IMG/VR virus record: IMGVR_UViG_3300029672_000003
DNA: 62,525 bases
Source of the DNA: a virus
Reading direction: 5' to 3' (one strand)
Shown here: positions 1 to 62,525 of the stretch, piece by piece
How the letters are laid out: every line of letters starts with the position of its first letter
Position numbering within the stretch: position 1 is the first letter of the stretch
Notes under the pieces: model-generated
What the model saw: the letters and a program-made list of their open reading frames with translations, nothing else
The model's database searches: none
What the model was told of the DNA's origin: nothing
Program-made: the position numbers and the translations under genes

Positions 1-99
1 TAAACTTCACAACTATTTTTGAATTTCTCAAAAGAGTTATAACAAATGTTGCTTGTTCCTCATTCAAATAATAAACTCTTTCCGGCTGTCCCCTTTTCC
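1..99. repeat. Terminal overlap identical to 62427-62525 (circular contig closure; unit genome 62,426 bp)
   Basis: The first 99 nt (taaacttcacaac...ctgtccccttttcc) recur exactly as the last 99 nt. An ORF reads continuously across the join. Confidence 0.95.
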
Positions 100-261
100 C
101 CGATTTTAAATCGGAGAAATCAATATTGCCAAAGTCTAAAATATCTTTCTCATATTTTCTGATAATAGCAACAACAGATTCATGTTGGTTATTTGTTCCA
201 TCTGCAATCACTTTGCTGTTTGTAAAAACATCGTTTCCTTTGAGTTCCACCAATTCATACA
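1..261 (-). CDS. Rha-family phage regulatory protein, N-terminal part (continues from 62038-62426 across the circular junction). There is an apparent 1-nt frame discontinuity after codon 8.
   Basis: ATG at 261 with RBS AAAGGTGGA gives MYELVELK and then stops. The long frame (GNDVFTNSKVIADGTNNQHESVVAIIRKYEKDIL..., Rha-like) is open only from 253 and is reached by a -1 shift at CTCAAGGAAAC. Confidence 0.6.
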
Positions 262-345
262 TACTCTTTTCCACCTTTCTTTCGCTACTGTCATTTGACA
301 GGCAGGTTTAAATTTCATTTTTTTATTTTTCTTATGCAGTTTGAA

Positions 346-394
346 ATAAATAAAAAGACCGCCAAAGACTGAATCTCTTCAATCTCTGGCGGTC
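346..394 (-). terminator. Rho-independent terminator after the Bro-N antirepressor operon
   Basis: Minus strand GACCGCCAGAG...CTTTGGCGGTC (10 of 11 bp) followed by TTTTTATTTATTT. Confidence 0.7.
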
Positions 395-503
395 ACGAAT
401 CCGCACCTATTCCTCATAGGCTTGCAGGACGTCCTAAATTTCTTTAGGTCTTACCTGCGTGATTTTTAATTATTTTGTATTCTATACCATATGCCAAAAT
501 CTG

Positions 504-1265
504 TCAATCAAATTCCAACCTCTGCTGCATATTGGCATCGTCAATCTGTTCCTGCAAAAAATACGGCGTCTGATAGGCATTTATCACTTCCACTGCCTTG
601 TCGCACTGGTTACGCTTGATGCTCTTGTAAGACCGAACACCAAAGTTGTATTTCAGATTGGCATACAGATTGTTGTAAACCTTTTGGCGCAATCCACGGT
701 TGCTGTATGCGCTTGACTGTTTGCCGCCCATGATTGAAACGCCTTTCTTTCTGACAGCTTCCGTAATGCGGTCGGCTTCCACCGGAAGTATCGGCAAGTC
801 CATCTTAAGGCTTTCCAAATCCGCCTTGATTTCGTCGACCTCTGCTTTAAGCTCCGTGTGCCCCTGTGCAAGCAATGCAATCTTCCCGTCCGTGGTCTGC
901 GGCATCATGTATGTACCAGTCTTTCTGATGCTCGGTAAAACTTCATCAAATATCCATTTTTCCAATTTGTCAGCTTTATCTTTTATTTCTTTACTGTTAC
1001 CCTGTTGACCAGCTTTAATAATCAATCGGTAAATATCTCCTTCCGGAATAAGAGGTTCTGCATATCCACCATTATTTTTAAAGCTATCCTCGACCAGGAC
1101 ACCCTTGCAATTATCCGAAACCGCCTTTCTTGGTCTTTTATACATAAGCATCGAAGCTATATCTACTCCAAAAAAGTATTCTTTTCCGTTTACTATAACC
1201 GTTCTCAAATCCCCTAAAATAGGATTGTTAAAAATCTGAATATTTTTCATCAGCAAATCCCCCAT
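504..1265 (-). CDS. Phage antirepressor, Bro-N domain plus ORF6C-like C-terminal domain (probable true start at the ATG at 1250)
   Basis: N-terminus IFNNPILGDLRTVIVNGKEYFFGVDIASMLMY...AVSDNC is Bro-N-like, with a coiled-coil/ORF6C-like C-terminus. The second ATG overlaps the stop of the upstream 35-aa ORF (TGATG). Confidence 0.8.
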   Translation of the reverse strand: MGDLLMKNIQIFNNPILGDLRTVIVNGKEYFFGVDIASMLMYKRPRKAVSDNCKGVLVEDSFKNNGGYAEPLIPEGDIYRLIIKAGQQGNSKEIKDKADKLEKWIFDEVLPSIRKTGTYMMPQTTDGKIALLAQGHTELKAEVDEIKADLESLKMDLPILPVEADRITEAVRKKGVSIMGGKQSSAYSNRGLRQKVYNNLYANLKYNFGVRSYKSIKRNQCDKAVEVINAYQTPYFLQEQIDDANMQQRLEFD

Positions 1266-1357
1266 TTCTGCTTAAATGAAATAATTGTGTTCAAAATAAA
1301 CTGCAAAAATTTTTCGTCCTGTATGCTCTGGATTTCCGTTATCAGCTGTTCTTTCAT
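1250..1357 (-). CDS. 35-aa micro-protein, family member 1 (MKEQLITEIQSIQDEKFLQFILNTIISFKQKWGIC)
   Basis: ATGA overlap with the upstream 40-aa ORF and TGATG overlap with the antirepressor start. Paralogs at 27236-27343 and 55111-55251. Confidence 0.6.
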   Translation of the reverse strand: MKEQLITEIQSIQDEKFLQFILNTIISFKQKWGIC

Positions 1358-1476
1358 CTCGCACCGCCTTTCTTGTCGGATGCAAGGTTACTTGTAAAAA
1401 TCCAGACACATCTTAAAAAGTGTTCGCTAAGTAAATTCAGATTTTTGGTAATTGCTTCAATATAAAATTCTTTCAT
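1354..1476 (-). CDS. 40-aa micro-protein (MKEFYIEAITKNLNLLSEHFLRCVWIFTSNLASDKKGGAR)
   Basis: TAATG overlap with the upstream ORF and ATGA overlap with the next. Paralog at 27340-27462 with about 36 of 40 residues identical. Confidence 0.55.
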   Translation of the reverse strand: MKEFYIEAITKNLNLLSEHFLRCVWIFTSNLASDKKGGAR

Positions 1477-1982
1477 TATCTTGCACCGCCTTTCTTTACA
1501 AGGCGGTAAATACCGTCGTGATCTATTACGTCCTCATCATTCAAATCTGCCATAAATATTACAACGCCGCGCAACAATTTTTCGTTATCACATCGGATTG
1601 CAAGCCGAGAAAGCAACGATCTGTACTGCTCAATTTGGCTCGGTAAATAAGTTCCATCCTTTTTTATGATTTCATTTCTGAAAATGTCCTTAAGAATTTC
1701 GCTGGCAATATCAACCTCATCGGATTCGTTCGGCAGTCCGAGCAAATTCATGGCTGATGTTACCACTTTGCGAAAACCAAGCGGAGAAAAATTATCAATG
1801 TCCGTTTCGGTACTCCAACCACGGTTATACTTCATCCTCTCGATTTCCACAACATGATTCACTTTCTCCATCAGCGCGTCACTATTAAGTATCGTTCTTA
1901 CAATTTCTTCAATGCTTCTCATAGATTTTACCTTCCTTTCGTTTGCTGTTTGACAACCATTCCAAAAAGCGGTATAATCCAT
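1476..1982 (-). CDS. Hypothetical protein (probable start MRSIEE at about 1922)
   Basis: Long ORF. RBS GAAAGGAAGG precedes the internal ATG. The 5' 60 nt overlap a strong hairpin (CCAAAAGCGGT/ACCGCTTTTTGG). Confidence 0.6.
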   Translation of the reverse strand: MDYTAFWNGCQTANERKVKSMRSIEEIVRTILNSDALMEKVNHVVEIERMKYNRGWSTETDIDNFSPLGFRKVVTSAMNLLGLPNESDEVDIASEILKDIFRNEIIKKDGTYLPSQIEQYRSLLSRLAIRCDNEKLLRGVVIFMADLNDEDVIDHDGIYRLVKKGGAR

Positions 1983-2015
1983 GTATCAACCGCTTTTGGT
2001 GGCTGTAAGTGTAAG

Positions 2016-2028
2016 AGTAACCGTTACT
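2016..2028. promoter_or_regulatory. AGTAAC-C-GTTACT palindrome spanning the stop codon of RHH gene 1 (GTAAC-type operator-like site)
   Basis: Perfect 6-bp arms. The same half-site occurs in the CI/Cro operators. Confidence 0.4.
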
Positions 2029-2215
2029 TGTCTAGGGCTTCGGTTGCTCTTATTTCGTTATAGACCTTATCAATCCCCTTCATTACTACATCATATTGCG
2101 TCATTCCGGTCTTTTCACAGCAATATAGAAGTTTTTCTCTATCTTTTTCTGTTGCTCTTACTTTTATAATGTTATTTTTGGGATTATCTGTCGGTCTTCC
2201 TGTTCTTGGTGACAC
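2024..2215 (-). CDS. Ribbon-helix-helix (CopG/Arc-like) DNA-binding protein, copy 1
   Basis: (V/M)SPRTGRPTDNPKNNIIKVRATEKDREKLLYCCEKTGMTQYDVVMKGI. GTG start 8 nt after GGAGATG. Paralog at 27581-27757. Confidence 0.7.
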   Translation of the reverse strand: MSPRTGRPTDNPKNNIIKVRATEKDREKLLYCCEKTGMTQYDVVMKGIDKVYNEIRATEALDK

Positions 2216-2232
2216 TGTTTCATCTCCTTTCT

Positions 2233-2276
2233 TTTGTGTACACATAAATGTTAATATATGAGTACACAAAAGTCAA
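2233..2276 (-). promoter_or_regulatory. Promoter with flanking 9-bp inverted repeat (operator) for RHH gene 1
   Basis: Minus strand TTGACT (2271-2276), 17 nt, TAACAT (2248-2253). TTTGTGTAC / GTACACAAA arms at 2233-2241 and 2262-2270. Confidence 0.55.
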
Positions 2277-2296
2277 TACCCTTTTGAAATATTTTT

Positions 2297-2322
2297 CAAA
2301 AAAAGAAGCGCATCTCTGCGCT
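2297..2322 (-). terminator. Rho-independent terminator
   Basis: Minus strand AGCGCA-GAGA-TGCGCT followed by TCTTTTTTTG. Confidence 0.75.
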
Positions 2323-2504
2323 CCCTCTTATATACCCGCTTTCCCCAGCCTTTCCCAATCTGCATCCCTAGTACATTCATCCTTTTTCTTCAATAAGTTT
2401 TCGTTCTCTTTTTCCAGTTTTTCTATTTTTATTTCCAATTTCTTTTTCTCTTTTTTCAATGCAATATTCTCTTTTTCCAAATCGTCCGCACGAATAAGCG
2501 CGTT

Positions 2505-2750
2505 TTACTCCCTATTAAAAAGATCAGTATTGTGCGCCTTTAATGCATCTTTTTCTTTATTTAACTCTCTTATTTCCCATTTGTAATTCTTTTTATCTTG
2601 CGTCATCTTAATTTTCAATTCTTCTATCGTTTGATGTGCTTTATTCAACTTCTTTTTGCACTCATTTAGTTCTGATTCAGACTCCCTATTCTCCATCGTA
2701 ATTCTCCACATATTAAATCCAAATTTATATGAAAGTGTAGCCACAATCAT
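2505..2750 (-). CDS. Coiled-coil protein (probable start MENRESE at 2696). The frame stays open for 58 more codons beyond its TAA.
   Basis: Heptad-like K/E/L-rich sequence. RBS GGAGAA lies before the ATG at 2696. Confidence 0.55.
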   Translation of the reverse strand: MIVATLSYKFGFNMWRITMENRESESELNECKKKLNKAHQTIEELKIKMTQDKKNYKWEIRELNKEKDALKAHNTDLFNRE

Positions 2751-3228
2751 TACATATAATTTTATTTATTTCATATGTTTGATCTTTTCTCAAAATCTTT
2801 TCCTTTTTATTTACTAAAGTAAACGGTTTAAATGGATTTAGATTTGCAGTGTATCTTGTCTTTGTTTTGCCTGGTACAAATTTCTGCTCCGTATAATGAG
2901 AACAATTTTCGCTCCCACATCTTGGACAGTAAACCTCTTTTTTTTCTCCGAATAAAGTATATTTATATATACCATTAAATCCCGTGTTTTGAGATCTTTC
3001 AACAGAATTTCTTAAGAATAATTTTCCAACACCTGTAATCTCTGGCTCTTTTGGGCGTTCCCACCCTCTATCATTTTCGTTTTCTTGTTCGTATGATTTA
3101 TAAAATTCACTTTTCCCCGCAGACATTTCATTGTTTTCGTGTTGTTTCAACGGAAATCCGCAATTGATACACATTTCTGCTTTGTCTGAAATTTCTTTTC
3201 CACATTCAGGACATTTAATCAACGCCAT
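2725..3228 (-). CDS. Double zinc-ribbon protein
   Basis: N-terminal CPECGKEISDKAEMCINCG. C-terminal CPRCGSENC...CNDCGY. Confidence 0.7.
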   Translation of the reverse strand: MALIKCPECGKEISDKAEMCINCGFPLKQHENNEMSAGKSEFYKSYEQENENDRGWERPKEPEITGVGKLFLRNSVERSQNTGFNGIYKYTLFGEKKEVYCPRCGSENCSHYTEQKFVPGKTKTRYTANLNPFKPFTLVNKKEKILRKDQTYEINKIICNDCGYTFI

Positions 3229-3402
3229 GTGTTACCCTCCCGCCACTTGTAATAAAATGATTCTACCACAAGTGGCGGTTTTTGTCACTACTGTGCATTA
3301 GAACTTTATCCCCAAACAGGATCAAATGCTGAACTGTCTCCGTATCTTCGTTTTGCCTCGCCCTTGTAAACTGTTCTGGCGGCATTGAATAATCATTATC
3401 GC

Positions 3403-4284
3403 TTAATATCCCACTTGTTCAGCCGCATATTGTGCTTCTTCATCGGTAAATTTTACATATTTTAATTGGTCTATAAGTCCCTGCTTTGAAAATGATGTCA
3501 AATCTAAATAACTCTTTGCTTTTTTCACAGCTTCTTTTTTCCAGTCAGCACCGCAATTATCTGCCGCGTACACTGCTTCTTCATGTGTATACTGTTCGTA
3601 TTCTAACTGTTCAATCATCCCTTGATATGAAAAACCTGCTAAATCAAGATATCTCTTTGCTTGTTTCAAGGCATTTTGCTGCCCAAGCGTTATTTGTTCA
3701 CTTTCTTGTATCTCTTCCGATGTATCAGTTGTTTCACCAATTCCATATTTCGAATATAGATTTTCTGTTTGTACAATCATTTCCGATGCTTTACCGCTAA
3801 ATTCATCTGGAATCTTAAAATGGTCAATTTTTTCGTTTATTGTATCTTTTACAATTTTCCCATTTTCTACAATATAAGAATACTCTTCGTCTCCTATGTA
3901 CCCTACATAAGAAACTGATAATCCAAGTTCTTGTGGACGCTTGCATATGCAATAGCAGTCAAAATACATAACATAAATATTATCATAATGACCATATGCA
4001 CCTACGCAGTATTTATTCCCGTCTTCAAATATTCCAACAAAATTATTGTTTTTATCGTCATATTCAAAGTTAGCCCCCTCAACCCCGGCTTTTACTTCGT
4101 TTTGTTCTGTTTCTTTTGTTAAATTCTGATCTCTATCATTATTTTCTTCTTTGCTTTGATGCTCGCTATAATATTCTTCCGTTTTTTCGCTTTCAACGGT
4201 TGAATATTCGTTATCAAGATTTCCGCTACACCCTATAAGCACCACGGTAGCCATTGCCAAAAATACTATCCCCCACTTTTTCAT
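3403..4284 (-). CDS. ltp: Ltp-family surface lipoprotein (superinfection-exclusion type)
   Basis: Signal peptide plus lipobox (LIGCSGN). Two C-terminal Ltp repeats (NALKQAKRYLDLAGFSYQGMIEQLEYEQYTHEEAVYAADN... / AVKKAKSYLDLTSFSKQGLIDQLKYVKFTDEEAQYAAEQ). Confidence 0.85.
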   Translation of the reverse strand: MKKWGIVFLAMATVVLIGCSGNLDNEYSTVESEKTEEYYSEHQSKEENNDRDQNLTKETEQNEVKAGVEGANFEYDDKNNNFVGIFEDGNKYCVGAYGHYDNIYVMYFDCYCICKRPQELGLSVSYVGYIGDEEYSYIVENGKIVKDTINEKIDHFKIPDEFSGKASEMIVQTENLYSKYGIGETTDTSEEIQESEQITLGQQNALKQAKRYLDLAGFSYQGMIEQLEYEQYTHEEAVYAADNCGADWKKEAVKKAKSYLDLTSFSKQGLIDQLKYVKFTDEEAQYAAEQVGY

Positions 4285-4345
4285 GAACTCCCTCCCATTT
4301 GTAATATGTTATACAAACCATACCACAAACGAAAGAGAGTTGCAA

Positions 4346-7300
4346 TTAAAATATAGGAACTGGATTTCTCTGCGTTCTATTTGCTTCCTGTCTCCATTTT
4401 TTTACTGTCCCTTGATACGCTTTATCTGAATCAAGAACCGCCGTAATATCTGCTTTTTCAAGTTTTGATACAATGACGTCTCCCAGTTTATCGTAATCAA
4501 TAGCGCTTGACATTGCTATCTGCATTTCTTTTCCAATAGTACTTTCAATGCTACCGGAATTGTATTTTATAGATGCGTTTACGTTGTCAGTTATGCTTCT
4601 ATTGTACTTATATACAACTTCCGGCGCTGCTTTTAACCCTGCCAATCCAAAACTGTCCTTAATTCCCTCGGACCAGTTTTTTATCTCCTTAAATGTACTT
4701 TTAGATCCATCAGAAATACCATTATTAAATCCTTCTACCGTAAATCCTGCAAATTCTTTAAACACTCTTGATGGCGAATGTATGCCCATCAAATTTGTAA
4801 ACCAAGAACTGATATTGGATACCCAACTGGAAATAACTCCGTACGTGGTGTTCTGGTTTCCGGAAACTCCGCCATTGAATCCCTCTACAGTATATTTACC
4901 ATAGTCAGAAAATACTGTGGATGGTGAATGTATTCCCATATTGGTTGTAAATGGCTGTTTAATGTTGTTCTCAAGATATGTGAGCATGGCATCATTTGTT
5001 GTGTTCGAATTTTCTGAAATACCATTATTATATCCATCTATCGTATTTTTCGCCCATCCTCTTCCCATACCAGAAAGCATGGCATCTTTTAAACTTCCTT
5101 TTTGTGTAATTGCTCCTGTTACTGTGTCTACAGCACTTTGAGATTGAGCAACACCGCCATCTGCAAGTCCATTTACGACAACTTTTCCACCCGCTACTGC
5201 TACATCATATCCTCTTCCGTTATACCATGTTGTTATTGCTTCTTCTAATGCACTAGTCATTGTCGGTATGGCTTCTGCTGTACCGGCTACTCCGCCAATT
5301 CCAAACTGAACAACACCTTTTTCTCCAAGATTATACATATCCTGATCGGTCGTTCCATAAGCGTCAATAATTGTTTGATAAAGTTCTACTGCTTCTTCTC
5401 CAACTACCTGCTTGCCATTAACGAACACTCCGCCAAGATCATCTATTGCTTCTACAGCATTCTTAGCAATGACGCCAAAATTAATCTTTTTTATCGCTTG
5501 TTGTAATAAATTGTATTCATTAGTATGCTGTTCCAATAACTCATTTGCCGAATTATATTGTGACGTTGCTTTTGCAACCTCATCTCTAAGTGTCTTTTGT
5601 GTTTCTGTTATTTTTGTCTGTTCATCTTCCAGAAAAACCATTTGCTTTACGAGTTCATCATGTGCATCACCTGCATTTTTAGCTTCTATGCCATTTGCTT
5701 TTAATGCATCTGTATTTCGTTTCCACCAGTCATTTAAGTCCTCGGTTGCACCTATATCGGATAAGATTTCGTTTAGTTTATCCAACGCTTCTGCGTTATC
5801 TTTGTAGTTCTGCTCTGATACTTCCAACTCGACATTAGCTTCCGCAAGTGCCTTACTGTACTGCTCTACAACATCTTTATATCCTGCAACTCTATAATAT
5901 TCTTTCTGTGCTTCTATAGTCTTTAATAGTTCTTCCTTTTGTGCTATATATTTTCCAGTAGTCATATCAATCTGATTTGCTAATTCTGGACAAATATCAA
6001 TAAGCTGTTGTGCTCTCGTTTTTAATGTTTCTTGATCTGCTGCTGTTAAGCTCGTCTTGTCTGCAAGTTCGAAATATGAATCTGCAAGCTGTTGAAGCTG
6101 ATCTGCACTTGCTTCGGATTTAGATGTTAAATCCTTTGTAGTGTCAGCTAAATCTCTTAGATTTTGTGCAGCATCTTCCATTTTCTGGTTATTTGATCCT
6201 ATTTCTTCCTCAAACTCCAAAAACTGATCTGCAATCTCTTTTTGCCAACTTTTATGGAAATTATATACAGCTAACCCTATTGCTGCGATCGCCGCTGCTA
6301 TTGCTAAATAAGGATGCGCAACGACAGTAGCTGCAAAATTCAAAAGAGTATCTTTTATTGCCAAAATCTTTGTCTTAATATTGTCTAATGCTGATAACGT
6401 AATGGTTGATATTTTTATTGCTGCAATTACTCCAAGAATGGTTGCTTCTATTGGTGCAGCAGAAAATATACCAGACCATGTGCTTAGCCCAGCATTTATA
6501 GCTTTCCAAATTACCTGCGCAATTTTTCCACATATGCCAAGCCAATCTATATCAGACAGGAACTCTCCGATTTTCTTTCCAATCCTATACCAATTCACTC
6601 CATCAATAGCAGAAATCATTGCATCAAGCAAACCTTTCGCCCATGTATTCAATGTTCTTGCCAAAAGAGTAAACTTGAAAGTTTTGAAAAATTTATTAAT
6701 CCCTGCTGCAATAGAATTTCCAAAATTCTTCCAGTTAAATCTCGTTCCAAAAGAATTTAAAAACTCCAATGCAGTATTCAGTGCCCCGGCAATCGTTTTT
6801 CCTACATTTCCAAACAGTCTCGGATTGATAAGACCATTGAGGAAATCTGCCAAGCCTTTGCCGAAGTTTCTTGCCTTGGAATAAATCTTATCCCAGTTGA
6901 TAGACTCCATAGCTTTTGATAAGGCATCACTGATGTATTTTCCAAGTTGTTTCAGATTTTTAATATCACTTTCGTAATTTTTGAAAATGGTATCAGTCTT
7001 GACGAGTTTACCGCCACTGGCACCGCCTGATGCGCCACCGCCGCCGGAACCGCCCGAACCTTTTTTGCCAGAACCATCATTTGTGGTAATCAGTTTCAAT
7101 TCATCAAACTGACGGACACCCTTATTCATCTTGTCAATGTTCTTTGCCGCCTGTCCGGTACTGTCCGCAACATCATCTGCGCTTTCTGCCGCATCTGAAA
7201 AACTATCCGCAAGACCTGCACCGGAATCCTCATATTTCCATCCGAAGATTGCGCCTAAAGCGTTTGTAACCTTTGTAACAAAGCTGATAACAACCAGTAA

Positions 7301-8797
7301 AACGGAATTGAGTGCTTTTACGAATGGTTTGAAAGCATTGATTAATGCCCCACCAATAACACTGCCAAGCTGTTCGAACGACTGTTTTAAAATTCTGATC
7401 TGGTTCGCCCACGAATCAGCAGTACGCGCAAAGTCTCCCTGTGCTGTCTGCGTATTGGCAAGGACGTACTGATACCGGAGCATTGTCTTTTCAGCCTGTG
7501 ACATAGACTCGATATCAGAATCTAATCCCTGTTTCATCGCCCACTCTTTAAGGGTTGCCTGTGTAAGATCAAGACCGTAATCTCTTAATGGACGTGTCTG
7601 TCCGGTAAATATTGCAGCTAAATCCTGCGACACAACATCCTGATCTATGTTATACAGAGATGCCATATCAGCAGTTAATTTTGTTAAATTCAAAGACACA
7701 TCAGCCATGGAATCAGACAAACCAATATAGCCATCTGTCTGCTTATTCAAAAACTCATTAGCTTTCTTTATCAAACTGCTGTCAATTCCCATGGCTGTTC
7801 CCATTGCCTGGAATCGGCTTGCCGTCTGTTTCAATGTCAGTTCTGACATACCGAACTGACGTATAGAGTCCTGTGCAAAGTCATTGACTTTCTTTGACAT
7901 GTCCCCAAAAGTAACATCAACAACGTTCTGAACCTCTGTTAATGCCGATGATATGTCGATTGCATTTTTTATTCCCCTGATCGCTCCGTACAGACCAAGA
8001 TAAATCCCCATAGAGGACAAAATCTGTCTTGTGAATGACTTGAGTCCGATCAATGCTTTCCCTGTGGATGCCTTAAATCCAAGGAAAGAACCGGAAAGAC
8101 TACTGATGCTGGTATTTAACCCAGAAATTGCGCCACCAGACCTGTTGGAAAGATTGCCGAGTGCCTGCGTCATCTGAATGATATTCGAAGATACATTTGG
8201 CGCTTTTGAAAGCGTCTCAAACAGGTATTTGAGGTTGTCAGCAAGCAAAGGTATATTAGTCACCGCGCGACCGCTTGCAACGCTTCCAAGCCTTGATATG
8301 GACGTTACAAGATTACTCATGTTGGTCATATCAAAATTCAATGCACCTATCTTGTTCATCTGGCGTACAAAGTTTTGTAACTGCGCAGATAAAGCCGGCA
8401 GATTCTTTGTCGCCTGTGTAGATGCCTTGCCACCGATTTTTGACAACGCAGACACCATGCTTATGAGTCCGCTTGTATCAACAGCCTTAACACTTGCTAT
8501 TCCAGATGCAAGATCTCTCACAGCAGAAGATATTCCGTGGATAGAATTTGCATCAACACCAGAAAATTTATTGAGTGCCCGCACCATTGATGTGATTTCC
8601 GAAGATTTACCACCTTTGAATCCGGTAGCCGCATCGGAAATGCTTCTGATTCCGCTTGCAATATTTGAAAGTTTTGCAGTGTCAAACGATATGCTTTCCC
8701 GGAGCCTATTCATGCTGTTTACAAGGCTTTCTATGGAATTACTTGCTTTTGCAGAGTCAGCTTTGATTTTTATTTGTAATTCATCAATGTCTGCCAT
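4346..8797 (-). CDS. Tail tape measure protein (1483 aa)
   Basis: Size, position after the chaperones, a hydrophobic central segment, a Gly-rich linker (GSGGSGGGGASGGASGG), and C-terminal tandem motif GIHSPS(T/R)VF..(Y/F)G..TVEGFN.G.S occurring twice. Confidence 0.9.
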   Translation of the reverse strand: MADIDELQIKIKADSAKASNSIESLVNSMNRLRESISFDTAKLSNIASGIRSISDAATGFKGGKSSEITSMVRALNKFSGVDANSIHGISSAVRDLASGIASVKAVDTSGLISMVSALSKIGGKASTQATKNLPALSAQLQNFVRQMNKIGALNFDMTNMSNLVTSISRLGSVASGRAVTNIPLLADNLKYLFETLSKAPNVSSNIIQMTQALGNLSNRSGGAISGLNTSISSLSGSFLGFKASTGKALIGLKSFTRQILSSMGIYLGLYGAIRGIKNAIDISSALTEVQNVVDVTFGDMSKKVNDFAQDSIRQFGMSELTLKQTASRFQAMGTAMGIDSSLIKKANEFLNKQTDGYIGLSDSMADVSLNLTKLTADMASLYNIDQDVVSQDLAAIFTGQTRPLRDYGLDLTQATLKEWAMKQGLDSDIESMSQAEKTMLRYQYVLANTQTAQGDFARTADSWANQIRILKQSFEQLGSVIGGALINAFKPFVKALNSVLLVVISFVTKVTNALGAIFGWKYEDSGAGLADSFSDAAESADDVADSTGQAAKNIDKMNKGVRQFDELKLITTNDGSGKKGSGGSGGGGASGGASGGKLVKTDTIFKNYESDIKNLKQLGKYISDALSKAMESINWDKIYSKARNFGKGLADFLNGLINPRLFGNVGKTIAGALNTALEFLNSFGTRFNWKNFGNSIAAGINKFFKTFKFTLLARTLNTWAKGLLDAMISAIDGVNWYRIGKKIGEFLSDIDWLGICGKIAQVIWKAINAGLSTWSGIFSAAPIEATILGVIAAIKISTITLSALDNIKTKILAIKDTLLNFAATVVAHPYLAIAAAIAAIGLAVYNFHKSWQKEIADQFLEFEEEIGSNNQKMEDAAQNLRDLADTTKDLTSKSEASADQLQQLADSYFELADKTSLTAADQETLKTRAQQLIDICPELANQIDMTTGKYIAQKEELLKTIEAQKEYYRVAGYKDVVEQYSKALAEANVELEVSEQNYKDNAEALDKLNEILSDIGATEDLNDWWKRNTDALKANGIEAKNAGDAHDELVKQMVFLEDEQTKITETQKTLRDEVAKATSQYNSANELLEQHTNEYNLLQQAIKKINFGVIAKNAVEAIDDLGGVFVNGKQVVGEEAVELYQTIIDAYGTTDQDMYNLGEKGVVQFGIGGVAGTAEAIPTMTSALEEAITTWYNGRGYDVAVAGGKVVVNGLADGGVAQSQSAVDTVTGAITQKGSLKDAMLSGMGRGWAKNTIDGYNNGISENSNTTNDAMLTYLENNIKQPFTTNMGIHSPSTVFSDYGKYTVEGFNGGVSGNQNTTYGVISSWVSNISSWFTNLMGIHSPSRVFKEFAGFTVEGFNNGISDGSKSTFKEIKNWSEGIKDSFGLAGLKAAPEVVYKYNRSITDNVNASIKYNSGSIESTIGKEMQIAMSSAIDYDKLGDVIVSKLEKADITAVLDSDKAYQGTVKKWRQEANRTQRNPVPIF

Positions 8798-8861
8798 ATA
8801 TGCACCAACTTTCTATGCAAAATAAAAAGGCGGTAGGCTGTGACACCTTACCGTCCTTGAT

Positions 8862-9620
8862 CTACTCTTTTAATTTTTCTCTTGTAACCGGTCCGCATTT
8901 CTTATCTACTGTAATTCCGACTTTTTTCTGGAATGTTCCAATACCGGTCGCCGTATCATTTCCAAGAATACCGTCCACATTACTGTTTCCCTTTTTATCT
9001 TTTTCATCCAGGCATCCGTGATAAATAAGCTCCGTCTGAAGCCATCTCACATCATCCCCTCTCATGCAAGGGAATTTTTTCTTTAAAATCCTTGCAGGTT
9101 CCGGGTATGGGTTTAAATGATCTTTTACATTTTTTCTAGGGCTTCCGCTTGTCACAATCGCTGTATGACCTTTTGTTTTTGTGACAATAACATCTCCATT
9201 GTAAAGAACCATTCCTGCCGCATAACCTCCAATGTCATCAAACATGCCACTAGAAAGAAGTACAGATTTTTCATTTGCTGTGGTGAAATTTCCAACATCT
9301 TTTCCAGTTGCATGAATAATGCATGCACGTACCGTTGTGCCGCAATCTGCTTCTGTTTTTACTTTTGAATTAATACCATATTTGACAATTCCAAGCCGGT
9401 GTCCCTGACAGTAGCCAATATTATCATTATTGCACGCTGTAATCATTGATTCTGCCAGTTTATCCGCCATATTTTTTGTTTTTGGTCTTAACACATACCA
9501 TCCTTTTTTATGAACATAAAAGTTTTGCATACTTACTTCTGTTCCTGTCTGATCTCCCGGTCTCCCACCGGTCAATTTCCCATTTTCATCATGTCTTGCA
9601 GATCCAATTCTAATTGACAT
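8862..9620 (-). CDS. Peptidoglycan hydrolase: papain-fold (NlpC/P60- or CHAP-like) N-terminal domain plus PG_binding_1 C-terminal domain (endolysin candidate)
   Basis: GSARHDENGKLTGGRPGDQTG...DCGTTVRACI...GHTAIV (Cys/His dyad). C-terminal GDDVRWLQTELIYHG...DGILGNDTATGIGTFQKKVGITVDKKCGPVTREKL. Confidence 0.7.
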   Translation of the reverse strand: MSIRIGSARHDENGKLTGGRPGDQTGTEVSMQNFYVHKKGWYVLRPKTKNMADKLAESMITACNNDNIGYCQGHRLGIVKYGINSKVKTEADCGTTVRACIIHATGKDVGNFTTANEKSVLLSSGMFDDIGGYAAGMVLYNGDVIVTKTKGHTAIVTSGSPRKNVKDHLNPYPEPARILKKKFPCMRGDDVRWLQTELIYHGCLDEKDKKGNSNVDGILGNDTATGIGTFQKKVGITVDKKCGPVTREKLKE

Positions 9621-9622
9621 AT

Positions 9623-10111
9623 TTATACCTCCAAATTCTTTTCTGGTTTTGGATGGCTCAACTCATAGTTTGACTGCATAATTTTGAGCTTTGCCACAAA
9701 TAGCTCTCTCTGTTTCTTAATTTCTTCTTCCGTCATTTCCGAATCATATTTTCCTTGCTGTTCATTGATTGGTTTTTCAATATACTTTGATTTTGCTTTC
9801 CGACCGGCAAGGCAATGTTCTACTGCCACCGATACCGCAGACAATCCATATGTTCCAAACCACATCCACATCTCATTGTCTCTTTGCTTTTTATCTAAGT
9901 TGTAAGCATCCGCATAAGGCTGTAAATCAGCCGGGCATGACGCGTCTATATCATGCACGGTAAATCCATACCCTTTTGTAACTAAAAGCCAGAATGGGCG
10001 GATTTCCGCACAATATGTTCCCCATGTAAGTTCTCTCTGTTCTTCTACTTTTTCCTCGGAGTTTTCTTCTCCGCTTCTTTCTGATCTGCTTTGAGCAGTT
10101 TTGATAAAAAA
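9623..10111 (-). CDS. Tail assembly chaperone frameshift extension (gpT-like part of a G-T fusion)
   Basis: The -1 frame is open from the slippery site at 10111 through ORF 9623-9958. There is no RBS or start of its own. Confidence 0.7.
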   Translation of the reverse strand, partial: FFIKTAQSRSERSGEENSEEKVEEQRELTWGTYCAEIRPFWLLVTKGYGFTVHDIDASCPADLQPYADAYNLDKKQRDNEMWMWFGTYGLSAVSVAVEHCLAGRKAKSKYIEKPINEQQGKYDSEMTEEEIKKQRELFVAKLKIMQSNYELSHPKPEKNLEV

Positions 10112-10467
10112 CCGTTTTCAAGCAGCTCCGCTAAAAGTGCATTGTAAAGTACCTGAACATCTGCATCTTCTCCGTCAAAGTAATCATCCAGCATGGCATA
10201 TACTTTTCCAAGCTGCTGTTCCTTTTCTCCCTCATTGTCCGGATTGTATCCAAGTTCCTCTTTGTGAAACTTCTGCGCGCCTACAAGGATTAACTCTGGA
10301 AGAAATAAAAGGATTTCGTCAACCGCTTCAATATCTTCCATCTGGTCTAATTTTGCTACTTTCTTGATAATTCCGCTTTTCACGGTTGCTTCATATCCAA
10401 ACTTGATCTGTAATTCTTTCTCGCCAAATTTTAATTTTTTCATTTTCTTTCCCTTTCTCCCTCTCAT
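10045..10467 (-). CDS. Tail assembly chaperone (gpG-like; probable start MKKLKF at 10443)
   Basis: Acidic protein of about 130 aa between the major tail protein and the tape measure, carrying a slippery heptamer near its 3' end. Confidence 0.75.
   Translation of the reverse strand: MRGRKGKKMKKLKFGEKELQIKFGYEATVKSGIIKKVAKLDQMEDIEAVDEILLFLPELILVGAQKFHKEELGYNPDNEGEKEQQLGKVYAMLDDYFDGEDADVQVLYNALLAELLENGFLSKLLKADQKEAEKKTPRKK
10105..10111 (-). other. Programmed -1 ribosomal frameshift site T_TTT_TTA
   Basis: In the zero frame GGT TTT TTA (X_XXY_YYZ). It lies 58 nt before the chaperone stop codon, and the -1 frame continues into 9623-9958. Confidence 0.7.
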
Positions 10468-10580
10468 ATAGGGAAAGGGCAGTCCGAAGACCGCCCTGTT
10501 CTTTTAAATTGTTTCTTCAAGCTCTGGCTCGGTTGTCTGGTTATCGTCAGCCGATCCAACCGAACTATTCGACTGACGTG

Positions 10581-11081
10581 TTATTCCCCCGGTGTAAAAG
10601 CTACAGCGGTGTCCATGCCCTTGTATTCTTCAATGGTAAGGTTCATTTCAACCGTCAAAAGCTCATTCTGACCAATCTCCGGCTGCGGTATCTGCTCCGG
10701 TGGCTGCGCAACAACAAAAAACGCGTCGGTAAATCCCGGGATAATCGTTTCAAACCACATTCTTTTCCCGCCGGAAAGCGCCTTATACGCCGTGATAAGA
10801 GTTTCCCACTCTTCCTTTGTGGCATCCGTAAGGTTTACCGTGATAGGGAAAGAGCCACCGGTATCTGCGCGACCCTTTACATATCTGGTAATAGCATCTT
10901 CTAATGCAGATGCGTCAATCTGTTCCGGCTCAATGTTGATACCGCCGATTGCGTTAATTCTTGTAAGCTGTTTAAACGATGTAGGCTTTGTTCCGGCTGT
11001 GGTTTCTGTTCCATAGCCAAACGTAATGCCTAACGTAGACAATCCTGCTTCTGCCATTTTTACCTCTCTTTCTACCGCCAA
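10581..11081 (-). CDS. Major tail protein (probable start MAEAGLS at 11057)
   Basis: LGITFGYGTETTAGTKPTSFKQLTRINAIGGINIEPEQIDASALED... is typical of phi13/TP901-type major tail proteins. Position fits. Confidence 0.75.
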   Translation of the reverse strand: MAVEREVKMAEAGLSTLGITFGYGTETTAGTKPTSFKQLTRINAIGGINIEPEQIDASALEDAITRYVKGRADTGGSFPITVNLTDATKEEWETLITAYKALSGGKRMWFETIIPGFTDAFFVVAQPPEQIPQPEIGQNELLTVEMNLTIEEYKGMDTAVAFTPGE

Positions 11082-11146
11082 ATAATGCGGTTATCGGGCG
11101 CATCTTTTTGCACCCGGTGCATAAAAAATAGAGCCTTTCGGCTCTT

Positions 11147-11578
11147 TTACATCAATCTGTCGTTGGCTCCGATTATCCGCCGGAACCTTGCAACGCTTCT
11201 AAATTTTTTCTCACTGTCATTTTTAAACTCCGGCATTGCTGTGATTTGAAATCGCATCTGTTTAAAGGCATCAGCTAAAATAGCCATAATCCCTTTTGCA
11301 TCACTTTGCTTTGTGTTTGTAATGACGTCAACCTGTATTGTTTCCTGCACCGCATTTACGGATGTGCCCTCTAAATCTGCCCCACGTTCAAGCCCCGGCA
11401 TCTCATGGATGTAAATAGTCGGGAAAACAGGTGCTTTATCAAGGTTCTTTTCAACCGTTGTAAATGCAGTGTCAAAATTCATGCTTTTGTATTTCTTCTT
11501 GAGTTTTGGTTTGGCTATCGTTACAATATTGGAAAAAATGTTTGTTTCAAGGTCAAATACCCACTGGTTTCCTGCCAT
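11147..11578 (-). CDS. Tail completion / tail terminator-like protein (DUF3168-like)
   Basis: Position immediately upstream of the major tail gene. PVFPTIYIHEMPG...IQVDVI pattern. Confidence 0.5.
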   Translation of the reverse strand: MAGNQWVFDLETNIFSNIVTIAKPKLKKKYKSMNFDTAFTTVEKNLDKAPVFPTIYIHEMPGLERGADLEGTSVNAVQETIQVDVITNTKQSDAKGIMAILADAFKQMRFQITAMPEFKNDSEKKFRSVARFRRIIGANDRLM

Positions 11579-12105
11579 TATCCAAACACCTCCTTCGCTG
11601 TCTGTGTAACAATCTGCCGCAACTCATTCGCGGTCAGATACATAAATGGCCGGCTTGGCATTCCCTCTGTAAACCACCAATCGCCATTGTCGTCCTGATA
11701 AAACCATCCATATCTTCCATCTGAAATCTGATGAATAGTTTTTCCACTTGCGTACTGCCACGAAACACCTTCCGGCAGTTTCCCAGGATAAGGACTTTGC
11801 TGTCCCACAATTCCGGTTCCAAACTCAACAAATGCGGCGTGGTCTGTACCGGCTATTACCGCCCATATCCCGCCGCCCTTAGTGCTTCCTTCATATTCCG
11901 CGTGAACACTTGAAATCAGTTCCGATGTAAATATTGCGTCAAGGTCAGCAATTTGCACTCTGGCAATCTCTACGCCCTTTTCCGCGAGTTTTTCTGCCAA
12001 TAGCTGACATTTATATATCAAGCTGTTTTGATAGGCTCTAAGCTCTCGTATGGCGTTCTGAACAGACTTTTCAGACAGGCTCATTGTGATTACTTTTTTT
12101 CCCAT
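11578..12105 (-). CDS. HK97 gp10-family head-tail joining protein
   Basis: ...GGGIWAVIAGTDHAAFVEFGTGIVG...PSRPFMYLTANE motifs. Position fits. Confidence 0.6.
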   Translation of the reverse strand: MGKKVITMSLSEKSVQNAIRELRAYQNSLIYKCQLLAEKLAEKGVEIARVQIADLDAIFTSELISSVHAEYEGSTKGGGIWAVIAGTDHAAFVEFGTGIVGQQSPYPGKLPEGVSWQYASGKTIHQISDGRYGWFYQDDNGDWWFTEGMPSRPFMYLTANELRQIVTQTAKEVFG

Positions 12106-12112
12106 TCAGCAC

Positions 12113-12583
12113 CTACTTCACATTTTTTTGCAATAAGAACAAATCAACCGTCAATCCTTCGTCTGCGACACCTTTTACGATGTAATCAGCCGAATTTTCA
12201 TCAACGATTGTATTCTCTTCATCTTTGTACCTTACATCTGACCGTTTCCATACCAAAGAGCCAACGCTCAATGGAAGTTTCCCTTTGTCCTCGACAATCT
12301 GAACAAAGTTTGTGGAATTGTCAACGCCAAACTCTTTTATAAGTGCTTCACTCAACTTATTGCTGATTGAAGAATAAAAAACCACAGGCTTTTCATAACC
12401 TGTGGTGTATTCTCCTGTCGTTTTTGGTATTTTGTTTCCGTCATCGTCAAGGTAATAAATTACATTGCCATCAGAATCCGTGTATGAGGAATACTCAATG
12501 TTCCCCTCTTCATCCGTAACGTATACCGGAACTTTCCCGCTTTGTAACGAATAACACATTTTTTGCTTATTCAATTCAAGCAT
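12113..12583 (-). CDS. Hypothetical virion-module protein (head closure position)
   Basis: Long ORF, tightly packed in the connector gene run. Confidence 0.5.
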   Translation of the reverse strand: MLELNKQKMCYSLQSGKVPVYVTDEEGNIEYSSYTDSDGNVIYYLDDDGNKIPKTTGEYTTGYEKPVVFYSSISNKLSEALIKEFGVDNSTNFVQIVEDKGKLPLSVGSLVWKRSDVRYKDEENTIVDENSADYIVKGVADEGLTVDLFLLQKNVK

Positions 12584-12584
12584 T

Positions 12585-12911
12585 TTATTTCACATCCTTG
12601 CCAAACCGTTTCCACAGTTCAGACAATTTTTCCCAGCCATACATTGCAACAAAAGCAACAATAAATCCTGCAATAATAGCCGCCAAAATCATGTACCATA
12701 AAATTGTCATCTGAATATACTGCATATATGCCACAAATGCAGCTACAGTAATTCCAATGGAAAGTACAAACACAAGAATGTCTGTCGGCACCTTAGAAAA
12801 CGCTCCTACGCCCTTGATAACCTGTGTTATTACAGATACAACAAAAGCAAGTGCCCCAATGATTGCCAAAATGATTGTCATATTGGCAATAACGCTCTGT
12901 AAAATGTCCAT
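12585..12911 (-). CDS. Holin-like membrane protein (three predicted TM helices, charged C-terminus)
   Basis: MTIILAIIGALAFVVSVI / ILVFVLSIGITVAAFVAYM / ILWYMILAAIIAGFIVAFVAMYG, then KLSELWKRFGKDVK. Confidence 0.55.
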   Translation of the reverse strand: MDILQSVIANMTIILAIIGALAFVVSVITQVIKGVGAFSKVPTDILVFVLSIGITVAAFVAYMQYIQMTILWYMILAAIIAGFIVAFVAMYGWEKLSELWKRFGKDVK

Positions 12912-12913
12912 GA

Positions 12914-13261
12914 TTACACCTCCTTATCATCATTAAGACGGTTTTCAATTCCGTCAATTCTGTGATGCGCTGATTTCACACTTTCCTCAACTTTAATAAT
13001 CCGGTTGTCATGTGAGTTGATTTCTTTTCTCATCTCCGAGACTTCATTCTTAATATCCGTCGTGTTGTTTGAGATGGCATCCAGTTTCATATTGATGCGT
13101 GTATTTTCTTTCACGCGTTCCTCAACATCCTTTGTGTCTGTTCGCTTGTTATTCTTTAATCCCATATAGACGGAAAAACCGAGTGATAACACGCTTATAA
13201 TGATTGCTGTAGATAATTCTATCGTCACATCATATACCGCCTTTCTTTGTAATTGGCACAC
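12914..13261 (-). CDS. N-terminal TM anchor plus coiled-coil protein (BhlA/UviB-like architecture; probable GVG/GTG start near 13219)
   Basis: TIELSTAIIISVLSLGFSVYMGL followed by a heptad-rich tail. RBS AAGGCGGT lies upstream of an in-frame GTG. Confidence 0.45.
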   Translation of the reverse strand: MCQLQRKAVYDVTIELSTAIIISVLSLGFSVYMGLKNNKRTDTKDVEERVKENTRINMKLDAISNNTTDIKNEVSEMRKEINSHDNRIIKVEESVKSAHHRIDGIENRLNDDKEV

Positions 13262-13357
13262 CGCCCACCACCGCTCAATGTGTGCCGCCTGCTATCGTTT
13301 TGTCAATGTCGGCAACACGATAACGCTCAATCTTCTAAACTCCTCGAAATCGAGGGG

Positions 13358-13738
13358 TTATAATGCTTTTACAAACGGAAATACTCCCACAAACAAGCTT
13401 TCCCTGTCTTTCCAGCTACGGCTTACGCCGTTTTCTGAATAGCTTGCCATATAGGCTTCTCCTGCCTGTGAATGGTCGTACACGGCTAAATTGACGATTA
13501 CATCCTCAAACTTTTTCAAGTCTTCGGATATTTTTTCATCCGTGTAGCTTTTCGGGTAATTCCGCTTGCTTACCACTTCATTTTTTGCCTGCTTGATAAG
13601 CTGTTCAATGTAAGGATTATCTTCTTTCTGGTCGAACACGACAACATCAGAAGTAACACCATCTTCATCCGTAACGGTTTCAATATGAAATTGTTTCAGC
13701 CTGATTTTGACTTGTTCTAATGTGGCGTATTTTACCAT
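13358..13738 (-). CDS. Head-tail connector protein (gp6 / Phage_connect_1-like)
   Basis: MVKYATLEQVKIRLKQ...EQLIKQAKNEVVSKRNYP pattern. Position downstream of the capsid gene. Confidence 0.6.
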   Translation of the reverse strand: MVKYATLEQVKIRLKQFHIETVTDEDGVTSDVVVFDQKEDNPYIEQLIKQAKNEVVSKRNYPKSYTDEKISEDLKKFEDVIVNLAVYDHSQAGEAYMASYSENGVSRSWKDRESLFVGVFPFVKAL

Positions 13739-13752
13739 AGCTAAAACCCTTT

Positions 13753-13998
13753 CTAAAGCTCTACATTTTCCATTACTGCTCTTGCTTCAAGAACTGCAAT
13801 ATAATCTGTCATTGCTTTAATCTGCATATTATATGTACTTCTAGGGCAAATTGGAGTAAAGGTAAGTTTATCATTATCCCACTTATCAAGCATATTTTTT
13901 AGTTTCTTATAGCGAATAACTACTTGCTGATACTCTGCTTTAAATCTTTCTTTGTAGTCCGTGCTGTTCATCATTTCCACGGTGTCTTTTAATTCCAT
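13753..13998 (-). CDS. Small conserved phage protein (DYKERFKAEY...LTFTPICP motif)
   Basis: ORF with a motif seen in many phage genomes; function unknown. Confidence 0.5.
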   Translation of the reverse strand: MELKDTVEMMNSTDYKERFKAEYQQVVIRYKKLKNMLDKWDNDKLTFTPICPRSTYNMQIKAMTDYIAVLEARAVMENVEL

Positions 13999-14007
13999 AA
14001 CTATCTC

Positions 14008-14256
14008 CTATAATCCTAATTTCTCAATTAACAGCTTCTTTAATTCTGCTCCTGTAAGTTCTTCTGCGTTGTCTATACCTTGTTCTGTGGCAAGTGCCTG
14101 TAAATCAGCAGTGCTCATTCTGTTAATCTCTGTCTTGGTGTACCCGCCGGAAGATTTCTCTCCCGGAACAATGTCCGGGATTTCATCTCCTGCTTTATAC
14201 CATCTTCCATTGCGCTTTACTGTATATTCAGCAATCATACCGCACCTCCTACGCAA
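14008..14256 (-). CDS. Small protein with C-terminal HeH/Rho-N-like motif (probable start MIAEYT at 14238)
   Basis: ...STADLQALATEQGIDNAEELTGAELKKLLIEKLGL. RBS GGAGGTG before the ATG at 14238. Confidence 0.5.
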   Translation of the reverse strand: MRRRCGMIAEYTVKRNGRWYKAGDEIPDIVPGEKSSGGYTKTEINRMSTADLQALATEQGIDNAEELTGAELKKLLIEKLGL

Positions 14257-15343
14257 CTTTCATGACAACAACGCTGTCCATGCCCTCAAAAGTAGGCAAT
14301 CCGATCATTGACACAATGCAATGCGTGTTGATTGGATGATTTGTTGCGTATGTATATACCGAAATACCGGTTTCTACAATAGAAAGGTTTCCGTCTGTTA
14401 AACTTCCGCTTCTCTCTTCCGGTGTCTTTCCAAAGACATAATCTCCAAGGTACACGCCGGATGCCTGCGCTGAAATAACTCCTGTAGGAATAAAATATTT
14501 GGTAGCACCGTCTGCAGGGTCGATGTAAAGTTTGTCGTAAACTTCAATCTCGATGCCGTATCCTCTAAGATACTCTGTAACCTGCCCCTGCTGTAAGCGA
14601 ATACCGCCATTGTAAGCAGTAATTCCAAGCACCTGTTTCTTTGTGTCCTCCGCCTTAAGGACCATTTCCCATGTTTCTGTATTCATGCTAAAGCGTGCAA
14701 GGGAATATCCTGTTTTCTTTGCAAACTCACGTTTAATCTCGATAAGGTCGTCAAGTGGCGTTGCTGTTTCGGATGCAGACCATTTATCGGTATCGCTTCC
14801 GGAGATATCCTTGTAATGGTCTCTCTTGTGCGCCACTCCATTGTCCGAAGTATAATCCACATAGTAGCTTTTTCCGCCAATTGTTACCTGTACTCTTGGA
14901 ATACCATCAGATGGTGCTAATAACTGCCAAATCTGGCGTTCCGGCACTACTCTTGCTCCTTCAATAAGCATCATCGGTTTTTTGCTGATTTCTCTAAGCA
15001 CCTGGTTTGCCATGTTGGAATTTTCTGCCGACTGGTAATTTGCATACTCCTGCTCTTCACGCTCTGTTACCATGTAAGATTCACGGTAGAAAGGCATCTC
15101 GTTCTGAATGTCCGAAAATCCACCAACGTCTCTTAACTCTGCCTGCGAATCAAAATTGGATGCCTTTAAGGATACTGGAAGACCGTTTTTCCCTTTGATA
15201 AATCTAAGCTCAAGGCTGTCCTGTTTTCTGGTTCCAAATTTCTGTCTACCTAAGTAAGGCGCAGAACCAAGCGTTTTTTCATAATTATTCCACATAACCC
15301 CAAGGCTTCTTGCGGTAAATGCTTCTGCTAATGGTAATGCCAT
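14249..15343 (-). CDS. Major capsid protein, lambda gpE-like family
   Basis: 364 aa. Preceded by a scaffold gene and a 109-aa D-like gene, matching the lambda Nu3-D-E order. N-terminus ALPLAEAFTARSLGVMWNNYEKTLGSAPYLG. Confidence 0.8.
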   Translation of the reverse strand: MALPLAEAFTARSLGVMWNNYEKTLGSAPYLGRQKFGTRKQDSLELRFIKGKNGLPVSLKASNFDSQAELRDVGGFSDIQNEMPFYRESYMVTEREEQEYANYQSAENSNMANQVLREISKKPMMLIEGARVVPERQIWQLLAPSDGIPRVQVTIGGKSYYVDYTSDNGVAHKRDHYKDISGSDTDKWSASETATPLDDLIEIKREFAKKTGYSLARFSMNTETWEMVLKAEDTKKQVLGITAYNGGIRLQQGQVTEYLRGYGIEIEVYDKLYIDPADGATKYFIPTGVISAQASGVYLGDYVFGKTPEERSGSLTDGNLSIVETGISVYTYATNHPINTHCIVSMIGLPTFEGMDSVVVMKVA

Positions 15344-15362
15344 TCTCTAATACCTCCATTTC

Positions 15363-15692
15363 TTAATCAAAAAAAGTGACACGCGGTGTTGCTGCTTTTG
15401 CAGTTGCTTCCACGGTCACTCCGTTCGCTGTTACCTTTGCGCTGTCAATAGAACCCTGATATACATAAGTTCCAGGCGCATCTCCCATTGTTACGTCAAC
15501 ATCTTCCAGAAGATACCCTTTGCAAGATTCGTCATTGCTTGGAAAAGGTGTCCCAGCCTTTGCAATCTTCTTTCCGTTTGCATCGGCACTTGACACCATT
15601 GTCTGCGGAACGATGCACGCCGCACCCTCATAAGGAAAGAATTTTAAAATTCCTTTACTCTGTGTAAAGTCTCTTTCAATCGGTTTTCCCAT
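15363..15692 (-). CDS. Head decoration protein (gpD-like position and size)
   Basis: 109 aa, immediately upstream of the E-type capsid gene. Confidence 0.55.
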   Translation of the reverse strand: MGKPIERDFTQSKGILKFFPYEGAACIVPQTMVSSADANGKKIAKAGTPFPSNDESCKGYLLEDVDVTMGDAPGTYVYQGSIDSAKVTANGVTVEATAKAATPRVTFFD

Positions 15693-15702
15693 AATTTACC
15701 TC

Positions 15703-16251
15703 CTATAAAACATAATGGTCTTTGGCTTCTACATTTTTTGCCGGTTCGCCAAAGCTGATACTTTCGGCATTTTCAACATCTGCCGTTTTTTTATTCTCTC
15801 CACCTGCAGTACCGCCGCCCGGATTTTCAGTATTATTTGCAATCTCCTGTTCCTTTGCCTGCGCTGCCGCGGTTTCCTTTTCGGATGTAATCTTTCCAAG
15901 AGCGTCATAATCAAGGCTTCCATCATCTTTGACGACAGATTTTGCCTGCTCTGCATTGATTTTTAACTTTTCCATCAATGCTTCGCGCTGATCTCTGATG
16001 GCGTTTTTCTTCTGCATATCTGCAATCTGCTGATTTGCTGTCTCTAACGCCTTGTTTGCTTTTTCAAGTTCCGTGAGGTTTCCTGCTTCCATTTCATCCA
16101 GCTTTTTCTGCAACTCATCTGCACTGTCTGCCTTTGCCTTAAGCTCTGCTGCTTTTGCCTGTTCTCTCTGTACGGCACTGCCGTAATCAGCAATGATTTT
16201 CCCAACATTTTCCTCACTGATACCCATTGCAATTAACTCTTCTCTTTTCAT
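15703..16251 (-). CDS. Capsid scaffolding protein
   Basis: Highly charged A/E/K-rich coiled coil, located between the portal and capsid genes. Confidence 0.7.
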   Translation of the reverse strand: MKREELIAMGISEENVGKIIADYGSAVQREQAKAAELKAKADSADELQKKLDEMEAGNLTELEKANKALETANQQIADMQKKNAIRDQREALMEKLKINAEQAKSVVKDDGSLDYDALGKITSEKETAAAQAKEQEIANNTENPGGGTAGGENKKTADVENAESISFGEPAKNVEAKDHYVL

Positions 16252-16340
16252 TGATTACCTCCAATATGTCTTTACGAATTTTTGCGGTGCAACGACACCG
16301 AATGACACTGTTGTTTTTTACGCTCACAACTTTGCGAATT

Positions 16341-16380
16341 TTTATAAAATAAAAACAGCCGCCGATTACTCGGTAGCTGT
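16341..16380 (-). terminator. Terminator-like hairpin overlapping the portal stop codon
   Basis: Minus strand ACAGCTACCGAG-TAAT-CGGCGGCTGT followed by TTTTTATTTTAT. Confidence 0.45.
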
Positions 16381-17802
16381 CTTATTTTGCTGTTTATTTA
16401 ATTGATTTACAATTTCCTGTGCTTTTTGTTCCTGCTCTTCTGCATTATCAATTGTTTTCCACAACGCATCTATATATGGCTTAGACAAGAGGAATGTCTT
16501 TTCAGCATCTCCCCAAAGCCCCACCGTTTTAATGGCAATAAGAGGATGTATGCCGCACTCTAAAAGCTGATATAGTGTTTGCGACTTTGTATACATATTG
16601 TCTTGCGGGCTATGATTGATTTGCACATCAAAATCTCTAACTGACAATTTCAAATCATGATCTTTAACTCGTATTGCATTTAAGACAACTTTTGCAAGTC
16701 TTTTCTCTGCCGATTTCACGATTGGGTCTTTTAATTTTGCTCTTGTCTTTGAAAAATCCCAACCATTTCTCAACTCTACCGCGCCCTGTGTATCTCCGCC
16801 AGTGTTCCCCTGCTTGTTTGGTATGGCAAGAATTGATAAGGCATTGTCCCAAAGATCATCTTTTGCCACCTGGCACTGACTCTGGTTAAGTTCCTGCGTC
16901 ATGATCTCAACATCGGCTTTGTTATCCTTATTGTTAGACTTTACAGTCAAAGCATGGCTCATTTTCATCTCTTCAAACGTCTTTTTGTCGATTTCACAGT
17001 TCACAAACTTAACCCAGTATTGAACAAACTGCTCAATTCCATCCATTCTGTTTGACTGCATGTTGTTTATGGCATCCAGAAGCCCTATGACAAGTTCAAT
17101 GTCCGATATTCTTTCGTGGTTGTTTGGGAACTCAACGATAGGAATGCTTCCAAATGCATGCAATTTCCATTCAGAAGCTACTCCATTTTGAATTTTGCAT
17201 GAATGACTGTCTGTATAGCACAGTTTGTACCATCTTCCATCCTCATCCTTAAGTTCTTGTACTGCAAGAACCGGTTCTTCCGTGCTCCGATTATAAATAA
17301 CACAAGTATTCATCGGAGTAGGGGCAACAATCTGAAATGGTATTTCTCCATTTGCAAATCTCACCGCCTTGAAAGATGTTCCGGTTGCTGACTGCCATTC
17401 ACCAGCTTTAATGTCCTTTTCCTGCTTATTTGCGTCTACAAGATAGTCATTCAGCGCATCTACTGCCTTATTGATTACATCGTCATCTTTTCGACTGATA
17501 AACTGGATTGGCTCGCCATATGTCTGTCCTACTTTGAACTGAACAATCTCGTATGCGTGGTTTTCAACAATTTTATTGGTAATGTCACTGTTTTGCACCT
17601 TTACGCGGTACAAAACAGGTTGGTCTCCTTTGTAATACCGCCATAGGTATTCTATGATGGTTTTGTTGTAATAATAATTACCGATGCAGTCTCCCACCAC
17701 ATTGACAATATTATCTGCTGTGATGGTTTCAACATCTGTATATAAAATTTTTCTACCATAACAGCCTTTAACAAGGTCTTGGAGAGATTTGTCATTTCTC
17801 AT
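16366..17802 (-). CDS. Portal protein (SPP1 gp6-like)
   Basis: 478 aa, located between TerL and the scaffold gene. Typical size and composition. Confidence 0.8.
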   Translation of the reverse strand: MRNDKSLQDLVKGCYGRKILYTDVETITADNIVNVVGDCIGNYYYNKTIIEYLWRYYKGDQPVLYRVKVQNSDITNKIVENHAYEIVQFKVGQTYGEPIQFISRKDDDVINKAVDALNDYLVDANKQEKDIKAGEWQSATGTSFKAVRFANGEIPFQIVAPTPMNTCVIYNRSTEEPVLAVQELKDEDGRWYKLCYTDSHSCKIQNGVASEWKLHAFGSIPIVEFPNNHERISDIELVIGLLDAINNMQSNRMDGIEQFVQYWVKFVNCEIDKKTFEEMKMSHALTVKSNNKDNKADVEIMTQELNQSQCQVAKDDLWDNALSILAIPNKQGNTGGDTQGAVELRNGWDFSKTRAKLKDPIVKSAEKRLAKVVLNAIRVKDHDLKLSVRDFDVQINHSPQDNMYTKSQTLYQLLECGIHPLIAIKTVGLWGDAEKTFLLSKPYIDALWKTIDNAEEQEQKAQEIVNQLNKQQNKTATE

Positions 17803-17811
17803 TTTTTTCTC

Positions 17812-18042
17812 CTAAATAAAGGTCATTCCGCTGGATGTTGCACGAAACGGAAGAGATTTTAATTCTGTTTTTCCATTCTCCGGATAAAAAACAACTTTCT
17901 TGTGGCATTTTCTGCACTCAACAGAAATTTGCATTGTTGAACGCCCATCGTGTGTGGCAACTTTTCTTCCGCAACGCGGGCAATATATTGTTTTTGGTGT
18001 ATATACCATAAAGTCCTCTTTTCTTTGAAAAAGAAAAAGCAC
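17812..18042 (-). CDS. Small zinc-ribbon protein (probable start MVYTPK at 18009)
   Basis: CPRCGRK...CRKCHKK. Confidence 0.55.
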   Translation of the reverse strand: MLFLFQRKEDFMVYTPKTIYCPRCGRKVATHDGRSTMQISVECRKCHKKVVFYPENGKTELKSLPFRATSSGMTFI

Positions 18043-18153
18043 CGGAGATTCCTCTTCGATGCTCTTCCAATGGGGGATGGTAAAGTGTTCAACTATTTGT
18101 TGACTTCTTCGATTATAACTATATCAGAAAAAAAACGGACATATCGGACAACT

Positions 18154-18588
18154 TTACTCTTTCATAAATCTATCAAACGCTTTTCTCACGCTGTCTTCTG
18201 TGTTATTGCCTCCTATTTGGTCGGCAACCTTATTCCAAGATTGATTTTCTAAAAATCTAAGGTTAATTATTCTTCTAATTCTGCTATCTTTTATATTTGC
18301 AATAAACTCTTCTACTTCATTTGTTTTTTCAAGAAGTTCGTTTTCCAAAATTTCGAGGGTGGTTTTTCTGGAATATAACAAGGTTTTTTTGTGCCTATAT
18401 TCTGGCAATGGTATTCCTTCTATTTTAAAATGTTGGTTTCCACCATTTCCGCCAGAAACGCTATCAATAACCGTTCCTTCCTGCTCAATTTTTTCTATGT
18501 ATTTTTCAAGCTTTTCAATTTTATTCCTTACTTCTTTCACTTCTTCTCTTAAATCTAAGTATTGATTTAAAATATCTTTGTTTACCAT
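18154..18588 (-). CDS. Putative transcriptional regulator with sigma-70 region-4-like HTH
   Basis: C-terminus IKDSRIRRIINLRFLENQSWNKVADQIGGNNTEDSVRKAFDRFMKE. N-terminal coiled coil. Confidence 0.5.
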   Translation of the reverse strand: MVNKDILNQYLDLREEVKEVRNKIEKLEKYIEKIEQEGTVIDSVSGGNGGNQHFKIEGIPLPEYRHKKTLLYSRKTTLEILENELLEKTNEVEEFIANIKDSRIRRIINLRFLENQSWNKVADQIGGNNTEDSVRKAFDRFMKE

Positions 18589-18589
18589 A

Positions 18590-20323
18590 TCAATACCTCC
18601 TAAACGGATTTACTGCCGCTTCTACTTTGGCTACGTTATTTCCATTTGTCACTCTAAGCGCAAAGTTTGAAAATACATCCGGCACATCATCCAATTGCTT
18701 TTTACCGGAAACTGAATATCTCTTAAGAAGAGACATCATTACTCCATATGACTCATTTGGCTTATATAATGATGGGTCTTTAAATATAACGTGCTGCAAT
18801 ATCCAGTTAGAGCACTGGAAAATCCTTGCTTCCTTGTTTGTCTCCGTCGGTGTGTCAGTAATGTTACATATCCATCCTTTTTTTTCGACACGCTTGTTTA
18901 CTTCCATTGCGACACGGTCTCCGCCGGCGTTTCTCTCAAATTCACATTCCTGCACTTTGTTGTTTGCCAGAACGTTTGCTGCATTTTCATACTGCATCTC
19001 ATAATCTGCCGTGTTATCGCAAACACAATCTACACAGTAGTAATCCTCTCCGTATTTTTGCAATACCGGCAAAACAAAGTAATCCGTTCCTTTTCCCTTT
19101 GTATCGCATTGACCGGTTACAATCTCTGGCTCTCCATGTGGCAAATTAAGATACCGGCGTATTTTATCTTCCGGAAACAGCAATCCCTCTCGCTCAATCG
19201 GTTCCTGTTTGTAAAGACAGCGATATGATATGTCGTCCATCAATAATTGTTGATCTTCAAAAAACTCTTTTGTAAAACCAGAAAACTCATATTCAAAATT
19301 GCTTTCTCCTGTAACTGGGTCTACATCTGGTACCGCAATAACCTTTACTCTCGGATTGCCCTCGTACATATTTTGTATACGCCCTATAACGTCGTGTACG
19401 CTCCATCTTGTGGCAATATGTATTTCCTTGCAGTTCTTACCGTCCGTGTCCTGTATCTTTCTCTGGCGGGCATCTACGGCATATTTATCCCACAATTTAT
19501 CAAGGATAATGGGGTTCATTGCTTCTTCAATTCCGCCTATCATATCGTCAACCAGCAAGAACTTAGATGCCCTTACTTTACCGGCATTCTTACTACCAAC
19601 AGACGTACATTGTACGGATGGAAACGATTTGTACTTCCCGACATTAAACTGCTCCATCTTTGCATTTGTGCTCGTCACGGAAAGATCCGGGAAAATTTCA
19701 TTCCATGTATATTCTTCCGTATTTGTAACGATATCGTACACACCGTCATAGTACATTCTGGTAATATCTCCGCTATGCGAATAAAAAAGACTGAAATCTC
19801 TCGGAAACCATCCGGCAACAAGTGCGTGAAACATTTTTTCTACCGTTGTTTTGCCTGCTCCCGGAACAAGAGACACGCAAAGAATGTCATATTTATCATC
19901 AATCATGCCTTGCAAAGCCTGTGTAAGACCTATTTTGAGAAATTGCTTTCTTCTTGGCATGTAAAACCGCTCTTTAGGCTCTCTCTTCTTCTCCAAATAC
20001 TGGAAGGCACTATCCAAAACTTTGTTTTGCGCTTCCAGAAGCAAAATTCCGTAGTATTTGTCCAGAATTTCATAAGATACCTTGTTTTGGAATGAATATT
20101 TCTCTAAATCCCATGGTGTGCCACCTGTAGATTGAAAGATAAACTGCTCCGTCAGTTCTTTCGCTCTGGCAGAAACCTTTAATCCATACTCAACATCCTT
20201 TTCTGTCAGAATGGCTACCCTTGCCGCTTCTGCCATGGCATCCATAACCTGTTCATCAACGCCATGCACCTGTATGTAATTTTTATATCCATTTACTGTG
20301 GAAATTAGGCTTGAACTTGCCAA
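18590..20323 (-). CDS. terL: Terminase large subunit (TTG start)
   Basis: Walker A VPGAGKTT and Walker B FLLVDDMIG. C-terminal nuclease-like half. GGAGGTG lies 8 nt upstream of the TTG at 20323. Confidence 0.9.
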   Translation of the reverse strand: MASSSLISTVNGYKNYIQVHGVDEQVMDAMAEAARVAILTEKDVEYGLKVSARAKELTEQFIFQSTGGTPWDLEKYSFQNKVSYEILDKYYGILLLEAQNKVLDSAFQYLEKKREPKERFYMPRRKQFLKIGLTQALQGMIDDKYDILCVSLVPGAGKTTVEKMFHALVAGWFPRDFSLFYSHSGDITRMYYDGVYDIVTNTEEYTWNEIFPDLSVTSTNAKMEQFNVGKYKSFPSVQCTSVGSKNAGKVRASKFLLVDDMIGGIEEAMNPIILDKLWDKYAVDARQRKIQDTDGKNCKEIHIATRWSVHDVIGRIQNMYEGNPRVKVIAVPDVDPVTGESNFEYEFSGFTKEFFEDQQLLMDDISYRCLYKQEPIEREGLLFPEDKIRRYLNLPHGEPEIVTGQCDTKGKGTDYFVLPVLQKYGEDYYCVDCVCDNTADYEMQYENAANVLANNKVQECEFERNAGGDRVAMEVNKRVEKKGWICNITDTPTETNKEARIFQCSNWILQHVIFKDPSLYKPNESYGVMMSLLKRYSVSGKKQLDDVPDVFSNFALRVTNGNNVAKVEAAVNPFRRY

Positions 20324-20427
20324 AAGAAAAGCACCTCCGCAAAAAGCAGAAGTGCTTGTAGACCTCTGCCTATAAATGTTTTAGGTTAGCGGCTACAATC
20401 CATTTTGTAGTCGGTATGTCTTATTTT

Positions 20428-20643
20428 CTAATTCCAATAAACCTTGAACCCTTTCGCCGTATAATTACTAACTGCCTGTTTCAGTTCTTCCTTGCTTTTA
20501 TATTCCTCTCGAAGCATGATTGCTACCTTGTTCTTTTCCACAGCGTATATGCCGCAGGTAACAGCGTTGCTCGCCGTATCAAGAACTGCTTTGTACTGTT
20601 TGCTGTTCATCTCGTATGTGCTGTTATTGATATTTACAATCAT
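20428..20643 (-). CDS. Hypothetical protein
   Basis: 71-aa ORF packed against its neighbours. Confidence 0.5.
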   Translation of the reverse strand: MIVNINNSTYEMNSKQYKAVLDTASNAVTCGIYAVEKNKVAIMLREEYKSKEELKQAVSNYTAKGFKVYWN

Positions 20644-20950
20644 TTTTCATAAACCTTTCAAAATCTTTGCACTCATAGTCAAGTGATGTGTCATTCCCTT
20701 TTTGGCATTTATAAAACGGATATTCTTCCCCTGTCTCTTCGTCAAAAATAAAATCCTCATCACAATATTTGCAAATTGAACAATCCTTTACATTTCTCAT
20801 AAACTCCTCAAAATCTTCCATACATTTATAGCACAAGTCGTATGTGACATTTAAAATACCATTCTTTGTAATTGAATTCCCGCACAATATTCCTTTTTTA
20901 ATTTCTGCACCACACCTGTCGCAAGTGTGCCATTCTTTTTGGTGTTTCAT
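20624..20950 (-). CDS. Cys-rich (multi CxxC) small protein
   Basis: CDRCGAE...CYKC...CSICKYC... Confidence 0.55.
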   Translation of the reverse strand: MKHQKEWHTCDRCGAEIKKGILCGNSITKNGILNVTYDLCYKCMEDFEEFMRNVKDCSICKYCDEDFIFDEETGEEYPFYKCQKGNDTSLDYECKDFERFMKNDCKYQ

Positions 20951-20953
20951 TAG

Positions 20954-21106
20954 TTACCACTCTCTGTATGAATTGAAAAAGTCCTCATCTTTTCCAATTC
21001 CAAGATGCTCTCTCAATGCAAAATTTGTTATCCGTTCCCGATTAAATGAATTGCTGACAATATAACTTGCAAGTTCTCCGTCTTTCCATCCGTCCGCACT
21101 TGTCAT
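20954..21106 (-). CDS. 50-aa ORF, in frame with both flanking genes (possible readthrough extension of 21155-21361)
   Basis: MTSADGWKDGELASYIV... No good RBS. The frame is open back to the TAG at 21155. Confidence 0.35.
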   Translation of the reverse strand: MTSADGWKDGELASYIVSNSFNRERITNFALREHLGIGKDEDFFNSYREW

Positions 21107-21154
21107 AGAATCATAAATTTGCTTATATTCTCCGGTCAGTTTATTAAATTCAAA

Positions 21155-21397
21155 CTAGCCTAAGTCAAGTGTCACTCCATAATCATAAAATCCCCTGTCG
21201 GACCACTTGCTGACATAATACATTAACTGCTTATATGAGAATCCAAGCCTTTCAAAAATATTACCGATAGTTCTTATGCTCAATTCCTTATTGCTCGAAT
21301 GTAATTTTCTTTTCTGCTCATTTACGCAAGCTCTGAAAAATATTTCTTCTAATGGTTTCATTCTTCCGCTACCTTTTCTTGAATCTCCGTTCTGCAC
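21155..21397 (-). CDS. Hypothetical protein (probable start MKPLEE at 21361, ATGA-coupled)
   Basis: ATGA overlap with the upstream gene. Confidence 0.55.
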   Translation of the reverse strand: MQNGDSRKGSGRMKPLEEIFFRACVNEQKRKLHSSNKELSIRTIGNIFERLGFSYKQLMYYVSKWSDRGFYDYGVTLDLG

Positions 21398-21591
21398 TTA
21401 TCAACTATTACCGCATCTCTCTCAGCTATCGTTTCTGGTATTTTTCCAAAATGTTCCAAGGCATATTTGTTTACAGCTTCTCTTGAAATATTCACACCAA
21501 AATTTCTAAGTGCTTCTGTTTGTGGTTGATACCATGATGAAATTTTATTCATTCTTCCACCAACTTTCTTAAAATCTAATGTCTTTTTCAA
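21358..21591 (-). CDS. Hypothetical protein
   Basis: ORF with 4-nt overlaps on both sides. Confidence 0.55.
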   Translation of the reverse strand: MKKTLDFKKVGGRMNKISSWYQPQTEALRNFGVNISREAVNKYALEHFGKIPETIAERDAVIVDKCRTEIQEKVAEE

Positions 21592-21893
21592 GCATTTGAA
21601 TCAGTAGTTTTTAAATATTCAACGAACTGTGCCCAAGCCTGTTCGCATGTTAAATCGCCAACAGGATTTTGAACATAGTATTCTTGGAAATATTCCCTGG
21701 CCTTTTCTTTTTCATCTTCGGAATATAAATCCCATTTAGAAACTCCAGATTTCTTTTTGAAAAATTCACATTCATGTTCACTGTCAGCAAATCCAGCACC
21801 AGAAATCCATTTTCCCGGATGGTTGCACATTTCAGCCATCCCTACAACTTCGTTTCTATCAAATCCAAGGTAAACACAATCATAACACGTCAT
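21588..21893 (-). CDS. Hypothetical Cys-containing protein
   Basis: ORF with 4-nt overlaps on both sides. Confidence 0.55.
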   Translation of the reverse strand: MTCYDCVYLGFDRNEVVGMAEMCNHPGKWISGAGFADSEHECEFFKKKSGVSKWDLYSEDEKEKAREYFQEYYVQNPVGDLTCEQAWAQFVEYLKTTDSNA

Positions 21894-22120
21894 TCTTCAA
21901 CCAACTTTCTGCCGCACATCGGACAAAATACAATATCAAAGTATCCTTTTGCCATACAGTAGTTTGAATAAATCACAATTCCGGGAACTTTGTCCCCTGT
22001 ATTCATCATAATTTGCGCATTTGTCAAATTCTTTTCATTTGCACACTTCTGAATGAGAATATTAGCGCCGAATATTCTGTTATTATCGTAATTCTTGCAA
22101 AATTTACACATTTCAATCAC
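21890..22120 (-). CDS. Small zinc-finger protein
   Basis: CKFCKN...CPMCGRK. Confidence 0.55.
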   Translation of the reverse strand: MIEMCKFCKNYDNNRIFGANILIQKCANEKNLTNAQIMMNTGDKVPGIVIYSNYCMAKGYFDIVFCPMCGRKLVEE

Positions 22121-22326
22121 TTCCTAATAAACCTAGGTTCACAATCTTCCAAAGTTGTTACTTCTATCATTTCCGGTTCATGTCTGCAAATCCTTCCGTT
22201 TAAATCAATATATGGTTCCAGTTCTATCTTCGTACGAAAACCATATGGAGTTTTGCAATAAGGGCACGCTTTTTTGTCACTTTCAATTGGTGCGCCACAA
22301 TTTACACAGTTTAAAATCATGCTCAT
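22117..22326 (-). CDS. Small zinc-ribbon protein
   Basis: CVNCGAP...CPYCKTP. Confidence 0.55.
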   Translation of the reverse strand: MSMILNCVNCGAPIESDKKACPYCKTPYGFRTKIELEPYIDLNGRICRHEPEMIEVTTLEDCEPRFIRK

Positions 22327-22365
22327 ATCTCCAATTAAAGAACCTTACTAAGCGGATATACAAAA

Positions 22366-22474
22366 TTGATGTGGCGTGGATTTGCACCACGCAGGAGTGT
22401 ACAATCTGGTCATCTATGTTGTCGGTTTCAACCAATTCTCTACGACAATTCCGTTTACCTATTCCGTCACACAT
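22366..22474 (-). ncRNA. tRNA-like element of abnormal length (about 109 nt)
   Basis: T-arm-like hairpin CGTGG-TGCAAAT-CCACG. A 6-bp acceptor-like pairing GATGTG/CACATC. An internal class-II-type D arm (TCG-TAGAGAATTGGTTGAAAC-CGA). Duplicated ACGGAAT. I found no foldable anticodon arm. Confidence 0.3.
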
Positions 22475-22513
22475 CAACACCCAAGACATACCTAGGATTT
22501 TCGCTCGGGCAAA

Positions 22514-22595
22514 CGCCGTACACAGGATTTGAACCTGCAAGCCTTTTACAGCCAACGGTTTTCAAGACCGCTCCCTCACCACCCGGACATACGGC
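22514..22595 (-). tRNA. tRNA-Ser(UGA), class II
   Basis: Acceptor GCCGTAT/GTACGGC (one G-U). Anticodon arm GCGGT-CTTGAAA-ACCGT. T arm GCAGG-TTCAAAT-CCTGT. The variable arm is long but pairs poorly, and no CCA is encoded. Confidence 0.65.
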
Positions 22596-22599
22596 ATAG

Positions 22600-22684
22600 C
22601 GCAGTGTGTAGGACTCGAACCTACAAGGCGAACAAACGCCCGGCGGCTTAGCAAGCCGTTCCAATACCATTATGGGAACACTGC
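22600..22684 (-). tRNA. tRNA-Ser(GCU), class II
   Basis: Perfect acceptor GCAGTGT/ACACTGC. D stem CCA/TGG. Anticodon loop TTGCTAA. 5-bp variable stem GGGCG/CGCCT. T arm GTAGG-TTCGAGT-CCTAC. Confidence 0.85.
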
Positions 22685-22774
22685 ATCTTGATGGTGCGAT
22701 TTCTTAAACAACCCATCCATTACAACTGTCTACCACGCACCTGCCAAACAGTGTTTTTAGGGAGTTGAGTGAAA

Positions 22775-22864
22775 TAGGGAAGAGAGGAATCGAACCTCTA
22801 TTGTTTACCACTTGGGAACTGATTTACAGTCAGCCGCAACACCGCCAATCGTTGCCGCTTCCCC
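22775..22864 (-). tRNA. tRNA-Tyr(GUA), class II
   Basis: Acceptor GGGGAAG/CTTCCCT. D stem GCAAC/GTTGC. Anticodon arm GCTGA-CTGTAAA-TCAGT. Long variable arm. T arm AGAGG-TTCGATT-CCTCT. Confidence 0.8.
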
Positions 22865-22941
22865 GGAATGCGCGGACACCTCACTCCATATCTCTGTACG
22901 CGACCGCGCTACGCATACAGTATCAGATCAGCTCGGCACCA

Positions 22942-23028
22942 TCGGAACGGAAGGATTCGAACCTTCAATCCGGCTCTCATTGTTGTTTTCCGTGTACACG
23001 CCACTTTTACCAATTAAGATACGTTCCG
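22942..23028 (-). ncRNA. tRNA-like element with no canonical anticodon arm
   Basis: Perfect acceptor CGGAACG/CGTTCCG. T arm GAAGG-TTCGAAT-CCTTC. D loop AATTGGTAA. The anticodon position holds a 31-nt segment GGC-GTGTACACGGAAAACAACAATGAGA-GCC that includes the palindrome CGTGTACACG. Confidence 0.45.
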
Positions 23029-23363
23029 AAACCGCCATCAGACGGTTAGCAATAATGTTTATCGTGCCATGCGTTGCACTATCCAGTTTACAGCCTTTCA
23101 CTGGCAACTCATTGTTGTAGTTCTGGCACCGTGGGATAGGTTTCAGAACCATTGAAAGCTATATGGATTGTGCGCCCACAAATTCTGGAACCCCAAGTTT
23201 CAACACCATATAGACTTACATCAAATACCGCTATCTGCGGTGAACGCCACCGGACGGTCTCGCACCGCCCTTAACAGAATAGTCCTAGTGGCGAAAGGAT
23301 GTGTCATGAAAAACACCAAGAAGAATATCTTTTACGGAATGAATCTTTAAATCCATTCCTCCA
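23029..23363 (-). ncRNA. About 335 nt of non-coding, hairpin-rich sequence between two tRNA-like elements
   Basis: No ORF with an RBS. Nested inverted repeats: CTATATGG/CCATATAG enclosing TTGTG-GGCG-CACAA; GTGCCA/TGGCAC enclosing CCAGT...ACTGG; CGGTG-GCGTT-CACCG; GGAATG...CATTCC. It shares CTCATTGTTGT with 22976-22986 and GGCTGTAAA with tRNA-Ser(UGA). Confidence 0.35.
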
Positions 23364-23425
23364 GTGGAGCGACAGGAATCAAACCTGCGACCGATTGAAT
23401 GCTCTACCAACTGAGCTACGTTCCA
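23364..23425 (-). ncRNA. 62-nt tRNA-like element lacking an anticodon arm
   Basis: Acceptor TGGAACG/CGCTCCA (one A-C mismatch). Canonical TA-GCTC-AGTTGGTA-GAGC D arm. T arm GCAGG-TTTGATT-CCTGT. Only ATTCAATCGGTC (about 11 nt) sits where about 22 nt of anticodon arm plus variable loop belong. Confidence 0.5.
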
Positions 23426-23548
23426 CTATGGCATATTTGAATGCCGAAATGTAGGATTTTTATCTTATTTTATATTTGCTCACAGGCATCAGTATTGAAT
23501 CGCACGCCGAGTTATTCTGATTCAAGCTGTTTTGTCTGTGAGCTTAAG

Positions 23549-23713
23549 TTATACCGGATGCTCCGATTTCTCGCTCTGGTGCTCGGCGTCGCTATCCAGA
23601 TCGAGCAAATCTCCGGTGATGTCCGGTCCTTTTGATTTTGTTATATGTATTCTTTCCTCTGCACAAATGATAGGCAGCTGAAAGCAAATATCAGATATTG
23701 GACTATAAAACAT
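23549..23713 (-). CDS. 54-aa acidic micro-protein (MFYSPISDICFQLPIICAEERIHITKSKGPDITGDLLDLDSDAEHQSEKSEHPV)
   Basis: GGAGG lies 7 nt upstream of the ATG. It directly follows the 51-aa membrane ORF. Confidence 0.5.
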   Translation of the reverse strand: MFYSPISDICFQLPIICAEERIHITKSKGPDITGDLLDLDSDAEHQSEKSEHPV

Positions 23714-23717
23714 TCTG

Positions 23718-23873
23718 TTACCTCCACATCAGAAACATGTTCAGCAACAGCAACATCACAAGTACCCATAATGCAATTGCTGTTTCTTTGTCTTTGGATT
23801 CTCTGCCAGATACAAATAGTATCAGCATAAAAATAACATCCAGCGTCGATATAATCGTTTTAATAATTACCAT
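23718..23873 (-). CDS. 51-aa two-TM membrane peptide (MVIIKTIISTLDVIFMLILFVSGRESKDKETAIALWVLVMLLLLNMFLMWR)
   Basis: RBS GAGAGGAAAA before the ATG at 23873. The track ORF (71 aa) starts inside the tRNA-like element, so the internal start is preferred. Confidence 0.5.
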   Translation of the reverse strand: MVIIKTIISTLDVIFMLILFVSGRESKDKETAIALWVLVMLLLLNMFLMWR

Positions 23874-23893
23874 GGTTGTTTTCCTCTCACAAG

Positions 23894-23964
23894 TTTCTTT
23901 AGCAGGATTCGAACCTACGAATACTGGAATCAAAATCCAGTGCCTTACCGCTTGGCGATAGCGC
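23894..23964 (-). ncRNA. tRNA-Gln(UUG)-like element without an acceptor stem
   Basis: TC-GCC-AAGCGGTAA-GGC D arm. CTGGA-TTTTGAT-TCCAG anticodon arm. GTAGG-TTCGAAT-CCTGC T arm. The 5' AGCGCTA (part of the palindrome ATAGCGCTAT) cannot pair with the 3' TAAAGAA. Confidence 0.5.
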
Positions 23965-23974
23965 TATATTAACA

Positions 23975-24304
23975 CTACTTTTCCGGCATGTAATAGACCA
24001 TGTTATCAAATACAGTTATTCCAATACAAGGATCATTCATCTCAACGCATCTGATCGATATGTTTTTAGATACTGCAAACATTTCGGCCACCTGTTGTTT
24101 ATCCATGTTTGTGCTAATAACTTGAAAAGCCGAAAATGCCTTGTGCATATCAGAGAATACTTCTTTTTCTCTACCTAAATTTGCATACGTCCCAATGGTA
24201 AACGTTTTTCCATCAACCATAGCAGTTATCATTCCATGATTTGCTGTGAATACCGCTCGGTCAAAATCAAGCGAAACGTCTTTGCTTTGTGATACTACTC
24301 TCAT
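23975..24304 (-). CDS. Hypothetical protein (MRVVSQ... family; distant paralog of 45815-46129)
   Basis: 109-aa ORF. Its N-terminus MRVVSQSKDVSLDFDRAVF resembles MRVISQDGTIDVPYEQVVI. Confidence 0.55.
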   Translation of the reverse strand: MRVVSQSKDVSLDFDRAVFTANHGMITAMVDGKTFTIGTYANLGREKEVFSDMHKAFSAFQVISTNMDKQQVAEMFAVSKNISIRCVEMNDPCIGITVFDNMVYYMPEK

Positions 24305-24421
24305 ACTTTTCCATCCAATCTCTTTTTGTTTTTGAGGATATTTAAAGGACTTAGTAGTGCTGATTTTCTCAACCTATCAAACCCCCTCCCCATCCATGCC
24401 GAATCATGCTTTGAACATTGA

Positions 24422-24556
24422 TAAATTGTTTGAATTGTTCGTTAAATTCCATTCGTATTTTACAACTATTCGCAAAACCCTTGTTTTGTGTAATGTATCA
24501 ACGATTTAATGCGCCTTAAGACCATTAAACACTGGGCTTTAAATTGTTTGAATTGT
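24422..24556. repeat. Perfect 17-bp direct repeat TAAATTGTTTGAATTGT (24422-24438 and 24540-24556) in the non-coding gap after terS
   Basis: Read directly from the sequence. It lies in a 275-nt region without a convincing ORF. Confidence 0.8.
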
Positions 24557-24579
24557 CTATTGCGTTTTTCTAGCTTTTT

Positions 24580-25191
24580 TCAACCAGAATTGTCGGAGTT
24601 GTTCGGCAATCCTATACAATTATTAGCCCCAAGATGTGGCAGTTCTTCGGCTGTCAAAGCTCTTGCTCTGGATCCCTGATCTCTAACGCCCGGCATATTG
24701 AAACCGCAATACTTGTTGAGTGATGGCATGTAGCACATTGGGTTATTCTTCCCAGAAGTCTGTAAACCTACAAGACTTTCCTCTCTCATTTGGTCAATCT
24801 TTTTGCAAATGTCGGAACCTGATGAGCCCAGCTGCACGCCATTAACCCATCCATTTAGTGTATCTCTATGTATTCCAGTGAAGAATACAAACCCTGTAAT
24901 ATTAATTATCTTCTCATAGTCATTGCAAAGGTCTATATATAAATCTAATATATTATTAACCTTGTCTGTGTCATATGCATTATTGATATTATTATCATCC
25001 TTAAGATATTTTGGATTTGTTTTAAATACATGCTCATAAACATATTTACAACAGTTGTACCATCTGTTTTGAGATACCTTACACATATCAGTTATATTTC
25101 TATCTTCCATCCAGAGATTTATATACATGTCAATGTCATCTTTAAAAACATCAACTGTATTATTTACTTCCTGCATTTCAACTGCTGACAT
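24580..25191 (-). CDS. terS: Terminase small subunit (putative)
   Basis: Pattern ITGFVFFTGIHRDTLNGW...DICKKIDQMREESLVGLQTSGKNNPMCYMPSLNKYCGFN resembles Firmicute-phage TerS proteins (HTH ... LKN.FGW-type tail). It is the first gene after the late leader. Confidence 0.6.
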   Translation of the reverse strand: MSAVEMQEVNNTVDVFKDDIDMYINLWMEDRNITDMCKVSQNRWYNCCKYVYEHVFKTNPKYLKDDNNINNAYDTDKVNNILDLYIDLCNDYEKIINITGFVFFTGIHRDTLNGWVNGVQLGSSGSDICKKIDQMREESLVGLQTSGKNNPMCYMPSLNKYCGFNMPGVRDQGSRARALTAEELPHLGANNCIGLPNNSDNSG

Positions 25192-25225
25192 GTTGTATAT
25201 CTCCTCTCTCCAGTACTGGAATACT

Positions 25226-25285
25226 TAAAATAAAAAATGCAACTGATACAATCAGATCATGATGATCTCGACTGTACCGGCTGCA
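25226..25285 (-). terminator. Long imperfect hairpin plus U-tract in the terS 5' leader
   Basis: Minus strand TGCAGCCGGTACAGTCGAGATCAT/CATGATCTGATTGTATCAGTTGCA followed by TTTTTTATTTT, about 35 nt before the terS RBS. Confidence 0.55.
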
Positions 25286-25299
25286 TGAAGTCCGTTTCT

Positions 25300-25338
25300 T
25301 TCGGGACCTCGGCGAAACTGATTCGCCCGTTGCCCGAA
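25300..25338 (-). promoter_or_regulatory. Nested GC-rich stem-loop in the late leader
   Basis: Outer helix TTCGGG/CCCGAA enclosing GGCGAA-TCAGT-TTCGCC. Confidence 0.4.
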
Positions 25339-25524
25339 TGCTTTTTAATTTAATAAAACAATATCATTCTATCATTTTCTTGTCAAGGTATATTTTAAAA
25401 TTAAATTTTAAGCCTGTATATTATATATATTATTTATATAAATATACTGCCTTATTTATAATATATATTTTTAATATTACAAGAGAGAATATAATCTTTC
25501 TCTTACTCTAGTGTCTATATCTAC

Positions 25525-25569
25525 GTTGCAAAAATGTTGCAATTTGTTGCAGAAGTGTTGCATTGCAAC
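25525..25569. repeat. Iteron array: four GTTGCA repeats at 10-11 bp spacing, the last forming the palindrome TGTTGCATTGCAACA. It is adjacent to a roughly 120-bp AT-rich tract (25380-25500).
   Basis: GTTGCA at 25525, 25536, 25546 and 25557. Inverted TGCAAC at 25564. Same organisation as 41979-42033. Confidence 0.8.
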
Positions 25570-25663
25570 AAAACTGGTACAATTCTATCATTTTGTCTTG
25601 TTCGTAATAAAATTATCATTCTTGAAATTTTGTGAAATACTAACAAAAATTTTCTACGTTTTG

Positions 25664-25695
25664 CACAAAAAAGGACGGCTATATTTCAAGCCGTC
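25664..25695 (-). terminator. Rho-independent terminator ending the RHH-Rha-peptidase operon
   Basis: Minus strand GACGGCT-TGAAATAT-AGCCGTC followed by CTTTTTTGTGC. Confidence 0.8.
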
Positions 25696-25841
25696 AATCT
25701 GTTCTGGATCCTGTTTTAATTAAATGATATATATACTTCTCCGTCTCCGTTGTAGTTCTCAATCGCCTTTTCTGCCTCCTCATAATTTGCACAGGCAGCA
25801 AACAAGCAACGGAAATGTGGTTATTGATCATTTGATCGAAG

Positions 25842-25940
25842 CGCAGATTTTACATCTTTCGGAAATTTTATAAATTTGAAATCTGCGTAGCATAGCCGAA
25901 ACGCCCTCAGGGGCTTCAGCCGCGGGATGGTCTCCCGGCT
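25842..25940. ncRNA. Unassigned structured segment: a 9-bp-stem hairpin (CGCAGATTT/AAATCTGCG) followed by a GC-rich multi-hairpin element
   Basis: AGCCGAAAC-GCCC-TCAG-GGGC-TTCAGCC-GCGGGA-TGG-TCTCCCGGCT. The only ORF over it (25821-26051) has no RBS and is implausible. Confidence 0.3.
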
Positions 25941-26047
25941 CTGACGATGGCAGAAGGGAAAAAATATGATCGTTGAAGAAAGAAAAAAGATAGCGTTGAT
26001 CTGTAGAGTATTAAAGATGTTATAAAAGCAAAAGCACCCGGGGGCGG

Positions 26048-26194
26048 TCATTTTTCTTTCCGAATAGTTTGCGCTGTAAAAATCAAAGACCTTGCGGCAT
26101 AGTCGCTCCTGCTTAATTCATCCATCAACTTTTCCCTTGTCATTTCTGGATTTGTCTTTTGAACATATCTTAACAATTCATCTACTTTGTCCAT
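26048..26194 (-). CDS. 48-aa protein, translationally coupled to the metallopeptidase gene
   Basis: TAATG overlap. MDKVDELLRYVQKTNPEMTREKLMDELSRSDYAARSLIFTAQTIRKEK. Confidence 0.5.
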   Translation of the reverse strand: MDKVDELLRYVQKTNPEMTREKLMDELSRSDYAARSLIFTAQTIRKEK

Positions 26195-26514
26195 TATGCT
26201 GCCCTCCAATCAATGTTTGCCATCAAATCATCCAGCAAATAAATCAAATCTGCCCCATACAGGCTGATCCAGTCCGCAAGATACTCTTCCTGCTCAATCG
26301 GCATATGAATGTTATAGGAAAAGCAAAAACAATGACAAAGTTCATGAGCCAGTATTTTGCGCAAATAGCCATTTTCTGGTTTATCCGAAACATATATTAT
26401 CCTATCATTCCAATCAGTCACAGCAAGGCTAATAGAGCCATCAGATCGCATCAGCTTACTGCTTGCACCGCGGACAAATTTTATTTCCCATTCAATACCA
26501 TTTATCACAAACAT
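26194..26514 (-). CDS. Small HExxH zinc metallopeptidase (ImmA/IrrE-like)
   Basis: ILAHELCHCF motif. 106 aa. Immediately downstream of an antirepressor-class gene. Confidence 0.5.
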   Translation of the reverse strand: MFVINGIEWEIKFVRGASSKLMRSDGSISLAVTDWNDRIIYVSDKPENGYLRKILAHELCHCFCFSYNIHMPIEQEEYLADWISLYGADLIYLLDDLMANIDWRAA

Positions 26515-26576
26515 ATTTTACCTCCAAAAAAAGAAACCACCAGCCAAATATCAGCCAGTGATTTCTAAATTTAAAG

Positions 26577-27251
26577 TTATTCTTCTTGCTCTTCAATCAA
26601 CAAATAATTAATGTACCTTGTTGCTGTTCCAGCAAGTTCTTTGCTGTAGTCTAGCAAGTCCATCTTGTACTCCGGTTTATGCCCATATGTGACTGTATAG
26701 AACTTTTCCACAAGTTCTAAGTTATGTAAGTCAGACAATTCCACAAGAATTTTGTGATATAAAAATTTTCTCGTCCATCCGAACCGGTCACAGATAATTT
26801 TGAGTTTCCAGTTATTTTTATTAAACCATTTACCACTTTCTATCTTTTTTACGATGCTCCAGCGTGCAAACGGGTCTTTCTCCGGAATTTCAGCCTGCGT
26901 ATTTTTCAGAGCCTGTTCCATGTCGTGGAAGCGATTGATGTATTGAGCCGTGAAAGCCGTTCCCTTAACTCCGGTCAGCTTGTGCGCGATAAATTCGCAT
27001 CCTTTCTTGGTAATGTCATAGCATGGGCGTTCTTTTCCTTGCTCGTCCTTATAGGTGTTTTCTCTGAAGAAATCAGCCACATCAATTTTGATTTTACCTG
27101 TAATATTGTTTTGTTCCATCTGTTTACAGTACCTTTTGATATCTCGTAACATGTTTGCGTGTGTCTTTTCGACCATTTCCGCAACTTCCATGCTGGTTAG
27201 AGTTTGCTCTAATTGTTTCATCTGAATATCGTTCATCAGCAAATCCCCCAT
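26577..27251 (-). CDS. Rha-family phage regulatory protein (probable start MNDIQM at 27236)
   Basis: LTSMEVAEMVEKTHANMLRDIKRY... is Rha-like. Its start is coupled (TGATG) to the 35-aa micro-ORF. Confidence 0.75.
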   Translation of the reverse strand: MGDLLMNDIQMKQLEQTLTSMEVAEMVEKTHANMLRDIKRYCKQMEQNNITGKIKIDVADFFRENTYKDEQGKERPCYDITKKGCEFIAHKLTGVKGTAFTAQYINRFHDMEQALKNTQAEIPEKDPFARWSIVKKIESGKWFNKNNWKLKIICDRFGWTRKFLYHKILVELSDLHNLELVEKFYTVTYGHKPEYKMDLLDYSKELAGTATRYINYLLIEEQEE

Positions 27252-27343
27252 TTCTGTTTAAATGAAAGTATCGTGTTCAAAATAAACTGCAAAAATTTTT
27301 CGTCCTGTATGTTCTGAATTTCTGTAATTAACTGTTCTTTCAT
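27236..27343 (-). CDS. 35-aa micro-protein, family member 2 (MKEQLITEIQNIQDEKFLQFILNTILSFKQKWGIC)
   Basis: Paralog of 1250-1357 with the same overlaps. Confidence 0.6.
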   Translation of the reverse strand: MKEQLITEIQNIQDEKFLQFILNTILSFKQKWGIC

Positions 27344-27462
27344 CTTGTACCGCCTTTCTTGTCAGATGCAAGGTTACTTGTAAAAATCCAGACACATCTT
27401 AAAAAGTGTTCGCTAAGTAAATTCAGATTTTTTGTAATTTCTTCAATATACAGTTCTCTCAT
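27340..27462 (-). CDS. 40-aa micro-protein (MRELYIEEITKNLNLLSEHFLRCVWIFTSNLASDKKGGTR)
   Basis: Paralog of 1354-1476. RBS AAAGGTAG upstream. Confidence 0.55.
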   Translation of the reverse strand: MRELYIEEITKNLNLLSEHFLRCVWIFTSNLASDKKGGTR

Positions 27463-27551
27463 AATAATCTACCTTTCTTTCAAAAAATACTTGATTTTCC
27501 GCAAGGAAATGATAGAATATATTTATCAGTCCTTGCGGATTGGTGTTTTAA

Positions 27552-27586
27552 GAGTAACTTCTACTTGTCTATGGTGTAAGTTACTC
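27552..27586. promoter_or_regulatory. Inverted repeat GAGTAACTT-N17-AAGTTACTC spanning the stop codon of RHH gene 2
   Basis: 9-bp perfect arms. The half-site is identical to CI/Cro operator O-a (AGTAACTT). Confidence 0.45.
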
Positions 27587-27757
27587 TTTTTCCTTGCCTA
27601 AAAGTAAATGAATACCTCTGCGAATTGCTTCTGCTCTTGTAATGTTATTTTCAATGCAATATTTATCTAACTCGCTTGTGGTTTTATCGTCAAGCCTAAC
27701 TTTTACATCATTGCTTTTCGGATTATTTATTTTAGGTCTGCCTGTTCTTGGACTCAT
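27581..27757 (-). CDS. Ribbon-helix-helix (CopG/Arc-like) DNA-binding protein, copy 2
   Basis: MSPRTGRPKINNPKSNDVKVRLDDKTTSELDKYCIENNITRAEAIRRGIHLLL. RBS GTGAGGTGG. Confidence 0.75.
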   Translation of the reverse strand: MSPRTGRPKINNPKSNDVKVRLDDKTTSELDKYCIENNITRAEAIRRGIHLLLGKEKE

Positions 27758-27776
27758 TTTTACCACCTCACTTATT

Positions 27777-27820
27777 GAGTTCCACAATCTCATTATATTT
27801 ATTGGAACTCATAATGTCAA
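27777..27820 (-). promoter_or_regulatory. Consensus promoter with an 8-bp inverted repeat flanking the -10, for RHH gene 2
   Basis: Minus strand TTGACA (27815-27820), 17 nt, TATAAT (27792-27797). GAGTTCCA/TGGAACTC at 27803-27810 and 27777-27784. Confidence 0.65.
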
Positions 27821-27916
27821 TACCTTTTTAAAGATTTTTCCTGCCTTTCAATTTTTTCTTGAAAAGAGATACTCTCTATGATAAAATATTTCACAGAGAG
27901 TTATCTCGGTTTTAGG

Positions 27917-27960
27917 GCAGTTGCATGACCGTCAAATCATTTGCAACTGCTCTTTTTGTT
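27917..27960 (+). terminator. Strong hairpin whose U-tract lies on the plus strand
   Basis: GCAGTTGCA-N16-TGCAACTGC followed by TCTTTTTGTT on the plus strand. On the minus strand it is followed by CCCTAAAACC. Confidence 0.4.
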
Positions 27961-28217
27961 TAACTGCTGATTTCTTCATCAACCTTGTTGTCAAGCCACT
28001 CTTTTTTAGTCATTCCTTTTTCAAAAAGTTTTTCTTCTAACTTTTCAAACTTCTCCCTGTCAAGCTCAACACTAAAATTTCTTGTCTTTTCTCTACGTTG
28101 TTTCATATAATCAGCTCTGCTCTTGGGTGCGATTTTAACCACCTCCTTGTTACGAGTTACATTATATAATGTTACATGTAACAAGTCAATACCTTTTTGA
28201 AAAATTTCCAAATCCAC
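27960..28217 (-). CDS. Small charged protein, RHH-like (5' end uncertain; in-frame ATG at 28106)
   Basis: ...KSRADYMKQRREKTRNFSVELDREKFEKLEEKLFEKGMTKKEWLDNKVDEEISS. The promoter lies inside the track ORF, so the true start is downstream of 28160. Confidence 0.5.
   Translation of the reverse strand: MDLEIFQKGIDLLHVTLYNVTRNKEVVKIAPKSRADYMKQRREKTRNFSVELDREKFEKLEEKLFEKGMTKKEWLDNKVDEEISS
28161..28189 (-). promoter_or_regulatory. Consensus promoter embedded in GTTAC/GTAAC palindromes
   Basis: Minus strand TTGACT, 17 nt, TATAAT. GTTACATGTAAC and CTTGTTAC...GTAACAAG repeats. RBS AAGGAGGT at 28141-28148. Confidence 0.6.
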
Positions 28218-28248
28218 AAATCACTAGCTGATATTCAGTTGTCAATGT

Positions 28249-28277
28249 TCAAACAAACAGGGGCATTTCTGCCCCTG
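28249..28277 (-). terminator. Rho-independent terminator ending the cargo cluster
   Basis: Minus strand CAGGGGCA-GAAA-TGCCCCTG followed by TTTGTTTG. Confidence 0.8.
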
Positions 28278-28280
28278 TCA

Positions 28281-28928
28281 TTACATTTTGGAAACAAGCG
28301 TTGACAGCTTGCTCTTTGTCATTGTGCGCTCTTCCGGTGTCATGTCGGAGATAAGTTCCGCCATATCCTCCGAAAGCTCTTTCATGTATTTTTCAAGGTC
28401 ATGCATCTTTGCGTCCTTGTCCTCCGGCGTATTGCCCTTGTGAAGCTCTTTGCTTTCCATGTAGCTTCTACGGCTCATGCCGCTTTTGCCCTCTCTGCGA
28501 TCACGCATACCACCATCTGGTGTCATTTTAGGCTCGGTATAATACATTCTGCCGGAAGAACGATCCATATCACGGTCGTGTTCCATTTCCCGGTACATTT
28601 CCGGTGTCATGTGCCAGTAAGGCGGCTCGTCATATCCTCTCCGCGTTCCTCTTCCCTTTGGCGCAAATCTTCCGTCTGCATACCGGTAACGGTCATAATA
28701 CCGTCTGCCGTCTCCGTAACGCTCAAACATATCAAGAACCTGTTCTGGGTCTGATTCGTCCATTGATTTTGTAAGCGTCCGGTAATACATTGCTTCTGCA
28801 AGGTCTTTCATCATGTCTGTAACCTGTCCCATTTCACACGGGTCTATATTTTCAATTCCTTTGTCAATTTCGCATTTAGCACATTCAGACAGTTTTTCAA
28901 TCATGTCGTGCATTCTCATAATATCCAT
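28281..28928 (-). CDS. Hypothetical M/R/D/Y/E-rich protein (215 aa)
   Basis: Strongly biased composition (RRYYDRYRYADGRF..., MTPEMYREMEHDRDMDR...). Confidence 0.6.
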   Translation of the reverse strand: MDIMRMHDMIEKLSECAKCEIDKGIENIDPCEMGQVTDMMKDLAEAMYYRTLTKSMDESDPEQVLDMFERYGDGRRYYDRYRYADGRFAPKGRGTRRGYDEPPYWHMTPEMYREMEHDRDMDRSSGRMYYTEPKMTPDGGMRDRREGKSGMSRRSYMESKELHKGNTPEDKDAKMHDLEKYMKELSEDMAELISDMTPEERTMTKSKLSTLVSKM

Positions 28929-28940
28929 AAAACCGCCCCC

Positions 28941-29363
28941 CTATGCTTCCCGGACCGCAATTAAATTGCTGTTCTGAACTTCGATTGCCTGCGTAGACGT
29001 ATTCTGTACCGCTACCGTAACACAACAACCGCGAGGAACGTCCACATATGCCTGCGCCGAAACGTTAAAGAAGTTTTCAACTGCCGCCGGTGTAACAATC
29101 ATTCGAGTTGACTGCAACGGTTCTCCGTCAATTGCAATAGCCAGTGAAATAGCTTCAACTGTTCCACCGGTAGGAATTTGAATGTTTCCAGAATAAGATA
29201 CCAAAAATCTTGCCCGGCACTGATTTGTAAGTCCTCTCAATTTAACAATGCCGCTTCCCTGTCTATGAACAATACATTTTGTTGCGCTTGCCGGAGTTTC
29301 TGTAAATGCCACATCTTCTCCCTGCGCAACAGTTTGAATTGCAATTCCTGTAAATTCTGCCAT
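28941..29363 (-). CDS. Beta-rich protein resembling BclA C-terminal / TNF-like domains (tentative)
   Basis: Pattern ...RFLVSYSGNIQIPTGGTVEAISLAIAIDGEPLQSTRMIV...VTVAVQNTSTQAIEVQNSNLIAVR. The assignment rests on recollection of the family pattern only. Confidence 0.35.
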   Translation of the reverse strand: MAEFTGIAIQTVAQGEDVAFTETPASATKCIVHRQGSGIVKLRGLTNQCRARFLVSYSGNIQIPTGGTVEAISLAIAIDGEPLQSTRMIVTPAAVENFFNVSAQAYVDVPRGCCVTVAVQNTSTQAIEVQNSNLIAVREA

Positions 29364-29503
29364 AATTATTTACCTCTCTTTCAAAAATAAGGGCAAACAT
29401 TATAGTCTGCCCTTTGTGTTTATAAGCAATACTGCACAGCAGACATAATCGAGTTAAACTCAATTAAGATACTCAATTATTCAATTTTGTGTAGCAGCTA
29501 CTT

Positions 29504-30310
29504 TTAGCAGCTACATCCTGTGTTGCATCCACAGCCATACGCATAAGCGTTAGGATTTGGAACAACATATGCCGGGATTGCAGCCGGATTTACAGCGTTG
29601 ATGATCTGCTGTGTCTGCGCTGACATTGCAGTAGTGAGCAATGCAGACTGGCGATCCTGTGAAGCAGCTATTCTTAAGTCATTATTTTCTGACTGTAAGG
29701 AAGAGATCTTTTCCTGACACAGGTAATCAAGGATTGCCCTTGTTCCTGCCTGCTGACTGTCAATAATGTCTCTTGTGTTGCTGTTCATGGTGTTCTGCAA
29801 TGCACAGGTGTTCTGCGCCATATTGTAGTTCACACCCTGGATAGCTTCTCTGGTTTCACAGCAGCAATTAGCCAGCTGGGACTGCAAAGCATTCTGCGCC
29901 TGCATAAGTGTTACGTTTGTGGTATTAAATCCCTGCTGTGTCTGGTAGCCAAGGTTACAGATTGCATTGTCTACACCATGGAAACCGTTCATAACGGCGG
30001 TATTCTGTGCGTAAAATCCATCACAGAGACCATTTGTGATACCATCTAACTTTCCGATGATAGCCTGCGTGTCAAACCCACGCTGAATTGCAGAGTCGGT
30101 GTATGCAGATGCTGTCGCTCCCATACCTCCGTTTCCTCCCCAGCCATTGCCGCCAAAGCCGCCCCAGCCAAAAATCATAGCGAAGATAATGATAGCCCAC
30201 CAGCCATCGCCGCCCCACATTCCATCATTGTTTCTTCCGTTTCCTGTCACTGCTGCAATATCAGCAAGACTAGGAGATGCGTTTCCATTAAACATTTTGT
30301 TTACCTCCAT
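29504..30310 (-). CDS. Gly/Trp-rich membrane protein with Q/N-rich middle and Cys-rich C-terminus
   Basis: MWGGDGWWAIIIFAMIFGWGGFGGNGWGGNGGMG (YjcZ-like flavour), a CCC triplet, and C-terminal YGCGCNTGCSC. Confidence 0.6.
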   Translation of the reverse strand: MEVNKMFNGNASPSLADIAAVTGNGRNNDGMWGGDGWWAIIIFAMIFGWGGFGGNGWGGNGGMGATASAYTDSAIQRGFDTQAIIGKLDGITNGLCDGFYAQNTAVMNGFHGVDNAICNLGYQTQQGFNTTNVTLMQAQNALQSQLANCCCETREAIQGVNYNMAQNTCALQNTMNSNTRDIIDSQQAGTRAILDYLCQEKISSLQSENNDLRIAASQDRQSALLTTAMSAQTQQIINAVNPAAIPAYVVPNPNAYAYGCGCNTGCSC

Positions 30311-30364
30311 CTGATTTATTTACAAATGGGATAACCGGTTATTGTGCGCGCAACCCAAAATGTA

Positions 30365-30565
30365 CTAATGATTAAACATACTCATAACCTTTTGTTTTGC
30401 TTCATCTACTGTAATTCCTCTTTCTTTGCAGAGATTATCCGCCATTGTCTTAAGTCCGACAGTATCTCCGCTTTGATACATTTGCATGGCATTTTTTGCC
30501 ATAGGATTGTTTTGAACCTGCGGAGAATTCATCATTTGATTTAACAATAATTGTGCCGGATTCAT
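30365..30565 (-). CDS. Hypothetical 66-aa protein
   Basis: ORF with a 4-nt overlap with the upstream gene. Confidence 0.5.
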   Translation of the reverse strand: MNPAQLLLNQMMNSPQVQNNPMAKNAMQMYQSGDTVGLKTMADNLCKERGITVDEAKQKVMSMFNH

Positions 30566-31089
30566 TCTGGATCACTCTCCTTTTTTACCTGTGAAGTTTT
30601 TCTTTGACTGCTTGGAATTTTATCTAATCGGTTTTCTATCTGTTCAATCTTCCCAAAAAGTTCATCAAACTTCTGCATAAATGCACCTGTGCACTCGTCT
30701 GATAGGTCAAATTTCAATTTTTCAGTATCATGCGATAAATTGCTAACAGTATCATGCGAAACTGGCTTAAAAACGATTGTGCGAATTGTGCCATCTGCGT
30801 TCCAACTTTTAGCGTATATTTCTGTCATATCCTGTTTTGGGAAAAATGCAACGCTGCCATCCATTGGCACATCATTGGCAGTGATGTTTTCTACCGCCGG
30901 AACTACTTTTCCATTTATGCCAAAAGTTTGAACCGGGATCTGCTGCTGAATTTGCTGCGGTGCCTGCATATAATTTTGTGTATTATCAATGCGTGGCTGA
31001 TTCATATACGGATTGTATGCGTACTGCTGCCCGTATTGCTGCATCTGCTGATTATAAATCGGATTCTGGTATGCTCCGCTCATATTCAT
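30562..31089 (-). CDS. Protein with Q/N/Y-rich N-terminal low-complexity region
   Basis: YQNPIYNQQMQQYGQQYAYNPYMNQPRIDNTQNYMQAPQQIQQQ. RBS AGGAGG lies 9 nt upstream. Confidence 0.6.
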   Translation of the reverse strand: MNMSGAYQNPIYNQQMQQYGQQYAYNPYMNQPRIDNTQNYMQAPQQIQQQIPVQTFGINGKVVPAVENITANDVPMDGSVAFFPKQDMTEIYAKSWNADGTIRTIVFKPVSHDTVSNLSHDTEKLKFDLSDECTGAFMQKFDELFGKIEQIENRLDKIPSSQRKTSQVKKESDPE

Positions 31090-31216
31090 CCTGTTTGACC
31101 TCCTCTAAAACATCTTCTATTGCGTGTATGATAGACGACTGCGTTGACAAGTCCAAGGACTGTAACTCTTTTCTGGCAAAAATTTTTTCAAGAACTTCAT
31201 CTGAAAACACCACCAT
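31052..31216 (-). CDS. 54-aa ORF at the head of the cargo cluster
   Basis: GGGAGGG immediately upstream of the ATG. It overlaps the next gene start by 38 nt in another frame. Confidence 0.4.
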   Translation of the reverse strand: MVVFSDEVLEKIFARKELQSLDLSTQSSIIHAIEDVLEEVKQDEYERSIPESDL

Positions 31217-31242
31217 CCCTCCCTTTGATTATATTTTTGCAT

Positions 31243-31286
31243 AAAAAAAGGCGGCAAAACCGTCACGATTCCGACAGTTTGCCGTC
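31243..31286 (-). terminator. Rho-independent terminator
   Basis: Minus strand GACGGCAAACTGTC...GACGGTTTTGCCGCC followed by TTTTTTT. Confidence 0.65.
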
Positions 31287-31294
31287 AAAAAATA

Positions 31295-31322
31295 CAACAA
31301 AAAAAGAACGCATTAAGCGTCC
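31295..31322 (-). terminator. Rho-independent terminator downstream of int/attP
   Basis: Minus strand GGACGC-TTAA-TGCGTTC followed by TTTTTTTG. Confidence 0.6.
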
Positions 31323-31334
31323 ATACATCCGTTC

Positions 31335-31543
31335 GTGTTACCTTTAGTGTTACCTTTGATTTTGACCTTTAGAAAAGACACCATTCAAAAACTCCTTTCT
31401 TTCAGTAAAATCAAGGCTTCACAAGGTTTTCTTAAGCAAAAATAAAGTAGCGGAAGGGAGATTCGAACTCGGTATCAATTCTCTCAAACCCGCATAAATA
31501 CTGAATTTCTTTATCTCCAAAGGTGTTACCTCGTGTTACCTTT
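31335..31543 (-). other. attP region: a 23-nt tRNA 3'-end core (31448-31470) flanked by four direct GTGTTACCT arm-type repeats
   Basis: Core on the minus strand is GAGTTCGAATCTCCCTTCCGCTA (T loop, 3' T stem, 3' acceptor strand). Repeats at 31335, 31347, 31523 and 31533, all in one orientation, directly next to int. Confidence 0.65.
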
Positions 31544-32745
31544 TACATTGATAATGCTTTTGCAATATATTCCTGCATTTCACTCTCTGTCTTGTTATTA
31601 AAATAGTAATGATCGAGAGTTGTTCTGATATCTGTATGCCCCATTTGTGTTTTTATTACCGATTCTGGAACATTTCCATCTATCAACTTTGTTGCATATG
31701 TCTTTCTTGCCTTGTGAATTGAACGTTCGCCAATTCCTATTCTATCACATATCACATATAGCCGCCTTGTAAATGCCTGACCTTTTATTCGTTTACCGTT
31801 TTTCATAAAAATATATTGCCCAAATGGATTGAGCATTTTTATTTTTCTCATAAGTTCTTTGGTATCTGCGGTAATTATAACATCTCTAAACCCGGCATCA
31901 CTTTTAGGAAAATTTTGAACATCAAATACATATTTGCCATTATCATCTCTATATCTTATTTCTGTCTTTGATATATGTATCTTATTTTCTCCGACATCAG
32001 ACCATGAGAGGGTAGATATTTCCCCAACTCTCAATCCTGTTTTAAATGCCAAAATAATGCCAAGTTCTATCAATGTAGGCTCATCTTCCATTACAAATCG
32101 TTCAATTAAAAGTTCCTCATCCTTAGAAAATACCAATTCGCAGTCTGACTTATAGTTCTTTTTAAATGACTTTTCCGAAATTTCCAAATCACCCATAAAA
32201 CTGGTTATGCTCAGGCTGGTATAATGTTTTTTCTTTGCATATTTGAAAATTCCGTTAATCAATATCCGCATATCAGAATAAGCTTTTTGCGTAAGTTCCA
32301 GTTTTGAAATAGCTGTTTTTATGAATGATTCCAATATTTCTTCATCAATGTACCGAATTTTTCTATTTGCAATCGGCAAATACTTATTTTCAAAAAATCT
32401 TTTAAAATTTGTCTCGTACTTGTCCTTTGTCTGTCTTGTTATTTCACCATATTCAAGTTTTTCAGAAATCCAATTAGAATATACCTGAATAACTGTAGGT
32501 TCATCCTCCTTAGCTTTATAGAACTTTACTATTTCATCTTCAATTGCTTTTTCAGATGTTCTCTTTACAAGTCTCTTTCCTCTCTTATTATCTTCATCTG
32601 GCAAATATGTGTAAAACTTTCCATCTTTTCCTTGCCAAATGCTGTAAGTGTGTTTTTCAATAAATTTTTTCCTTTCGTTCATTTCAATTTTTTTCTGAAT
32701 GGTGTCTATGTTGATAATACCATTTTCGATGGCAATATTCAACAA
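31543..32745 (-). CDS. int: Tyrosine integrase
   Basis: C-terminal HKARKTYATKL...MGHTDIRTTLDHYY catalytic motifs. N-terminal arm-binding-type domain. Confidence 0.9.
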   Translation of the reverse strand: MLNIAIENGIINIDTIQKKIEMNERKKFIEKHTYSIWQGKDGKFYTYLPDEDNKRGKRLVKRTSEKAIEDEIVKFYKAKEDEPTVIQVYSNWISEKLEYGEITRQTKDKYETNFKRFFENKYLPIANRKIRYIDEEILESFIKTAISKLELTQKAYSDMRILINGIFKYAKKKHYTSLSITSFMGDLEISEKSFKKNYKSDCELVFSKDEELLIERFVMEDEPTLIELGIILAFKTGLRVGEISTLSWSDVGENKIHISKTEIRYRDDNGKYVFDVQNFPKSDAGFRDVIITADTKELMRKIKMLNPFGQYIFMKNGKRIKGQAFTRRLYVICDRIGIGERSIHKARKTYATKLIDGNVPESVIKTQMGHTDIRTTLDHYYFNNKTESEMQEYIAKALSM

Positions 32746-32749
32746 CTCA

Positions 32750-32977
32750 CTATTTGAAAGATTTCCCGTTTAACTCACCTTCTAACTTTTTTACTTTCTG
32801 TTTAATATCAAAAATTCTTCTTTCCACTGTTCTTGTTGATACGCATAGTCTCATGGCTATTTCTTTTGAAATAAGTCCACGGGCAAGAAGAGAAAATATT
32901 TCCTCTTCCTGCTCCGTAAAATTGGCGTTTTCAATAATTACTTCAAGTTCTGGCTTAGTCAGTTTTGAAAACTTCAT
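32750..32977 (-). CDS. LuxR/sigma-70 region-4-type HTH protein
   Basis: FTEQEEEIFSLLARGLISKEIAMRLCVSTRTVERRIFDIKQKV. Confidence 0.65.
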   Translation of the reverse strand: MKFSKLTKPELEVIIENANFTEQEEEIFSLLARGLISKEIAMRLCVSTRTVERRIFDIKQKVKKLEGELNGKSFK

Positions 32978-32998
32978 AAGCCAATATCCTCCAATATT

Positions 32999-33277
32999 TT
33001 ATTTTTCTCCCTGCCAGATCTTCGGTGTCCCGTCTGCATTGAGCATAACTGTAAGACCACCGCCCTCTTTATAACCTCCACCAACAAACAAATACATCAC
33101 GCCAGTATCTTTGTCGGCATAAATAGAATATGTATCCGTAAATTCTACTCCTTCCATCGTATTATCCTGCTCTGCGTCAACATTCACACTCTCGCATCCG
33201 GCGATTAAGAGTGTTACCGTCAATATTGCTGCTATAAGTTTCTTTTTCATGGCTTGCTTTTCTCTCCTTAATATCAA
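32999..33277 (-). CDS. Small lipoprotein (DUF6440-like; probable start MKKKLI)
   Basis: Lipobox LLIAGC. DKDTGVMYLFVGGGYKEGGGLTVMLNADGTP. Confidence 0.55.
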   Translation of the reverse strand: MILRREKQAMKKKLIAAILTVTLLIAGCESVNVDAEQDNTMEGVEFTDTYSIYADKDTGVMYLFVGGGYKEGGGLTVMLNADGTPKIWQGEK

Positions 33278-33304
33278 TCTATCTCAATTTTTATCCCATC
33301 CGCT

Positions 33305-33607
33305 TTATAAACCAAATCTTCTATCGTACTTTTCGTCTTCGATAAGGTCAGTATCCGTATAATTATCAAGACATTTTTCGTATGTCGCTTTCTGGTTTGT
33401 GATTCCAGTGTATGTCTCATACGGATTCGGTAAATCATGCTTTTTACAGCATTCGCCGCATATCACAAAACTTCTCGTCTTCGCTTCAAATCCATACGGC
33501 GTATTATCGGTATGATACCGCGCAAAATTCTGAAACGGTGTCATCGATAATAATGTTGCAGTTCTATCACAATCTTTTCCACAAAAGTCACATATCGCAT
33601 GAATCAT
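33305..33607 (-). CDS. Cys-rich hypothetical protein
   Basis: CDFCGKDC...CGECC. Confidence 0.5.
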   Translation of the reverse strand: MIHAICDFCGKDCDRTATLLSMTPFQNFARYHTDNTPYGFEAKTRSFVICGECCKKHDLPNPYETYTGITNQKATYEKCLDNYTDTDLIEDEKYDRRFGL

Positions 33608-33638
33608 GTTAATTACCTCTCTTTCTTTACTAAATCTG

Positions 33639-33995
33639 CTAAAACAAACTCATTTGCCGCTCATCGTACTTATATTTTTGTTTCGTGGGTATCTTCCCTT
33701 GGAAAAATATTCTCTCAACCCTGTCTTTCTGTTTCAAATTTGCCATATACTGATTATTAACCTCAGGCGGCGCAGAAAGATAATATTCTTCCGGCAATGG
33801 GATCTGATTTTCTTCGCAGATTTTCCGTACCTGTTCCTGCGCATAAATAATATGGTTTCGTGTCAGGTTCATGTTGCAGCCATCTGACCAGAACGGATCA
33901 TTACATCCATTCTGGTTTATATATTTCCAGTGCTGTATCTCTTTTCGGATTTTTACACAATATTGTTTTACTTTCTGCTCCGGGCTATCTTTCAT
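33639..33995 (-). CDS. Hypothetical protein
   Basis: 118-aa ORF overlapping the MTase stop by 4 nt. Confidence 0.5.
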   Translation of the reverse strand: MKDSPEQKVKQYCVKIRKEIQHWKYINQNGCNDPFWSDGCNMNLTRNHIIYAQEQVRKICEENQIPLPEEYYLSAPPEVNNQYMANLKQKDRVERIFFQGKIPTKQKYKYDERQMSLF

Positions 33996-34840
33996 GGCAT
34001 CACCCCAGGTATATCTTTAAAACTGATCTGATTATCTGTTTCGAACACAAGCATTTTCTCTTTTGCTCCTGTATAAAAATTGCGGTCAATCTCAAATCCA
34101 TATGCATTTCTTCCAAGTTCCGCCGCCGCTCTTAATGTGCTACCGCTTCCACAACATGGATCAATTACCACATCACCGGGATCTGTAAATATCTCTATTA
34201 GCTTTTTTAAGACAGATACTGGCTTCTGTGCCGGGTGGATTTTTGGAATATCTTTACCATCTTTCTCCCAAGTAAACCAGTTAAAGATCATATGTCCAGT
34301 GCCTCGGATAGTCTTTCCGTTTTCATCGAATCTTGCTCCATTTCTAAAATTTGGCAACTTGTCCCTATATAAGATCAATGCATACTCCGTCGCTCCGACC
34401 ACTCTCATATTTGCCTTAAGCACCTGTGGACTGTAATTTTTTACAAATACAAGTGGTATGTAATTGTTGAAACCATGCTTCTTTGCCGCTGCAATTAGTG
34501 TCTGCATTTGTTCAAAGGCACAAAATACGATCATACACGGTGCGTCGGAGCTCCTTCCGCGGCTTCCTGATTTCTTCGGCTCTTTCTTGAGCATTTTGCT
34601 ACAAAAATGGAAATACTCATACAGATTAAAATTGAAATCCGAATTGAATGCCGCTTTACCCGCCAGTTTGCTCTCGCCATTCTTGTTATCGCCGCCGTTG
34701 TACCACATCGGATTACTGCCATAAAAGTTTTTTCCTACGTTGTACGGAACATCTGCAATAATTAATTGTGCACTCGGTATTCCGTATTTTTTATAATTCT
34801 GCATTGAATCTCTGTAAATTTCACATTTTGTTTTCTTCAT
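33992..34840 (-). CDS. DNA methyltransferase, N6A/N4C class (beta order), motif IV variant DVPY
   Basis: LIIADVPYN (motif IV) precedes VIDPCCGSGST (motif I). Confidence 0.8.
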   Translation of the reverse strand: MKKTKCEIYRDSMQNYKKYGIPSAQLIIADVPYNVGKNFYGSNPMWYNGGDNKNGESKLAGKAAFNSDFNFNLYEYFHFCSKMLKKEPKKSGSRGRSSDAPCMIVFCAFEQMQTLIAAAKKHGFNNYIPLVFVKNYSPQVLKANMRVVGATEYALILYRDKLPNFRNGARFDENGKTIRGTGHMIFNWFTWEKDGKDIPKIHPAQKPVSVLKKLIEIFTDPGDVVIDPCCGSGSTLRAAAELGRNAYGFEIDRNFYTGAKEKMLVFETDNQISFKDIPGVMP

Positions 34841-34912
34841 TTCTTCTGAAAGGAACCCGGCGCGCCTTTTATCCGGATAGGTCCCGGCTCCTTTCTTTAA
34901 ATTCCTTTTTCT

Positions 34913-35868
34913 TTAAATTCCTTTTTCTTTAAATCCAATCAAATCAGTTCCATCAAAATCCATGCGGTACTGACCGTTTATATTTCTATCTTCCATCCAC
35001 CAATCAAAAACGCCCTGCCCTGTTTTCCATCCAATTACGTCTTTGTTTCCGCATTGTTTCCGGTATTCCAGCATCCGGTCAAATGCCCTGATGTATGCGT
35101 CTTTGTATTTTGGATATTGTGCGAACTCTTTGTATCTGTTCTTTCCACTCATCGGGCACCCTATACAGCCAATCCGGCTGCATCCACCCGGACAACCACC
35201 GTTATACAACGGATTTATCTCTATTCCCTCATGTCGTATGTACCACCATAAGTAGTCATCGTCCCAGTTGATGATTGGATTTACCAGTGTCTTACTTGTA
35301 CGGTAACAGCTTTCAACCATTCTATGCGTTTCTGAATTTTCGTAATTTAGTACAACCACCCCCCCGCTACTGTTGATTGAAAATTTACATTGTCAACACT
35401 TTTCTTAATCTCTTTGTTTGGCTTTGTAAATGTCACAATGCCCTGATTCTCTGCCCTTTTTCTGCTCTCTGCTTTTCTTACACCAGTAATCACTTTCTTT
35501 CCTACACCGCTATGTTCTTTCAGTTCTTCACAGCAATACCTGAAAAGCCTTGTGGGTGGTGTCTTGTGTTTTACAATTAACCGCCACATTGATAATTTGG
35601 GGTATTCAATCAGCACTTCCGGCTTACTCCGTACATATCTGACCGTCTCCGGTGCATCTACCGTAGTTAAATTATGTACCGCAGTAAAAGGTACATCTGC
35701 TTTTTTTGCCAAATGCAATATTACATCTGAATCCTTGCCACCGCTGTACCCAAGCCGGTACGGCTCATTTCCTGCAAATGTCTGTAATATATCTATTGCC
35801 TGTTTTTCTAAATCCATATTTTCAAAGGAGCCGATGCGCATCTTCCCGGGAAGCCCCGCTCCTTTCAC
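34913..35868 (-). CDS. PAPS-reductase/PP-loop family protein split into two ORFs at a G7 tract
   Basis: ORF 35347-35868 carries the SGGKDS PP-loop. ORF 34913-35359 carries NPIINWDDDYLWWYI and a CPGGCSRIGCIGCP cluster. The frames differ by -1 at GCGGGGGGGTGG. Confidence 0.7.
35359..35365 (-). other. Homopolymeric G7 tract (C7 on plus strand) at the PAPS-reductase frame break
   Basis: Read directly: ccaccccccccgct. Confidence 0.9.
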
Positions 35869-36001
35869 ACATTTTTCAAATTTGCGTCATATCTTTTTCA
35901 CACAGCATCGCCATATTGATAACTGTCAAAAGGAAATGACCTTTTACATAGATTTTTCATAACTCTGCCAGTAGGATTCGTCTTACTGGCTTCTCCTTTT
36001 T

Positions 36002-36286
36002 CTATGGTTCTTTTAAAATTTCATCTAAGCAGGCATTCCAACCCACCCGACGTATTGATGTGCTGAGATCTTCATAACCAGATTTCAACTCTGGTATCTT
36101 CTCCGGCAACTCCCGGAGCGGACACCAATCATGCCGTTTCGCTGTGAATGTGTTCTGCGACAGTTTCGATGCCCCGCCGTACAGTACATTCATGAGCTGG
36201 CATTTCTTGATACCTTGAAACTCATACAGAAATTTACATTTACTGCATGATTCCGGCATATCCATAATCAATACTGCTTTAGCCAT
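36002..36286 (-). CDS. Hypothetical Cys-containing protein
   Basis: 94-aa ORF. CSKCKF... Confidence 0.5.
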   Translation of the reverse strand: MAKAVLIMDMPESCSKCKFLYEFQGIKKCQLMNVLYGGASKLSQNTFTAKRHDWCPLRELPEKIPELKSGYEDLSTSIRRVGWNACLDEILKEP

Positions 36287-36533
36287 CTACTCCACCGCCT
36301 TTCACGATTTCTACTGCATCTTTCAGCGTTATAATTTCATACGATTTAGTCCATCCAACCGGTCTTGACAATGTGCTTCTATCTTCCAACTGCTCCACAA
36401 CCTTGTCTACATCATAAGCCGTCGGATATTCTTCTAGTAAATACAATACTGCATTTGTATTTACTAAAGTTCCATTGCTTAAAGTAACCGATTTTAAATC
36501 TTTCTTTAGTGCATCCGCATCAATCAGTCTCAT
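36279..36533 (-). CDS. Hypothetical protein (MRLIDADAL... family)
   Basis: 84-aa ORF overlapping its neighbours. Confidence 0.5.
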   Translation of the reverse strand: MRLIDADALKKDLKSVTLSNGTLVNTNAVLYLLEEYPTAYDVDKVVEQLEDRSTLSRPVGWTKSYEIITLKDAVEIVKGGGVDG

Positions 36534-36801
36534 CGTTTGCCCTCCTGTTCCATCCCGCTATTGCTCTTTCCGCCAATTCTTTATCTGTTGTATGTTTATA
36601 ACAGCTCGCTAAGGCATCTTTTTCATCAACGACAATACCTCCAATACTTCTACCTCTTGCATGACATACATTGCACCTAACTGAATATGTATGTCTTTCA
36701 AGTCTTACTCCAAGCCCTGTGTGCCTGTCCAAAACAGATTTTTTGTCTATCTTTAGTTTTGTACTGCCACAAAACGGGCATGGTTTCAATTCTTCACTCA
36801 T
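36520..36801 (-). CDS. lar: Lar-family restriction alleviation protein
   Basis: LKPCPFCGST...VRCNVCHARG...AIAGWNRRAN. Confidence 0.65.
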   Translation of the reverse strand: MSEELKPCPFCGSTKLKIDKKSVLDRHTGLGVRLERHTYSVRCNVCHARGRSIGGIVVDEKDALASCYKHTTDKELAERAIAGWNRRANDETD

Positions 36802-37055
36802 TCTTCATTTTCCTTCCATTTCTCACATGTATCATCCAGTCCACGGAAATCTGCACAGTGTTCACTGTCTCCATTGCAACAAACGCCCTCATATTCAGCG
36901 TAGTATTTACATGTACTGCAATATTTTTTTGTTGTTGCTTCATTCTCCGTCATGACTCTATCTTTCATTTCTGCCAATTCCTCCTGACTGAATTTTGTGT
37001 AACTGATTCCACAATTTGTAAATCCTCCCGCTCTATACGCTATGGTTCTCGGCAT
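36798..37055 (-). CDS. Cys-rich hypothetical protein (start MPRTIA after GGAGGTG)
   Basis: CSTCKYYAEYEGVCCNGDSEHC. Confidence 0.5.
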   Translation of the reverse strand: MPRTIAYRAGGFTNCGISYTKFSQEELAEMKDRVMTENEATTKKYCSTCKYYAEYEGVCCNGDSEHCADFRGLDDTCEKWKENEE

Positions 37056-37056
37056 C

Positions 37057-37476
37057 TTACACCTCCAACAGTTCCGGATTGTCAAATCTGTTACCATTAA
37101 CTTCAATTGTGCTTCCATAGCATTCTTCAAAATCAGATTTGTGACCGTCTGCATCTTCAACATTCCAACACATATCCTCTTGCTTCCAGATAATCTCGTA
37201 AAAAGCTCTTTCGTCAGAATCCCATACTATATCATGTTCAAACACCAGCTTTTTGTTCTTATCGGGCATTGCGGTGCACTGGCAGACGGTGGCTGGGTCT
37301 ACCTCGACCATGTCCGGGATATCATTGGTCATTCCCCATAGGATATATCTTCTCTCCCAGATACCATATAAATATCCTTGTATCCATTCCCCATTATCAA
37401 TCCGCTTTCCACGGGATAAAAATCTATTCTCCATCGCGTTCCACCTTTTTTCCTTTACAAACTCCTCTGTGTTCAT
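37057..37476 (-). CDS. YopX-family protein
   Basis: FLSRGKRIDNGEWIQGYLYG...DKNKKLVFEHDIV... Confidence 0.6.
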   Translation of the reverse strand: MNTEEFVKEKRWNAMENRFLSRGKRIDNGEWIQGYLYGIWERRYILWGMTNDIPDMVEVDPATVCQCTAMPDKNKKLVFEHDIVWDSDERAFYEIIWKQEDMCWNVEDADGHKSDFEECYGSTIEVNGNRFDNPELLEV

Positions 37477-37577
37477 GCACGGAGAAAGAAATACTTCCGG
37501 TCTGCTTCATGTAAGTCAATTTTTCTCCGGTCAGCTCACATTTGTGTTTACGTTCGTTTAAATACTGACATCTTCCA

Positions 37578-37991
37578 TCACAATACATCGCTTTCCCTCT
37601 CCATTTCTTTCAGCTTGGCTTTGGCTTCCTCTCTGGTAAGGAATACTGTTATTCCAAGTTCTGTTTTCGAGAAGCCTGCAACATTTTTACAAATCCCTTC
37701 AAGCAGTGTCCAATTAAATTGAATAACGTTGCACGGGTAGATGGTGATTGATTCAATCACAAATTTTGATATTCTTTTTCTTTCTGCATTAATTTCCCAA
37801 ACGATATCTCCAACCTTGCACGGCAACCGCAGAAGTAATCCCAGCTCTTCGGCTTGCTCTCTATTTGCAAGTCTTTCTGCAATCTCTTCCAGGGCTTTGT
37901 ATCTTCCATCTTTCGCAAGTTGGGTAATGGTAATTCCCTCATCATCCGGTAAATCTGCTGGATGAAATAAAACTTCTCCATTCTCTGCCAC
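37578..37991 (-). CDS. Hypothetical protein
   Basis: 137-aa ORF. Confidence 0.5.
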   Translation of the reverse strand: MAENGEVLFHPADLPDDEGITITQLAKDGRYKALEEIAERLANREQAEELGLLLRLPCKVGDIVWEINAERKRISKFVIESITIYPCNVIQFNWTLLEGICKNVAGFSKTELGITVFLTREEAKAKLKEMERESDVL

Positions 37992-38010
37992 TTATGTTAA
38001 TCTCTCCATG

Positions 38011-38244
38011 CTATCCCTCGCTTTCTGCCCAGAGCCACTTCATTGCGCACTCTTCTGTTCTTTCACACTCTCCGCAATGATTCATAACGGTATTTCTTAT
38101 ACATTCTTCCGTAGGCTGACAGATAAAGTTGGAAGCTATTGGCAAAAACTCTGCCAATTCCTCGTCCGTCATGCTACGGATTCTGTCTGCATTGGTCTGT
38201 TTATTTGTCACTGTGTATCCATCAGGATGTATTCCATCTTTCAT
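38011..38244 (-). CDS. Hypothetical protein
   Basis: 77-aa ORF. Confidence 0.45.
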   Translation of the reverse strand: MKDGIHPDGYTVTNKQTNADRIRSMTDEELAEFLPIASNFICQPTEECIRNTVMNHCGECERTEECAMKWLWAESEG

Positions 38245-38245
38245 A

Positions 38246-38596
38246 TCATTCCTCGCTTTCTCGGTACGGCTCCGGTAGTGGCATCCAAGCTGTAATATTT
38301 ACGCTATCAGTATCATCTCCAATTACAAACCTTCCTCCCAAAAATTGTACAAAACAACAGCGGTTCCGGTATGTATCCCAACCGATTATACTATTAAGAG
38401 ATTCTTCTGGCAGTCTCTCCGTTACCGGAATCCACCCACCAGTCTTTTCTTCCTCTGCCAGAATCCTGTTTACCTCTTCCTCTGAAACCACTTTTGTTAG
38501 TGGAGAATACCCGCAGGCTTCTGTTGCTGCCTCAGATATCCGGTTTTTAATCCTGCTTATTTTCATTCTGATCCTCACTTTCCGGCAACATAGCAT
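38246..38596 (-). CDS. DUF551-like protein
   Basis: GGWIPVTERLPEE...ITAWMPLPEPY. Confidence 0.55.
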   Translation of the reverse strand: MLCCRKVRIRMKISRIKNRISEAATEACGYSPLTKVVSEEEVNRILAEEEKTGGWIPVTERLPEESLNSIIGWDTYRNRCCFVQFLGGRFVIGDDTDSVNITAWMPLPEPYRESEE

Positions 38597-38996
38597 ATTT
38601 ATAGCTACTCATTTTACCGTCGTATGTGCTCCATGACGTTGCGCCGTTCGCCCAAGTGTACACCATTCCGTTTTCATATTTTGCAAAATATCTCTTTTCC
38701 CATTCTGACTCAGCAGCATCTTTTCGATCTGTTACCAACACTGGTGTATCGACCGGAACTTTACTCCAATCAACCGGCGGTTCAATCGGTTCGACATATT
38801 CGCTGTTCGCCCATTTTCTCGTCTTTATTTCACAATCTCTTATTGTGCCGCCATTAAAATTACACTCGTTGCACTGTGTTTTTCTGCAATTTTCCAGCTT
38901 TCCATTAACGACGGCAATGTTCCCCCCATTGCACGCGATTTCAATAATCTCTTCCGCATATTTTTCTCTATTCAGCATCTTTCTTCTCCTTCCCAT
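38547..38996 (-). CDS. Hypothetical protein
   Basis: 149-aa ORF. Confidence 0.5.
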   Translation of the reverse strand: MGRRRKMLNREKYAEEIIEIACNGGNIAVVNGKLENCRKTQCNECNFNGGTIRDCEIKTRKWANSEYVEPIEPPVDWSKVPVDTPVLVTDRKDAAESEWEKRYFAKYENGMVYTWANGATSWSTYDGKMSSYKYAMLPESEDQNENKQD

Positions 38997-39135
38997 ACCG
39001 CAACTGATACGGTACTTCCTTAAAATTTTTCAATGCATCCGGGTTTTGATGTTTTGGTATTCTCGTCTGACGGTTTTCCATCTCTGCTATGATTCTGCGT
39101 CTCTCTTTGCTTTCTCTGTGTAATTTATACCTCCG

Positions 39136-39426
39136 TCATTTTCCAAGACTGTTTACAAGCTGTTCTGACCTCGTATAAGCCTTATCCAACAGTTCTAAAT
39201 ATTCATCAAAGGAAATCTGTGCTTTTTCAGATAACTCCCTCGGATAACGCTCTAACAAAGCCTTGACGCACTGTTTCATGTCTCCAAAATATCCGATTGT
39301 TCGAACGCTTTCTTTTTCATTGCCGTCCTTATCCTGTCCGGCATATCTCTGTCTCAAGGTGTAATTCAGAGGATCAATCTCCACAAAATATCCATCCTGC
39401 AGTTCCACAACTAACTTGTCCATCAA
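39136..39426 (-). CDS. Hypothetical protein
   Basis: 96-aa ORF. Confidence 0.5.
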   Translation of the reverse strand: MMDKLVVELQDGYFVEIDPLNYTLRQRYAGQDKDGNEKESVRTIGYFGDMKQCVKALLERYPRELSEKAQISFDEYLELLDKAYTRSEQLVNSLGK

Positions 39427-39435
39427 CCATACCTC

Positions 39436-40065
39436 CTATATTTCATATGTTCTCCCAACAAACCGCTTATCAATGTAATTACATTCATGCTCCAGTACAC
39501 TTGCAATTCCTGTCATGGTTTCATATCCGGTAGCAATGCAGTTAATCAGATACCTGATTCTCTCATAAACCTGTCTGATCTGATTTCCCGAAAATTTAAA
39601 CTGTGTTTTAAGGCAGACACCCAACATAGCAAAATAATTAAATACCTGTGCCAGTAAAAACTTATTTGCCTGTATCATGCAGTTCGGTGCAATCTTTCTC
39701 TCTACCAGATAAAAGCTCTCACGATACGGAATCTTATTGGTTTCTTCCCGCACATCAATACCGCATTTTGTTTTCATGAAATATCCAAGCTCTTCTGCTG
39801 ACATTCCATCCTTTTCGGAATCTCCTAAATACGTTTCAATCGTCTGTTCTACTCTGATAATTCTTTTCTGACCGAATCCAAACATATCATGAAGTGCCTG
39901 GTATGCCATCATGCGAACGTTATAATAAGATTCTGTAATCAAATAGTCCGCATTGTTCTGTGCCTTGGCATATTTCTGTATTCCAATCAGTTCACTTTTG
40001 GAATACCCAAGTGGCTGCATCCGCTTTTTCTTTCTCACTAATGCATTACTCATTTGCTTTTCCAT
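39436..40065 (-). CDS. Hypothetical protein
   Basis: 209-aa ORF. Confidence 0.55.
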   Translation of the reverse strand: MEKQMSNALVRKKKRMQPLGYSKSELIGIQKYAKAQNNADYLITESYYNVRMMAYQALHDMFGFGQKRIIRVEQTIETYLGDSEKDGMSAEELGYFMKTKCGIDVREETNKIPYRESFYLVERKIAPNCMIQANKFLLAQVFNYFAMLGVCLKTQFKFSGNQIRQVYERIRYLINCIATGYETMTGIASVLEHECNYIDKRFVGRTYEI

Positions 40066-40289
40066 CTCCTCTCAACATCTTCAAAATGACTAAATACAAG
40101 ACTTTGAACATATTTTGATATATTTGTCCGTGCATATTTTTTAATTAGCATTTCCCCTGCTTCCATCATTCCTTGGAACCACTCATCTTCGTTATCAGCT
40201 TCATAAAACTGCTGCCGGAATTTATAATAGTCATTAAAAAACTGCCATTCTTCGGAACCTTTTTCAAATTTCTTACTTGCCATAATCAT
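40050..40289 (-). CDS. Hypothetical protein
   Basis: 79-aa ORF. Confidence 0.5.
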   Translation of the reverse strand: MIMASKKFEKGSEEWQFFNDYYKFRQQFYEADNEDEWFQGMMEAGEMLIKKYARTNISKYVQSLVFSHFEDVERRWKSK

Positions 40290-40296
40290 TCACCTT

Positions 40297-41604
40297 TTAA
40301 TCAAATGGTGTGCTGCCACATACTTCTCGGAAACCGTCTTTCTGTCGCATCCGTGCTTGAATCTGTTCAATGGTTTCGGTTCGCTCGATAAATTCCATAC
40401 GATCACCTTCAAACTGAACAACTTCTCTAAACGGTGTACCCTGTCGATTCTTTTCAACTTTCAAGCCTTTAAATTTTCTGTCTTCATCCAAATTCCACAT
40501 AAGAATAATATTGGAAGCATCCTGCTCAATATCTCCGGATTCTCTTAATTCGGACATTGTAGGCTCTTTCGTTGCATTCATTTCCGATACTCGGTTAAGC
40601 TGTGACAATAGGATGATCGGAACGTGAAGCTCTCTCGCAAGTGCTTTGAATTGCTTCGAAACTTCCCCGACTTCGGATGCACGGTTATTGAACTTCCGGT
40701 TACACCGTACCAATTGCAGATAGTCAACTACGATCACGTCATATCTTTGATGCCTGCATTGCGTTCTTATTTCCTCAATAACATTTGTCTGATCGTCAAT
40801 TGTGATCGGATATTTTTCAAGCTCATCATTTGCCTTGTCAAATGCTTCTTTCTCTCCACCAAGAAAAGCCTTTGCCCTGCGAACTCTTGTCAGACCAATC
40901 TTTGACATTCTTGAAACAAACCTTTCATAAATCTGACTGTTGTTCATCTCCATGTTGTAGTAACAAGTGTTATAGCCTTTTCTTGCCATATTCTCGATTA
41001 TTTGTGCCACAATAGCAGACTTACCAACTCCCGGTCTCGCGGCAACAACTGTAATGTCTCCGCCTTCAAGACCGCCAAGGCAATCGTCAAGATGGTAAAA
41101 TCCTGTCTTTACCCTGTCCTCTCCAACATCATCATTAAAGTATTTATCTTTGTTCTCTGATACGATTTGCTTCATCAACTTAGATTTCTTCAACTGATTA
41201 ACTTGGATTTCTTCAAGCCTTGTAAGAACTTCCGCGATCGAATTATCAATATCACATGGTCTAAGGCTCACTCTCTGGAAAAGGCTTTTTGTTTCCCTTG
41301 CCCGCCAATCCTTAATGACTGCATCCGCATAGCTTTTTATTGCCGTTGAGACTGGGGTAACAGATATGCATTCTTTCAATTCGCTTGCAATTATTTCCGG
41401 CTCCCATTTGTGGTTTTCAAGTGTCTGAGACAGTGAAACGACATTAATGTTTTCTCCACGATCATACATGGCAAGCATTTCAGCAAAAGCATCTTGACAA
41501 AATTCAGAGCTGAACATTTCCGGCTTCAATTTGTTGTAAATCTTGTACATGGAATCATTGTCAATCAATACACATCCGATCACTCCAATTTCTGCTTCTG
41601 TCAA
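40297..41604 (-). CDS. dnaB: Replicative DNA helicase (DnaB family)
   Basis: N-terminal DnaB domain, Walker A ARPGVGKSA, then ...LLSQLNR...SGDIEQDA. Confidence 0.9.
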   Translation of the reverse strand: MTEAEIGVIGCVLIDNDSMYKIYNKLKPEMFSSEFCQDAFAEMLAMYDRGENINVVSLSQTLENHKWEPEIIASELKECISVTPVSTAIKSYADAVIKDWRARETKSLFQRVSLRPCDIDNSIAEVLTRLEEIQVNQLKKSKLMKQIVSENKDKYFNDDVGEDRVKTGFYHLDDCLGGLEGGDITVVAARPGVGKSAIVAQIIENMARKGYNTCYYNMEMNNSQIYERFVSRMSKIGLTRVRRAKAFLGGEKEAFDKANDELEKYPITIDDQTNVIEEIRTQCRHQRYDVIVVDYLQLVRCNRKFNNRASEVGEVSKQFKALARELHVPIILLSQLNRVSEMNATKEPTMSELRESGDIEQDASNIILMWNLDEDRKFKGLKVEKNRQGTPFREVVQFEGDRMEFIERTETIEQIQARMRQKDGFREVCGSTPFD

Positions 41605-42485
41605 CTGTCCTCACCTTGCTTTCGTTTCTCTACTTGGCGAATCCAGTAATCGCAATCCTCTTTCAGCCAGTCTCCGTATTTTGGTATGTAGCGATAATTC
41701 GTATCATCCGGATTCTTCTCTATATAGTCAGTAACATATGCCACTGTAGCCTCATATATCAGCTTTGCAACGGCTTTTCTGTTCGGTTCGATAACTTCTA
41801 AAATCTTGTCCATCCATGCTACCTTGGCAGACGTTAACGACGTTTTCTTTGGATATGCATTGATCGTGTATTCCCATCCCCATTCCGCGTCAAAGTCCAA
41901 ATCAAGTATGCTTTCTTTTGTATTTTCTTTCTCTATCTCTATATCTGTATCTATATCTTTCTCTATATCTATCTCTACATTGCAATTTTGTTGCAAAATG
42001 TTGCACTCCGTTGTTCCACTGTTGCATTGCAACGCTTTTTGTGCATTTTCCCTAGATTTACGACTTCTACGAGTGCTTGCCGTCTCGCTTCCTAGGTTAT
42101 CTTGCACAAAAGGCATAAGATACTCGATATTGTCGGCTGTCTGGATCAATCCGCAGGAAAGAAGATACTGAATCGTAACTTGAACATTGATTTCGTCCTC
42201 GTCAATATCAAGGGCGATCTCTTTGTAAAATTCATCTTCCAATCCGGAATATTCCAGATAGCCACCTTTTTTCAACGACAACAACTGCATCTTAAGATAG
42301 ATGATCGTATATGTATCGCCACCAGCCATCTTTCGGAGTTTTTTGATTCGCTTGCTGTCAAAGAAATCATCCATCAGTTTAAGCCAGTAATACCGCTTAT
42401 TCTCCGCCATTTTCACTACCTCCAAGCAATTCAATAACCTTTGCCCCAGCATCTTCCGGGCGACAAAATACGAACTCAACGCCAT
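41601..42485 (-). CDS. Phage replisome organizer / DnaD-domain replication initiator (probable start MAENKRYYW at about 42410)
   Basis: YYWLKLMDDFFDSKRIKKLRKMAGGDTYTIIYLKMQL. Contains an internal iteron array. Confidence 0.75.
   Translation of the reverse strand: MALSSYFVARKMLGQRLLNCLEVVKMAENKRYYWLKLMDDFFDSKRIKKLRKMAGGDTYTIIYLKMQLLSLKKGGYLEYSGLEDEFYKEIALDIDEDEINVQVTIQYLLSCGLIQTADNIEYLMPFVQDNLGSETASTRRSRKSRENAQKALQCNSGTTECNILQQNCNVEIDIEKDIDTDIEIEKENTKESILDLDFDAEWGWEYTINAYPKKTSLTSAKVAWMDKILEVIEPNRKAVAKLIYEATVAYVTDYIEKNPDDTNYRYIPKYGDWLKEDCDYWIRQVEKRKQGEDS
41979..42033. repeat. Iteron array inside the replication initiator gene (candidate ori)
   Basis: (A/G)TTGCA at 41979, 41990 and 42000. Degenerate GTTGTT at 42010. 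GTTGCA at 42021 plus inverted TGCAAC at 42028. Preceded by TATATCT repeats. Confidence 0.75.
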
Positions 42486-43041
42486 ACTTAAGTTGCATTG
42501 TCAACATAGCTTTTGCCAATACCTTGCCAGATGTCGGCTTTGTTTTCGGTAGCGATACATTCAGCAATTTTCCAAGTGTGTGCATATATGCAATATTGTT
42601 ATACCGGTCCACTCGAGGATTATGCCATGTAAATACATCATTGACGGAATACACCTTGTCTGTATTTTCAATAAGCACATATAGCTTAATTCCGTTGTTC
42701 TGCGCCAAAATACACTCGTCACGGAATCGCATATGTGCTTTTCCACAGATGTTCCCTACAATTTCCTGCATGTCCTTTTTCGTGTCAACGGAAACATCAT
42801 ATGTGCCAAGAAAATCCATCTTTTTAAGTTCCATTTTTCTAGCTGATTTTCTATGGATAACATCCGCTACCTTGTCTGTGGCAATTATGTAATCTCCAAC
42901 CGGCAATGGTGCACGCAAGACTTCCATATCGTGGCTTTTGAAATATCTATTCTTAAGGATATGCAAGCCCTCTTTCTGTCCTTTATCCTCAATTATTAAC
43001 ACGTATTCTCCTTTCTGGCGGTCACTTTTAGCAACCGCCAA
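42397..43041 (-). CDS. ERCC4/XPF-Mus81-type nuclease domain protein
   Basis: LPVGDYII...VDTKKDMQEI pattern. Tentative. Confidence 0.45.
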   Translation of the reverse strand: MAVAKSDRQKGEYVLIIEDKGQKEGLHILKNRYFKSHDMEVLRAPLPVGDYIIATDKVADVIHRKSARKMELKKMDFLGTYDVSVDTKKDMQEIVGNICGKAHMRFRDECILAQNNGIKLYVLIENTDKVYSVNDVFTWHNPRVDRYNNIAYMHTLGKLLNVSLPKTKPTSGKVLAKAMLTMQLKYGVEFVFCRPEDAGAKVIELLGGSENGGE

Positions 43042-43148
43042 AGGTATCTCATGGCTTACGATTTAGTCGTGATATATTAAATTCCTTGCCAAAATTTCAG
43101 ATACCGCATGAACGGGTTTCTTTTAGGATTGCTCCAAGGTGTTACAAC

Positions 43149-43454
43149 CTATTTCAGTTTTTCAAGATGCGCAATGTTTTCCTGTGCACGGTCGAGATTT
43201 CTTTTTGCAAAATCCGCACATCTCTTTTCTCTTGAAATGAACGCTTCAATTGCCGCATTCCTGCTTTCTTCCAAGAATACGATTGTATTAGAATGTTCAA
43301 TAAGATTGCCAATGCTCTCTTTATTAATTCTCATACCCTTATATATACAACCGGTTCCACGTTCTAAGGCGGTATATGTCTTAGAGCATTCCTTTGCTTC
43401 AAATACTTTTTCTTCCAGCTTTTCACTGCAGAAAAAATAACTGTATAATTTCAT
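43149..43454 (-). CDS. Hypothetical protein
   Basis: 101-aa ORF. Confidence 0.5.
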   Translation of the reverse strand: MKLYSYFFCSEKLEEKVFEAKECSKTYTALERGTGCIYKGMRINKESIGNLIEHSNTIVFLEESRNAAIEAFISREKRCADFAKRNLDRAQENIAHLEKLK

Positions 43455-43466
43455 GTTTTTTCCTCT

Positions 43467-44177
43467 CTACGAGATCACAGTAAACTGTTTCAGATCAGCA
43501 AGTTCATTCTTCAAATATTCCTTGATATTGTTCATGGCTTCATTTTTCCACGCTCCACCGTCTGCTTCGAAGATTGCACACTGCACGCCACAAGAAGATT
43601 TCATTCTAAAAATAAAATCACTTGCCGGCTGCTGAACCTCTAAGAATGTTCTATACGGAATCAGATTAACAGGGTTAGGCACCACAGCATCTGCTTTACT
43701 TGCTACACCCGTTTTAACAGTGGCTTTCTGTGTAACACCGTCATCTCCATACTCTGCAACCGTTCCATCTTCTACCGTTCCTGCAAACTTTAAAACAAGA
43801 TACCTGTCAGCATTCGAAACAAATTTTGACTGCAAGGCAATCACAAAGCTTTCATGATCGATAAAACTTCCAAACCGGAAATCCGGCAACTCTGCATTGA
43901 CCTCAACCAAATGTTCCCGCTTTCTATCTGCATCGAGAGATGAATATAAGTGAACTTCCGTCGGAGAAACCACATGAACGATCATCTTTTTCGACATGCA
44001 GTCAATGTTTGCCTTGATATACTCTACAAGACTCGTCAATGTTTTCATTTCGATCGTACTCGCATACGGAACGTAACTGATGCGGTTAAGCGGCTTGTCC
44101 GAATATGTATTACCACCAATTTCATTGATAATCGGTGTTTTTAAGCCAACGATATACTCCAATGCTTCTTTAATCAT
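43467..44177 (-). CDS. Conserved hypothetical phage protein (possibly DUF2303-like)
   Basis: 236-aa ORF. The family call is weak. Confidence 0.5.
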   Translation of the reverse strand: MIKEALEYIVGLKTPIINEIGGNTYSDKPLNRISYVPYASTIEMKTLTSLVEYIKANIDCMSKKMIVHVVSPTEVHLYSSLDADRKREHLVEVNAELPDFRFGSFIDHESFVIALQSKFVSNADRYLVLKFAGTVEDGTVAEYGDDGVTQKATVKTGVASKADAVVPNPVNLIPYRTFLEVQQPASDFIFRMKSSCGVQCAIFEADGGAWKNEAMNNIKEYLKNELADLKQFTVIS

Positions 44178-44196
44178 AATTTTTTACCTCTTCTTT

Positions 44197-44649
44197 CTAT
44201 GCCTGTTTTGCCTGTCTGAAATCTACAACGCCATCATTTTCTTTGGCTTCCTCGATTATTTCTCCTGTGTCCGTATCTACGGTCTTTCCATCGATCTGCT
44301 GTTCTTTCTGGTATTCATCAAGGGAGATCTGACCTTTGATACCTGGTCCGTATTCCTCGGCAAGAACCTCTCCTGTTGCAAGATTGGTTCCAAGGGCAAA
44401 CTTTGTCTCTACTGGCTTCGGCTGTGCAAGTTTCTTTTCAACAGAAATTTCACAAGTCGCATCGTCTCTGTCTTCGTTCTGCGTGAATTTTAACTTGATA
44501 ACTACCTCGCGTTTGTTCTTCCACGGTGTATTAGGATCCTGCATATTCTCAAAAACATCCTGCAATGCTTTCTGGGACTTTTCCTGCAATGCACCGCCTG
44601 CTAATTCTGCTAAATCAATTGGGTTCATAAAAAATTCCTTTCTGTGCAT
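44197..44649 (-). CDS. Hypothetical acidic protein
   Basis: 150-aa ORF. Confidence 0.5.
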   Translation of the reverse strand: MHRKEFFMNPIDLAELAGGALQEKSQKALQDVFENMQDPNTPWKNKREVVIKLKFTQNEDRDDATCEISVEKKLAQPKPVETKFALGTNLATGEVLAEEYGPGIKGQISLDEYQKEQQIDGKTVDTDTGEIIEEAKENDGVVDFRQAKQA

Positions 44650-44697
44650 GGTTAATAGTTGCTATATATAAAATTGACCGGTCAAAATTATTGCTTG

Positions 44698-45435
44698 TCA
44701 GAACGGACAAAGGTTCATATCAACCTCTAATCCACGTTCTGCCACGTAAACATCTGCCCCATATTTAACTGTTTCTTCTGTCTTTTGTTTGAATAGTGCG
44801 GGATCTCCGCTTTTATCTGATAAGTGAATTAGAACGACATTTCTCAATGCCGGGTTATCGTTAGTAGAAATAAATTTAAGTGTCGTATCAAGGCTCATGT
44901 GACCTCGTAATCTGTGCTCGTAATTTGGCTCTTCTCGGTTCACAAACTGCATATCGTAGTTGGCTTCCACCATGATGTGATTAACGTCCTTAAATCGCCA
45001 TTTGATGTATTCTGTGTCTGTTGCATACACCAAGCTGCCCATATCTGGGTGTTTAATATGAAATCCATAACACGGACACTCTGAACCATCAGAGTTATTA
45101 TGTAACCATCGCCTGTCTTTATTTTGATTTGGAAAAGTCCTCACTTCAAATGTTCCATACTTTTTCATGTCACAGGATTTGTAAAAATCCGTATTGTATG
45201 GTTTCCAAACTGGTATTCCTGATTTTCCATATTCTCCTATGTACTTTGCGTGGTCTCCGTGAGTATGGCTTGCCAGTACACCGACTATCTTTATCACATT
45301 GAAATCCAATTCTTTCTTGACTTCCATAAACGGCAACCCTGCTTCAATAATCAACGCTTCGCTTTCATTTTCCAGAATATAGCAGTTGCCGGATGAACCA
45401 GAACCTAAAACTTTAAGTCTCATTAAAGAACTCAC
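44698..45435 (-). CDS. MBL-fold metallo-hydrolase
   Basis: SHTHGDH motif. Beta-lactamase-fold pattern. Confidence 0.75.
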   Translation of the reverse strand: MSSLMRLKVLGSGSSGNCYILENESEALIIEAGLPFMEVKKELDFNVIKIVGVLASHTHGDHAKYIGEYGKSGIPVWKPYNTDFYKSCDMKKYGTFEVRTFPNQNKDRRWLHNNSDGSECPCYGFHIKHPDMGSLVYATDTEYIKWRFKDVNHIMVEANYDMQFVNREEPNYEHRLRGHMSLDTTLKFISTNDNPALRNVVLIHLSDKSGDPALFKQKTEETVKYGADVYVAERGLEVDMNLCPF

Positions 45436-45811
45436 TCCTCACATCAATAATCTGTCTCGTCTGTCCCAACAATTCCCTATTGTGCTTTGCTCTCTGCTCA
45501 TTGTCACAGATAAACTGCTTGCAGATTTCCGGTCGAACCGGATAGATTCTGCATTTCTCGCAACTCTTATCCGTATCAAGAAAAGGACATGTCATATCAT
45601 ACGGTCTTTTCACAGTAGGAAGCATGTGCTTACATTCTTTGATATGGTTCTTACGGACATATCTGTGAATAGCAGCTACCTCTTTTCTACTCATTGGCAA
45701 AAGGTTGGAACAGCAGTTACCGCATTGACTGCATTTTCCATCTTTGCAGAAGTTGTAAATATTATCTTCCATGCCTTTCTGAACGGATTCTAAGACTGAC
45801 ATAATTTCCAT
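45413..45811 (-). CDS. YkgJ-family CxxCxxCC cysteine-cluster protein
   Basis: CSQCGNCC...CPFL...CRIYPVRPEICKQF. Confidence 0.65.
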   Translation of the reverse strand: MEIMSVLESVQKGMEDNIYNFCKDGKCSQCGNCCSNLLPMSRKEVAAIHRYVRKNHIKECKHMLPTVKRPYDMTCPFLDTDKSCEKCRIYPVRPEICKQFICDNEQRAKHNRELLGQTRQIIDVRSEFFNET

Positions 45812-45814
45812 AGG

Positions 45815-46129
45815 CTACTCCAATTCTTCCTCTGTTGGGAACTGAAAGACACCGCCAATAACGGCTTTAGTCATTTTATCGTTCGGAATATAAATAGCTT
45901 TTTCTTTGTCGAACATCGCCATATTACGGCACGCATACGCATATTGCAGGTCTTCCATCGCTTTATCGGCTTTTTCTTCGGTAGAATATGAAGCCATTTC
46001 CATATCGTTCGAAACTGACTCCACACCAGTTAAATTTTTATTAAGAAAGAATATTACTCGATTAAAACGCTGAATAACAACCTGCTCATAAGGCACATCA
46101 ATTGTTCCGTCCTGTGATATAACTCTCAT
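45815..46129 (-). CDS. Hypothetical protein (MRVISQ... family)
   Basis: 104-aa ORF. Its N-terminus resembles that of 23975-24304. Confidence 0.5.
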   Translation of the reverse strand: MRVISQDGTIDVPYEQVVIQRFNRVIFFLNKNLTGVESVSNDMEMASYSTEEKADKAMEDLQYAYACRNMAMFDKEKAIYIPNDKMTKAVIGGVFQFPTEEELE

Positions 46130-46719
46130 ATTGTATTCCTTTCCTTGTGTTTTGCTTTTCTTCCCATATTCTTAATAATTCGGGAAACATATGACTGTGA
46201 CAATTTCATCTCTTTAGAGATTTCGCATTGCGTCTTGTTTTCTACAAAAAACATTACGAAAATACGCTTTTCTATCAAATTCAGCGTTCCAAAAATCTGT
46301 TGAATAAGTATAGAATTCATCACATCTTTCTCGTGATCCCTGCCGTCCGCCATCAGCTCGGCATATGGAACACTTTCGCCATTTCCTATGTCTACGTTAT
46401 CATCCAAAGAGAACGCTGCTTTTACCGACTTTTTACTCTTTCTGAATGACATAAGCAGTTCATTTCGCACGACAGTGAAAGCATAGGTTGAAAAATTATA
46501 TCCTTTGGAAGAATCGAATGTATTAATAGCCTTTAGCAATCCAACAATTCCGGTCTGAAACATATCTTCATCATTTACCGGAATGCTTAAATTCTGCATG
46601 ACAGAGAAAACAATCCCATAGTTGGCAAGAATCATTTGCTCCTTTGCATACTCCGAATGATATGTATTCCATAATTGCAATGCTTCCTGCTTGCTCAATT
46701 CAGACTTTGGAAGATTCAT
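46126..46719 (-). CDS. Sigma-70 family sigma factor, group-3 (SigF/SigG/FliA-like)
   Basis: Region 2 DMFQTGIVGLLKAINTFDSSKGYNFSTYAFTVVRNELL. Region 4 KTQCEISKEMKLSQSYVSRIIKNM. Confidence 0.8.
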   Translation of the reverse strand: MNLPKSELSKQEALQLWNTYHSEYAKEQMILANYGIVFSVMQNLSIPVNDEDMFQTGIVGLLKAINTFDSSKGYNFSTYAFTVVRNELLMSFRKSKKSVKAAFSLDDNVDIGNGESVPYAELMADGRDHEKDVMNSILIQQIFGTLNLIEKRIFVMFFVENKTQCEISKEMKLSQSYVSRIIKNMGRKAKHKERNTI

Positions 46720-46729
46720 GCGTCCACCT

Positions 46730-47839
46730 CTAATCTTTCATGAAATCCGGCAAATTCTCGTCATTTTCTGCCGGTTCAACAACTTCTGCTTCGACTGCTG
46801 CACTCTCAACTTCTTTTGCTTCTGCATCTGCAACAATGAAATCCTCTGAATTGGCGTTCTCGGCAATTTCTTCCTGCGTCTGCTGATAAGTTTCATCCAT
46901 CTGCATAAGAGACTGTTTTGCAATAGCATTGAGGTCTTTTGGATGCTTTTTGATTGCATTATTACGCATCTTGCGGACAATCATGGATTCCGATGTATCA
47001 AGCCATGCAGCACTCATGTATGGTCTTGCAACTTCACAGGCAAGCATATCTTCAATAGTCTCACAGTCTAAAAGTGCTTTCAGAACTTCATTTTTCTTTT
47101 CTGCGATAGCTTTCTTTTCTTCATCCGTAGCATCATATCTCGTTCTAGGTACAACCTTTCCACTCTTATCTTTTTTTGTTCCAAGTAAACCGAAAGTCTC
47201 ATTCATCAGATTATTACGAACATGAGCGAAAAGATTTCCTTTTACGCTTTCACGCTCTGCGATCATGTACTCGATTTTTCCGTCATTCATTTCAACAGGA
47301 TAAACAACACGGATTACTTTCTGTGATAATCCTTTTTCTTCCCACTCCGGCGGCGTAACTTCAACTCCTCTGTGTTTCGGATATGTGAATTCATCCCCTT
47401 CTTTCACAAGCCATACTGGATATACCTTTTTAACATCAACGCCAAAGTTGCGAAGAAGCGCATCGTTTCCGTCTCCCTCGATTCCCATTTCTACTTCCTT
47501 GTACCAGTTTCCATTTGCATCCTGTTTACTTCTCAACTGGAAATAGCACTCTCTTGGTACAGCATTGGCATTAAGCTGAAGACTTGATACCTGTCCAATA
47601 ACCTGTCTCAAATTAGAACCATTCAAGTTGCTCATAGCGGCTTTGTTAGATGTAACAAGGTTGTAAATTGCACTCATAGATGCCATAGCACACTGCTTGG
47701 AATAATCATCAAACACAAGTCCGTGTTCTGCGAAGTCACGCTCCATAAGTCCTGTGTACTGGTTCGCATAATAAGAAAGCTGTGTATTCATTTCCTGTTT
47801 TCCCTGTGCCGCTACTTCCTGTTTCTTTGCTTCTGCCAT
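46730..47839 (-). CDS. recT: RecT-like single-strand annealing protein
   Basis: PRECYFQLR...GIEGDGNDALLRNFGVDVKKVYPVWLVKEGDEFTY. Position next to the SSB and ATPase genes. Confidence 0.6.
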   Translation of the reverse strand: MAEAKKQEVAAQGKQEMNTQLSYYANQYTGLMERDFAEHGLVFDDYSKQCAMASMSAIYNLVTSNKAAMSNLNGSNLRQVIGQVSSLQLNANAVPRECYFQLRSKQDANGNWYKEVEMGIEGDGNDALLRNFGVDVKKVYPVWLVKEGDEFTYPKHRGVEVTPPEWEEKGLSQKVIRVVYPVEMNDGKIEYMIAERESVKGNLFAHVRNNLMNETFGLLGTKKDKSGKVVPRTRYDATDEEKKAIAEKKNEVLKALLDCETIEDMLACEVARPYMSAAWLDTSESMIVRKMRNNAIKKHPKDLNAIAKQSLMQMDETYQQTQEEIAENANSEDFIVADAEAKEVESAAVEAEVVEPAENDENLPDFMKD

Positions 47840-47860
47840 AATTACTTACACTTCCTTTCA

Positions 47861-48016
47861 TTAAATCTCATTAAATTTCCGTACTGCGTACAACTCGTTT
47901 GGAGTTTTCGCATACATATTGCCGTCAATCACTACAAGGTAATCAACGCCCTCTTTCTTAAGCTCCACCTTACAAGCCTTTCCATTTACATAAAATCTCT
48001 TTGTTTTGATAACCAT
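47861..48016 (-). CDS. 51-aa hypothetical protein
   Basis: MVIKTKRFYVNGKACKVELKKEGVDYLVVIDGNMYAKTPNELYAVRKFNEI. Fills the gap between genes. Confidence 0.45.
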   Translation of the reverse strand: MVIKTKRFYVNGKACKVELKKEGVDYLVVIDGNMYAKTPNELYAVRKFNEI

Positions 48017-48018
48017 GT

Positions 48019-48243
48019 CTATTCCTCGCCTTCTCCGGCATCTACCGGCTCTTCATATTTCTTCACAACTGCCACCTTATCAACACCATAGGTCTCCACC
48101 CACTTCATATCCACCGATTCATCCGTAACTGTCAGTTTTGCACCTTTGGCATTTACAACCGTGTCACCGGCTTTTACATTATCCTCGGTGCGGTATGTAT
48201 AGCTTCTGGTGCTGTTTGGAAACTTTGCTTTGATATAATTCAT
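48019..48243 (-). CDS. Hypothetical protein
   Basis: 74-aa ORF. Confidence 0.5.
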   Translation of the reverse strand: MNYIKAKFPNSTRSYTYRTEDNVKAGDTVVNAKGAKLTVTDESVDMKWVETYGVDKVAVVKKYEEPVDAGEGEE

Positions 48244-48506
48244 TCTGATACCTCACTTTCCGCTTCTTTCTTTTCCTTTTCAAATTCTTCTTTACTGCAA
48301 ATCAATAATCCACCAATATAACTATCTGGCTTTGTGAGTAATCCTGTAACAATTTCATTTGGCATAGCGATCGCCACATTTCCCCATCCGTCCTTGCCAC
48401 TATGAGCAGATATGATATTGGATAATGGGGAAACCTTTAAGTCCTTGTTATTCTTCTGCGACATTCGTTCCATTATTCCTAATGTTCCAATGCTCATCCT
48501 ACACAC
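48240..48506 (-). CDS. Hypothetical protein
   Basis: 88-aa ORF. Confidence 0.5.
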   Translation of the reverse strand: MCRMSIGTLGIMERMSQKNNKDLKVSPLSNIISAHSGKDGWGNVAIAMPNEIVTGLLTKPDSYIGGLLICSKEEFEKEKKEAESEVSE

Positions 48507-50607
48507 CCTCTACTTTCAACTGTTTGTCCTCGGAAACGCTCAAAAGAATTAACTGTGCATCCATATCCGGCACATTAAATTCATTCAGCGATTCTGCGTT
48601 ATCAACAAAAATCGGTACGCTCACGCCGTATAACTCGCTAAGAGAACGGATAATATCAAGTCCTGCTACGATTCTGTGACCACTATTCAAAGTCGAATAC
48701 GGAACGCCATTCACAGTACACTCGCAACAATCTTTCATACCGCCATTTAATTGCATTTCGAAGAGTTTGAAATTAACTGTCTTGAAATGGCTATTGATAG
48801 ATTCAGAAACCTTATCCAGTTTGAAACGAATGAACTCTTCTAAGAGGTAAAGCATCTGTTCCTGGTCGGCAACTTTCTGCCCGATTTCTTTCTGCTCGTC
48901 ACGAAGCGTTTCGATACGATCATCAATCGCCACATTGTTAGCCGCCTGCGCAATAACCTTGTTCACTTCATCAAGCTGCGCCTGCAGATCGGCTTTCTCG
49001 GCTTTTAAATCAGTAACAACCTTGTCTGCGCCCTCGGATTCAACCTTTGCAATATCAGCAAGAATCTTGTCATGCTCTGTTTTCAGCTTCACATACTCTT
49101 CATTCTGCGAATAATCAGCTTCTGCCGGGATCTCGGATAACTGCTTTGCATAATCATTCTGCTTTGCAAGTGCCTTGGATTCCTGCTCTTTGAGTGCCAC
49201 AATGTCTTCCTGCAACTTGGCGTTTTCCTTTGTCAATCGCTCAATATCAGCCTTGCAAGCGTTGCCCTTGTCAATCAGACCTTTAAGTTTTGCGCCCTTT
49301 GCATCATCAAATGCTTTGCGTGCATCCTCTAACTGCTTGGTGGCACGTGCCTTGGCATCTGCATTTTTCTGCTCAAAATCAGCCTTAAGAGACTCAATCT
49401 TATCCTGCGGCAACTTCTGACCACATAAGGAACAAACCGTTGTAGATTCATCAAATTTCCACTTGGATTCGTCAAAGAGATATGGCATTTCATCAAATGC
49501 CTTGGAAAATTCTGCATTGTATTCAACACCAAGATTTTTCCGCTCTGCATCTGTATCGGAAATTGTCTTCTCATTTGCCTTGATCTGATTTTCCGCAGAC
49601 TGAATCTGATTATGTAAGTCATTGAACTCTCGTGTTGCATCATCCTTGGCACTGTCAAGACCTCTACGTTTTGCGGAAAGTTCGTCATTCATGACCTGCA
49701 TAATGCCGGACATATCAAATTGCAACTGCATTTCCTTACTTCTTAAATCGCCCAACGCGCTACCGGCATTCTCCATTTTCTTGTCACATTCAGCGATTCT
49801 TCTTACCAGATCCACCTTTGCAAGTTCCTGCTCTGCCACATCCACATCAATCTTAGATTTTTCTGCTTCATCAATACGCACCGGGATTTCTGCCTGTTTC
49901 TTCTTCCATCCGGATAACGCTTTGGAAAACTTAGCACGGATATCATCTGTGGACGGTGCTTTCTCCAACTCGCCGAGTAATGGAGCATACTTAGCATCTG
50001 TCTGCGCCAGTTCAACATCCGATACATCCGTTGCAAGGCGCATCAGAATATCGCGCTGATCTTTCCATTTCAGAGAAGAAAAATACTGCGGATTGGTCAG
50101 CATCTTAAACATATCCTCGCTCTGTGCCAGATTTGAAACATAGGCTTTGAAATCAGCTTCACTCTTCGGATATCCGTCAATCTCAAATGAATTGACATTG
50201 CCTTGCAAAGTAACGGTGTCGGTTCCACGCTTCTTAACCCAATTCTGCTTCTGAACCTTTGAAAGTTCCACTTCTTTCCCATCAACGTCAATAACTCCCA
50301 CAACCTTAATTTCTACATTATCAATGCGGTTTCCGTCCTTATCTAATGGTCGAACATTAAACTTTTCCTCTCCGGCACTGTTTTTATTGAAAAGCAGCCA
50401 TGTAAACGCATCGAAGATTGTTGTCTTTCCTACGGCATTCTGCCCGCTGATCTTCGTTTTCACAGAGAAATTCACATCAAGGCTCTTAATTCCCTTGAAA
50501 TTCTCCATATGTAACGATCTAATTTTCAGTTTCATTTTCTTTCTCCCTCCGCTCTTTATATTTTTTAAGTGCATCTTCAAAGCATGCTTCATCGTCAACA
50601 TATCCAA
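48499..50607 (-). CDS. SbcC/Rad50-like AAA ATPase with long coiled coil
   Basis: N-terminal GQNAVGKTTIFDAF (Walker A), a roughly 450-aa coiled coil, and C-terminal PIFVDNAESL. Confidence 0.75.
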   Translation of the reverse strand: MDMLTMKHALKMHLKNIKSGGRKKMKLKIRSLHMENFKGIKSLDVNFSVKTKISGQNAVGKTTIFDAFTWLLFNKNSAGEEKFNVRPLDKDGNRIDNVEIKVVGVIDVDGKEVELSKVQKQNWVKKRGTDTVTLQGNVNSFEIDGYPKSEADFKAYVSNLAQSEDMFKMLTNPQYFSSLKWKDQRDILMRLATDVSDVELAQTDAKYAPLLGELEKAPSTDDIRAKFSKALSGWKKKQAEIPVRIDEAEKSKIDVDVAEQELAKVDLVRRIAECDKKMENAGSALGDLRSKEMQLQFDMSGIMQVMNDELSAKRRGLDSAKDDATREFNDLHNQIQSAENQIKANEKTISDTDAERKNLGVEYNAEFSKAFDEMPYLFDESKWKFDESTTVCSLCGQKLPQDKIESLKADFEQKNADAKARATKQLEDARKAFDDAKGAKLKGLIDKGNACKADIERLTKENAKLQEDIVALKEQESKALAKQNDYAKQLSEIPAEADYSQNEEYVKLKTEHDKILADIAKVESEGADKVVTDLKAEKADLQAQLDEVNKVIAQAANNVAIDDRIETLRDEQKEIGQKVADQEQMLYLLEEFIRFKLDKVSESINSHFKTVNFKLFEMQLNGGMKDCCECTVNGVPYSTLNSGHRIVAGLDIIRSLSELYGVSVPIFVDNAESLNEFNVPDMDAQLILLSVSEDKQLKVEGV

Positions 50608-57888: not shown

Positions 57889-60401
57889 AGATTTTCCACC
57901 TTTTCCTTTAACTGTTCTATCTCTTCATGCTGCAACTGCACTGTGGCAACCAGATCAGCGATCAGCTCTGTATAATTCAGTCCGTAATACTTTTCTCCGT
58001 TACCGTTTGAGAAAATTTGAGGGCAAATATTCCATCCTTCTTCCACACTTTCCAAAACATCCTGTGCTATAAAGCCATGATGAAATCCATCCTTTTCGAA
58101 ATTATAACGATACGATTTTGCTCTTAAAGAATAAATAAACTCAGATGATTGCTTTTTGCTTAAATCTAAAATTGTGTTTTTTATTCTTTTGTCAGATCCA
58201 TTAATTACTCCACCTCTGAATCCACCTACTCCGGTATCTCCGTCTAAATGGATCATCATGTGGTCATTATCGTTTGCGCCTTTATGCAATGAAACCTGAT
58301 TATATTGAACCGTACATTTATGAACAGGACTTTCAAGCGTCCCTTCCACTGTTCGAAATCCATCCGTTCCCATCTGTACAAGTGTTCCACTGCGTTTAAA
58401 TTCAATAAGGTTTTCTACAGACTCTTCCGTTTGAATATGCATATATCCCCCGGTCATTTCCATAGAACCTTTTAATTCAAGCAGTTTTGATTTAATTTTG
58501 ATACCCTCGGCTGACTGGTTGATTTCTGAAATGACGCTGTCTTTTGATACTTTCAAGCTGATCTGCTTTGATGACTGCGTAATCGTACTGGACGCACTCG
58601 ATGAAAGCTGCTTAAATTTCTTTATCAGAGTCCATTTGTATTTTCCACTGCTTATTCCACCATCTGGTTCACAACCATAAAACTTTCCAGTATTCTGATC
58701 CAAAAAACTGTGTCCAGAATAATACGAAGATGCAGGGTATGTATCTTGTGGATTCCCGAAACCACAATGTGTAACGTCATAATCTTCGGTATCCCATACT
58801 GTTAAAGAAGCACTGACTTCTGACCGTATCTTAGTTGCGGTCACCTCTATCTTTCCGGACAAATCGCCCTCTGCTTTGCTTGCTCTCGTAACTTCCGCTG
58901 TAATCTTGTCCTCATTAATTTTAATAGCTGCTGCAAGTTCAACTTCCTGCCCCTGTGCTCTTTTTACTTCTGCTGTAATATTATTTGCGTTTTGAGTAAT
59001 CCGTGATGATAGACCATCGGCTGTGTTTTTCACTTCCGTCCGGATTTCAGTCGCAGTCTGCGTTATCTGCGATATTAATTTCCGCTCTTTAACCTCGATC
59101 GTGCTCTGTGTCTTTTCAATCGTCCGCTCTAATACATTGCTTTTTCCCTTAAGCTGCAAAATACTTCTCTGTATTCCATTCGCTTTACTCGTTCGGTACT
59201 CTTCCCCATCCGCTTCCAAATCATCACGCAAAGCCTGTATGCCTTTCAGAGTTCTTTTCAGAATATAGGACTCGATCAGTTCATATCTGGTCGGCAGCCG
59301 CACTGCATCCCCAACTTCCAGACACGGATTTCCTTTGCAGTCCGCCGTAAACGGGCGGTAAATAATCCCTCTGATCTTAGAGAGAATATTTTTTGCAATT
59401 CCTTTCAGCTCTTTTGAACCTTTACCATAGACAAGAAAATTATCCTCGATCACATAGGCATTGTCTCCGGTGCCTACGATCACGCCAATATCATTCTTCT
59501 GTTCTCTGATCTGAAGTTTATTAATGGTTTTGACAAGATAATCTTCATAGGTGGCGGTAACATAGAATCCTTTTCCTATCTGCGTACTCTTTGGATTGCG
59601 CGGAAACAGATCATCTGCCGGATAAAGATCATTTCTCGGATATAATCCCTGTATTTCCTGTTCCAGATAAATATAATGGAACGTTCCATCACGCCCCATG
59701 TGCCCCACACAGCCGTTAATCTCACAGATGCAGGACAACACTTCCTTGCCGCTCATAGATTCGCCTATGGTGCTCGATTCCTCTGTATCAGAACTTGTCT
59801 CACTGGATGCCGTGACCGCCACGGTTTTCTCGATTGACATATTGTCATTAATGAGTGTGATGTCCGCCTGTTCGATTCCGAAATGCTTGAAAAAACTATT
59901 GCGGAACTGCTTCATAGTGACCGGATCATAAACTGTAACGGTCGTGATTGTGCCATCTTCATCTGTTTTCTGTTCCTCGTGCGACGGAAATACAGTGTTG
60001 TACCATGCTGCCACATCGGATGTTAAAACATCGTACAACGCGTCATAGGCGATAACTTCACGGCATGTTCTATCTGCCGTAGGTGTGTCAGAATCAACCT
60101 TGTATCTCCCGAACTGAAACGCCGCATCCGTGTGACCATCAAGTGACATTCTTACTGTCAGCCATTTGCCTTTCATTGGTAGAAATGTGTTTGAGACGGT
60201 AAATTTAATCATGGCAGCTTCACACGAACCAAACGTCAATTCCTGTTCCGAACACAAACTTTCGGTCAATTCGAATTTTTCTTGGTGTAGCTCTGTATTT
60301 GTGATATTGATTTTTCCGTCATCAGATACGATGGATAACTGCTTATCGACCGTATCTTTTTTGAACAAGTCGCCATATTTATAATTAACCACCGTACACA
60401 C
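57885..60401 (-). CDS. Tail-tip / minor structural protein with C-terminal Peptidase_S74 intramolecular chaperone domain
   Basis: C-terminus GSDKRIKNTILDL...HHGFIAQDVLESV...YGLNYTELIADLVATVQLQHEEIEQLKEKV. Confidence 0.75.
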   Translation of the reverse strand: MCTVVNYKYGDLFKKDTVDKQLSIVSDDGKINITNTELHQEKFELTESLCSEQELTFGSCEAAMIKFTVSNTFLPMKGKWLTVRMSLDGHTDAAFQFGRYKVDSDTPTADRTCREVIAYDALYDVLTSDVAAWYNTVFPSHEEQKTDEDGTITTVTVYDPVTMKQFRNSFFKHFGIEQADITLINDNMSIEKTVAVTASSETSSDTEESSTIGESMSGKEVLSCICEINGCVGHMGRDGTFHYIYLEQEIQGLYPRNDLYPADDLFPRNPKSTQIGKGFYVTATYEDYLVKTINKLQIREQKNDIGVIVGTGDNAYVIEDNFLVYGKGSKELKGIAKNILSKIRGIIYRPFTADCKGNPCLEVGDAVRLPTRYELIESYILKRTLKGIQALRDDLEADGEEYRTSKANGIQRSILQLKGKSNVLERTIEKTQSTIEVKERKLISQITQTATEIRTEVKNTADGLSSRITQNANNITAEVKRAQGQEVELAAAIKINEDKITAEVTRASKAEGDLSGKIEVTATKIRSEVSASLTVWDTEDYDVTHCGFGNPQDTYPASSYYSGHSFLDQNTGKFYGCEPDGGISSGKYKWTLIKKFKQLSSSASSTITQSSKQISLKVSKDSVISEINQSAEGIKIKSKLLELKGSMEMTGGYMHIQTEESVENLIEFKRSGTLVQMGTDGFRTVEGTLESPVHKCTVQYNQVSLHKGANDNDHMMIHLDGDTGVGGFRGGVINGSDKRIKNTILDLSKKQSSEFIYSLRAKSYRYNFEKDGFHHGFIAQDVLESVEEGWNICPQIFSNGNGEKYYGLNYTELIADLVATVQLQHEEIEQLKEKVENL

Positions 60402-60819
60402 CCCCTATGAAAGCAAGCCGAACTGAATTGTAACGAATTACCCCACCATATGTTCCATATATTGTTGGTTGAATATCAGCCATATAGCCATATTGTGTTA
60501 CATAATCGTCATATTCCGGTATGTATGCCGTAATATAACATGCTCTCCCTGTTGCATTTGTGAACTGGCTTCTGATATTATTTAACACCTCATTAAAAGT
60601 CTTATTTGTCAGCATTGTCGGTGTCTCAAACTCCACTTTTAAAGCCTTTAATTCCACGGCATTTCTATGCAGATAACCGTTGGCATCCGTATAATCGTCT
60701 AAATCCTGCATGTTAACATATGGACTATATGATTCTGCTTTCATAAAAGACATTGGCACTATGTAATTTCCAATCTTTAACAGCCATCCGCTGTATGCCA
60801 TGCGACCACCTCCAATCAA
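60385..60819 (-). CDS. Small tail protein in the distal-tail (Dit) position (probable start MAYSGW at 60801)
   Basis: Position immediately upstream of the tail-tip gene. RBS GGAGGTGG. Confidence 0.4.
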   Translation of the reverse strand: MIGGGRMAYSGWLLKIGNYIVPMSFMKAESYSPYVNMQDLDDYTDANGYLHRNAVELKALKVEFETPTMLTNKTFNEVLNNIRSQFTNATGRACYITAYIPEYDDYVTQYGYMADIQPTIYGTYGGVIRYNSVRLAFIGGVYGG

Positions 60820-61046
60820 GTTGTCTTTTCAGATTTACAAATATGAACACCGTTATCATCACTTAAAAATAAGATTTCCGTTTTTCCGTCCGGCAGAATA
60901 TCCGCCACAAGGCAATTATTCGGATTTCCTATTGGTGTCCGGTTTTCCGAGCACTTACCCCAGTCTATTGGTTTATATTTTTTCATGGCTATTCTCCTGA
61001 AAATAGGTATAAAAATAGCACCTACCACCAATTTGATAGATGCCAC
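60816..61046 (-). CDS. Small hypothetical protein (probable start MKKYKP at 60986)
   Basis: RBS CAGGAGAAT. Confidence 0.45.
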   Translation of the reverse strand: MASIKLVVGAIFIPIFRRIAMKKYKPIDWGKCSENRTPIGNPNNCLVADILPDGKTEILFLSDDNGVHICKSEKTT

Positions 61047-61060
61047 TTCTTTTTCTTGAT

Positions 61061-61165
61061 CTATTTTGTAATTACTTCGATATTGGGCGATTTAATCACA
61101 ATTTTCTCCGGTGTGTGAATTACTTCCGTGTTCCTATATATAATCCTGATTTCTAATTTGTTCAT
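61061..61165 (-). CDS. 34-aa ORF
   Basis: Strong RBS TAGGAGAAA overlapping the upstream stop codon. Confidence 0.4.
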   Translation of the reverse strand: MNKLEIRIIYRNTEVIHTPEKIVIKSPNIEVITK

Positions 61166-61175
61166 AAAATTTCTC

Positions 61176-61877
61176 CTAAATTTCATACTCCGGGTATGCT
61201 GCTTCCCAAACATCCCTATGATAGGTATTTACCTCTCCATAATTTGCATCAAAAATCTTTTTTACTCCATATCCAAGTTCGATGCTCTTTTCCTTAAGTT
61301 TCCGCCAGTTAAATGTTTTCCAGTCCACACCGTTCATTGCTGCAACACGCTTAATAGAATACCAGTCTTTGCTATAATCAAGTTCCTGTTGTAACTTTTC
61401 CTTTTCTTCTTCCGCTGCTATTCTAGCAATTCTTTCTTCTTTCAGCTCCGTCAATATCTTAATACCAAAGTCTGGATTGCTTAAAATATTATCAATTACC
61501 TTATCCGTAGCATACATACCATGTTTCCGGATGCTTGGAATGACTTCCATTGCGAGCCAGTTCTGGAACTTGTCCGCCGTTTTGTTGCTTGCTTTCATAC
61601 CAAGGCGATAAAAAAGCGGTTCTGGGATATAATCGTCTTTCCCAACAAGTTGGGAAAATCCAAACTCTATACAATATCCATTCATCGTCTCCCATCTTAC
61701 ATATGTTTTTCCGTTCTTTTCCTGTGTCCAGCCAAATCCTCTAGCTGTATCCTCTGCATTGATAGAAATACTTCCGTCCTCATTTAACATTGTTCGTGCT
61801 GAAAATCCAAGTTCTGGATTATTAAAAACTTCAATGTTATTTTCCTTAACTTTAGTTGCAAGAGCTGTATATGCCAT
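61176..61877 (-). CDS. Bro-N-domain phage antirepressor
   Basis: IEVFNNPELGFSARTMLNEDGSISINAEDTARGFGW... and ...FQNWLAMEVIPSIRKHGMY. Confidence 0.75.
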   Translation of the reverse strand: MAYTALATKVKENNIEVFNNPELGFSARTMLNEDGSISINAEDTARGFGWTQEKNGKTYVRWETMNGYCIEFGFSQLVGKDDYIPEPLFYRLGMKASNKTADKFQNWLAMEVIPSIRKHGMYATDKVIDNILSNPDFGIKILTELKEERIARIAAEEEKEKLQQELDYSKDWYSIKRVAAMNGVDWKTFNWRKLKEKSIELGYGVKKIFDANYGEVNTYHRDVWEAAYPEYEI

Positions 61878-62037
61878 ATTTTCTATCTCCTAAATTTCCG
61901 AGCCTTACATTTCGCAAGGCTCAATCTTTAAATTCACGTGCGTTAGGAACATACCCTAACAGGAGTTACACGCTATATATTTAGTAAGATTGCAATTTCC
62001 CGTGACGAAATACTGGAATATCTCAAAATTTTCGGGG

Positions 62038-62525
62038 CTAAGCGGACAGGTAAGTTATATCTGCAAATTGTTCTATTCTATTTTTACAATCCCTATAAAT
62101 ATCCTTGTAGTGCATACCCATTGACATATCAATTCTAATAGTCTGCAAAATAATGCTTTCTACAAGGGTTAAATTATTGAGATCTGAAACTGTGATATTG
62201 TCGCGATTTCCACCAATTACTGATTTTGCAAACTTGGTATATGTCACATACAGTTTATCTGAATGCGTACTTCCTTGTTCTTTGGCATAGTCTACAAGGA
62301 GTTTAATCACATCAGTTTCTTTCAGCCGATTTTCTTTATTAGCGATTCTTGTTTCGCCCCATAGTTTCGATTGCTTTTCAAGAATAAATCTGCGCATTGC
62401 ATAAAACTGTCGAACCAACTCTTTCTTAAACTTCACAACTATTTTTGAATTTCTCAAAAGAGTTATAACAAATGTTGCTTGTTCCTCATTCAAATAATAA
62501 ACTCTTTCCGGCTGTCCCCTTTTCC
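62038..62525 (-). CDS. Rha-family regulatory protein, C-terminal part (frame continues into 1-253; 62427-62525 duplicates 1-99)
   Basis: ...YLNEEQATFVITLLRNSKIVVKFKKELVRQFYAMRR... The ORF runs off the contig end and resumes at base 1. Confidence 0.7.
   Translation of the reverse strand, partial: KRGQPERVYYLNEEQATFVITLLRNSKIVVKFKKELVRQFYAMRRFILEKQSKLWGETRIANKENRLKETDVIKLLVDYAKEQGSTHSDKLYVTYTKFAKSVIGGNRDNITVSDLNNLTLVESIILQTIRIDMSMGMHYKDIYRDCKNRIEQFADITYLSA

Follow-up and report, generated by a model that had tools for sequence, protein, structure and literature searches.

In phages P22 and P1, RNAs (sar, 68/69 nt, and c4, respectively) keep the antirepressor from being made (PMC12197685), and copG-repB with RNAII of pMV158 and copB-tap-repA with CopA of R1 are precedents for control logic of the kind described below (PMC5717011). 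In pMV158, a CopG-family ribbon-helix-helix (RHH) autorepressor and the controlled gene are cotranscribed from one promoter and, in this Gram-positive system, an intergenic countertranscript inhibits translation downstream (PMC5717011). In R1, the repressor gene comes first, the antisense RNA overlaps the intergenic region, and control is exerted on the short leader ORF tap, to which the main gene is translationally coupled (PMC5717011). The RNA regulator of P1/P7 immI acts at the ribosome-binding region to prevent synthesis of the antirepressor (PMC12197685). The main repressors of Gifsy/186/N15-type phages are non-cleavable, with antirepressor genes that lie far from the immunity region and can also affect other prophages, in trans (PMC3121763). 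Heteroimmunity in P1/P7 is set by RNA specificity. The small ORF icd of these phages is located upstream of ant and coupled to it. The locus described here resembles, or is predicted to resemble, all of these systems in the respects just given. We lean, with moderate confidence, towards reading it as an immI-like unit that combines the control logics of P22 arc-sar-ant, pMV158 CopG-RNAII, and R1 CopA-tap; this control logic is already known, and the wiring found here is a new variant.

The window, that is, the whole analyzed stretch of 62,525 nucleotides, is a circular 62.4-kb phage genome with a 99-nt circularization overlap. The phage is a temperate gut-bacterial phage, called temperate because an integrase gene is present, and its host is an uncultured gut Firmicute. 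Two cassettes were found in this one genome, with all genes on the minus strand, and each is closed by an intrinsic terminator with a T-run (357-394, 17-bp stem, for cassette 1; 26532-26566, 16-bp stem, for cassette 2; both minus strand). The order is an RHH gene, a predicted antisense unit in the spacer, the micro-ORFs ORF40 and ORF35, and an effector gene, to which cassette 1 adds a 148-aa ORFan. This layout, which is far from anything that chance would produce, recurs in 106 cassettes on contigs of related phages. All the elements listed in the original prediction are present, exactly or within a few bases of where it had placed them; the 148-aa gene (1476-1922) and an RHH-like unit upstream of cassette 2 (27960-28189) had been omitted, as had the convergent antisense signals and the alternative leader folds described below. 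Like P22 immI, the cassettes would form a second immunity locus at a distance from the gene of the main repressor; unlike in P22, there are two of them per genome and the host is an uncultured gut Firmicute.

Each cassette begins with an RHH gene behind a promoter whose -10 is bracketed by an inverted repeat, as had been predicted. The RHH1 promoter of cassette 1 (TTGACT-17-TAACAT, 2248-2276, minus strand, promoter scan) carries a 10-bp repeat (2232-2241 / 2262-2271), a putative RHH operator, and both recur in 26 related loci. RHH1 (2024-2218, minus strand; VSPRTGRP...) is a 64-aa RHH repressor with a GTG start after AAAGGAG; it matches phrog_876, transcriptional repressor (4e-17), and in Pfam gives only a weak, sub-threshold RepB-RCR_reg match. 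In cassette 2, a perfect TTGACA-17-TATAAT promoter (12/12; 27792-27820, minus strand) with an 8-bp repeat (27777-27784 / 27803-27810) precedes RHH2 (27581-27757, minus strand), a 58-aa CopG-family RHH repressor (Pfam RHH_1 2e-5, 24.8 bits against a cut-off of 20.5 bits; phrog_876 3e-15) that is 41% identical to RHH1. Contigs L009 and L010 lack the RHH2 unit, which is inserted here in its entirety (27484-27831). The RHH3-like unit upstream of it has a TTGACT-17-TATAAT promoter (11/12; 28161-28189, minus strand) flanked by GTAAC/GTTAC repeats and encodes a small regulator with an uncertain start codon (27960-28142, minus strand; ...RNFSVELDREKFEKLEEKLFEKGMTKKEW...; phrog_3896 4e-27, weak phrog_876 match). 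In L010, L012, and L014, RHH3 is followed by a leader designated beta and then by ORF40. At least eight RHH types occur among the related cassettes, every one with repeats of its own flanking the -10, to which the RHH proteins would be expected to bind. The promoter scan found no sense-strand promoter in either of the two spacers that separate the RHH gene from the genes after it. With the RHH_1 and phrog_876 matches, this makes a small Arc-like RHH repressor the first gene of an antirepressor-class operon, as in P22 immI. A divergent Mnt-like second repressor, which P22 immI possesses, was not found; the cassette genes all lie on one strand.

In every spacer between an RHH gene and the next gene, a convergent strong promoter and a terminator predict a cis-antisense RNA of ~70 nt (65 to 75 nt). 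This signal pair at the position of sar, whose 68/69-nt product likewise converges from the repressor-antirepressor spacer (PMC12197685), strengthens the P22 immI parallel drawn in the original prediction, from which the missing Mnt-like gene detracts. In cassette 1, the antisense promoter is a perfect TTGACA-17-TATAAT (1950-1978, plus strand), the sole 12/12 match in 1-3400, and its -10 falls within the loop between the two arms (1962-1972 / 1990-1999) of the inverted repeat in the leader. The predicted sRNA 1 (~74 nt, 1985-2060, plus strand; fold z -3.2), ending at a terminator-like site on the plus strand, comprises a 5' tail complementary to a leader arm, a terminator hairpin over the RHH1 stop (2013-2051), and a U-rich tail; a G.U pair in its stem would be a C.A mismatch on the minus strand. 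Unit beta (27859-27961, plus strand; fold z -5.2) has the promoter TTGAAA-17-TGnTAAAAT (27859-27887), arms at 27866-27877 / 27895-27907, a predicted sRNA at ~27894-27961, and a terminator hairpin at 27915-27952, with G.U on the plus strand against A.C on the minus strand. Unit gamma (27491-27596, plus strand; fold z -4.95) has the promoter TTGATT-16-TGnTAGAAT (27491-27518), arms at 27499-27507 / 27530-27538, a predicted sRNA at ~27525-27596, and a terminator hairpin over the RHH2 stop (27550-27588). The folds of the predicted sRNAs span z -3.2 to -5.2. Neither sRNA nor leader was matched in Rfam 15 (best E=0.22 in 300-2400; in 25700-28300, leaving aside the hammerhead ribozyme, best E=3).

The predicted sRNAs begin upstream, in the mRNA sense, of the Shine-Dalgarno sequence (SD) and leave the ribosome-binding site uncovered; unlike P22 sar, an active sRNA would have to work through refolding of the leader. 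A two-state leader, alpha, lies in cassette 1 (1920-1999, minus strand), where arm A (1999-1990) can pair with arm B (1972-1962) in a hairpin of z -3.0, or arm B with the loop can pair with the SD GAAAGGAAGG (1940-1931) and the AUG (1922-1920) in a B:C hairpin of -22 kcal/mol. The A:B hairpin ranges from z -3.0 to -7.9 in six leader variants of unrelated sequence (-6.7 in gamma), and a compensatory change, C:G to A:T, distinguishes gamma from gamma2 within it. The SD-sequestering B:C hairpin has z -5.5 in alpha, -3.6 in beta, and -7.7 in delta, the last with 14 nt of arm B complementary to ACAGGAGGTATGTT; the gamma leaders, one of which (gamma) precedes the cassette 2 micro-ORFs of this genome, give only a weak one (z -1.0 and -2.0). 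The competing energies make B:C more stable than A:B in alpha and delta already without sRNA, so that the switch would have to be kinetic. Two competing hairpins of this kind are a difference from pMV158. P1/P7 also differ, since c4 is excised from the sense transcript itself and recognizes short target boxes in trans; the RNA here is a predicted convergent cis-antisense transcript, and an RHH repressor comes in addition.

Alternatively, the inverted repeat of the leader may serve as a protein operator. No antisense RNA would then act, a dimeric protein (effector, cI, or host factor) would use the spacer inverted repeats as its DNA operators, the hairpins that follow the RHH genes would attenuate read-through, and the promoter-like hexamers on the plus strand would be incidental or act by promoter occlusion only. 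The repeats do bracket a -10 just like the RHH operators, Bro-N, KilA-N, and Rha domains are DNA-binding, and the compensatory change is equally expected for a symmetric operator. We nevertheless consider this distinctly unlikely in view of a comparison covering nine distinct RHH/leader variants from related phages. All nine, otherwise differing, keep a -35, a 16- to 17-nt spacer, a -10, ~25 nt, and then a hairpin with a T-run, and the -10 is of the extended TGn type in seven and belongs to perfect hexamers in the other two. In all seven hairpin types, the T-run is on the antisense side only, and strand-specific G.U pairs occur in two; the stems differ by compensatory changes (types A/B/R2/E/F, with A:T to G:C between E and F). 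Arm B is complementary to the SD as well, with G.U pairs in delta that exist only on the sense strand. The leader type, finally, co-varies with neither RHH type nor effector type, which means that no cassette-encoded protein tracks the repeat. The existence of the antisense RNA is thus predicted from conserved signals.

Downstream of the leader, the two cassettes share a repeat (1234-1479 and 27220-27465) of 246 nt that is 91% identical in the alignment of the copies. It had been described as a near-identical 231-bp repeat (1246-1476 and 27232-27462); it is present but longer, extending ~15 nt into the effector genes, and the window has no other long internal repeat besides the circularization overlap. 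Both copies contain, as foreseen, the 40-aa and 35-aa ORFs with an ATGA overlap between them and TGATG at the effector start. ORF40 (MKEFYIEAITKNLNLLSEHFLRCVWIFTSNLASDKKGGAR; 1354-1476, minus strand) carries the SD for ORF35 in its 3' end, and ORF35 (MKEQLITEIQSIQDEKFLQFILNTIISFKQKWGIC; 1250-1357, minus strand) carries that of the effector; the second copies were located at 27340-27462 and 27236-27343 (minus strand) from the repeat alignment and the ORF list. Both SDs, AAAGGCGGTG and GGGGGA, thus sit within the tails of the upstream ORFs, which together with the stop/start overlaps is the layout of leader-ORF coupling. ORF40 is intact in 105 of the 106 cassettes, the exception being L014, in which a 14-nt deletion removes the SD and joins ORF40 to ORF35 in frame; ORF35 is intact in 99/99. 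The overlaps are invariant (ATGA in 105/106, TGATG in 99/99). Two coupled ORFs upstream of the effector, three in cassette 1, set the locus apart from R1, and micro-ORFs between repressor and effector set it apart from both P22 immI and pMV158.

Such a repeat might also be the scar of a recent intragenomic duplication or recombination, with micro-ORFs that are nonfunctional or purely cis-acting and look conserved since the copies are young. The 91% DNA identity would suit this, as would ORF40, which barely varies and gives no codon-position signal (17 variable sites, 5/5/7, p=0.33). Contig L023, in which recombination or chimeric assembly seems to have joined sequences across the repeat, counts on the same side. 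Coding-type conservation, which the original prediction had named as a test, is strong in ORF35, with variable sites distributed 3/4/22 over the codon positions (22/29 at position 3, p=3.4e-6) and pN 0.023 against pS 0.457 between copies 1 and 2 (pN/pS ~0.05). ORF35 is clearly protein-coding and under strong purifying selection. The diverged contig L028 retains both ORFs and both overlaps with ORF35 synonymous sites near saturation (pS 0.79) and a 42-aa ORF40 homologue only 37% identical. The repeat itself has no significant RNA structure (z -1.5 and -1.0), and by the same values the internal SDs are not hidden by significant local structure. Together with stand-alone ORF35 homologues that have their own promoter and terminator, these results make a mere scar very improbable.

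ORF35 homologues at 38 to 65% identity retain the hydrophobic pattern, and structure prediction gave a single helix (pLDDT 85). A third family member (...KEKITEMVVKCDNERFLKFLYNTILSFKKKWGI; 55111-55251, minus strand) has its own promoter (TTGACG-17-TATAAT, 55325-55297) and is convergent with a cI-like gene (54764-55114, plus strand), the only plus-strand gene in the genome, with a terminator common to both. A stand-alone ORF35-family gene is paired with cI also in the unrelated phage family L025-L032. The micro-ORFs had been described as leader peptides; purifying selection on ORF35 and its membership in a wider micro-protein family that includes a stand-alone gene beside cI show that they are more than this, and the ORF35-family peptides are real micro-proteins, probably with a role of their own. 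In this, at least ORF35, with its stand-alone paralogues, differs from R1 tap.

Firmicutes prophages carry type I toxin-antitoxin systems, and RHH first genes are typical of toxin-antitoxin loci, as are small ORFs under antisense control. The cassettes could on these grounds be modules of an RHH antitoxin with small peptide toxins, or of type I, with the antisense RNA silencing a small toxic peptide. No small hydrophobic membrane-active peptide of the type I kind was found, however: both micro-ORF products are amphipathic and carry charges over their whole length, so that no segment would suffice for a membrane helix, and ORF35 is predicted to be one soluble helix. No toxin family was matched in Pfam or PHROG, and a large gene with a DNA-binding domain always comes next in the coupled chain. 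A toxin-antitoxin function is therefore extremely unlikely.

The effectors were borne out by Pfam and PHROG in their predicted identities. Effector 1 (504-1250, minus strand) is a Bro-N + ORF6C protein (Pfam ORF6C 5.5e-31, Bro-N 4.3e-9; phrog_463 anti-repressor, 7e-54), and effector 2 (26577-27236, minus strand) is a Rha-family protein (Pfam Phage_pRha 1.4e-26; phrog_373 anti-repressor, 5e-31). By this family annotation, both would be antirepressors; their Bro-N/ORF6C and Rha types are a difference from P22 with its Ant, and they are not Rep initiators as in pMV158, the controlled output being a phage regulator (micro-ORFs with Bro-N/ORF6C or Rha). Proteins of the Bro-N, ORF6C, and Rha families vary in function. 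The 148-aa ORFan of cassette 1 (1476-1922, minus strand) directly follows the leader, ends in ...KKGGAR, and overlaps the start of ORF40 as TAATG. Most related cassettes lack it (window 1477-1916 missing). It has homologues only at 86 to 99% identity, and gave no Pfam or PHROG match and, at an AF2 pLDDT of 64, no Foldseek match.

The same regulatory shell may carry another payload, Bro-N/ORF6C, Rha, and/or the micro-proteins being tightly regulated accessory (moron) functions such as transcription factors acting on host or phage genes, superinfection exclusion, or defense/anti-defense; we regard this as possible, though not probable. Cassette 1 lies in the tail-gene region, between tail protein and tail-fiber genes, and adjoins genes for an Ltp-type exclusion lipoprotein and a zinc-ribbon protein, as would suit a lysogenic-conversion moron. 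Terminators bound both cassettes, as in morons, the antirepressor label consists of Pfam/PHROG family names, and the 148-aa ORFan is insertable in the same expression slot. Against this stand the position of cassette 2 on the integrase side of the genome, its Rha gene, which always precedes a gene for an HExxH (ImmA-like) protein, and the physical pairing of ORF35-family genes with cI in two phage families. Gifsy phages, moreover, have antirepressor genes outside the immunity region (PMC3121763). The cI-like repressor has an HTH_3 domain and lacks the peptidase (self-cleavage) domain, which makes a non-proteolytic or accessory route of de-repression plausible. Control in the Gifsy/186/N15-type phages differs, their antirepressors being LexA-controlled small proteins, in place of which a cassette-encoded RHH protein and a predicted sRNA are found here.

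In the favored immI-like reading, each cassette would be an autonomous terminator-bounded unit with three stacked controls over a KilA-N/Rha-class, antirepressor-type protein. A strong sigma-A promoter would drive the RHH gene, whose product would repress its own promoter through the repeats around the -10, and read-through of the RHH-proximal hairpin, which has no U-tract on the sense strand, would transcribe the downstream genes. The convergent promoter of the spacer would yield a cis-antisense RNA of ~65 to 75 nt that ends at the terminator over the RHH stop codon and is complementary to the 5' arm A of the leader. The SD would be free in the A:B fold, and in the B:C fold the SD and AUG of the first downstream ORF would be paired; by sequestering arm A, the sRNA would let B:C form and switch translation off. 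This decision would be passed along the overlapping stop and start codons from the 148-aa ORF, where present, to ORF40, ORF35, and the effector, the 3' end of each ORF encoding the ribosome-binding site of the next gene. On entry into a naive cell, a burst of effector, which may inactivate the cI-like repressor, would be followed by shut-off, and a resident phage of the same RHH/sRNA specificity would impose the shut-off in trans. The cassette would thus act as an immI-type second immunity or anti-immunity region.

Modules are shuffled extensively. Around the invariant micro-ORF pair, the 106 related cassettes contain at least eight RHH types, six leader variants, and two to three effector types, and the types of RHH gene, leader, and effector are combined in many ways, with or without the 148-aa insert. 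Of 99 related cassettes, 69 have Rha-type and 30 have Bro-N/ORF6C-type effectors; an ORF6N effector occurs in one diverged cassette. As originally proposed, the repeat does mark a module boundary, where one and the same micro-ORF pair meets different KilA-N/Rha-class genes, and the regulators are swapped too, not the effectors alone. Tentatively, and with low confidence, we suggest a combinatorial heteroimmunity system of gut Firmicutes phages, with at least eight RHH/operator and at least four antisense-RNA/leader specificities around a constant output, in which the ORF35-family micro-proteins would be a new class of lysis-lysogeny regulator. Their role would then go beyond that of a leader peptide, with two tandem pairs and a stand-alone copy interlocked with cI, and the binding partner of these single-helix proteins of 35 to 46 aa would be either the cI-like repressor, which is non-cleavable, or the KilA-N/Rha effectors.

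The duplicated cassettes of the window are real, and their interpretation in the original prediction proved right in part and could be extended. Repeat search and alignment placed the near-identical repeat that had been described at 1234-1479 and 27220-27465 (246 nt, 91% identity), the single long internal repeat of the window. Both copies carry, as claimed, a 40-aa ORF (ORF40; 1354-1476 and 27340-27462) joined by ATGA to a 35-aa ORF (ORF35; 1250-1357 and 27236-27343), all on the minus strand, and in both the ORF35 stop codon overlaps the effector start in the expected TGATG. The effectors differ between the copies, as had been read from the sequence, with Bro-N plus ORF6C at 504-1250 in cassette 1 and Phage_pRha at 26577-27236 in cassette 2; both fall into PHROG anti-repressor families and would act as antirepressors. 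The two RHH genes were recovered at 2024-2218 (RHH1, phrog_876) and 27581-27757 (RHH2, Pfam RHH_1 over threshold) with a mutual identity of 41%. Each has the good promoter assigned to it (2276-2248 and 27820-27792, the latter 12/12), with the -10 bracketed by the inverted repeat foreseen, of 10 bp for RHH1 and 8 bp for RHH2, and the RHH proteins presumably regulate their own genes. The RHH N-termini in the window (2195-2218 and 27734-27757) and in related loci mostly read SPRTGRP or SPAGRP; their GRP core is reminiscent of an AT-hook and might make contact with the AT-rich -10 region that the operator repeats flank.

Overlooked at first were a 148-aa gene in cassette 1, an RHH-like unit upstream in cassette 2, and the intrinsic terminators at 394-357 (cassette 1) and 26566-26532 (cassette 2), which bound the cassettes and make each an autonomous unit. 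The RHH3-like unit of cassette 2 comprises a promoter at 28189-28161 and a gene spanning at most 28142-27960, and in three phage relatives (L010, L012, and L014) it lies directly 5' of the micro-ORFs. In the window, the RHH2 unit (27484-27831) has been inserted precisely at the start codon. The 148-aa gene (1476-1922) lies between RHH1 and ORF40, ends in C-terminal KKGGAR with a TAATG overlap, and has at its end the same junction sequence, AAGAAAGGCGGTGCRAGAT, as that ending ORF40. It is missing in most related cassettes, where the leader directly abuts ORF40, and is also found with other regulator types. Solely close homologues of this ORFan were detected, its AF2 model was poor (pLDDT 64), and a Foldseek search against PDB was empty at E<=0.001.

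Strong plus-strand promoters were found in every spacer between an RHH gene and its downstream gene: TTGACA-17-TATAAT at 1950-1978 in cassette 1 (12/12), TTGATT-16-TGnTAGAAT at 27491-27518 in the RHH2 spacer, and TTGAAA-17-TGnTAAAAT at 27859-27887 in the RHH3-like spacer. About 35 nt past each of them lies a hairpin with a T-run, overlapping the stop codon of the RHH gene. The predicted antisense transcripts (1985-2060, 27525-27596, and 27894-27961, plus strand) would be 65-75 nt long, with fold z scores from -3.2 to -5.2. Nine different combinations of an RHH 3' end with a leader were distinguished among 106 cassettes of related contigs and compared element by element, as the MAFFT alignment was out of register. 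Despite differing sequences, the -35, the 16-17-nt spacer, the -10, and the antisense-oriented terminator were kept in all nine combinations; the extended TGn was present in seven, and the other two had perfect hexamers. A sense-strand U-tract occurred in none of the seven hairpin types, two hairpins contain G.U pairs on the antisense strand where the sense counterpart is a C.A or A.C mismatch, and compensatory changes were seen among the stems, for example, A:T to G:C between types E and F. These strand-specific signals support a plus-strand RNA, whose existence is strongly predicted from sequence comparison. Gathering and permissive Rfam searches returned no family for either this small RNA (sRNA) or the leader. 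The loop motif TAGACAAGT is common to three terminator hairpins; in the rest of the window it showed no enrichment (13 matches versus 13.35 expected), so it is not a genome-wide signal.

In each unit, the antisense -10 lies within the loop of an inverted repeat. In the sense RNA this repeat would form a hairpin of arms A and B that leaves the Shine-Dalgarno sequence (SD) free, and the A:B hairpin was significant in six sequence-unrelated leader variants (z of -3.0, -6.6, -7.9, -6.7, -7.2, and -5.9), with a compensatory C:G to A:T change between the gamma and gamma2 leaders. The inverted repeat might instead be read as the binding site of a cassette-encoded protein, a reading argued against by the distribution of the leader types, which track neither RHH type nor effector type. 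A role as an RNA leader is favored by a second complementarity, in which arm B and the loop could also pair with the SD and the AUG of the first ORF downstream and would form an alternative B:C hairpin. Its predicted stability was -22 kcal/mol (z -5.5) in the alpha leader, which precedes the 148-aa gene, -17.9 in beta (z -3.6), and -25.5 in delta (z -7.7), and was low in gamma and gamma2 (-12 and -14 kcal/mol; z -1.0 and -2.0). Arm B of the delta leader includes 14 nt complementary to ACAGGAGGTATGTT, and the G.U pairs in this match exist on the sense strand only. The sequence of the predicted sRNA complements arm A and not the SD. In the simplest model, its pairing with A would leave B free to close on the SD. 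Even in the absence of the sRNA, B:C is the more stable hairpin in the alpha and delta leaders, so the ON state there would be kinetic. The case for such an sRNA-driven switch is weakest for the gamma leader, which precedes the micro-ORFs of cassette 2.

The micro-ORFs were intact in 105/106 cassettes for ORF40 and 99/99 for ORF35, with both overlaps invariant. In one related locus, L014, a 14-nt deletion takes out the internal SD and fuses ORF40 and ORF35 in frame; this natural 70-aa fusion (P0021) and alignments served as queries for the short ORF35. Coding-type conservation, on which the original prediction had staked itself, was found for ORF35, whose variable sites are distributed 3/4/22 over the three codon positions (p=3.4e-6); those of ORF40 show no position bias (5/5/7). 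Between the window copies, ORF35 showed a pN of 0.023 and a pS of 0.457, and against the diverged L028 cassette a pS of 0.79 and a pN of 0.18; on this substitution pattern, ORF35 is protein-coding. Even so, L028 retains in the place of ORF40 a 42-aa ORF of just 37% identity, in the same coupling. The 246-nt repeat was also considered as a structured RNA; its folding was not significant (z -1.5 and -1.0), and coding was preferred. Paralogy of ORF40 and ORF35 was at most suggestive and lacked statistical support (hhalign P=0.014, probability 3%), and a toxin-antitoxin reading, type I or II, was rejected given the composition of the peptides and their context. A frameshift on the G5 tract fusing ORF35 to the effector was likewise rejected: the 280- and 295-aa calls in L002 and L005 are gene-caller start choices, and their G5 sequence is the same as in all other loci. 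Codons 11-14 of ORF40 (AAAAATCTGAAT) show complementarity to codons 4-7 of the effector (ATTCAGATTTTT; 1435-1446 with 1230-1241), and eight of these base pairs are kept in copy 2 (27421-27428 with 27219-27226); this long-range pairing may be the reason for the reach of the repeat into the effector genes and could provide extra coupling.

ORF35 is predicted as a single helix (pLDDT 85) and belongs to a wider family, recovered by exhaustive and profile searches at 38-65% identity, with further relatives of 39-46 aa that share a C-terminal ...FL.FL..TI.SFKKKWGI; PDB sequences gave no match to the family. A third member lies in the immunity region of the window (54.4-55.3 kb; a cI-like HTH_3 gene, a cro-like gene, and an AntA-like gene) as a micro-gene at 55111-55251 on the minus strand, with its own near-consensus TTGACG-17-TATAAT promoter (element 55111-55325). 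It is convergent with the cI-like gene (54764-55114), the sole plus-strand gene of the window, and both have a bidirectional terminator in common; the identical arrangement recurs in an unrelated phage family (L025-L032). Stand-alone, cI-adjacent members indicate that these peptides are more than the leader ORFs they had been taken for, and link them to immunity genes. An AntA-domain gene (52475-53419, minus strand; 4.4e-12), the third of the antirepressor class, belongs to the early operon and lies about 1 kb 3' of the cro-like gene, with small ORFs intervening; with the two cassette effectors, it brings the genome to three different antirepressor-type proteins.

Positions 1-99 of the window are an exact copy of 62427-62525, as found by repeat search, and this 99-nt terminal repeat marks a circularly closed 62,426-bp contig, a complete phage genome. 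An SPP1-type portal, an E-type major capsid protein, terminase, DnaB helicase, DNA methylase, a tail fibre with an S74 chaperone domain, and a tyrosine integrase (31543-32745) are encoded; together with the immunity region, this gene content makes it a temperate siphovirus-like phage. Its closest relatives are uncultured phages of the human gut, and its portal protein is <50% identical to the nearest GenBank phage portal. GenBank phages gave no match to the repeat as DNA or to the 70-aa ORF40-ORF35 concatenate as protein, and GTDB genome contigs scanned with the micro-ORF alignment gave none.

Several further elements lie around the cassettes. At the extreme end of the Bro-N/ORF6C gene, a TTGACA-17-TAGAAT promoter-like site (507-479, minus strand) is followed by a highly structured 125-nt stretch (z -8.0; within 348-507, minus strand) that ends in the cassette 1 terminator and may represent a small RNA or part of the 3'-UTR. 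An accessory-gene island inside the tail-gene region, just upstream of cassette 1, encodes a zinc-ribbon protein (2725-3228, minus strand) and an Ltp-type surface lipoprotein of a superinfection-exclusion-associated family (3403-4284, minus strand). A 106-aa HExxH protein (26194-26514, minus strand) has weak Peptidase_M78/SprT matches and a phrog_87 metallo-protease match (1.4e-4); its gene follows the Rha effector in every related locus where the downstream flank is present, and the protein may be a repressor protease resembling ImmA. A type II hammerhead ribozyme (25894-25959; Rfam RF02276, 54.4 bits versus a gathering score of 37) lies shortly after cassette 2 in a region with few genes (about 25.2-26.0 kb), on the plus strand, opposite to nearly all genes. 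A tRNA cluster (22513-22864, also 23364-23425 and 23900-23960, minus strand) comprises two tRNA-Ser and one tRNA-Tyr by ARAGORN, and two more tRNA-like Rfam matches that ARAGORN did not call.

Public viral contigs contain the cassette circuit at no fewer than 161 places. The RHH types number at least eight (A, B, C, D, E, F, RHH2, and RHH3), each with its own -10 repeats and terminator hairpin, and combine with the leaders alpha, beta/beta2, gamma/gamma2, and delta. The effectors are Rha in 69 cases, Bro-N/ORF6C in 30, some of them truncated to only 60 aa, and ORF6N in L028; the constant part is the micro-ORF pair, together with some 15 nt at the start of the effector (MN(N/D)IQ...). The proposed module boundary with swapped effectors holds for this payload, and it fell short in that the regulators are shuffled too: recombination shuffles regulator specificity, not payload alone. 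If resident relatives silenced incoming ones in trans (heteroimmunity), selection would favor a high diversity of regulators while the output stays the same. One contig, L023 (ENA ERZ27253224 k141_275638), joins the upstream flank of cassette 1 (tail protein, zinc-ribbon, RHH type A) to the downstream flank of cassette 2 (Rha and the 106-aa gene); it reflects either genuine recombination at the repeat or a chimeric assembly.

In phage P1, icd is a small ORF ahead of ant. The cassettes recall this c4-icd-ant layout (c4, PMC12197685). The proposed parallel to P22 immI held for the logic, which equals that of arc-sar-ant, where the 68/69-nt sar RNA blocks ant translation (PMC12197685). The Gram-positive plasmid circuit copG-RNAII-repB has the same logic, and copB-CopA-tap-repA of R1 the same leader-ORF coupling (PMC5717011). 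Gifsy phages have antirepressor genes outside the immunity region together with non-cleavable repressors (PMC3121763). The cI-like protein of the window has no peptidase domain. Direct pairing of the antisense RNA with the ribosome-binding site, a divergent mnt, and demonstrated antirepression set P22 immI apart from the cassettes, which are therefore classed as working like immI or CopG-RNAII and not as a member.

The control principles are classical; new are their combination, duplication, and combinatorial specificities, and an immunity-linked micro-protein family in gut Firmicutes phages. To our knowledge, the decision between lysogeny and induction in these temperate phages is poorly understood, and their repressors mostly have no self-cleavage domain. 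The cassettes offer a compact, testable circuit built from a presumed RHH autorepressor, a predicted cis-antisense RNA, a putatively bistable leader, coupled micro-genes, and an antirepressor-type protein, and join the logics of P22 arc-sar-ant and plasmid CopG-RNAII/CopA-tap in phages of a different phylum, along with a conserved micro-protein family physically tied to immunity genes. If the predictions are true, cross-induction and heteroimmunity would be expected among co-resident gut prophages.

What the first reader, a model, noticed from the sequence alone, without database searches (positions are those of the whole stretch)
22366..23964. tRNA block mixes foldable class-II tRNAs with tRNA-like elements each missing a different arm
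A 1.6 kb non-coding block on the minus strand holds three tRNAs that I can fold by hand, all with long variable arms: Ser-UGA at 22514-22595, Ser-GCU at 22600-22684 and Tyr-GUA at 22775-22864.

It also holds at least four tRNA look-alikes, each with a different, clean defect:
- 23364-23425 has a 6 of 7 acceptor stem, a textbook D arm (GCTC-AGTTGGTA-GAGC) and a T arm. Only about 11 nt sit where about 22 nt of anticodon arm plus variable loop belong.
- 23894-23964 is a tRNA-Gln(UUG) with intact D, anticodon and T arms. Its 5' end AGCGCTA cannot pair with its 3' end TAAAGAA, so there is no acceptor stem.
- 22942-23028 has perfect acceptor and T arms. A 31-nt insert containing the palindrome CGTGTACACG occupies the anticodon position.
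- 22366-22474 is about 109 nt long with a T-arm-like hairpin and an internal class-II D arm.

Random decay would be expected to blur all arms together. Here each element loses one functional module while the others stay sharp. That pattern fits non-decoding roles, for example decoys or competitors for host tRNA-targeting nucleases, modification enzymes or synthetases, or processing signals for the downstream micro-ORFs. This is inference; decay of a formerly larger tRNA array is the null hypothesis.
Basis: partly seen in the sequence, partly recalled or inferred. Interest (0 to 1): 0.75.

Follow-up and report, generated by a model that had tools for sequence, protein, structure and literature searches.

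The report
Phage tRNA island with tRNA mimics
Upstream of its DNA-packaging genes, this gut phage carries three working tRNAs, two tRNA genes broken by small deletions, and two tRNA-shaped RNAs that cannot decode; one of those two belongs to a large family of phage RNAs that I did not find in Rfam or in the papers I searched.

Summary

**Working tRNAs.** ARAGORN calls Ser-UGA, Ser-GCU and Tyr-GUA.

**Two look-alikes are decay products.**
- 23364-23425 is tRNA-Ile(UAU) minus 11 nt. Most relatives carry the intact tRNA at the same place.
- 23894-23964 is a tRNA-Gln(UUG) whose acceptor strands do not pair. Other phages have the same body with a paired acceptor.

**Two look-alikes are not decay products.**
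- 22942-23028 sits in a slot that held a tRNA-shaped element without a normal anticodon arm in all 75 copies recovered by the flank pattern.
- 22366-22476 belongs to a large tRNA-Leu-like family:
  - more than 200 distinct sequences;
  - found in phages, and in the genomes of 117 species, mostly Bacillota;
  - 97.8% of cells paired, with heavy covariation;
  - no ARAGORN call and no Rfam family;
  - lies upstream of HNH and terminase genes.

**Likely mechanism (inferred).** Host RNase P and RNase Z recognise the tRNA upper half. They cut the late-operon leader and release stable RNAs that cannot decode.

Its "designed decoys" reading is partly supported: half of the elements are decay, as its null hypothesis said. 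What the RNAs do is untested.

The parts
23894..23964 (-). tRNA-Gln(UUG) pseudogene. The D, anticodon and T arms are intact. The acceptor strands AGCGCTA and TAAAGAA do not pair.
   Evidence: The Rfam tRNA hit covers model positions 6-65 only. The same broken allele is in 50 of 78 related copies, and an intact allele (TGCTCGT/ACGGGCA) is in about 27. The same body with a paired acceptor occurs in L429 and L430/431.
23718..23873 (-). Small gene orfA: 51 aa, with two hydrophobic stretches by my reading of the sequence and a ribosome-binding site GAGAGGAAAACAACC.
   Evidence: Translation. tblastn finds it in 50 related loci at 97-100% identity (run with coordinates one base off, so indicative only). 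A diverged homologue follows the intact Gln allele.
23549..23713 (-). Small gene orfB: 54 aa, with a ribosome-binding site GGAGG.
   Evidence: tblastn finds it in 77 of 80 related loci at 48-96% amino-acid identity.
23364..23425 (-). tRNA-Ile(UAU) with an 11-nt deletion that removes the anticodon arm. The window copy also carries a C-to-T change in the T loop.
   Evidence: Aligned with intact tRNA-Ile(UAU) in identical flanks. The deletion junction is found in only two other contigs.
23029..23363 (-). Conserved structured spacer RNA of unknown kind.
   Evidence: Fold z-score -3.2. 15 predicted pairs show changes on both sides across 12 sequences. No Rfam hit.
22942..23028 (-). 87-nt tRNA-frame element in slot 2. 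It has acceptor stem CGGAACG/CGTTCCG, a D arm and a T arm. About 30 nt that contain no anticodon stem-loop replace the anticodon arm.
   Evidence: Rfam tRNA 41 bits, with 30 nt in place of 17. Among relatives the slot holds 87-, 93-, 98- and 106-nt types, plus a 69-nt type in different flanks, and never a canonical tRNA. A pattern search gives many such frames in IMG/VR.
22775..22864 (-). tRNA-Tyr(GUA), class II, atypical.
   Evidence: ARAGORN. Conserved in 51 related loci.
22599..22684 (-). tRNA-Ser(GCU).
   Evidence: ARAGORN. Rfam 49.3 bits.
22513..22596 (-). tRNA-Ser(UGA).
   Evidence: ARAGORN. Rfam 32.6 bits.
22366..22476 (-). Member of the tRNA-Leu-like RNA family. It has a 7-bp acceptor stem, UG, a 3-bp D stem with loop GAAUAGGUAAA, a 58-nt variable middle, a 6-bp T stem with loop UGCAAAU, and A at the discriminator. 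It ends 39 nt upstream of the first late ORF.
   Evidence: Model R1 gives 63.5 bits, E=1e-13, as the only hit in the window. Stems covary in relatives and across the family.
22117..22326 (-). First ORF downstream of the island: a 69-aa zinc-ribbon protein at the head of the module that leads to terminase (18590-20323).
   Evidence: Pfam zinc-ribbon matches, all below their curated cut-offs, and terminase RNase H-like domains.

Best explanation
The block is the RNA-gene island of a temperate gut siphovirus. It lies between the regulatory genes and the packaging genes.

**Three kinds of element**
1. Three working class-II tRNAs.
2. Two tRNA genes disabled by short deletions or replacements: Ile-UAU lacks 11 nt, and Gln-UUG has lost acceptor pairing. 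These are pseudogenes produced by the rapid recombination and deletion seen across this array.
3. Two tRNA-shaped RNAs that are kept without an anticodon loop. One is the 87-nt frame element in slot 2. The other is a 111-nt member of a large tRNA-Leu-like family.

**Mechanism (inferred, not shown)**
- The island is transcribed together with the downstream late genes.
- Host RNase P, RNase Z and the CCA-adding enzyme recognise the conserved upper half: acceptor stem, T arm and the D/T-loop elbow.
- Their cuts define the 5' end of the late mRNA and release stable small RNAs.
- Those RNAs cannot decode. The 13-bp acceptor-plus-T helix and the G at T-loop position 55 would probably keep the Leu-like RNA away from EF-Tu and the ribosome.

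Whether the released RNA has a further role, as a decoy or a cofactor, is open.
For: **Shown**
- The three tRNAs.
- Intact counterparts for the Ile and Gln elements.
- A mosaic array, including chimeras formed by recombination between tRNA frames.
- Slot 2 is never canonical in 75 copies. Acceptor pairs 3-70 and 5-68 change on both sides between the 69-nt type and the 87/93-nt types.
- For the Leu-like family:
  - 114 distinct sequences in the viral loci, more than 200 once the genome loci are added, and 117 species genomes;
  - 97.8% of cells paired, and 231 cells changed on both sides against 58 in shuffles, with slid controls at 36-45%;
  - all 7 acceptor pairs and 4 of 6 T-stem pairs covary;
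  - ARAGORN of 210 members as tRNA;
  - no Rfam family matches.
- Position of the Leu-like family:
  - on the same strand and upstream of HNH, terS and terL;
  - the same in 55 genome loci;
  - between rinA and HNH in phage Sha1.
- A terminator-like site follows in only 7 of 169 members. T follows the discriminator in 52%.

**Inferred**
- The parts that stay fixed (acceptor helix geometry, T loop, D loop) are the ones tRNA-processing enzymes use.
- The part that decoding needs is free to vary from 45 to 75 nt.
Against: - There are no expression or end-mapping data.
- The near-invariant D-arm and T-loop sequences are more constrained than RNase P or RNase Z recognition alone would need. This hints at another, specific partner.
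- The middle of the window's 87-nt element has no stable fold: z-score -0.6 for the whole element. It looks like a collapsed form of the 93-nt type, so this copy may itself be degenerating.
- The relatives are nearly clonal (terminase 97-99% identical). Persistence of the 87-nt type and of the broken Gln allele therefore says little about selection.
- The discriminator is A in only 57% of family members, so a role that depends on leucylation is not supported.
Confidence: 0.6

Rival explanations
1. Pure decay. All four look-alikes are pseudogenes of a formerly larger tRNA array, and none has a function.
For: - Two of the four demonstrably are pseudogenes.
- The array gains and loses genes quickly.
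- The 87-nt element has an unstructured middle.
- Its D arm resembles that of tRNA-Met(CAU) genes of other phages.
Against: - The 111-nt element belongs to a family of more than 200 distinct sequences with overwhelming covariation and a fixed genomic position.
- Slot 2 holds an element without a normal anticodon arm in every relative sampled. Compensatory acceptor changes separate its variants.
Confidence: 0.12
2. Mimics of the tRNA upper half that act in trans. After processing and CCA addition, the RNAs without anticodons would do one of two things. They could soak up host factors that act on acceptor ends, such as toxSAS/CapRel-type pyrophosphokinases, MenT/AbiE-type nucleotidyltransferases or acceptor-stem nucleases. 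Or they could carry an amino acid for a non-ribosomal transfer. Either role would be timed with late gene expression.
For: - Acceptor stem, elbow and T loop are conserved while the anticodon region is dispensable.
- The 7+6-bp helix and G55 could act as signals that keep the RNA out of translation (inference).
- The near-invariant tRNA-Leu-type D arm suggests a specific protein partner.
- Toxins that read the acceptor stem exist (PMC11559606).
- Phages use tRNAs against defence systems (10.1101/2023.03.15.532788).
- Phage Mu's Mom enzyme uses Gly-tRNA to modify DNA (PMC13219725).
Against: - No partner gene is conserved next to the element other than the packaging genes.
- The discriminator base is not fixed.
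- No CCA is encoded.
- Nothing is known about abundance.
- This window encodes no recognisable tRNA enzyme.
Confidence: 0.2
3. They are unusual but working decoders: tRNAs with short introns, or with expanded anticodon loops, that are spliced or used for recoding.
For: - ARAGORN labels some relatives of the frame elements as tRNAs: "Arg(acg)" and "Lys(ctt)", and once an undetermined type.
- The 93-nt type has a hairpin with an 8-nt loop.
Against: - Those calls rest on mismatched 4-bp stems.
- ARAGORN's intron mode gives only spurious composites in the window.
- 0 of 210 Leu-like members are called tRNA. The first hairpin in the minimum-free-energy fold of the middle mostly has a 3-6-nt loop.
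- There is no group I intron hit.
- No RNA ligase or splicing endonuclease was seen among the window proteins scanned against Pfam.
Confidence: 0.04
4. The conserved elements work at the DNA level, as part of a cos/pac packaging site or an attachment site, and not as RNA.
For: - The element always lies next to the packaging genes.
- In phiJL-1 it ends 3 nt from the end of the linear record.
Against: - Helices are kept by compensatory changes, including G-U pairs on one strand only.
- The tRNA D-loop and T-loop motifs are invariant. That is the signature of an RNA fold.
- The element is not next to the integrase.
Confidence: 0.04

Closest known systems
Plant mitochondrial t-elements, and mascRNA/menRNA from MALAT1 and MEN-beta
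   Same: These are tRNA-shaped structures embedded in longer transcripts. RNase P and RNase Z cut at them to make mRNA or lncRNA ends, and a small non-decoding tRNA-like RNA is released (PMC1920247, PMC11693755). That is the mechanism proposed here. The elements here also lack their own terminators and sit in an operon leader.
   Different: Those systems are eukaryotic or organellar, with no sequence relation to these elements. Here the D-arm and T-loop sequences are nearly invariant across hundreds of phages. Processing is inferred, not shown.
Phage T4 species 1 and species 2 stable RNAs (rnaC, rnaD) in the T4 tRNA cluster (from my own knowledge; I did not retrieve a paper)
   Same: Small stable RNAs of unknown function, encoded within a phage tRNA gene cluster and processed along with the tRNAs.
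   Different: I could not compare sequence or structure here. The T4 RNAs are not known to belong to a family that lies upstream of terminase genes in Bacillota phages.
Bacterial Y RNA-like YrlA (Rfam RF02553)
   Same: A non-decoding RNA that mimics a tRNA with acceptor-like, D and T arms. It also occurs in phages.
   Different: From my own knowledge, YrlA has the permuted layout: its ends lie on the anticodon side and a loop closes the acceptor stem. It pairs with Rsr/Ro. Here the ends are at the acceptor stem. The block gives no YrlA hit at E<10, and no Rsr-type protein was seen among the window proteins scanned against Pfam.
GOLLD, ROOL and Drum RNAs
   Same: GOLLD and ROOL are non-coding RNAs of unknown function that cluster with tRNAs in prophages (PMC5737381). 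A Drum RNA lies next to a Leu-like element in L229, and rli62 and mcrA motifs flank one in L249.
   Different: They are different folds, and GOLLD and ROOL are much larger. None matches these elements in Rfam.
Canonical bacterial tRNA-Leu
   Same: The D arm GGCGGAAUAGGUAGACGC is close to the tRNA-Leu D arm as I recall it. Both have a 3-bp D stem, a 7-bp acceptor stem and a T arm with a T-loop fold.
   Different: The family has no anticodon stem-loop, a 45-75-nt variable middle, a 6-bp T stem, T loop UGCAAAU with G at position 55, and a variable discriminator. ARAGORN calls none of them tRNA.

Membership tests
Canonical tRNA (Rfam RF00005 / ARAGORN) | Complete cloverleaf: 7-bp acceptor stem, D arm, 5-bp anticodon stem with a 7-nt loop, and T arm. 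| tested here: met
   Met for Ser-UGA, Ser-GCU and Tyr-GUA (Rfam gives 32.6, 49.3 and 26.5 bits). Tyr falls below Rfam's gathering score.
Canonical tRNA (Rfam RF00005 / ARAGORN) | The same cloverleaf, asked of the four look-alikes. | tested here: not met
   - 23894-23964: no acceptor pairing; the hit covers model positions 6-65 only.
- 23364-23425: the anticodon arm is absent.
- 22942-23028: 30 nt without an anticodon stem-loop.
- 22366-22476: no Rfam tRNA hit at E<10.
- ARAGORN calls none of them.
tRNA-Leu-like phage RNA family (unnamed; model R1 built here) | Full-length match to a covariance model built from other phages and genomes, with the window's type excluded. | tested here: met
   22366-22476 scores 63.5 bits, E=1e-13, over model positions 1-112. 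The other tRNA-like elements in the block score 11.7 bits or less.
tRNA-Leu-like phage RNA family (unnamed; model R1 built here) | A D arm of the GCG-GAAWAGGUARA-CGC type, T loop UGCAAAU, and a 7-bp acceptor stem stacked on a 6-bp T stem. | tested here: met
   The window has ACG-GAAUAGGUAAA-CGG, so one D-stem pair is A/G. Its T arm is GCGUGG-UGCAAAU-CCACGC and its acceptor is UGAUGUG/CACAUCA.
tRNA-Leu-like phage RNA family (unnamed; model R1 built here) | Lies upstream of the packaging genes (HNH, terS, terL) on the same strand. | tested here: met
   In the window it lies 39 nt upstream of the first ORF of the module that ends in terminase 18590-20323. For the family.
tmRNA | A tRNA-like domain with a G3-U70 pair, pseudoknots and a tag reading frame. 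| tested here: not met
   ARAGORN's tRNA and tmRNA search finds no tmRNA. There is no Rfam tmRNA hit in the block. Acceptor pair 3-70 is G-C in the frame elements.
Y RNA-like YrlA | A permuted tRNA mimic whose ends form an Rsr-binding stem, with an Rsr/Ro gene nearby. | tested here: not met
   No YrlA hit at E<10 in the block. The ends lie at the acceptor stem. No Rsr-type protein was seen among the window proteins scanned.
tRNA gene with a group I intron | A self-splicing intron of about 200 nt or more in the anticodon loop, with exons that rebuild an anticodon arm. | tested here: not met
   No Intron_gpI hit at E<10. The inserts are 30-55 nt. ARAGORN's intron-mode calls are composites of separate elements.
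t-element / mascRNA-type processing signal | Cleavage by RNase P at the 5' border and RNase Z at the 3' border, releasing a stable tRNA-like RNA. | not testable with these tools
   Only indirect support: no terminator follows (7 of 169), T follows the discriminator in 52%, and the upper half of the tRNA shape is conserved.
T4 species 1/2 stable RNAs | Sequence or structure homology to rnaC or rnaD. | not tested
   I did not retrieve reference sequences. The resemblance is recalled from memory only.

The most novel reading that the evidence does not exclude
The tRNA-Leu-like family, and perhaps the CGGAACG-frame elements, could be a new class of phage-encoded tRNA mimics that cannot decode. They would be made together with the late genes, trimmed and CCA-tailed by host enzymes, and kept off the ribosome by their 13-bp acceptor-plus-T helix and G55. 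They would then act in trans. One option is a sponge for defence toxins that attack tRNA acceptor ends. Another is a dedicated aminoacyl carrier or cofactor for a phage process linked to packaging.
Probability: 0.2. Interest if true: 0.9.

Novelty: new variant of a known kind. Interest (0 to 1): 0.68.

Why it matters
- Phage tRNA genes are usually read as codon-usage helpers or as escapes from anticodon nucleases. This block shows that the same islands also hold tRNA-shaped RNAs that have given up decoding.
- One of them belongs to a family that is spread through phages and prophages of Bacillota (lactobacilli, bacilli, gut Clostridia). It always lies at the head of the packaging operon. It is absent from Rfam 15, and I did not find it in the papers I searched.
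- That gives a well-defined and abundant RNA to test in cultured systems, for example L. plantarum phages phiJL-1 and Sha1.
- It may explain how late transcripts get their ends, or reveal a new use of tRNA mimicry in the conflict between phage and host.
- There is also a practical warning. Half of the odd elements in such arrays are plain deletion pseudogenes, so comparison with relatives is needed before a function is proposed.

Tried and rejected
- **Rfam at permissive thresholds** on the block and on 20 other loci. The elements hit only the tRNA model, or nothing.
- **ARAGORN with introns and a relaxed threshold.** It gave only spurious composites, such as "tRNA-Asp" built from two separate elements with a 405-nt "intron".
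- **A single split tRNA.** I considered that the deleted Ile element plus the 87-nt element form one tRNA with a large intron. I rejected this because relatives have a complete tRNA-Ile at the first site.
- **Antisense targets** for the variable middles within the phage. The longest complementary runs are 9-10 nt, no better than shuffled sequences.
- **A canonical orthologue of the 87-nt element.** None was found. Its D arm matches only tRNA-Met(CAU) genes of unrelated phages.
- **The host.** No window-like prophage was found among the genome loci fetched, and annotated phage records match only over single tRNAs.
- **Literature.** Searches on tRNA-like RNAs in phages, terminase leaders, tRNA mimics and anti-defence found no description of the family.
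- **Leucylation identity.** The discriminator is A in only 57% of members, so this is not supported.
- **A conserved partner protein.** Only packaging genes and RinA-like activators recur next to the element.
Full report
**What the window is.** It is a gut phage genome with nearly all genes on the minus strand.
- Pfam finds a terminase (18590-20323), an SPP1-type portal, an integrase, Rha and AntA regulators, DnaB, SSB and a sigma factor.
- More than 595 IMG/VR stretches encode a relative of the terminase. The best 80, at 97-99% amino-acid identity, were fetched as L001-L080.

**Checking the observation.**
- ARAGORN finds exactly three tRNAs, all on the minus strand: Ser-UGA 22513-22596, Ser-GCU 22599-22684 and Tyr-GUA 22775-22864.
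  - 23900-23960: 46 bits, model positions 6-65 only.
  - 23364-23425: 39.6 bits, with the anticodon arm missing.
  - 22942-23028: 41 bits, with 30 nt where 17 belong.
- The fourth element (22366-22474) has no Rfam hit at E<10.
- The block is not wholly non-coding.
  - Two small genes lie between the Gln and Ile elements. OrfA is 23873-23718, 51 aa. OrfB is 23713-23549, 54 aa, and is conserved in 77 of 80 relatives at 48-96% identity.
  - The 335-nt spacer 23029-23363 folds better than shuffled versions (z = -3.2). Across 12 sequences, 15 predicted pairs show changes on both sides.

**The array is mosaic.** Across the 80 related loci ARAGORN finds different mixes of Gln, Ile(UAU), Tyr, Glu, Ser(GCU) and Ser(UGA), plus dubious "Arg(acg)" and "Lys(ctt)" calls. 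Chimeras exist: in L079 and L047 the 5' part of tRNA-Ile is fused to the 3' part or flank of the next tRNA frame.

**Element 23364-23425: decay.**
- It sits in the same flanks as 55 copies of an intact tRNA-Ile(UAU) in the relatives. It differs by an 11-nt deletion that removes the anticodon stem-loop.
- The deletion junction occurs in only two other IMG/VR contigs, L199 and L200. They match the window at only 85-96% identity over the aligned stretches.
- Those two copies keep a normal T loop (TTCGATT). The window copy has TTTGATT and a G-U pair in the T stem.
- The element changes about as fast as its flanks.
- I read it as a pseudogene allele that has persisted in a minor sub-lineage.

**Element 23894-23964: decay.**
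- Two diverged alleles cover orf109, the Gln gene and orfA (about 70% identity).
- About 27 of 78 copies carry an intact tRNA-Gln with acceptor TGCTCGT/ACGGGCA. 50 carry the window type, AGCGCTA/TAAAGAA.
- The arms of the two alleles differ by compensatory changes. The window-type body was therefore a working tRNA for most of its history.
- An almost identical body with a paired acceptor exists in L429 and in L430/431.
- Compared with L430, the window allele looks as if about 9 nt, the 3' acceptor strand, were deleted. That step is my inference.

**Element 22942-23028: not simple decay.**
- Its acceptor stem (CGGAACG/CGTTCCG) matches that of the lineage's tRNA-Ile.
- A flank-anchored pattern recovered 75 copies of its slot, which lies 77 nt upstream of tRNA-Tyr. 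The slot holds an 87-, 93-, 98- or 106-nt element, and never a canonical tRNA. A related 69-nt type sits in different flanks.
- The 69-nt type differs from the 87- and 93-nt types by changes on both sides at acceptor pairs 3-70 and 5-68.
- The window's palindrome CGTGTACACG matches hairpin 1 of the 93-nt type (CGTG-TGYTAATT-CACG) with the loop collapsed. Its middle has no stable fold. This copy may therefore be a weakened variant.
- The pattern CGGAACGTA-N62-90-CCGTTCCGA gives more than 118 IMG/VR stretches. They include 38 distinct tRNA frames with unrelated 30-55-nt middles, many of them sitting in the tRNA arrays of unrelated phages.
- The Ile slot itself has 85- and 89-nt alleles, in which an extended hairpin replaces the anticodon arm.
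- No canonical orthologue of the 87-nt element was found.

**Element 22366-22476: a large family.**
- In relatives its acceptor stem, T stem, inner hairpin and D stem all covary.
Most are Bacillota: Lactobacillaceae, Bacillus, Paenibacillus, Weissella, Lachnospiraceae and Oscillospiraceae.
- The architecture, from 5' to 3', is:
  - a 7-bp acceptor stem that varies freely;
  - UG;
  - a 45-75-nt variable middle;
  - usually CAUG;
  - a 6-bp T stem with loop UGCAAAU;
  - the 3' acceptor strand;
  - a discriminator that is A in 57% of members.
- On 59 diverse members, with the window type excluded, 97.8% of cells pair. 231 cells are changed on both sides, against 58 in shuffles. Slid controls pair at 36-45%.
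- A covariance model of these sequences hits the window once, at 63.5 bits and E=1e-13.
- The same model finds up to three members per locus in the relatives. It also finds the cultured phages phiJL-1 (75.5 bits) and Sha1 (70.1 bits).
- ARAGORN calls none of 210 members a tRNA.
- No Rfam family matches. In two loci the element is flanked by Rfam hits to rli62, mcrA or Drum.

**Genomic position of the family.**
- The element lies on the same strand as, and upstream of, HNH (median +564 nt), terS (Terminase_2, +1.6 kb) and terL.
- 55 of the 117 genome loci (76 of which extend more than 2.5 kb downstream) show a packaging gene downstream on the same strand.
- In Sha1 it lies between rinA and HNH.
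- Only 7 of 169 members have a terminator-like site downstream. T follows the discriminator in 52%. Promoter -10-like boxes are mildly enriched just upstream.

**Interpretation.**
Its alternative (kept, non-decoding tRNA-like RNAs) holds for the 111-nt element and probably for slot 2.
- What is conserved is the tRNA upper half and elbow. What decoding needs is dispensable.
- Together with the leader position and the lack of terminators, this best fits processing signals of the kind known as t-elements in plant mitochondria, or as mascRNA (PMC1920247, PMC11693755). Such signals also release a stable RNA.
- The near-invariant loops, the 13-bp helix and G55 leave room for a role in trans, as a decoy or a carrier. 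That is the more novel reading, and it is untested.
- Literature searches found no description of the family.

Noticed in passing
window 25894-25959 (+): A type II hammerhead ribozyme (Rfam 54.4 bits, gathering score 37). It lies on the strand opposite to nearly all genes and overlaps the minus-strand ORF 25821-26051.
   Followed up: no
window 23029-23363 (-): A conserved structured RNA of about 270-335 nt between the deleted tRNA-Ile and the 87-nt element. Its fold z-score is -3.2, 15 predicted pairs show changes on both sides across 12 sequences, and it has no Rfam hit. Its kind is unknown.
   Followed up: partly
window 23873-23718 and 23713-23549 (-): Two conserved small genes (51 aa with two hydrophobic stretches by my reading, and 54 aa) lie inside what was described as a non-coding block.
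   Followed up: yes
L001-L080, e.g. L003:7523-7665, L030:2327-2484, L011:7787-7884: Relatives carry further tRNA-like elements that the window lacks. These are Leu-like members of 98, 143-145 and 158-159 nt, and a 104-nt acceptor-plus-T-arm element (AGCGGTA...TGCCGCT, 37 copies) with a variant that carries compensatory changes.
   Followed up: partly
L079 about 1933-2060; L047 about 821-950: Chimeric genes in which the 5' part of tRNA-Ile(UAU) is joined to the 3' part or flank of the slot-2 element. They show recombination between related tRNA frames that deletes what lay between them.
   Followed up: partly
L091:3315-3366, L140:4484-4535: Twister-P1-like ribozyme hits (about 57 bits, below the gathering score of 67.2). 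The L140 hit lies beside tRNAs and a tRNA frame of an unrelated phage.
   Followed up: no
L438 (phiJL-1, AY236756.1 36563-36671 of 36674): In this cultured Lactobacillus phage the Leu-like element ends 3 nt before the right end of the linear record. That may place it next to the physical genome end or cos site.
   Followed up: partly
L222, L296, L007:3802-3946: In some Leu-like members the variable middle carries a second hairpin that looks like a T arm, for example ACGGTTCAATTCCGT.
   Followed up: no
window 44698-45435 (-): A metallo-beta-lactamase-fold protein (Pfam Lactamase_B_2, which as I recall also covers RNase Z) in the replication module. It is probably DNA-related, and nothing links it to the tRNA island.
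   Followed up: no
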